A stretch of DNA of 19,046 nt, from positions 1 to 19,046 of the forward strand of contig JACAFS010000017.1 in NCBI GenBank assembly GCA_013378385.1. Direction: 5' to 3'. The number at the start of each line of letters is the position of its first letter. The first letter of the stretch is position 1. This document shows, piece after piece, positions 1-19,046 of this stretch. The stretch is from Nitrososphaerota archaeon. Its GTDB lineage: Archaea > Thermoproteota > Nitrososphaeria > Nitrososphaerales > UBA57. Made by a program: the position numbers and the translations under genes. The notes under the pieces were generated by a model. The model did no database searches and was not told the DNA's origin. It worked only from the letters and a program-made list of their open reading frames with translations.

Positions 1-65
1 AAATATTTTTATATATATAATACAAGAATTATAAGATTCTATAGAATAAATTTCGTTAAATAAAT

Positions 66-93
66 GATGTTAATATAATTTAATATCAACATC
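66..93 (-). terminator. Imperfect inverted repeat downstream of the EF-1alpha stop (possible 3'-end hairpin)
   Basis: GATGTT(AATAT)...(ATAT)CAACATC; the outer arms 66-71 and 88-93 are perfectly complementary. It lies 14-41 nt past the stop at 107 and is followed on the minus strand by T-rich tracts. Confidence 0.3.
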
Positions 94-106
94 AAGAATT
101 AAGAGT

Positions 107-1414
107 TTATTTTAGATCCCATTCTGCATTGATTTCTTTAACTACACCAGCGGCTATGGTTGTACCCATATCTCTTAGTGCGAATCGTCCCATTTGTGGG
201 TATTCAGTAAATGTCTCAAGACATAATGGTCTTAATGGTTGAATCTTTACAATTGCAGCATCTCCAGTTTTTAGCGCTTTAGGTTTTTCTTCTAAAACAC
301 CTCCAGTTCGTGCATCGAGTTTAGAAACTAATTCTGTTATAGTTGCAGCAGCTTGTGAAGTATGCGCATGTATAACAGGGGTATAGCCAGGGGCTATAGC
401 AGTAGGATGATGTACAACAATGATCTGTGCAGTAAATTCTTTAACAACTTTAGGTGGGTCATCAATCGGACCAATTACATCACCACGACGAATGTCCTTT
501 TTATCAACGCCACGAAGGTTGAATCCAATATTATCACCTGCAGAGGCTTGTTGCATCTCAACATGATGAGATTCAATAGATTTTACTTCAGCAGTTGCGT
601 TACTAGGCATGATAATGACCTTTTCTCCTACTTTGAATGTGCCAGTTTCGACTCTTCCGACTGGAACAGTTCCAACACCAGTAATAGAATAGACATCCTG
701 AAGTGGAAGTCTCAATGGTTTATCAACAGGGGGCGCTTCTACTTCGAAATCATCAAATGCTTGGTAAATAGTTTTACCGTCATACCAGTCAAGATTATCG
801 CCCTTATTGATGAGGTTATCGCCCTTCCATCCTGAAACAGGGATAATAGGAACCTTTGAGAGATCCCAACCAACGCCTTTTAATAATTTTTCAACTTCAA
901 CCTTTACTTCTTCATATCTTTCCTTTTTATAACCGACTTCGTTGGCATCCATTTTATTAACGGCAACAATCATTTGTTTTACGCCTAAAGTTTTGAGTAA
1001 GAAACAGTGTTCTCTAGATTGTCCGCCAGGTGCAATAGCAATTTCTGTTTCTCCGGGTTTACCAGAAACACAAAGAACAGCGGCATCTGCTTCAGAAGCG
1101 CCAGTAATCATGTTTTTAATAAAATCTCTGTGTCCAGGTGCATCAATAAGAGTGAAATCAAATTTTGGAGTTTCAAATTTCTTGAATGCTAAGTCAATAG
1201 TAACACCACGTTCTCGTTCGTCTTTCAGATTATCCATAACCCATGCGTACTTGAATGTATCACCTTTACCTGTTTTTTCAGATTCTTCTGCAAATTTGTC
1301 AATAGTTCGTTCATCAATGACTTTGAGGTCAACAAGAAGGTGACCAATTATAGTAGATTTACCTTGGTCTACGTGACCTGCTACAATTAAATTAAGATGG
1401 GGTTTGTCTGCCAA
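107..1414 (-). CDS. tuf: Archaeal translation elongation factor 1-alpha (EF-Tu/EF-1A family GTPase)
   Basis: 435-aa ORF with GTPase motifs GHVDQGKST (G1), DAPGH (G3), NKMD (G4) and SGWKG (G5), plus full domains II/III. The N-terminus xADKPHLNL is typical of aEF-1alpha. The only usable start is TTG at 1412-1414: an in-frame TAG lies four codons upstream and the next Met lies after G1. AGGT sits 7 nt upstream. Confidence 0.97.
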   Translation of the reverse strand: MADKPHLNLIVAGHVDQGKSTIIGHLLVDLKVIDERTIDKFAEESEKTGKGDTFKYAWVMDNLKDERERGVTIDLAFKKFETPKFDFTLIDAPGHRDFIKNMITGASEADAAVLCVSGKPGETEIAIAPGGQSREHCFLLKTLGVKQMIVAVNKMDANEVGYKKERYEEVKVEVEKLLKGVGWDLSKVPIIPVSGWKGDNLINKGDNLDWYDGKTIYQAFDDFEVEAPPVDKPLRLPLQDVYSITGVGTVPVGRVETGTFKVGEKVIIMPSNATAEVKSIESHHVEMQQASAGDNIGFNLRGVDKKDIRRGDVIGPIDDPPKVVKEFTAQIIVVHHPTAIAPGYTPVIHAHTSQAAATITELVSKLDARTGGVLEEKPKALKTGDAAIVKIQPLRPLCLETFTEYPQMGRFALRDMGTTIAAGVVKEINAEWDLK

Positions 1415-1443
1415 TATTAATACCTAATGATTCAGTGATATCT

Positions 1444-1460
1444 TTTATATATATATATTT
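1444..1460 (-). promoter_or_regulatory. Candidate TATA box/promoter for EF-1alpha
   Basis: A (TA)n-rich tract reads AAATATATATATATAAAAG on the minus strand, centred about 38 nt upstream of the TTG start. It sits between the tRNA T-run and the CDS. Confidence 0.4.
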
Positions 1461-1520
1461 TCTAATTCGAATAGATTTATAGAAAGTGAATAATTTTTTC
1501 AAAATCAAATTATAGTTAAT

Positions 1521-1525
1521 AAAAA
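1521..1525 (-). terminator. Oligo-T termination signal after tRNA-Tyr
   Basis: The minus strand reads ...GGGACCA-TTTTT immediately after the encoded CCA. Archaeal RNA polymerase terminates at oligo-T tracts. Confidence 0.4.
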
Positions 1526-1542
1526 TGGTCCCGCGGGTCGGA

Positions 1543-1563
1543 CTTTCATGGATTTTTATCCAA
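1543..1563 (-). other. tRNA intron 4 (21 nt, between positions 59/60)
   Basis: Strict BHB. The central helix is T54 T55 C56 A57/TGAA, with bulges A58 A59|T and A G|T60. The inner hairpin is TGGAT-AAAA-ATCCA. The outer helix is the T-stem GTCGG/CCGAC, which is contiguous only once intron 3 is looped out or removed. Confidence 0.82.
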
Positions 1564-1569
1564 TTTGAA

Positions 1570-1588
1570 TTCGTCGAGCATAAGCCCT
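1570..1588 (-). other. tRNA intron 3 (19 nt, between positions 53/54)
   Basis: The insertion is A-GGGC-TTAT-GCTC-GACG-AA. The central helix is C48 G49 T50 C51/GACG, with bulges G52 G53|A and A A|T54. The inner hairpin is GGGC/GCTC with a TTAT loop. The outer helix is weak (BHL-like at the 3' site). Confidence 0.78.
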
Positions 1589-1604
1589 CCGACGACAGTC
1601 CGGT

Positions 1605-1649
1605 TCCTGTGTTGCTTGGCAAACTGTTCGGATAAGCCAAGGCTTAACC
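1605..1649 (-). other. tRNA intron 2 (45 nt, canonical 37/38 position)
   Basis: Strict BHB. The anticodon stem TCCGG/CCGGA is the outer helix and the central helix is CTGT(32-35)/ACAG. The bulges are A36 G37|G and G A|A38. The inner helix is GTT/AAC, extended by GC-TTGGC/GCCAA-GC. Confidence 0.9.
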
Positions 1650-1664
1650 CTACAGCCGGAAGCT

Positions 1665-1677
1665 TTTGGCAATATTT
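1665..1677 (-). other. tRNA intron 1 (13 nt, D-arm, between positions 22/23)
   Basis: The insertion AAATATTGCCAAA splits the D-stem 3' strand (G22 | A23 G24 C25). A 4-bp helix TGGT(17a-20)/GCCA is followed on each strand by 3 nt with the junction after the second (AG|A and AA|A). There is no inner helix, so this is a relaxed BHB. The exact junction is ambiguous by 1 nt because of A repeats. Confidence 0.7.
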
Positions 1678-1762
1678 CTACCAAGCTGAGCTACCGCGGG
1701 CCTGCGGAAAATCATAAGATAATACCGCGGGTCGCGAGACCGAAATAATAGAGTACAGAAAA

Positions 1763-1772
1763 GAATAAAAAA
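1763..1772 (+). promoter_or_regulatory. Candidate TATA box for the pterin dehydratase operon (probably leaderless mRNA)
   Basis: GAATAAAAAA is centred about 27 nt upstream of the ATG at 1794. That is the usual TATA-to-start-site distance in archaea, and there is no SD-like element. Confidence 0.35.
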
Positions 1773-1793
1773 CTACCGCAGCGCTACATAATT

Positions 1794-2099
1794 ATGGACG
1801 AAAGCTATAAAAAATTAGATTCTGATGAGATAGAATTAGGATTATCAAAGATAAGTAACTGGAAACTAGATAATGATCGTATTAGAAAAACATTCGAATT
1901 TAAGAACTTTGGAGATGCATTCGCATTTATGACCAGAATGGCAATTGAGATAGAAAGAATGAATCACCATCCAGAGTGGTTTAATGTATATAATAAGATC
2001 AATGTAGAACTTACAACCCATGATGTTGGAGGAATAAGTAATTTTGATTTTAAATTAGCAAAGATTATGGACGATTTTGAGAAAATTTTTCTAGATTAA
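1794..2099 (+). CDS. Pterin-4-alpha-carbinolamine dehydratase (PCD/DCoH family)
   Basis: 101 aa, the right size for the family. The hallmark ERMNHHPEW ... [12 protein letters not shown] (HHPEW / THD-GG) catalytic signature is present. Confidence 0.9.
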
Positions 2100-2101
2100 A
2101 A

Positions 2102-2323
2102 ATGAATGAAGAAGAAATAATAAAAAAAGCGACCGAATATGTAAATCTTTTTGGATATATACAATGGAATGAACTAAAAACAATTAATTTTGATAATGAT
2201 TCATCGACATGGATAGTAGGTTTTTCTGCAAAACAAAATGATACAAATGATATATTTTCATATACATTAGAGATTAATGAAGTATCCGGAGATATTTCAA
2301 ATATGCAAATGATAGATGATTAA
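2102..2323 (+). CDS. Hypothetical small acidic protein
   Basis: 73-aa ORF whose ATG lies 2 nt after the PCD stop (TAAAAATG), suggesting translational coupling. No motif recognised. Confidence 0.5.
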   Translation: MNEEEIIKKATEYVNLFGYIQWNELKTINFDNDSSTWIVGFSAKQNDTNDIFSYTLEINEVSGDISNMQMIDD

Positions 2324-2386
2324 TTTCTAAAATGGTAATATCCAAAAGATATAAGTATTCATAATTATTCTATTATATTGTTTAAA

Positions 2387-2887
2387 ATGGGCAAAGTATC
2401 TAGAACTATAATGATGGAAGCACCTGTAGAAGATGTTTTCATGTACTATGCAAGACCAGAGCATGTAGCAGGTCATTTTCCAAAAGAGTCAAAAATGAAA
2501 GTTATTCCTATCAAGATTACAGAAGGATGGGGAGTTGGAACGGTAATGCGAATCATAGGTGAATTTGGTGGTAGAACAATGCAATGGGACAGTATAACAT
2601 GTCAAGTAACTAAGAATAAGAAAATTGTGTCAAAAGCATTAAATGGGCCATTCAAAAAGAATGTAATTACAGTAAACTTTGAGGAAATAAATGATACAAC
2701 TAAGGTAACATTTGAAGCAGATTACATACTTCCAAATTTCATAATTGGAATAATTATCGATAGAATGCATGTAAGAAAGCAAGTCATTAACGGAATGGAT
2801 TCAAGTTTACAGGAAGTAAAGAAATCAGTAGAAGAAAAACACAAAGAAACTGTTAAAGAAGAAATAACAGTAGAATCAAAGAACTAA
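2387..2887 (+). CDS. SRPBCC (START/Bet v1-like, polyketide cyclase/dehydrase-type) domain protein, tentative
   Basis: The N-terminus (RTIMMEAPVEDVFMYYARPEHVAGHFP) and length fit the SRPBCC pattern, with a Lys/Glu-rich tail. I prefer ATG 2387 to the TTG at 2378 used by the ORF track. Confidence 0.55.
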   Translation: MGKVSRTIMMEAPVEDVFMYYARPEHVAGHFPKESKMKVIPIKITEGWGVGTVMRIIGEFGGRTMQWDSITCQVTKNKKIVSKALNGPFKKNVITVNFEEINDTTKVTFEADYILPNFIIGIIIDRMHVRKQVINGMDSSLQEVKKSVEEKHKETVKEEITVESKN

Positions 2888-3804
2888 AAAATAGGAAACC
2901 TAAATAAAACATCCAAGATCAATGCAATAAATATTATCGCAAGATATGGACTAGAAAATTTGAATGCAGTAAGAGCGATTTTTTTGTCGGCAGGGTTCTT
3001 AAGTAATTTTACATTACTATATAATAATAAAATTCCGAATATAACAGAAATTACAAGATAAACATAACCAAATCCCAATAAGACAAAGACCAATGAAAAT
3101 GGAATTAACAAAAGAGTATTGATTATAGTGTAACGTGCAGCTTTTACTTTACCTACAACAACAGGTAGCATAGGAATACCTGCTTCTGTATAATCGTCGT
3201 CTTTCAATAATGCCAATGCCCAGAAATGTGAAGGAGTCCAGATAAAAACTAAAGATCCCATAAGAATAGCAATAAGGTTAAGTTCTCCAGTGATAGCAGT
3301 CCACCCTGCAAATGCAGCGGCGCTACCTGCAAAGCCTCCAATTACAATATTCCAAGTAGTCCTTCGTTTTAGCCATATCGTGTAAATAAATACATAGAAG
3401 AATGAACCTAATAGGATCATTCCTGTAGTTAATAAATTAAGAAAGACAGTAGAAACAATTGCTGCGATTGTAATCATAATAATTCCATAAGCCAGAGTAA
3501 TATTAGGTGAAAGCTGACCAGTTGCACTAGCGCGTTTTTTAGTTCTTTCCATCTTAATGTCAATATCACGATCTACATAACAATTCAATGCAGCAGAGCC
3601 GGCAGAAGAAAGAGTGCCTGCAATAAGAAGTCCAGCCACTATAGTGAAACTAATAGGATTAGTAACGTAATTTGGGTCAAGATATGCAATTAATAATGCA
3701 GAAATAGCCACAAAATCAAGAAGGTAGATTATTGAAGGTTTAGAGACTTCTATAAGATGAGATACTAGATTTCTATAATTTATTGGAATTGAATTAGATG
3801 ACAT
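2884..3804 (-). CDS. ctaB: Protoheme IX farnesyltransferase (heme O synthase), UbiA family
   Basis: 306-aa polytopic protein. It has the UbiA Asp-rich motif NCYVDRDIDIKMERTKKRASATG and a second motif LLKDDDYTEAGIPMLP. It is the last gene of the oxidase operon. Confidence 0.93.
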   Translation of the reverse strand: MSSNSIPINYRNLVSHLIEVSKPSIIYLLDFVAISALLIAYLDPNYVTNPISFTIVAGLLIAGTLSSAGSAALNCYVDRDIDIKMERTKKRASATGQLSPNITLAYGIIMITIAAIVSTVFLNLLTTGMILLGSFFYVFIYTIWLKRRTTWNIVIGGFAGSAAAFAGWTAITGELNLIAILMGSLVFIWTPSHFWALALLKDDDYTEAGIPMLPVVVGKVKAARYTIINTLLLIPFSLVFVLLGFGYVYLVISVIFGILLLYSNVKLLKNPADKKIALTAFKFSSPYLAIIFIALILDVLFRFPIF

Positions 3805-3814
3805 TCGGGGTATT

Positions 3815-3985
3815 TCACTCTGATGGAATTACAAAGAATGATTGCCATAAAAGATAAGCAATTCCAAGAACTAAGAAAACAACAGATAATGTAACAATTA
3901 ATTTTTTAGTTCCTTGGTCATTGTGCTGTTCAGAACCTGACAACATTACAAATATGTTAAGAACAAGATTGATTATGTCAAACAT
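3815..3985 (-). CDS. Small membrane protein (56 aa), not in the supplied ORF track
   Basis: My translation: MFDIINLVLNIFVMLSGSEQHNDQGTKKLIVTLSVVFLVLGIAYLLWQSFFVIPSE*. Two hydrophobic segments flank a polar loop. ATG is preceded by AGGT 9 nt upstream. It fills the only sizeable gap in the operon: 38 nt after the upstream gene and 10 nt before ctaB. Confidence 0.5.
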   Translation of the reverse strand: MFDIINLVLNIFVMLSGSEQHNDQGTKKLIVTLSVVFLVLGIAYLLWQSFFVIPSE

Positions 3986-4023
3986 ATGATTTTTACCTAT
4001 TTTCCAATTATTAAATCCTTTGA

Positions 4024-4698
4024 TTATTTAGGTGTAGAAGTGAAGAAAGTTTTTAGAATCATAAGTATACATATTAAATCAATTCCGACCATCATAAATA
4101 TCATCCAAAATCCAGATGTCATTTGTACGGAGAGAGGGTATGTTTGATAAATCTGAGAATTTCCACTGGCTAGAAAGAAACCTAAAACCCCCATTGTTTT
4201 ATCAATAGATAATATGAAGATGAGTGACTGAATACGTGAAATCATCTTAAAGCTAGAATAGAGGAATATTCCAGAGAGGATTATACTAAAGTGCATTGTC
4301 ATATGTGAATTGAGATCAACAACGGCAGTATCAAAATTAGAGGGAATATGCCAGTAAAATAATGATATGAGAAATAGTAATCCCGTAATCATACCAAATG
4401 GATTAAATCGATTATTAAGTACAAGATACTTAGAATAATATTGTAAGATTTGTCTTTGGTAATTTGATGAACTATATTTGAATGATTTAATTACAGAATC
4501 AGTACCTGATGCAAAAAGAAAACCAGTTGAAAGATATAATATATGTTCAATCATGATATGAAAAAACAGATTCTGTACTTCGTAACGTTCTAATGTTGGA
4601 GAGGTTAATAATAAGATGAATGCATTTCCAAGAATAATTTGCAGCAGGCCATCTTGAAATAGATTTTTTGGATTATTTCGGTTTTTAAGATATTGCAT
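4024..4698 (-). CDS. Polytopic membrane protein, possibly a CtaG (Caa3_CtaG)-like oxidase assembly factor
   Basis: 224 aa with about 6 hydrophobic helices. It carries His/Glu-containing helix motifs (FFHIMIEHILY, SHMTMHF) and sits between ctaA and ctaB. The family assignment is from memory of an HM-x-x-H type motif only. Confidence 0.35.
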   Translation of the reverse strand: MQYLKNRNNPKNLFQDGLLQIILGNAFILLLTSPTLERYEVQNLFFHIMIEHILYLSTGFLFASGTDSVIKSFKYSSSNYQRQILQYYSKYLVLNNRFNPFGMITGLLFLISLFYWHIPSNFDTAVVDLNSHMTMHFSIILSGIFLYSSFKMISRIQSLIFILSIDKTMGVLGFFLASGNSQIYQTYPLSVQMTSGFWMIFMMVGIDLICILMILKTFFTSTPK

Positions 4699-4711
4699 AT
4701 TTCATTATCAA

Positions 4712-5137
4712 TTATGTTCGCAATGATAATAAAGCAGTAATTACAGAGAAACCAAACAAGGCGGTAGATACAGCTAAGTGAATAGTGACGATTGCAGGGT
4801 CAAGAATTGAAGTCACTGTAAGCATTCCAATATAGGCCTGGATGGTTACTAAAACGAGAGTTATTCCAGATGTAGTAACAAGATATGTAGTATCTCGATA
4901 TGAACGATAAGCGACTATAAATGTACCAAGTATAAGAAAACCAACAACCATTGCAAGATAACGATGAGTCATTTCAATCAATACAGAAGTAGTAAGATTA
5001 GGAAGAAATTCTCCGAAACATAAAGGCCAATCAGGGCAAGCCATACCAGAACCACTCTGTGTAGTAATTCCGCCAACAACAATTAAGATGTAGATACCTA
5101 TAGCAGATGACACTGAAAGAGTCTTTAATGGATTCAT
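4712..5137 (-). CDS. ctaA: Heme A synthase, compact four-helix form (CtaA/Cox15 family)
   Basis: 141 aa with 4 predicted TM helices. It has the diagnostic GSGMACPDWPLCFG Cys pair, IEMTHRY (Glu/His in TM2) and IHLAV (His in TM4). It is half the length of bacterial CtaA. Confidence 0.85.
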   Translation of the reverse strand: MNPLKTLSVSSAIGIYILIVVGGITTQSGSGMACPDWPLCFGEFLPNLTTSVLIEMTHRYLAMVVGFLILGTFIVAYRSYRDTTYLVTTSGITLVLVTIQAYIGMLTVTSILDPAIVTIHLAVSTALFGFSVITALLSLRT

Positions 5138-5140
5138 CGA

Positions 5141-6676
5141 CTACTGATCAGGCCATTCTTTCAAACCGTAGTCGGCGAGTTTCCATGGATCTTCTTGATT
5201 TTCAACAAGAGGGCCTCGATACCAACTATTCAAGATATTATACAAGAATACAAGTGCGCCAAATGCAATTAAAATAGCGCCAAATGATGCAGCCACATTA
5301 AGATTGAAGAATTCTGGAAGATATTGATAATATCTTCTAGGTGCTCCAGCGAGTCCCAAGAATAACATGGCAGTGAATAACGTATACATTCCTACAGTAG
5401 TCAAAGCAAAATGAAGTTGTCCTAGTGTTTCACTGTATTTTCGACCAGTCATATATGGGAAGTAATAATAAATTCCTGCAAAAACAGCTTGAGCTGAGAC
5501 TCCAAACAGAACATAATGCAGATGACTTACTACATAATATGTATCTTGAAGTTGATAGTCTAACGGAATGTTAGCAAGGAAAACGCCTTCAACTCCCTGA
5601 ATAATAAAACTAAGAATAAAGCTTAGACTGAAAAGCATAGGAGTGCTGAGCTTAAGCTTGCCGCCATACAGTGTAGCAACCCAGTTAAAGATTTTTACGC
5701 CGGACGGTATAGCAATAGCCATAGTCATAAACATAAACGGTACACGTGCAGTAATAGACAATCCACTAGTCCACATATGATGTGCCCATACACCAAAACC
5801 TAAGAATCCAATCAATGCAGTAGAAACTGCAATAGAGCTATAGCCAAATATTCTTTGTCTTGACATACTTGGTAAGATTTGCGATATTAGACCCATTCCT
5901 GGTAAAACCATGATATATACCGCAGGATGTGAATAGAACCAGAATAGATGTTGCCACATTATAGGATCTCCGCCAAGAGCAGGGTTAAAGAATCCTGTTC
6001 CAAGATTTCTATCCAATAGCAATAAAGTCAAAGCCATGGCGAGAACTGGTGTAGCAAGAACTTGTAAGAAAGAAGTAGTCAGCTGTGTCCAGACCAGCAA
6101 AGGCATGTTTCTATAGGTAACATTAGGAGCCCTCATCTTCATGATTGTAACTATAAAATTAAGACCTCCAATAATCGACGATGTTCCTAACAAGTGAAGA
6201 CCAAGGATAGTCATATCCATACCCCAACCAGCTGCATAAACAGACAATGGAGCATAAGCAGTCCATCCTACATTAGGCATACCTGCCCAAATAAGAAAAC
6301 CTGCAGGAGGCAGCATCCAGAAACCTAATGCGTTAAGTTTTGGGAAATACATATCTTTAGCTCCAATATATTTTGGAACGAGATAGTTTCCGAAACCTGC
6401 CCAAGCAGGAATTACAAACAGAAATATCATACTAACGCCATGAATTGTAAATAAACTCGAATATGCCTCAGGAGCTATTGAACCTCCACGAGTTAGACCA
6501 TATCTAACAAGTAATGAAGCAAAACCTCCCATAAAGAAAAAGAACATAGAGAACACCAAATACATTATGCCAATGTCGGTGTGATGAGTAGTAGTTAGAA
6601 TAGTCTTCCAACTAGAATAGAAATTCTTATGTTCTTGTTGTGCAGTTGCTTCTTTCTTAGCTTCTTTAATTTCCAT
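5141..6676 (-). CDS. coxA: Heme-copper oxidase subunit I, A2-type signature
   Basis: 511 aa, 12-TM class. Motifs: WFYSHPAVYIMVLPGMG (CuB His plus cross-linked Tyr), WAHHMW (CuB His pair) and SHLHYVLFG (heme ligands). Confidence 0.97.
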   Translation of the reverse strand: MEIKEAKKEATAQQEHKNFYSSWKTILTTTHHTDIGIMYLVFSMFFFFMGGFASLLVRYGLTRGGSIAPEAYSSLFTIHGVSMIFLFVIPAWAGFGNYLVPKYIGAKDMYFPKLNALGFWMLPPAGFLIWAGMPNVGWTAYAPLSVYAAGWGMDMTILGLHLLGTSSIIGGLNFIVTIMKMRAPNVTYRNMPLLVWTQLTTSFLQVLATPVLAMALTLLLLDRNLGTGFFNPALGGDPIMWQHLFWFYSHPAVYIMVLPGMGLISQILPSMSRQRIFGYSSIAVSTALIGFLGFGVWAHHMWTSGLSITARVPFMFMTMAIAIPSGVKIFNWVATLYGGKLKLSTPMLFSLSFILSFIIQGVEGVFLANIPLDYQLQDTYYVVSHLHYVLFGVSAQAVFAGIYYYFPYMTGRKYSETLGQLHFALTTVGMYTLFTAMLFLGLAGAPRRYYQYLPEFFNLNVAASFGAILIAFGALVFLYNILNSWYRGPLVENQEDPWKLADYGLKEWPDQ

Positions 6677-6682
6677 CTTTCA

Positions 6683-7108
6683 TCATTCCTCAATAATTAA
6701 CTTAGTTCTCATACCACCATGATAAGCGCCGCAGAATTCTGCGCATTGAATCCAATACTCGCCAGGAGTTTCAGCACTAATTATCTGAATTCTAGTTTTA
6801 CCAGGTATTATATCAACTTTAAATCCCATTTCTCGAACGTAGAAACTGTGAATAACATCTTCACTTTCTAGTTCCAGTCTAACTATATCACCTTGTTTAA
6901 TTTTTAGTTCGCCAGATTCTGTTCCATCAGGATAAATGAATTTCCAATACCATTGACCTGATTCAACTTTGACAATATAATCAGGATCTCCATAATAATC
7001 AGGGTTATCTAATGCGTCTAAAACAGGAAGAGCTAATGCGCCCAATCCAAATAACAGAACAGTAGCTCCTATAATTGTTATCCATTCTAATTTTTCTAAT
7101 GTATTCAT
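6683..7108 (-). CDS. coxB: Heme-copper oxidase subunit II (CuA cupredoxin), compact single-TM form
   Basis: 141 aa with one N-terminal TM helix. CuA ligand set: DVIHSF ... CAEFCGAYHGGM. There is no cytochrome c domain. Confidence 0.93.
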   Translation of the reverse strand: MNTLEKLEWITIIGATVLLFGLGALALPVLDALDNPDYYGDPDYIVKVESGQWYWKFIYPDGTESGELKIKQGDIVRLELESEDVIHSFYVREMGFKVDIIPGKTRIQIISAETPGEYWIQCAEFCGAYHGGMRTKLIIEE

Positions 7109-7110
7109 GA

Positions 7111-7368
7111 TTATTCCAGTCCTGCAGGTTGTGAACGATCCCAGAATTTAAGTATCAAATAAAAGAATGTTCCCACAAACAAAGCAGAAACGAACATTCC
7201 AGCAACATAAACTATATCATAATATTGTTTAATCATAGCAGCACGTGCGTCGATTGGATCAGGATACCAAGACAGTATAAAACCTCCACCTATAATAAAT
7301 AATACAATAAATGTTACAATAACAGTCAATCCCCAAACGATTCTATCAAAAGTTGAAAGTATTCCCAA
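7111..7368 (-). CDS. Small two-TM membrane protein, first gene of the oxidase operon (candidate accessory subunit)
   Basis: 85 aa with two hydrophobic helices. Its stop lies 2 nt before the coxB start. The start is TTG. No family recognised. Confidence 0.55.
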   Translation of the reverse strand: MGILSTFDRIVWGLTVIVTFIVLFIIGGGFILSWYPDPIDARAAMIKQYYDIVYVAGMFVSALFVGTFFYLILKFWDRSQPAGLE

Positions 7369-7437
7369 TGTTTAGCCAAATTTTAGTGCATCGATTTAAT
7401 ATATTAGGATTTCTACTCCTTCCAGATTTGGTAAGAA

Positions 7438-7752
7438 TTATTTAAACTTATTTAACATCAATGGGTCGGGTTCAATTGCTTTTTTTCTAAGTCGTTTTTC
7501 ATACAATTTCGGTCCATAGTATATATTCAGATATGCAAGAATCTGCATAGTAGCGTGAAAAACAAGCATAGTAGTAAAGGAATAAGATAGTATGACTAGC
7601 ATTACTATTCCGGTAACAAATGCAATAACATGAATTATTACGGCAAGAATCATAGAGAATTTTCTGTATTTAGAGACTTTGTCAGAGATTTGTTGTCTTC
7701 TTAATTCTTCCAATTCAGCAAGATATGATAATTGATTCAATAATATTAACAA
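7438..7752 (-). CDS. Hypothetical membrane protein
   Basis: 104 aa with a charged N-terminal segment followed by two TM helices and a basic C-terminus. The TTG start is uncertain; the first internal ATG is at residue 34 (MILAV). Confidence 0.45.
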   Translation of the reverse strand: MLILLNQLSYLAELEELRRQQISDKVSKYRKFSMILAVIIHVIAFVTGIVMLVILSYSFTTMLVFHATMQILAYLNIYYGPKLYEKRLRKKAIEPDPLMLNKFK

Positions 7753-7828
7753 AGTATAGAATTTAATTAAATGTTATTAGGAAAAAAAAGTTAAATGTGG
7801 TTATCGATATAAAATTTTTGACTTAAGG

Positions 7829-8695
7829 ATGGGTAATAATGAAGAAAAGCCAGAATTTGAACATCATGTAGATACGAGTGAAATTCATTCTTATATGCCT
7901 GCTTTGATAGGTTTAGGAGCTGGAGCGTTTGTTGCAGCTGGAGTAATCTTCATGCTAAAAGGATTCTCCTTACAATTAGGAGCAGGATTAGTTGGGTTAT
8001 TTGTTTTATTGATATTCATATTCCTTGGAGGAGAAATACCAAGGTGGCCAAAGATTACAAAGGATTCCGAACACATGGTAAAGGCAGGAGGCACTCCTGG
8101 TGAGTTTCATGAAATAGGAGATGTTGGTTTTCCAACTGCTTTGTTTCTTTTGTCGGAAATAGCATTCTTCGGAGGAGCGTTTATAGCTTATTTCTATCTA
8201 AGGTCAGCTTATGCAGTATGGCCTCCAGAAGGACTACATCATCTTGATGTTGCAATTCCAAGTATTCAAACTGCATTATTAATTGTCAGCAGCGTTATGA
8301 TTGAATGGGCTACTGCAGGTGTAAAGAAAGGAAATCAAACAGCAGTAAAATATGGTTTTCTCGGAGCAGTAATTCTTGGTTTAGGATTTGCAGTTATACA
8401 GATGGGTTATGAATGGCCAGAACTACTTAGAACAGGTGAACTAACACCACAAGATGGATTATTTGGAGCTTCGTTCTTTGTACTTACAGGCATTCATGGA
8501 GTGCACGTAATAGCAGGAGTTATTGCAAACGCAGTTGTAACAGTAAAGGCATTTAAAAATCAATTTGATGAGAAGAATCACGGATTTTTAGAAGCTGCGG
8601 GAACCTATTGGCACTTTGTACATATTGTTTGGTTATTCTTGTTTGCATTTTTGTGGCAAGATGGTTTATCATATTTCCAGGCGGCGGTAGCATAA
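7829..8695 (+). CDS. coxC: Heme-copper oxidase subunit III
   Basis: 288 aa with COX3 signatures FFVLTGIHGVHVIAGV and GTYWHFVHIVWLFLF. It is divergent from the coxBA operon. Confidence 0.9.
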   Translation: MGNNEEKPEFEHHVDTSEIHSYMPALIGLGAGAFVAAGVIFMLKGFSLQLGAGLVGLFVLLIFIFLGGEIPRWPKITKDSEHMVKAGGTPGEFHEIGDVGFPTALFLLSEIAFFGGAFIAYFYLRSAYAVWPPEGLHHLDVAIPSIQTALLIVSSVMIEWATAGVKKGNQTAVKYGFLGAVILGLGFAVIQMGYEWPELLRTGELTPQDGLFGASFFVLTGIHGVHVIAGVIANAVVTVKAFKNQFDEKNHGFLEAAGTYWHFVHIVWLFLFAFLWQDGLSYFQAAVA

Positions 8696-8696
8696 A

Positions 8697-9263
8697 TTGT
8701 CAAAACAAAATAATCCATTAAAGGGAATATTCAACACAAGTCGTTTTGGTTTATTTGTAATTACAGCTGGAATTACTGCAGCAGGAAGTCTAGGATTACC
8801 TGAAACATCAATTTTTACTTTATTGCCGAGTAATTTATTAGCTGCAATAGATTCTTCAGGGGAAGTACTTGCGTCAGAAAAGTTACATGTATTATTAACA
8901 ATAATTCCTGGATTCATGTTAGCGCCATTCATTGCATTCTTTGGTATGTCTGCAATATTTGGGATAACACTAGGTCATTTAGTAATTGCCACAACTTCAA
9001 AAGTAGGTGCTATTGATCTTTTATCTCCATTATTCACGTTTCTAGGATTGTTCTTTATTAGGCAATATAAGAATCCAGGAAACATAATAGGACCACTGAT
9101 ATTTGTATTATTAACATCACTGTGGTTGTCATATGTAGGAATTTCAGTGACAGGGTTAGATATATTACCGGTAATGCTACTGACGCTAATTACGCAGTTT
9201 GGAATAGTAGCTGTAGGATATGTATTTTATCTATTGGCAAAACAACTAAAGATTTTCAAATAA
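8697..9263 (+). CDS. Hypothetical polytopic membrane protein
   Basis: 188 aa with about 5-6 TM helices. The TTG start lies 1 nt after the coxC stop, so it is probably co-transcribed. No motif recognised. Confidence 0.5.
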   Translation: MSKQNNPLKGIFNTSRFGLFVITAGITAAGSLGLPETSIFTLLPSNLLAAIDSSGEVLASEKLHVLLTIIPGFMLAPFIAFFGMSAIFGITLGHLVIATTSKVGAIDLLSPLFTFLGLFFIRQYKNPGNIIGPLIFVLLTSLWLSYVGISVTGLDILPVMLLTLITQFGIVAVGYVFYLLAKQLKIFK

Positions 9264-9264
9264 G

Positions 9265-9456
9265 TTAATTTTTACTACGGCGTTTTTTCATTATGCCAAA
9301 AACAAGATAGAGACCCAGGAATATCATACCAAATCTAAGACCTTGAACAAGTAAACTAGTTTTATCTAATGCGGGAAACGGGAAGATAAGGCCTGTAAGT
9401 AGGAAAGATAATGCAAAAGTAAAGTTAAATGGTTCTAACCAGTTACGAGCCAACAT
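9265..9456 (-). CDS. Small two-TM membrane protein
   Basis: 63 aa with an ATG start, two hydrophobic helices and a basic tail KKRRSKN. Its stop is 1 nt from the stop of the convergent gene. Confidence 0.45.
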   Translation of the reverse strand: MLARNWLEPFNFTFALSFLLTGLIFPFPALDKTSLLVQGLRFGMIFLGLYLVFGIMKKRRSKN

Positions 9457-9520
9457 TGCTTTTATCAGATTGATATTAATTAGGCTTTACTTTTTAAATC
9501 ATTAAAGTAGAATATCAATA

Positions 9521-10369
9521 TTGAAATATAATTACGGGTGGGCAGTTCTTGGACTCGTGATAATAATAGGTAGTTCTATCACATATGCAGAGATAATTAA
9601 CAATTATTTTCAGAATCTCGCCAATTTAGTACAATATGTGGCTTCATTATACATAATCAGCATATTAATCGGAATGCTAATGATTGTAATACAAATTGAG
9701 AAAATATTAATTACACAAAAAAATTTGAAGCTATCTAATAATTCAACCTCAATAGACTTAAGATCCCTCACATATGATTTATTTGCAAAAATGAAATACA
9801 GAAAAATATTTATTATTTCTTCAGGATTATATGTAATATTTTTTTCAATAATTTCAGGAACAATCGTTTATCAGCCAGAGATAGTTTTTTCCGACGCTTT
9901 TAAGGTATCAATACCTTCAATCAAAATAGTCTATTGTTGTGGATCGCCAGGTCAATATCCTAATGTTGCAATCTACATAACAGAACACATAGGGGCAATT
10001 TTAATTCCGGTGAGCTTATTATTATTAATCCTAATTTCAGCACTAGTATCCTGGAATGTAATGCTTATGGCATTTGCGTTTAGTAATAGGCCAAAGAATA
10101 ATGAAAAATGGTTATTGAGCATAGGTGCTTTGACAGGTCTATTTACGGCATGTCCAACATGTGCGGGTTTATTATTGACAAGTATATTACCCGGTTCAAT
10201 CGGGGTTTCATTAATTACTGGAACTCCCATATTATTATCATTATCAAGTGTATTTTATCAACAGGTTTTTCTACTAATCACATTAATAATTTTAACAATC
10301 TCGCCATTGATTTTAGTCACAAATATAAGAGAATTATTTGAAAAAGGATGTATTATCGAAAAGACTTGA
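9521..10369 (+). CDS. Polytopic membrane protein with CC and CPTC cysteine motifs (function unknown)
   Basis: 282 aa with about 7 hydrophobic segments. YCCGSPGQYP is at residues 138-147 (nt 9935-9940 encode CC). TACPTCAGLL is at residues 209-218 (nt 10151-10162 encode CPTC), within or at the edge of a TM helix. The TTG start is uncertain. Confidence 0.55.
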   Translation: MKYNYGWAVLGLVIIIGSSITYAEIINNYFQNLANLVQYVASLYIISILIGMLMIVIQIEKILITQKNLKLSNNSTSIDLRSLTYDLFAKMKYRKIFIISSGLYVIFFSIISGTIVYQPEIVFSDAFKVSIPSIKIVYCCGSPGQYPNVAIYITEHIGAILIPVSLLLLILISALVSWNVMLMAFAFSNRPKNNEKWLLSIGALTGLFTACPTCAGLLLTSILPGSIGVSLITGTPILLSLSSVFYQQVFLLITLIILTISPLILVTNIRELFEKGCIIEKT

Positions 10370-10430
10370 ATAATTAATGAATTTTAACGAGAAAGCAAGG
10401 TTTTTATTTTTATAAATACATGATTTTTTC

Positions 10431-10712
10431 ATGGATTGGGAAGTATTGTTTCCAGCATTGGCATTTACAATTTCTGGTGCATTTGGGATTTGGTCGTCGT
10501 ATGATACAAATTTTTTGTTTCCGGCTGATACGTTCATTCAAGGCTTGCATGCAACATCGATGTTTGTATTAGCGTTAGGTCTAATGTTACTTCCTGGAGG
10601 ATTATTCAAAGGCGGTACGCCAAGACCAAGAGGCGTAGGATTAGCAGTAGTAGTTACATTAGCCACTATGACAACGGCATTGGGCATATTATTTATCGTA
10701 TTAAACTTATAG
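10431..10712 (+). CDS. Small membrane protein (about 3 TM)
   Basis: 93 aa with an ATG start, hydrophobic throughout, and a GGTPRPRG loop. No family recognised. Confidence 0.5.
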   Translation: MDWEVLFPALAFTISGAFGIWSSYDTNFLFPADTFIQGLHATSMFVLALGLMLLPGGLFKGGTPRPRGVGLAVVVTLATMTTALGILFIVLNL

Positions 10713-10720
10713 ATTCAATT

Positions 10721-11239
10721 ATGCGAAATAAAATCGAATATATTTTCCCGAAATATTGGATTAATTCATTTATTTTCGTTCTTATATTCACAGTACTAAT
10801 TGGGGCAATTGGATCTGCATTTCCGTTGAATGTAGAACAAGTATCAGAAATATTAAAAGAAGCTGAAGAATTAATTCCAGACGACATTAATGTAGAGAAA
10901 ATTTTCTTGAATAATTATCGAATTTCATTAATAATGTTGACGCCAGTATTGGGATTCGTATTCGGGTTGTTAGTAATTTTTCAGACAGGAATGGTATTTG
11001 GAGCAGCAGGTGCGAGTGTAGGTTTTTCTGGAATATTACTATATGGATTAACGGCATTAACGCCATTTTTCTGGTTAGAATTCATAGCATATGCAGCAAG
11101 TATGACTGAGAGCATATACATAATACGTGGATTAATTGAAAGGAAATTCAAGATAGAATTGACAAGAGTCTTAGCAATAATAATAATTAATTTCGTTTTA
11201 CTCGGACTAGGAGCTTTAATTGAAATGTTATTTATTTAG
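10721..11239 (+). CDS. SpoIIM-like (DUF95) membrane protein, tentative
   Basis: 172 aa. The pattern FLNNYRISLIML...GLLVIFQTGMVFGAAG ... PFFWLEFIAYAAS resembles the stage II sporulation protein M family common in archaea. Confidence 0.5.
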   Translation: MRNKIEYIFPKYWINSFIFVLIFTVLIGAIGSAFPLNVEQVSEILKEAEELIPDDINVEKIFLNNYRISLIMLTPVLGFVFGLLVIFQTGMVFGAAGASVGFSGILLYGLTALTPFFWLEFIAYAASMTESIYIIRGLIERKFKIELTRVLAIIIINFVLLGLGALIEMLFI

Positions 11240-11703
11240 ACATCGTATAATAAATTAATAATCAAAGTACCATTTTTGAAATCGTGTTTCTTAAGTAGAA
11301 GATTTTTTGGTATTTTAATTTTTTCAGATAGATCATTATTGCTAGTGATAGTAATTTTTCCAGGGATGAATGCGACTTTCATTTCAGAATGTTGTCCAGG
11401 AATTTGTGCAATTATATTCAGTCCGTTGTTAGTTTCTATAGATTCGTAAGTGAATTTGTTTGATGAACGAATTATTCCCAATCCAGGTTGTTTTTTTAGA
11501 ATTAATCTTATCTCATTAGACCAATAAAGAAAGATCAATGTAGTTAAGAGACTTAGTACAATTGCTGACGAACCACGTACTACTCGCGTAGTTACTAGGA
11601 TTATCAGGCTAACTGCAATTATTGCAAGAAATGCATAGAAATATTTCGAATTAGCTTTGAAAGGAGATCTAATCATTATTAGACTTAGAAACTGGTAAAT
11701 CAA
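11236..11703 (-). CDS. Membrane-anchored protein with a short Hsp20/alpha-crystallin-like C-terminal domain, tentative
   Basis: 155 aa with two N-terminal TM helices. The C-terminal part, ETNNGLNIIAQIPG...KITITSNN...EKIKIPKNLLLKKHDFKNGTLIINL, resembles the ACD pattern (x-lPG, L-I, i-LP, a-f-nGvL-I-l). The TTG start is uncertain; an alternative ATG is at 11676. Confidence 0.4.
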   Translation of the reverse strand: MIYQFLSLIMIRSPFKANSKYFYAFLAIIAVSLIILVTTRVVRGSSAIVLSLLTTLIFLYWSNEIRLILKKQPGLGIIRSSNKFTYESIETNNGLNIIAQIPGQHSEMKVAFIPGKITITSNNDLSEKIKIPKNLLLKKHDFKNGTLIINLLYDV

Positions 11704-11750
11704 AAATGTTACTAATTTATGGCAAAAGTTAACATCAGGTCCAATATAAT

Positions 11751-13067
11751 ATGAATGTGGCTGTTTTAACGATATCCGGGTTAAGAGGCATAATGGGAGA
11801 AGATTTGTTCGGTAATGATATATTAGACACGATTTATAATTTTGTCAGTTCAAAGGAGATAAAAACTTGTGCAATTGGGAGGGATACGAGGTCAACGTCA
11901 GAAATGCTTCATCAGGTAGTTCTTTCATGTCTATTAGCAGAAGGGTGCAACGTAGAGGATTTAGGAGTAACGTCAACGCCATCAGTATTTCGTCATGTTA
12001 AAAAGAATAATTTAGACGGAGGAGTATGTATAACGTCTTCACACAATCCAAAAGAATGGAACGGTTTAAAATTAATCATTAGGCCAGGAAGAATAATTAA
12101 ACCAGATGAATTGAACAACAAAAACACAAAGAATTATTCATTCACTGGGACAAAGAAAGAACTAGAAACATGTTATTACAATGATTTAATTGAATTCTTT
12201 AAAGATGAGAGATTCCATGGGTTAAAAATAGGTATGGATTTAGGAGGAGGGGCAGCGTGCATATTTGTGAAAGATATTTTTATAAAACTAGGATGTCGGG
12301 TTTATACAATAAATGACTCTCCAGGAACGTTTAATCGAATAATTAATCCAACTGAGGATCCATTGGAATCGCTTTCAAAACTAATAGTAGAAAATGAGTG
12401 TAATGTAGGATTTGCATTTGATGCGGATGTTGACAGATTAGTAATACTAAATGAGAGAGGTGAGAAGATAGCTCCTGATTTTTCTCTATTAGCAGGCATA
12501 AAATATATTGAACAGAGGTTCAAATTGGAAAAAGCGGCAATTAGCATAGACAGTTCCTTATCCATAATCAATTATCTAAAAAAAATCAATTGTGAAATAC
12601 TTACAACGCCAGTAGGAGAAATTAGCGTATTGGAAAAGATTCAAAGTGGGAAATGTCAAGTAGGAGGAGAAGGCAGCAGTGGAGGATTTATTTATCCGGA
12701 ATTTAATTTATGTAGAGATGGGATTCTATTAGCTTTAATGGTTTCGAGGTTAGTGGAAAATTATGGAGATGTAGATAGTATATTCTCGGACATTGAGAAA
12801 TTTAAACAAAAAAGGATAAAGATAAAGACGAATCCAGAAAATTTCAATGTAATAAAAGAACATTTTTTAAAATTAGATAATGTAACATTCATTGATGGAA
12901 TAAAGATCACACCTAATGATGATAAATGGGTATTAATTAGGCCATCAAATACAGAGAAATGCATAAGATTGTCAGTTGAGGCAAATAATGAGAAAGATGC
13001 ACAGGATTTAATTGATGAATATAAGAATCAGATAGAGAATTTACTCAGTGACTCTACAAGTCATTAA
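11751..13067 (+). CDS. alpha-D-phosphohexomutase family enzyme (PGM/PMM/GlmM-type), paralog 1
   Basis: 438 aa with the catalytic loop CITSSHNPKEWNGLKL and a metal loop FAFDADVDRLV (degenerate relative to DGDGDR). GEGSSG is present. Confidence 0.85.
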   Translation: MNVAVLTISGLRGIMGEDLFGNDILDTIYNFVSSKEIKTCAIGRDTRSTSEMLHQVVLSCLLAEGCNVEDLGVTSTPSVFRHVKKNNLDGGVCITSSHNPKEWNGLKLIIRPGRIIKPDELNNKNTKNYSFTGTKKELETCYYNDLIEFFKDERFHGLKIGMDLGGGAACIFVKDIFIKLGCRVYTINDSPGTFNRIINPTEDPLESLSKLIVENECNVGFAFDADVDRLVILNERGEKIAPDFSLLAGIKYIEQRFKLEKAAISIDSSLSIINYLKKINCEILTTPVGEISVLEKIQSGKCQVGGEGSSGGFIYPEFNLCRDGILLALMVSRLVENYGDVDSIFSDIEKFKQKRIKIKTNPENFNVIKEHFLKLDNVTFIDGIKITPNDDKWVLIRPSNTEKCIRLSVEANNEKDAQDLIDEYKNQIENLLSDSTSH

Positions 13068-14415
13068 TTAAATCATTAATCAATTTTGAACAGTTCTCAG
13101 TTATTGTATCCAAATGAGTTTGACTATCAGATTCACTAAATAACCTTATAATAGGTTCAGTTCCACTTGGACGAATTAAAGACCAACTGTTATCATTCCA
13201 AAGAATTTTAAGGCCGTCAGTTTGATCAATTGTTTCAGATAATGAAGATGCAATATTAGAAATAATGGAGTCACGAGAATCAATTGGACAGGAGAATTTA
13301 GTCTTGTGCTGATAAAATTGTGGCAAAATAGAAAGATGTTGAGAGAGTTTTTTATCTGAAAAAGACAACAATTCAAGCATAAGTGCAGTACCCATTGCGC
13401 CGTCTCTTACGGCAACATGAGGAGAATAAAGGCATCCGCCATTTTCTTCAAAACCGAATTTAGAATCTAATTCTATCATTTTATGTGAAACGTCTACACT
13501 ACCTACTTTAGTACGATACACTTCAACGTCGTATTTTGATGCAATTTTTTCAATTATTTGTGAAGTAGCAATAGTGGTAACAATAGGAGATTTAATGCCT
13601 TTTTGAATAAGATGTTCGCCTACAAGAGTTCCTGATTTATCACCCCAAAAAACAGTACCAGTTTCATCGCAGAATATACTTCTATCACCATCTCCGTCAT
13701 ATCCAACGCCAATATCTGCGTTGTTTTCAACAACAGATTTAGATAGAAAATCTAATGTTTTAGGAGTAGGTTCGCCTCCACGTCCAGAGAAATTTCCATC
13801 AATATGATTATTTAGAGTGATTACTTCGCATCCAAGGTCCTCAGCAATAAATGGGGCACTTAAGGCCTGAGTGCCATTTCCAGAATCGATAACAATTTTT
13901 AGTTTACGCTTTTTGATAGATGAAGAATCGACATTTTTTATTACAGAATTAATATAATCAGTGACTACAGAACTATTAGATGTCATATTTCCTACTCCTT
14001 GCCAGTCTTTTCTTGAATATTTTTTCTGGAAATAAATATCCTCGATTATGTCTTCGTCGGATCTTGAAACTTCAATTCCAGTAGAAGAAATTACTTTGAT
14101 TCCGTTATATTCAGCAGGATTATGAGATGCAGTAATCATTACGCCGCCGTCAAAAGAATTCTTTGTAATTAATTGAATGCCAGGAGTTGGGACCATATTG
14201 GCAAAAACAACGTTCTTTCCAGATTCCATCAATCCTGCAGAGATAGCACGAGAAATAGAAGGGCTAGAATGACGGCCGTCATATCCAACTATTATATTAT
14301 TGCCTTCAAAAAAGGAACCAATACTCAGACCCATATTTACAATAAAATCAAGACCGTACTCCTTACCAGGAATGAATCTAATGCCATTTGTTCCAAAAAG
14401 TTTCTTATTAGTCAA
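13054..14415 (-). CDS. alpha-D-phosphohexomutase family enzyme (phosphoglucosamine/phosphomannomutase-type), paralog 2
   Basis: 453 aa with LFGTNGIRF at the N-terminus, catalytic loop MITASHNPAEYNGIKV, canonical metal loop GVGYDGDGDRSIF, GFEENGG, and IRPSGTEP as the phosphate-binding loop. Confidence 0.9.
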   Translation of the reverse strand: MTNKKLFGTNGIRFIPGKEYGLDFIVNMGLSIGSFFEGNNIIVGYDGRHSSPSISRAISAGLMESGKNVVFANMVPTPGIQLITKNSFDGGVMITASHNPAEYNGIKVISSTGIEVSRSDEDIIEDIYFQKKYSRKDWQGVGNMTSNSSVVTDYINSVIKNVDSSSIKKRKLKIVIDSGNGTQALSAPFIAEDLGCEVITLNNHIDGNFSGRGGEPTPKTLDFLSKSVVENNADIGVGYDGDGDRSIFCDETGTVFWGDKSGTLVGEHLIQKGIKSPIVTTIATSQIIEKIASKYDVEVYRTKVGSVDVSHKMIELDSKFGFEENGGCLYSPHVAVRDGAMGTALMLELLSFSDKKLSQHLSILPQFYQHKTKFSCPIDSRDSIISNIASSLSETIDQTDGLKILWNDNSWSLIRPSGTEPIIRLFSESDSQTHLDTITENCSKLINDLINDL

Positions 14416-14496
14416 TTATATCATTAAAAATAGTAAATAAGAAATAAAACGATATCGCAAAGGTAAAATGTAAAAAGAACTTATGAAAATCTTGAT

Positions 14497-15252
14497 ATGA
14501 ACATTGCAGTGTGTATAAAACAAGTACCAGATACAGCATCACAACTAAAAATTGCAGAAGATAATAAAACAATCGAGGATAATGGAATAAAATATGAAAT
14601 CAATCCATTTGATGAATATGCGCTAGAAGAAGCTCTGAGATTGAAGGATAAAGACAATACTATAAATATTACAGTAATTTCGCTTGGGCCAGAACGTGTG
14701 AAACAATCTTTAACGAAGACATTAGCAATGGGGGCCGATGAAGCAATACATCTTCAAACAGATAATTCAATTAATGATTGTATGGTCATAGCTAACACAA
14801 TCACAAATGAGATAAAGAAGAAACAATATGATCTGATATTATTCGGGAAGAAATCAGTTGATCAAGATAATAATCAAGTAGGGATGATAATTGGGGAGAT
14901 TAATGGCATACCGTGTATTTCAAATTGTTCAGAATTTGCCATAGAAGACAATAAGATTGTAGCAAATAGAGAAGTAGAAGGTTCGGTAGAGGTATTTGAA
15001 GGAGAATTTCCAGTAATTATAACACATGAAAAAGGTAAAAACGAATTACGATATCCTTCATTAAAAGATTTGATGGCAGCCAAGAAGAAATCAATCAATA
15101 CAATAGATGTTGATGTTAATGACAATAAAAATCCAGAGTTAATTAGATTAGAATATCCAAAGAAGAGAGAAGAAGGAATAATCATTGGGGAAGATAAATC
15201 AGCAGTTTCGGAGTTAATAAGAATACTTAGAGAAGAGAGAAAATTAATCTAG
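14497..15252 (+). CDS. etfB: Electron transfer flavoprotein beta subunit (EtfB/FixA)
   Basis: 251 aa. The N-terminus MNIAVCIKQVPDT and DLILFGKKSVDQDNNQVG are characteristic of ETF-beta. etfA follows directly. Confidence 0.93.
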   Translation: MNIAVCIKQVPDTASQLKIAEDNKTIEDNGIKYEINPFDEYALEEALRLKDKDNTINITVISLGPERVKQSLTKTLAMGADEAIHLQTDNSINDCMVIANTITNEIKKKQYDLILFGKKSVDQDNNQVGMIIGEINGIPCISNCSEFAIEDNKIVANREVEGSVEVFEGEFPVIITHEKGKNELRYPSLKDLMAAKKKSINTIDVDVNDNKNPELIRLEYPKKREEGIIIGEDKSAVSELIRILREERKLI

Positions 15253-15257
15253 GTGAT
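15251..15257 (+). promoter_or_regulatory. Shine-Dalgarno-like site for etfA
   Basis: AGGTGAT overlaps the etfB stop (TAG 15250-15252) and ends 4 nt before ATG 15262. Confidence 0.5.
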
Positions 15258-15261
15258 ATTT

Positions 15262-16233
15262 ATGTCATGTATACTAACTGTAATTGAATCTAAGAATAAA
15301 GAAATTAAGAATTCGGCATTAGAATTACTTTCAGAGGCTAGAAAGATATCATCAAAAAGGAATCTAGACAATAAGGTAATTATCATAGGAGAATATGAGA
15401 AAAATAATTCTACGCAGATTAATGAATTTGGGATAAATGCATTGTTAACTGGATCTACAGACAAAATAAGTAAATATTCGCCTGAATTATACAGAGATTC
15501 ATTACTGCATACAATAAATGAATTGAAGCCAGAAATAATATTATTTTCGGGTAGTGCAATTGGAAAAGATTTAGCGCCAAGAATAGCAGCCAATATAGGT
15601 TATAATTTAGTAACTGAATGTATAGATATTTCAATAATAGAAGAGGGATATGAGATAAAACGTCCAATTTTTGCTGGAAAGATTATTCAGACATTAAGAT
15701 TCAATAAAACCCCGATAGTAGTTTCATTAAAGTCAAATTCATTTACAATTGAGAAAATTGAAGAAAATGAGATTTCGATAAAACAAATTGACGTCAATGT
15801 ATCAGAAGATAAGAAATTGCCAATATTAAGAGAAATAATACAGCCGCAAAAAGAGGTATTGGATGTATCAGAAGCTTCAACAATAGTATCTGGAGGAAGA
15901 GGAATGAAGGAACCAGAGAATTTTAAATTAATTGAAGAATTAGCAGAGATTCTCAATGCAGCAGTTGGCGCATCAAGAGCAGTAGTTGATGCAGGTTGGA
16001 GACCGCATTCAGAACAAGTGGGGCAAACAGGCAAAATTGTTTCGCCAAATTTATACATTGCATTCGGAATATCAGGAGCTATACAACATCAAGTTGGGAT
16101 GATAAATTCAAAATGTATAGTAGCCGTGAATAAAGATAAAAATGCACCAATTTTCAAATTTGCAGACTATGGAATAGTAGGTGATTTGTTCGAGATAATT
16201 CCAGAATTAATTGCTGAATTAAAAAATAAATAA
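15262..16233 (+). CDS. etfA: Electron transfer flavoprotein alpha subunit (EtfA/FixB)
   Basis: The FAD-binding signature PNLYIAFGISGAIQHQVGM and VSGGRGM are present. I prefer ATG 15262 (SD-preceded) to the GTG 15253 used in the ORF track. Confidence 0.93.
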   Translation: MSCILTVIESKNKEIKNSALELLSEARKISSKRNLDNKVIIIGEYEKNNSTQINEFGINALLTGSTDKISKYSPELYRDSLLHTINELKPEIILFSGSAIGKDLAPRIAANIGYNLVTECIDISIIEEGYEIKRPIFAGKIIQTLRFNKTPIVVSLKSNSFTIEKIEENEISIKQIDVNVSEDKKLPILREIIQPQKEVLDVSEASTIVSGGRGMKEPENFKLIEELAEILNAAVGASRAVVDAGWRPHSEQVGQTGKIVSPNLYIAFGISGAIQHQVGMINSKCIVAVNKDKNAPIFKFADYGIVGDLFEIIPELIAELKNK

Positions 16234-16234
16234 A

Positions 16235-17521
16235 TTAAAGAGCATTAGATCCCTTAAGAGAATCCAATATCAGATTAATTGATGAGACTTTATTATTCTT
16301 CATAGAGCTGCGAATAATTTCACGCATAAGTTGTTGAGAGTTTCCGTCAATATTATAGAGATTCTCAAAGATATTACAAATCAACCTAGGATAATCAGAA
16401 TAAAGTCGTTTATTTTCCATATACTTAGGTCCTTTTTTGAATTTTTTGATATCAGTAAGTACGTTATATTTGTAAAGTAATTTTTCATAATTAGATAAGG
16501 ATGAATTTGAGAAATCATTGATTTTTTGAGATGTCATAAAGGTTTCTGCGGCAGCTATTCCAGAGGATATGGCAAGATCAACGCCACGAAATGTATACCC
16601 GTTATTGAGCAACATGCCTGCAGCATCTCCGCACACCAATATTCCATCTCCATATAATTTAGGTAGCATATTATAACCTGCTTCCGGAACTAAATGCGCG
16701 CTATATTCTGCTACTTTACCATCTTTTACTATACAAGAAATATCAGGATGATTTTTGAAATTATTGATGAGCGAGGAGACTTGAGTTTTATTGTCAACAA
16801 GATCAATGCCTTTAACAACTAAACCAATTGAAATAGAAGATTTATTTGTATAAATGAATGCACCGCCACGTAGATAGTTAGTTGGAAAACCTACACAAAC
16901 TAATGCAGCGCCTTTATCATTGTTAATGCAGAATCGATCATTAATTACATCTTCAGGGAGTTCTATGACTTCCTTAACTCCAACAGAAAAATGTTCAGAT
17001 TGGAACTGATTTCTAAGTCCTGCTTTTTTAGCAATAATAGATGTAGCGCCATCGGCAGCAATAACTAATTTTGAAGTGATTTCGTCAGATCCACTCTTTA
17101 TTCCGATAATTGATTTATTTTCGTCGACAATAACATCGTCAACTTTGATTTCAGGAAATAATTCTGCACCGACGTCGACTGCTTTATTTGCAAACCAACT
17201 ATCAAATTTAGAACGAAAGGCAGTAAACCCATGATTAACTGATTCGTCAGAAGAGAAATTAGTTTGGAAACTAGACTTTTCTGTCATAAACATAATACTT
17301 TCTTTTGTAACGTTTCGTTCAATGGGAGCGTCTTCTGCAAAATTAGGAATTAATTGGGAAAGAGAATAAGGGTATATTCTGCCTCCATATACATTCTTAG
17401 AGCCTGGTTCCTTTCCGCGTTCTAGCATCAAGACATGATGTCCATTTTTTGCTAGGCTATATGCAGCTGCTGAACCTGCAGGCCCTGCGCCAACTATAAT
17501 CACATCATAATCGGTTGACAT
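16235..17521 (-). CDS. fixC: FixC-like FAD-dependent oxidoreductase (ETF-quinone oxidoreductase / geranylgeranyl reductase family)
   Basis: Motifs: YDVIIVGAGPAGSAAAYSLAKNGHHVLMLERG (Rossmann GxGxxG), VIAADGATS and CGDAAGM. Size and ETF adjacency fit FixC. I prefer ATG 17521 (MSTDYDVIIVG); a TTG at 17545 is an alternative start. Confidence 0.8.
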   Translation of the reverse strand: MSTDYDVIIVGAGPAGSAAAYSLAKNGHHVLMLERGKEPGSKNVYGGRIYPYSLSQLIPNFAEDAPIERNVTKESIMFMTEKSSFQTNFSSDESVNHGFTAFRSKFDSWFANKAVDVGAELFPEIKVDDVIVDENKSIIGIKSGSDEITSKLVIAADGATSIIAKKAGLRNQFQSEHFSVGVKEVIELPEDVINDRFCINNDKGAALVCVGFPTNYLRGGAFIYTNKSSISIGLVVKGIDLVDNKTQVSSLINNFKNHPDISCIVKDGKVAEYSAHLVPEAGYNMLPKLYGDGILVCGDAAGMLLNNGYTFRGVDLAISSGIAAAETFMTSQKINDFSNSSLSNYEKLLYKYNVLTDIKKFKKGPKYMENKRLYSDYPRLICNIFENLYNIDGNSQQLMREIIRSSMKNNKVSSINLILDSLKGSNAL

Positions 17522-17624
17522 TACTTCAAAACTCGAATTTGGCAAATATTAAGATTGTCTTAGTCTGATAAATTTTTGACATGGATTTTATAAGCAACCA
17601 CATGGTTGATAGTCGTGAATATTA

Positions 17625-19046
17625 GTGAGTACAAAGTTAGTTTTCAATGACATTGAAATTGATAAAGAATTAATTGCGATATTAAGCAAAGAAGGAATAG
17701 AAGAGCCAACGGAAATCCAGGAAAAGGCAATACCCTTACTCCTAGATGGAGAAGATGTAATAGCCCAGTCAAATACTGGAACAGGAAAGACATTAGCATT
17801 TGGGATTCCAATAGTCCAGACGATAAAGGATGAAACGAGGGATATAGAAGCATTAGTATTGGTACCAACACGAGAATTATCAGCGCAGGTAAGCAAGGAG
17901 ATAAAGAAAATTTCAAGATATAAGAGATTAAGAATGACAAAAGTATGTGGTGGAGAATCGCCAAATATTCAGAAAGCTTCCATAAGAAGAAATCCAAGTG
18001 TAGTAGTTGCCACACCTGGAAGATTAATAGATTTTATTGAAAGAGGAGTAGTAAATCTTGATTGGGTTAAATTTTTGGTAATAGATGAAGCAGATACAAT
18101 GTTAGAAATGGGATTTATTGAAGATATAGAATTCATAATAAGATCAATAGAAAATAAACATCAGACAGCGTTATTTTCAGCTACATTTCCTCCACCAATT
18201 GTTCAATTAGCAAAAAAATATCAAACGCAAGCCAAAAGAATTATGATACATGAAGATAATAAGATTTCAGAGGAAAAATTAGAGCAATATTATCTATGTG
18301 TAAATAGCGAGAGGAATAAACAAGATTTATTGATTGAATTAATAGAAGACATAAAACCAGAAAAAGGAATAATATTCTGTAGAACAAAATCAGACACGAA
18401 CAGAATCCATAAAGTATTAAGAGGGTTAGAAATTAAAGCAGTAGTAATAAATGGAGACATGAGTCAATCGCAAAGAGATAGATCTATGAGGAATTTCATG
18501 GATAAAAGAACACAAATAATAGTTGCGACAGATTTGCTCAGTAGAGGAATACATGTTGAAAATGTAGATTATATTATAAATTATAATGTGCCAAAAAATA
18601 GAGATTCGTATTTTCACAGGATTGGAAGAACTGCAAGGATAGGAAATAAGGGAAAGGCAATAACAATAGTTGCAGGCAGGGAAACACGAGATTTTGTAGA
18701 ACTGAAAAGAGAGATTAAAAGTAAAGTCAGTAGTTTCAAAGGTAAGCAGATTTATAGATATGAAATTCCATTAGATGAAGGAAGTTTTGCTAGATCAGGA
18801 GGACGAAGAAATGGAAGAGGGGGCTCTCCAAGATATGGTAGAGGAGGTCAGAATAGAGATTCGTCAGGGGGTAGACGTTACGGAGGAAACCGTTCTGGAG
18901 GATATGGTGGCCGTTCTGGAGGATATGGTGGCCGTTCTGGAGGATATGGTAACCGTTCTGGAGGAGACAACAATCGTTCTGGAGGATATGGTAACCGTTC
19001 TGGAGGAGACAACAATCGTTCTGGAGGATATGGTAACCGTTCTGGA
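17625..19046 (+). CDS. DEAD-box ATP-dependent RNA helicase with Arg/Gly/Tyr-rich C-terminal tail (3' end outside the window)
   Basis: Not in the ORF track because no stop is reached. My translation shows the Q motif (F...GIEEPTEIQ) and motifs I SNTGTGKT, Ia PTRELS, Ib TPGRL, II DEAD (nt about 18086-18097), III SAT, V ATDLLSRGIHV and VI HRIGRTAR. The RGG/RSGGYG tail begins at about 18791. GTG 17625 is the only start upstream of the Q motif (in-frame TGA at 17616-17618). The frame is open to 19046. Confidence 0.93.
   Translation, partial: MSTKLVFNDIEIDKELIAILSKEGIEEPTEIQEKAIPLLLDGEDVIAQSNTGTGKTLAFGIPIVQTIKDETRDIEALVLVPTRELSAQVSKEIKKISRYKRLRMTKVCGGESPNIQKASIRRNPSVVVATPGRLIDFIERGVVNLDWVKFLVIDEADTMLEMGFIEDIEFIIRSIENKHQTALFSATFPPPIVQLAKKYQTQAKRIMIHEDNKISEEKLEQYYLCVNSERNKQDLLIELIEDIKPEKGIIFCRTKSDTNRIHKVLRGLEIKAVVINGDMSQSQRDRSMRNFMDKRTQIIVATDLLSRGIHVENVDYIINYNVPKNRDSYFHRIGRTARIGNKGKAITIVAGRETRDFVELKREIKSKVSSFKGKQIYRYEIPLDEGSFARSGGRRNGRGGSPRYGRGGQNRDSSGGRRYGGNRSGGYGGRSGGYGGRSGGYGNRSGGDNNRSGGYGNRSGGDNNRSGGYGNRSG
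18890..19046 (+). repeat. Perfect in-frame tandem repeats encoding (N/G)RSGGYG / NRSGGDN units
   Basis: The 21-nt unit CCGTTCTGGAGGATATGGTGG occurs at 18890-18910 and 18911-18931, with a variant at 18932-18952. A 42-nt higher-order unit is repeated perfectly at 18953-18994 and 18995-19036. A further copy is truncated by the window end. Confidence 0.95.

Follow-up and report, generated by a model that had tools for sequence, protein, structure and literature searches.

How many introns can an archaeal tRNA gene carry and still give rise to a regular tRNA? This question is raised by a locus on the minus strand of a 19,046-nt stretch of DNA, referred to as the window, from a heterotrophic marine Nitrososphaerota archaeon (HMN, formerly Thaumarchaeota), a deep-sea mesophile from a cold habitat with a genome of about 1 Mbp. 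In our reading, to which we assign a probability of roughly 85%, the locus is a functional tRNA-Tyr(GUA) gene, probably present in a single copy, with four BHB introns and a leader that preserves what is left of a fifth.

The unspliced gene covers 175 nt (1700-1526) and the gene for EF-1alpha follows 111 nt downstream on the same strand. Removal of 1665-1677, 1605-1649, 1570-1588 and 1543-1563, corresponding to introns of 13, 45, 19 and 21 nt at sites 22/23, 37/38, 53/54 and 59/60, leaves five exons of 23, 15, 16, 6 and 17 nt. The resulting 77-nt sequence is called as tRNA-Tyr(gta) by ARAGORN, and the cloverleaf, fully paired in all four stems, has an anticodon loop of 7 nt (CUGUAGA), the T-loop TTCAAAT, an encoded CCA and the expected residues U8, A14, G18 G19, U33, G53, T54 T55 C56 and C61. 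Archaeal and eukaryal TyrRS recognize the GUA anticodon, the first pair C1-G72 and the discriminator A73, and all three identity elements can be read directly in the spliced sequence CCCGCGG...CUGUAGA...CCGCGGG-A-CCA. The preliminary description of this DNA had already proposed a tRNA-Tyr(GUA) gene with four insertions, restored universal positions and fully paired stems, and this assignment stands: besides the ARAGORN call on the spliced product, a spliced-alignment script that had no knowledge of BHB motifs recovered the same four junctions independently. The check with ARAGORN -i that it had recommended gave a divided result, as the spliced 77 nt were recognized but the unspliced locus was missed, both with and without this option. 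ARAGORN with intron options also returned nothing on 17 contigs of the clade, a GC-island scan of these 17 contigs revealed no further candidate tRNA, and a search of the unspliced locus against Rfam gave no match at the gathering score and only noise at E<=10. An 82-aa open reading frame overlapping the gene on the minus strand (1392-1640) is called on no contig and was treated as spurious. Since the five exons follow each other in order on the same strand, all within 175 nt, a split or permuted tRNA gene could be ruled out.

The individual parts of the gene fit together as follows, all on the minus strand. Exon 1 (1678-1700), identical across all orthologues, supplies positions 1-22 with the 5' strand of the acceptor stem, U8 and A9, the 5' strand of the D-stem, the D-loop and G22. 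It is followed by intron 1 (1665-1677; 13 nt at 22/23), whose central helix TGGT/GCCA (1683-1680 and 1670-1667) lies between the bulges AG|A and AA|A; with an inner helix of 2 bp and an outer helix of 1 bp this relaxed BHB is the weakest of the four. Exon 2 (1650-1664) contains positions 23-37, i.e. the 3' strand of the D-stem, the 5' strand of the anticodon stem and C32 U33 G34 U35 A36 G37, and is separated from exon 3 by the 45-nt intron 2 (1605-1649) at the canonical position 37/38. This intron forms a strict hBHBh' motif with the central helix CTGT/ACAG (1655-1652 and 1610-1607), the bulges AG|G and GA|A, the 5-bp anticodon stem as outer helix and an inner helix of 3 contiguous bp plus the hairpin GCCTTGGC/GCCAAGC. 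Its pairs are conserved among the orthologues, and the motif CAGCCTGCCAAGC is common to the L009 clade and L094. A C/D-box sRNA inside these 45 nt was considered and discarded, as neither a C-box/D-box pair is evident nor an Rfam match was obtained.

Exon 3 (1589-1604) comprises positions 38-53 with A38, the 3' strand of the anticodon stem, the variable loop CUGUC and the 5' strand of the T-stem. Intron 3 (1570-1588; 19 nt at 53/54) is a relaxed HBh' motif with the central helix CGTC/GACG (1594-1591 and 1575-1572), the bulges GG|A and AA|T, a 4-bp inner helix GGGC/GCTC and no outer helix; its inner helix shows two compensatory pairs (G-C/A-U and U-A/C-G), a positional homologue is present in L094, and in L006 the central helix is interrupted by a C.A mismatch. 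Exon 4 (1564-1569) is a 6-nt micro-exon that delivers TTCAAA of the T-loop, positions 54-59. The 21-nt intron 4 (1543-1563) at 59/60 combines the central helix TTCA/TGAA (1569-1566 and 1548-1545) and the bulges AA|T and AG|T with a 5-bp inner helix TGGAT/ATCCA, in which three compensatory pairs were found, one of them with four pair types, and a homologue of this intron exists in every lineage examined. Exon 5 (1526-1542) completes the molecule with positions 60-76, consisting of U60, the 3' strands of the T-stem and the acceptor stem, A73 and the encoded CCA. A run of five T (1521-1525) immediately 3' of CCA is a probable archaeal terminator, and T-rich tracts follow CCA in all orthologues.

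At all four introns the two cut sites fall into bulges of 3 nt with a helix of 4 bp between them, the cut follows the second bulge nucleotide and at least one flanking helix is present, as in strict or relaxed BHB motifs, which confirms the helices and bulges drawn in the preliminary description. The register was examined by pairing the two 4-nt segments that stop 2 nt short of the 5' cut and of the 3' cut, respectively; by this rule the central helix is 4/4 paired in BHB register at the four introns and also at the leader relic. For a random junction pair in this sequence the probability of 4/4 pairing is 0.023, and finding all four junction pairs in register amounts to roughly 3e-7 under this null. 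Junctions 1 and 4 can be slid by one base with the same product (22/23 or 23/24 and 59/60 or 60/61, respectively), and the BHB register selects 22/23 and 59/60. The previous classification of introns 2 and 4 as strict and introns 1 and 3 as relaxed holds with the qualification that intron 4 becomes strict only once intron 3 is gone, as its outer helix has 0 bp before and 5 bp, namely the T-stem, after this removal. The central helix of intron 3 in turn occupies the T-stem nucleotides 49-51 and thus excludes the T-stem. Free-energy folding does not favour the BHB set (-57.9 kcal/mol for the conformer with all BHB motifs vs -78.0 kcal/mol for the MFE structure). The full set was reproduced neither by single-sequence MFE folding nor by RNAalifold, in whose consensus the 3' arm of intron 2 is engaged with the D-loop at the expense of the canonical 37/38 motif. 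Both kinds of fold were taken to support only those helices that they recover.

Whether such a gene is functional can be judged from its conservation. Four additional metagenome contigs contain exactly this precursor, and the position of the gene upstream of EF-1alpha is shared by three MAGs and another eight metagenome loci. Leaving aside L109, none of the 77 exon columns but 32 of the 98 intron columns are variable (p=7e-10); with L109 included, the 14 distinct orthologues vary at 1/77 exon and 47/98 intron columns. The sole exon substitution is A59G in L109, and none occurs across the window clade and the SAT139 clade, even though the introns of lineages with invariant exons differ at up to 36% of the aligned positions and the identity of EF-1alpha between lineages with unchanged exons is only 70-83%. 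The BHB helices are 98.6% paired, compared to 33-44% when the partners are slid, and contain seven compensatory pairs; on four of five measures 0/500 shuffles reached the observed value. Judged by this comparison of sequences, the exons are under strict purifying selection, while the introns drift freely with compensatory pairs.

These data bear on two explanations that would deprive the locus of its function. It could be a decaying pseudogene, with a normal tRNA-Tyr gene elsewhere in the genome doing the work, and it is true that standard tools do not recognize it. However, the exons stay invariant while the introns vary at 48% of their columns and compensatory substitutions maintain the intron helices, a combination that argues for a conserved functional gene, and neither relaxed constraint nor stem substitutions nor patchy conservation was seen. 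Moreover, a scan of 241 million metagenome records revealed no copy that has the same 3' half but lacks introns, the average HMN genome measures 0.97 Mbp (PMC13374868), and most archaeal chromosomes harbour non-redundant tRNA sets (PMC3293823), all of which makes a pseudogene very improbable. A cloverleaf arising by chance from four freely chosen deletions, or from a chimeric contig, was a legitimate concern as the deletions had initially been picked by eye with many degrees of freedom. This reading is already refuted: the identical 175 nt are present in independent assemblies from different projects, the same exons recur in lineages with entirely different intron sets, and the joint BHB register of the four junction pairs is far from random expectation. 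The view that the gene is functional and depends on four BHB splicing events, as originally suggested, thus gains support from synteny, exon constraint and compensatory intron pairs. It also fits well that Thaumarchaeota are reported to possess alpha2beta2 endonucleases, which accept relaxed motifs (PMC4090602).

Besides the four introns, the region upstream of position 1 contains a structured leader. A promoter-like A/T box GGTAGTTTTTTATTC (1763-1777, minus strand), which from its spacing would represent BRE/TATA, resembles CGATAGTTATTTAT found upstream of tRNA-Tyr in other lineages. From the end of this box to the distal CCCGCGG there are 33 nt in the window and 34 nt in L009 and L109, and 24-26 nt separate it from tRNA position 1 in L086, L097, L100 and L094. 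The leader octamer GTCTCGCG (1733-1740), which is conserved in L109 as well as in the window and SAT139 clades, is complementary to the 3' end CGCGGGAC, comprising the 3' strand of the acceptor stem together with A73 and C74. This pairing appears in the MFE folds of all three transcripts as well as in the RNAalifold consensus, in which it is kept through a U.G/C-G change. Downstream of the octamer, CCCGCGGTA (1723-1731) is a distal, redundant copy of tRNA positions 1-9 and homologous to the real exon 1 of the five-intron orthologues described below; in L009, L088, L102-L105 and L109 it is the only copy of these positions. In the window clade the proximal copy is invariant, whereas the distal one is mutated (CCCACGG in L007/L093/L096 and CCAGTGG in L008/L101). 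Between both copies lies TTATCTTATGATTTTCCGCAGG (1701-1722), a vestigial intron homologous to the 22-23-nt intron at 9/10 of L009 and L109 and now part of the 5' leader. Within the window clade, two pairs of its central helix GCGG/CCGC (1728-1725 and 1707-1704) have been exchanged in a compensatory manner, one from G-C to A-U and the other from C-G to U-A. Its inner helix is degenerate, with 0 contiguous pairs vs 6 in L009. This fifth BHB hairpin and the duplicated positions 1-9 (1731-1701) had been overlooked in the preliminary description. Use of the distal CCCGCGGTA by the window gene itself, together with a 31-nt intron at 9/10, was rejected: at the 3' junction the only partner for GCGG would be another GCGG, and this copy carries mutations in the L007- and L008-type genes.

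A comparison across lineages places this leader in an evolutionary context. Orthologues with five introns exist in the SAT139 sister clade and in the outgroup L109 (L009, L088, L099, L102-L105 and L109); like a further lineage with four introns at partly other sites, they had escaped earlier notice. The SAT139 clade and L109 share an obligatory 22-23-nt intron at 9/10 with the central helix GCGG/CCGT. Its bulges are TA|T and AG|G, the latter replaced by AA|G in L109, and its inner helix of 6 bp differs by compensatory changes (GATAT/ATATC in L009 vs GATACC/GGTATC in L109). The SAT139 clade and L109 also have the 22/23 intron (14-17 nt), which is missing from L094 and from the three-intron lineages. 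Four introns at sites partly different from those of the window gene are found in L094 and L113, and L086-type genes have three. L094, L113, L086, L097, L098 and L100 combine exactly the same exon sequences with sets of introns that are entirely different, and in L094 the relatives of the neighbouring protein are only 46-47% identical. No tRNA-Tyr was detected on L110-L112, contigs related to L094. The EF-1alpha neighbourhoods of about 75 other Nitrososphaerota genomes contain none either, so that synteny cannot be used for the ammonia oxidisers. In a neighbour-joining tree based on the single protein EF-1alpha, L109 falls outside the window and SAT139 clades (about 70% vs 81-83% identity). 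This outgroup position indicates that five introns are ancestral, and the four-intron state of the window is thus probably derived from a five-intron ancestor.

The opposite direction would make the window arrangement ancestral and the gene an intermediate of intron gain rather than loss, the 9/10 intron having arisen elsewhere by deletion of the proximal 10 nt. Two events are needed under either scenario, and the octamer, GTC(C/T)CGCG, resembles yet another 5'-strand copy in a state of decay, a hint that the 5' end was duplicated repeatedly. Nevertheless, we regard this polarity as unlikely, since L109 lies outside both clades, and the inner helix of its obligatory intron is well formed with 6 bp; a reversal would require either two independent identical 10-nt deletions or a basal position of the window clade. 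A different issue is whether the leader hairpin is still cut, at GGTA|T (1723|1722) and AG|G (1702|1701). The transcript would then undergo five BHB cleavages although only four are needed for the tRNA, and RNase P would act on a one-nucleotide leader or, after ligation, on a shortened one. The helix in exact BHB register with 4/4 pairs, its maintenance by two independent compensatory changes, its homology to a true intron in the sister clades and its prediction by RNAalifold all speak for such a processing. On the other hand, the window clade has lost the inner helix beside the 5' bulge (0 pairs vs 6 in L009), an outer helix does not exist, and the 3' bulge AGG can pair with CC of the distal copy, which converts the element into a plain hairpin with one mismatch. 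Furthermore, the covariation is equally well explained by selection that keeps the redundant 5' strand off the 3' strand of the acceptor stem. Continued cleavage is therefore possible, though we tend to doubt it.

For the gene with four introns and a relic in the leader, a plausible pathway would start with a precursor of about 220 nt, probably transcribed from the A/T box near 1763-1777 and composed of a leader of about 40 nt, five exons and four introns. A splicing endonuclease, presumably of the (alpha-beta)2 type that has been described for this phylum, would cut each intron at its BHB, and an RtcB-type ligase would join the exons; genes for neither enzyme were found within the window. As intron 4 becomes strict only upon loss of intron 3, intron 3 is likely removed before intron 4, and RNase P would trim the leader after splicing. 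Concerning the origin of the leader, an insertion of 10 nt duplicating positions 1-10 is located directly 3' of the 9/10 intron in the window clade and restores a contiguous 5' end, which has probably turned the old exon 1 and the 9/10 intron into a structured leader. The complete scenario, an intron neutralised by a re-inserted 10-nt copy of exon 1 with the leader BHB helix still under selection and perhaps still cut, is put forward as a tentative and rather doubtful proposal. No such route appears in the literature on archaeal tRNA introns covered here. If true, it would imply that five introns in a 77-nt RNA are sustainable in a genome of about 1 Mbp, and if the leader is still cut, the splicing endonuclease would contribute to 5'-end maturation of the tRNA.

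The finding of four or five introns in an essential tRNA of archaea that live as mesophiles in the deep sea, and that rank among the free-living cells with the smallest genomes, suggests that intron load is not tied to hyperthermophily or to large genomes rich in mobile elements. There is also a practical consequence: annotations of MAGs from HMN, and perhaps from other Nitrososphaerota, probably lack an entry for tRNA-Tyr. This has a bearing on estimates of completeness and creates a need for tRNA finders that are aware of multiple introns. Besides, the states with three, four, five and four introns plus a vestige provide a rare natural series for the gain and loss of BHB introns. The series also comprises a micro-exon of 6 nt as well as motifs that exclude each other and thereby predict a fixed splicing order.

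With regard to known systems, the published maximum is three introns per archaeal tRNA gene (PMC8450103 and its Table S7, PMC4033280, PMC3293823, PMC3218864), and a full-text literature search for tRNA genes with four or five introns returned nothing archaeal. The suspicion that four introns lie at or beyond the described extreme was thus borne out by the literature: four introns, and five in the sister lineages, exceed the reported archaeal maximum. The 16 archaeal genes with three introns in 217 genomes all belong to Thermoproteales (PMC8450103 Table S7). Multi-intron genes of this order (Pyrobaculum, Thermofilum, Caldivirga) are similar to the window gene in their short BHB or relaxed introns at canonical and non-canonical sites of the D-arm and T-arm, their colinear exons, nested or mutually exclusive motifs that require ordered removal, and a host phylum with a heterotetrameric endonuclease (PMC8450103, PMC4033280, PMC4090602). 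In contrast to these hyperthermophiles with their limit of three, the window gene combines four introns, and its sister genes five, with a 6-nt micro-exon in a cold deep-sea mesophile with a ~1 Mbp genome. Phylum and kind of intron also match the non-canonical introns of Thaumarchaeota annotated by tRNAscan-SE 2.0, for which a clade-specific BHB model is available as these introns differ from crenarchaeal ones (PMC8450103). However, the 11 thaumarchaeal genomes analysed have <=2 introns per tRNA gene (PMC8450103 Table S7), compared to three in the L086-type genes, four in the window and L094 and five in SAT139 and L109.

Outside the archaea, nuclear tRNA genes of the red alga Cyanidioschyzon merolae carry three BHB introns in the D-arm, at 37/38 and in the T-loop, and it was shown experimentally that the outer introns are removed before the one at 37/38 (PMC3728597). 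The genes described here differ by their archaeal host and by four or five colinear introns. Finally, the leader element is reminiscent of the permuted tRNA-Tyr(GUA) of Thermofilum pendens and the split tRNAs of Nanoarchaeum and Caldivirga, in which the same endonuclease acts on BHB motifs at leader/exon boundaries (PMC3218864), but the BHB-like element in the leader of the window gene is the relic of a cis-intron and dispensable for assembly of the tRNA. The T. pendens tRNA-Tyr is joined at 59/60 (PMC3218864), which is the site of intron 4 in the window gene.

The tRNA-Tyr(GUA) precursor (1700-1526, minus strand) runs from exon 1 (CCCGCGGTAGCTCAGCTTGGTAG, starting at 1700) through intron 1 (AAATATTGCCAAA, 1665-1677, site 22/23), exon 2 (AGCTTCCGGCTGTAG), intron 2 (GGTTAAGCC...CACAGGA, 1605-1649, site 37/38), exon 3 (ACCGGACTGTCGTCGG), intron 3 (AGGGCTTATGCTCGACGAA, 1570-1588, site 53/54), the 6-nt micro-exon TTCAAA as exon 4 and intron 4 (TTGGATAAAAATCCATGAAAG, 1543-1563, site 59/60) to exon 5 (TCCGACCCGCGGGACCA, ending at 1526 and including an encoded CCA). 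Excision of the four introns leaves 77 nt, which form a flawless cloverleaf that ARAGORN calls as tRNA-Tyr(gta), and spliced alignment from the mature sequence alone returned the identical four junctions, bearing out the four insertions of the preliminary description; a one-base slide is possible at junctions 1 and 4 and leaves the product unchanged. The unspliced locus was missed by ARAGORN with its intron search on or off, and had no Rfam match at the gathering score or at E<=10. An ORF overlapping the gene on the same strand (1392-1640, 82 aa, TTG start) is uncalled on all homologous contigs and almost certainly spurious.

Conservation separates exons from introns. The 175-nt precursor has identical copies in four further metagenome contigs, and a four-intron gene upstream of EF-1alpha also occurs in three related MAGs (L006-L008) and eight further metagenome loci. 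Among 11 distinct aligned genes, 0/77 exon columns vary versus 32/98 intron columns (Fisher p=7e-10); with the distant locus L109 included (14 genes), the counts are 1/77 and 47/98. In hand-specified bulge-helix-bulge (BHB) helices the paired fraction of cells is 98.6%, and a 1-3-column slide of the partners lowers it to 33-44%; four of the five measures gave values that none of 500 shuffles reached, and compensatory double changes occur at seven BHB pairs. A pseudogene is ruled out by exon invariance, intron drift and these compensatory pairs, and a chance cloverleaf by the exon/intron conservation pattern together with the same pairs. Judged by conservation and covariation, the window gene therefore has the pattern of a functional, spliced tRNA-Tyr(GUA) gene, as had been proposed.

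For the BHB motifs, we tested whether two 4-nt segments pair, one upstream of the 5' cut and one upstream of the 3' cut, each separated from its cut by two nucleotides; this is the register required by the archaeal splicing endonuclease. The central helix is 4/4 paired at all four junction pairs (TGGT/GCCA, CTGT/ACAG, CGTC/GACG, TTCA/TGAA), with a null pass probability of 0.023 per random junction pair in the window gene sequence, and the bulges (arrow, cut) are AG↓A and AA↓A for intron 1, AG↓G and GA↓A for intron 2, GG↓A and AA↓T for intron 3 and AA↓T and AG↓T for intron 4, so that the geometry described earlier stands at each junction pair. In intron 2 the motif is strict (hBHBh') and its outer helix is the anticodon stem, whereas the strict class also assigned to intron 4 holds only after removal of intron 3. 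The only flanking helix of intron 3 is the inner one, and its central helix takes T-stem nucleotides 49-51, so that this helix and the T-stem exclude each other. In intron 4 the inner helix is 5 bp long, and the 5-bp outer helix, the T-stem, appears only with intron 3 gone. This dependence predicts a splicing order with intron 3 ahead of intron 4. Of the four motifs, that of intron 1 is the weakest. Free energy shows no preference for all motifs together (all-BHB conformer -57.9 versus MFE -78.0 kcal/mol), and RNAalifold passed over the 37/38 motif in favour of 8 invariant base pairs between the D-loop and the 3' arm of intron 2, a choice that as modelled evidence would be neutral to mildly negative for the BHB set. 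TGCCAA, complementary to the D-loop GCTTGGT (1680-1686), is present in intron 1 (1667-1672) and intron 2 (1615-1623); these repeats could reflect a competing precursor fold or hint at an origin of intron 1 from intron 2.

Sister lineages carry a fifth intron. In MAG SAT139 (L009) the contiguous 5' end is absent, the gene reads CCCGCGGTA↓TGATATTTTATGATATCCCGTAG↓GCTCAG, and spliced alignment needs six exons. The additional 23-nt intron at 9/10 combines a central helix GCGG/CCGT with an inner helix of 6 bp and has TA↓T and AG↓G as bulges; a 9/10 intron of this kind is shared by orthologous loci L088, L099, L102-L105 and L109. In L109, which further has introns at 22/23, 37/38, 53/54 and 59/60, the 9/10 intron is TGATACCATGGGTATCCCGTAA, and the motif is kept via compensatory inner-helix changes. 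In the window, the 5' leader contains a distal copy of CCCGCGGTA (1731-1723, minus strand), homologous to exon 1 of the five-intron genes, followed by TTATCTTATGATTTTCCGCAGG (1722-1701, minus strand), homologous to the 9/10 intron; directly after it a second CCCGCGGTA forms tRNA positions 1-9. Compared with the five-intron genes, the window clade thus has a 10-nt insertion just 3' of the intron, duplicating positions 1-10. Within this clade the distal copy is mutated (CCCACGG, CCAGTGG) and its partner strand changes in step (CCGTAGG, CCACAGG), indicating that the leader helix is kept; the inner helix has decayed in the window. In a neighbour-joining tree of EF-1alpha, a single gene, the window clade and the SAT139 clade group as sisters (81-83% identity) and L109, only about 70% identical to either, lies outside both, so that a five-intron ancestor, with the window's four-intron state derived, is more parsimonious. 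The reverse polarity, in which the window arrangement is ancestral and the 9/10 intron was gained elsewhere, appears unlikely to us. With a five-intron ancestor, the vestigial fifth intron would document intron bypass via exon duplication.

The distance from the end of a box like CGATAGTTATTTAT to tRNA position 1 is 24-26 nt in lineages with three introns and in L094 (a four-intron locus); in the window, L009 and L109, the box stops 33-34 nt short of exon 1 (the distal copy or the sole one). On this spacing, the window leader hairpin is probably part of the transcript. The window CCA is followed by a T5 run. A leader octamer, GTC(C/T)CGCG, is conserved in the window (1733-1740, minus strand), L009 (2712-2719) and L109 (1224-1231). 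Its complement, CGCGGGAC, is the 3' end of the tRNA (acceptor 3' strand, A73 and C74); the pairing is present in MFE and RNAalifold consensus folds, and the C/U difference keeps it as C-G or U.G. The octamer may have a function as a pseudo-acceptor helix, or it may represent a decayed third copy of the 5' strand.

Other lineages combine identical exons with other intron sets. The metagenome scan found three introns (30/31, 37/38, T-loop) in L086, L097, L098 and L100, and a second, unrelated four-intron gene (30/31, 37/38, 53/54, 59/60) in L094 (83-266, plus strand), which recurs in the independent assembly L113 (about 2638, minus strand); the relatives of its neighbour, an AcnX-swivel protein, are only 46-47% identical. 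The three-intron loci are GC-richer, with long 37/38 introns (57-70 nt) sharing GGCGCTGATC...CTTACAGAA. Homology of the 37/38, 59/60 and 53/54 introns can be recognised from lineage to lineage, which marks them as old, and those at 22/23 and 9/10 are specific to the heterotrophic marine Nitrososphaerota (HMN, formerly Thaumarchaeota) plus L109. An intron-free 3' half was found in 0/16 metagenome hits, though the search pattern permitted one.

The published ceiling for archaeal tRNA genes is three introns (tRNAscan-SE 2.0, PMC8450103; PMC4033280; PMC3293823; PMC3218864), and a full-text literature search with partial journal coverage found no archaeal tRNA with four or five, its sole match being the red alga C. 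merolae with a maximum of three (PMC3728597); the gene is thus beyond the described maximum, as the preliminary description had suspected. All 16 three-intron genes in Table S7 of PMC8450103 are from Thermoproteales, and none of its 11 Thaumarchaeota genomes exceeds two introns, in contrast to four in the window gene; the L086, L097, L098 and L100 genes already exceed this maximum as well. By analogy, the mechanism would be the known one, in which the splicing endonuclease cleaves at BHB motifs and its (alpha-beta)2 form, reported for Thaumarchaeota (PMC4090602), accepts relaxed motifs too. What is new is degree and setting: a record intron count (four in the window, five in orthologues), the micro-exon and the vestigial fifth intron, in ultra-streamlined mesophilic archaea. 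In Nitrosopumilales, 218 tRNA genes are predicted in 5 genomes (mean 43.6), versus roughly 46 per genome in other Thaumarchaeota (PMC8450103 Table S7), which would fit tRNAscan-SE missing heavily fragmented genes like tRNA-Tyr.

As to the host, SAT139 belongs to the HMN, with a mean genome of 0.97 Mbp (PMC13374868). The window EF-1alpha (107-1414, minus strand), 111 nt downstream of tRNA-Tyr, shares 93-94% identity with its counterparts in three Nitrososphaerota MAGs, 82% with that of SAT139 and about 70% with those of the ammonia-oxidising genera. L106-L108, a GC-richer sister lineage of L109 (EF-1alpha 72-74% identical), are without tRNA-Tyr upstream of EF-1alpha, which confines this synteny to the HMN and L109 lineages. 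Other neighbours are a divergent pterin-4a-carbinolamine dehydratase, ETF/ETF-QO, a haem-copper oxidase operon, whose cytochrome oxidase subunit I protein is identical on 24 deep-ocean metagenome contigs, and two phosphoglucomutase/phosphomannomutase paralogues (11751-13067, plus strand; 13054-14415, minus strand), which converge with a 14-nt overlap of their 3' ends.

Follow-up and report, generated by a model that had tools for sequence, protein, structure and literature searches.

Some archaeal tRNA introns are situated so close together that a second BHB can form only after one of them has been removed, as described with the iterative intron search of tRNAscan-SE 2.0 (PMC8450103). Later papers (PMC3728597, PMC3978253) mention nested archaeal introns with reference to Sugahara 2007 and Tocchini-Valentini 2009 (PNAS 106:20246), and ordered removal was shown by RT-PCR intermediates for the multi-intron pre-tRNAs of Cyanidioschyzon merolae (PMC3728597). 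The maximum number of introns per archaeal tRNA gene is given as three (PMC4033280, PMC8450103), and in Pyrobaculum islandicum tRNA-Pro(UGG) the introns are located at positions 25/26, 37/38 and 56/57 (Sugahara 2007/2008, as reported in PMC4090602 and PMC4033280). According to the text searched of a 2026 preprint, Asgard tRNA genes have up to five intervening sequences in one gene (bioRxiv 10.64898/2026.10.13.758758). EndA of the alpha/beta heterotetramer type has been assigned to Thaumarchaeota and Crenarchaeota and linked to relaxed splice motifs (PMC4090602, PMC5829648).

The tRNA-Tyr(GUA) gene described here is an extreme case of a known class, the multi-intron BHB-spliced archaeal tRNA genes. 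Its mechanism is not new in kind; since the machinery and the idea of stepwise removal were already established, the gain is one of degree and annotation and not of principle. A preliminary description of this DNA had considered an obligatory splicing order inside a T-loop not to be a described mechanism, which is wrong in general, as stepwise or nested removal has been published (PMC8450103, PMC3728597, PMC3978253).

As they are summarized in the papers above, the multi-intron tRNA genes of Thermoproteales likewise have several BHB or relaxed introns per gene at non-canonical sites including the T-loop, together with an alpha/beta EndA; their published maximum is three introns, whereas there are four here and five in three relatives (G003, G013 and G024), and the present genes belong to Nitrososphaerales. 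As in the nested or close archaeal introns, to the extent that the citing papers describe them, one removal completes the BHB of the neighbour (here the outer helix of intron 4 goes from 0 to 5 bp), but in our case the core of the dependent intron exists before the first splicing, the dependence is partial, and the motifs lie side by side and are not nested. C. merolae also has several BHB introns per tRNA, including in the T-loop, and sequential removal was shown there by RT-PCR; unlike the present case it concerns a eukaryotic nucleus, the motifs fold independently, the order follows BHB stability and no micro-exon is described (PMC3728597). The Asgard genes resemble ours in having up to five inserts per gene, T-arm inserts with strong BHB and many members missed by standard annotation (PMC11291895; 10.64898/2026.10.13.758758), but they belong to a different phylum, and adjacent introns, micro-exons and the order of splicing are not mentioned in the preprint text searched. 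For tRNA genes of Thaumarchaeota and Crenarchaeota, the record thus rises from three published introns to four or five. The gene is also a natural example, clean and conserved, of the shortest exon allowed by the BHB rule, and a well-defined substrate for studying how EndA cleavage and RtcB ligation stay in step.

Gene layout, splicing machinery and splice motifs

The window (the whole stretch of 19,046 nucleotides that was analysed) is contig C9 of a 1.0-Mb assembly with 34% G+C and 96% completeness. An oxidase encoded next to the gene shares 91-97% identity with proteins from marine MAGs labelled Thaumarchaeota or Nitrososphaerales archaeon (UBA223, ATL, ALOHA). The features of the tRNA-Tyr gene are as follows.

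1526-1700, minus strand: tRNA-Tyr(GUA) gene, 175 nt, five exons and four introns, CCA encoded at 1528-1526, read from the spliced product
1700-1678, minus strand: exon 1
1677-1665, minus strand: intron 1, 13 nt, position 22/23, in the 3' strand of the D-stem
1664-1650, minus strand: exon 2
1649-1605, minus strand: intron 2, 45 nt, position 37/38 (canonical)
1604-1589, minus strand: exon 3
1588-1570, minus strand: intron 3, 19 nt, AGGGCTTATGCTCGACGAA, position 53/54
1569-1564, minus strand: micro-exon (exon 4), TTCAAA, 6 nt, T54-A59 of the T-loop
1563-1543, minus strand: intron 4, 21 nt, TTGGATAAAAATCCATGAAAG, position 59/60
1542-1526, minus strand: exon 5, CCA included
1537-1541, minus strand: 3' strand of the T-stem, CCGAC (C61-C65), partner of G49-G53 (1593-1589), read off the sequence

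The preliminary description had given these coordinates and sequence statements correctly, including the separation of introns 3 and 4 by TTCAAA (T54-A59). When the four inserts were removed and the exons joined, ARAGORN recognized the resulting 77-mer as tRNA-Tyr(gta) with a perfect cloverleaf and a C1-G72 pair, so that in silico the canonical tRNA is restored by excision of all four introns. The C1-G72 pair is an archaeal feature. At the unspliced locus no tRNA was called by ARAGORN or Rfam, and since standard finders miss the gene, these genomes would seem to be without tRNA-Tyr. Spliced alignment found no second Tyr-like locus in the 96%-complete assembly (best score 120, next 76), and a search by anticodon stem for another tRNA-Tyr lacked specificity, with 82 matches. 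The EF-1alpha gene (window 107-1414, minus strand) starts 111 nt downstream of tRNA-Tyr on the same strand, an order that is kept in G003, G010 and G013.

Two EndA paralogues are encoded in the genome, at C37, 7344-7919, and C34, 23848-24396. The alpha subunit (192 aa) matched its catalytic counterpart from Aeropyrum pernix over the full length (3P1Z_B, E 1e-40) and TIGR00324 with 94.7 bits; Tyr, His and Lys are conserved at the positions aligned to the catalytic triad, and the loop 'PKPKGTDFDAPL' is aligned to the A. pernix alpha loop 'EKPRGADFEGPL'. The second, beta-like subunit (183 aa) has an Ala in place of the catalytic His of M. jannaschii EndA. The RtcB ligase (563 bits) and an archaeal RNase P RNA are present as well. 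By these alignments the EndA of this genome is of the alpha/beta heterotetramer type with predicted broad specificity, and an EndA type able to cut relaxed motifs is encoded together with RtcB. Only 21-30 tRNA genes of the genome were visible to ARAGORN or Rfam, some of them misnamed (e.g. two 'Tyr(ata)' calls), and spliced alignment against the compact tRNAs of a relative found many other tRNA genes of this genome to be interrupted, by up to three introns. Other genes with three introns in the same assembly (G000) are the following.

C11, 6966-7079: tRNA-Lys (TTT)
C31, 5135-5271: tRNA gene with anticodon CAT
C34, 22538-22669: tRNA-Leu (CAA)

The introns were parsed by the BHB rule, in which each strand consists of an outer helix, a 4-nt central helix and a 3-nt bulge that is cut after its second base. 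The first two bases of the anticodon sit in the central helix, with which the rule is consistent (PMC4090602). A 4-bp central helix was found in the predicted register at all four introns, with 3-nt bulges and predicted cuts after the second bulge base, i.e. all four are of the archaeal BHB type; for the two T-arm inserts this agrees with the preliminary description. The full motif with an outer helix is found at intron 2 and, only after removal of intron 3, at intron 4, while introns 1 and 3 are relaxed. Intron 1 has a 4-bp central helix (TGGT/GCCA), an inner helix of 2 bp and an outer helix of 1 bp. Intron 2 has two bulges, a 4-bp central helix (CTGT/ACAG), an inner helix of 3 bp and an outer helix of 5 bp, which is the anticodon stem.

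Intron 3 reads CGTC-GG/A-GGGC-TTAT-GCTC-GACG-AA/T (slashes mark the cuts). Its 4-bp central helix pairs C48-C51 (1594-1591) with GACG (1575-1572), its 4-bp inner hairpin is GGGC/GCTC (1587-1584 with 1579-1576), and an outer helix is lacking (0 bp) in every context, whether or not the other introns have been spliced out, which makes the motif a relaxed one. Intron 4 reads TTCA-AA/T-TGGAT-AAAA-ATCCA-TGAA-AG/T, with a 4-bp central helix of TTCA with TGAA (1548-1545) and a 5-bp inner hairpin TGGAT/ATCCA (1562-1558 with 1553-1549). The two motifs abut at T54, as had been pointed out: this is the base after the 3' cut of intron 3, and it can pair with A1545 in the TTCA/TGAA helix of intron 4. It was also correctly seen that the outer helix of intron 4 is the T-stem GTCGG/CCGAC, made contiguous only by excision or tight looping-out of intron 3; in silico it has 0 bp as long as intron 3 is present and 5 bp after its removal.

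A point missed by that description is that the T-stem and the central helix of intron 3 are mutually exclusive, because the latter takes C48, G49, T50 and C51, and both need G49-C51. The micro-exon TTCAAA consists of the 5' strand of the intron 4 central helix (TTCA) and two bulge bases (AA). Under the BHB rule, any exon that precedes a 5' splice site ends in four central-helix bases followed by two bulge bases, so six nt would be about the smallest exon that two BHB modules permit.

Conservation and covariation in Nitrososphaerales

tRNA-Tyr genes were found and parsed in 50 genomes of the same GTDB order, with introns at 9/10, 22/23, 30/31, 37/38, 53/54 and 59/60 and variants at 56-59. Both the 53/54 and 59/60 introns, with a 6-nt exon (TTCAAA, TTCAAT or TTCAAG), are present in 15 genomes of four families (f1, f3, f11, f19), namely the whole genus of the present genome (G000-G007), G010 and G013 of the same family, G016 (f3), G024 (f11), and G032, G044 and G053 (f19). 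In an alignment of 14 of these double-intron genes the tandem-hairpin structure is 95.7% paired, compared with 27-46% for slid controls. Eight pairs are changed on both sides, at 4 of 4 positions of the intron 3 inner helix and 4 of 5 of the intron 4 inner helix, and the covariation score was matched by no shuffle of 500. The central helices vary on the intron side alone, which is expected because the exon strand is fixed. TTCAA is invariant in the 14 aligned orthologues, position 59 being A, T or G, and both flanks are variable. The T54:A pair is missing in four of the 14 genes, the intron 3 central helix has just 3 bp in G007, and that of intron 4 is likewise 3 bp long in G024 and the f19 genomes.

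The orthologue comparison that had been suggested for intron co-occurrence gave the following pattern: the 53/54 intron never occurs without the 59/60 intron, both being present in 15/15 genomes, and the pattern for 53/54 alone was matched in 0/401 genomes of the order. This constant pairing is weak evidence, as the informative lineages are few and related. A strict whole-genome scan of G000 found the double T-arm layout in tRNA-Tyr only, apart from three chance-like matches (two in the reversed-genome control); it was used instead of a loose scan for double T-loop introns, which was swamped by chance (391 matches vs 270 in the control). Given the recurrence in 15 genomes and the compensatory changes in both inner helices, the double T-arm interruption is judged not to be due to chance. 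The layout is real and conserved, and the case is stronger than the preliminary description could know, since the structure is conserved and covarying and relatives have five introns.

The junction words predicted for an intermediate with G53 and T54 joined and intron 4 kept are GTCGTCGG+TTCAAATTGGAT, those for A59 and T60 joined and intron 3 kept are CGACGAATTCAAA+TCCGACCC, and the T-arm word predicted for the fully spliced form is GTCGTCGGTTCAAATCCGAC. A scan of metagenome contigs for spliced or half-spliced forms found the same T-stem exons in genomic genes only, whose T-loop had either a single intron or none.

In many families of the order, introns 30/31 and 37/38 of the relatives (L020, L024, L027-L032, L113-L129) leave a 7-nt exon, GCTGTAG, so micro-exons between close introns are common in this order. 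The outer helix of the 37/38 intron in these genes, the anticodon stem, goes from 1 to 6 bp solely after removal of the 30/31 intron, which is the same dependency as in the T-arm pair.

Predicted removal of the T-arm introns

The reading that we hold to be the probable one on balance is a joint one: the locus at 1526-1700 (minus strand) would be the single functional tRNA-Tyr(GUA) gene found in the genome of this uncultured marine thaumarchaeon of the deep sea, with four BHB-class introns and predicted splicing, a tandem-hairpin fold in the T-arm, stepwise removal by EndA and RtcB, and the path from intron 3 to intron 4 favoured. In the simplest picture, a fold backed by covariation, the T-arm of the primary transcript would form two tandem hairpins with AA between them. 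Each would have a 4-bp basal helix, a 3-nt bulge containing the 5' splice site and an inner hairpin, with the 3' splice site two bases beyond its foot; the 5' side would be the exon bases C48-G53 in the first hairpin and the whole micro-exon T54-A59 in the second. The alpha/beta EndA heterotetramer would cut one hairpin module and RtcB would presumably seal the ends before the other is processed. Intron 3, a relaxed motif, would borrow three T-stem bases, and the loss of intron 3 would let intron 4 use the T-stem as outer helix and become a full BHB. The 5' leader would be removed by RNase P.

Stepwise removal of the T-arm introns is plausible and on balance likely. One-at-a-time removal had been proposed because a simultaneous cut at all four sites would free the 6-nt exon, and this is a reasonable inference; the only pairing partner left to the freed 6-mer would be the excised intron 4. 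Both T-arm modules could nevertheless be cut before ligation, as nothing in the predicted RNA structure prevents double cutting, and loss of the 6-mer may possibly be avoided by steric exclusion of two enzymes on abutting motifs or by fast ligation. Removal of the 46 nt from 53/54 to 59/60 as one unit was rejected, as a one-base T-loop would remain and TTCAA is invariant between variable flanks.

Regarding the order, the one robust asymmetry lies in how good the motifs are: excision of intron 3 gives intron 4 its full motif, and excision of intron 4 makes no difference to that of intron 3. This makes intron 3 followed by intron 4 the tidier path, and judged by the motifs it is probably the most coherent route, favoured though not structurally enforced. 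The preliminary description went further and spoke of an obligatory order; in the strict form of this proposal, intron 4 would be unrecognised until intron 3 is excised and the T-stem forms. Such strictness would fit the gain of the outer helix from 0 to 5 bp and the high T-stem probability in half-spliced intermediates once intron 3 is removed (P = 0.77-0.97), and close introns of which one goes first are a published precedent (PMC8450103, PMC3978253); we consider it unlikely, however, since only the outer helix of intron 4 depends on intron 3 removal, and the central and inner helices of intron 4 do not require the T-stem and coexist with the intron 3 motif in the fold that covariation backs. 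Furthermore, the outer helix is <=2 bp at the 9/10, 22/23, 30/31 and 53/54 introns of these tRNA-Tyr genes, so a full one is evidently dispensable for the enzyme, and alpha/beta EndA with such a loop is reported to cut relaxed motifs (PMC4090602, PMC5829648). Sequential excision with intron 3 before intron 4 stays plausible and tidier by motif quality, and the obligatory part of the proposal is not supported, as both core motifs can form together.

The reverse order is a little harder to sustain. In this scheme the primary transcript would itself form the T-stem, from which intron 3 would loop out as a hairpin, the BHB of intron 4 would be presented, and intron 3 would be cut later from an enlarged T-loop. 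A local folding model (V-loop to T-stem) speaks for it: the T-stem conformer and the intron 3 central-helix conformer differ by 0.6-4 kcal/mol with the T-stem favoured in most orthologues, and the probability of the intron 4 central helix is 0.6-0.9 in the genus vs 0.0-0.25 for that of intron 3. C. merolae, moreover, removes the more stable BHB first (PMC3728597). The preference is reversed in the full-length ensemble of the G000 precursor at 37 °C, where the tandem-hairpin fraction is 0.27 vs 0.007 for the T-stem with the intron 4 central helix. In addition, a 19-nt hairpin opposite the 3' bulge would interrupt the continuity of the outer and central helices, and after removal of intron 4 the central helix of intron 3 has to compete with the closed T-stem (P = 0.00-0.20). 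Removal of intron 4 first is accordingly rated as quite unlikely.

At 10 °C the tandem-hairpin and T-stem states were all minor in the full-length ensemble, co-transcriptional (prefix) folds of the precursor gave no information on the order, and the half-spliced intermediates showed no consistent shift for intron 3. Folding energies were rejected as a basis for any order, the local and full-length models being opposite in sign and the intermediates without a robust shift. Of the folding with and without each intron that had been recommended, the gain of the intron 4 outer helix after intron 3 loss was borne out, but no robust order came from the energies.

The favoured route from intron 3 to intron 4 could also be imagined as imposed by the pair itself. 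That 53/54 and 59/60 form an obligate cooperative pair, each module supplying or withholding the outer helix of the other, and that the cell enforces intron 3 then intron 4 so that the 6-nt exon is never freed, would be a speculative and decidedly unlikely extension. Its structural version, in which the intron 4 central helix stacks on that of intron 3 and replaces the missing outer helix, with intron 3 spliceable only while intron 4 is present and the intron 4 motif full only after intron 3 is gone, is very improbable. The 3' bulge of intron 3 (AA/T54) does sit directly between the two central helices, and the strict co-occurrence (15/15 genomes, with 53/54 alone in 0/401) would be expected, but co-occurrence can be shared history among related, non-independent genomes, other introns of these genes work without an outer helix, and the T54:A pair is lost in 4/14 orthologues. 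If such an obligate, order-enforcing pair were real, a lineage with up to five introns per tRNA would be a natural system for measuring the coordination of EndA and RtcB. A decayed, non-functional gene or an assembly artefact with the inserts left unspliced is hardly credible, for although standard tools call no tRNA at the locus, the exons are invariant and the intron helices covary across independent assemblies, the gene is the sole Tyr candidate in a 96%-complete genome, and many other tRNA genes of this genome are interrupted too.

The probable 5' leader and the intron at 9/10

Upstream of exon 1, the following element was found.

1701-1741, minus strand: probable 5' leader, consisting of GGTCTCGCGA, then a copy of tRNA positions 1-9, a 21-nt BHB-like element and G1701

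The second copy of tRNA positions 1-9 in the leader is CCCGCGGTA (1731-1723), and the 21-nt BHB-like element is at 1722-1702. In G003, G010, G013 and G024 the equivalent leader element is a true 9/10 intron, while a 10-nt duplication (CCCGCGGTAG) has rendered the tRNA contiguous at its 5' end in most of the genus. The 4-bp helix of the relic covaries within the genus, with GCGG/CCGC here, ACGG/CCGT in G004 and GTGG/CCAC in G006. By comparison of these genes, the element at 1701-1741 is interpreted as the relic of a fifth intron at 9/10. The five-intron tRNA-Tyr genes, in which the introns are at 9/10, then 22/23 or 30/31, then 37/38, 53/54 and 59/60, are listed below.

L010 (G003), 1469-1666: tRNA-Tyr gene with five introns
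L012 (G013), 1443-1657: tRNA-Tyr gene with five introns
L021 (G024), 1396-1595: tRNA-Tyr gene with five introns

In the leaders of L010, L011, L012 and L021, GGTCCCGCG is located just upstream of tRNA position 1 and is the exact reverse complement of the tRNA 3' end CGCGGGACC. Pairing of GGTCCCGCG could hold the 9-nt first exon to the body of the tRNA during 9/10 splicing. Another tRNA-Tyr, at about 870-965 of L182 (metagenome contig JABAOF010089480.1), has a GATCGATC-rich repetitive insert between the anticodon stem and the T-stem, which may be a variable-region intron.
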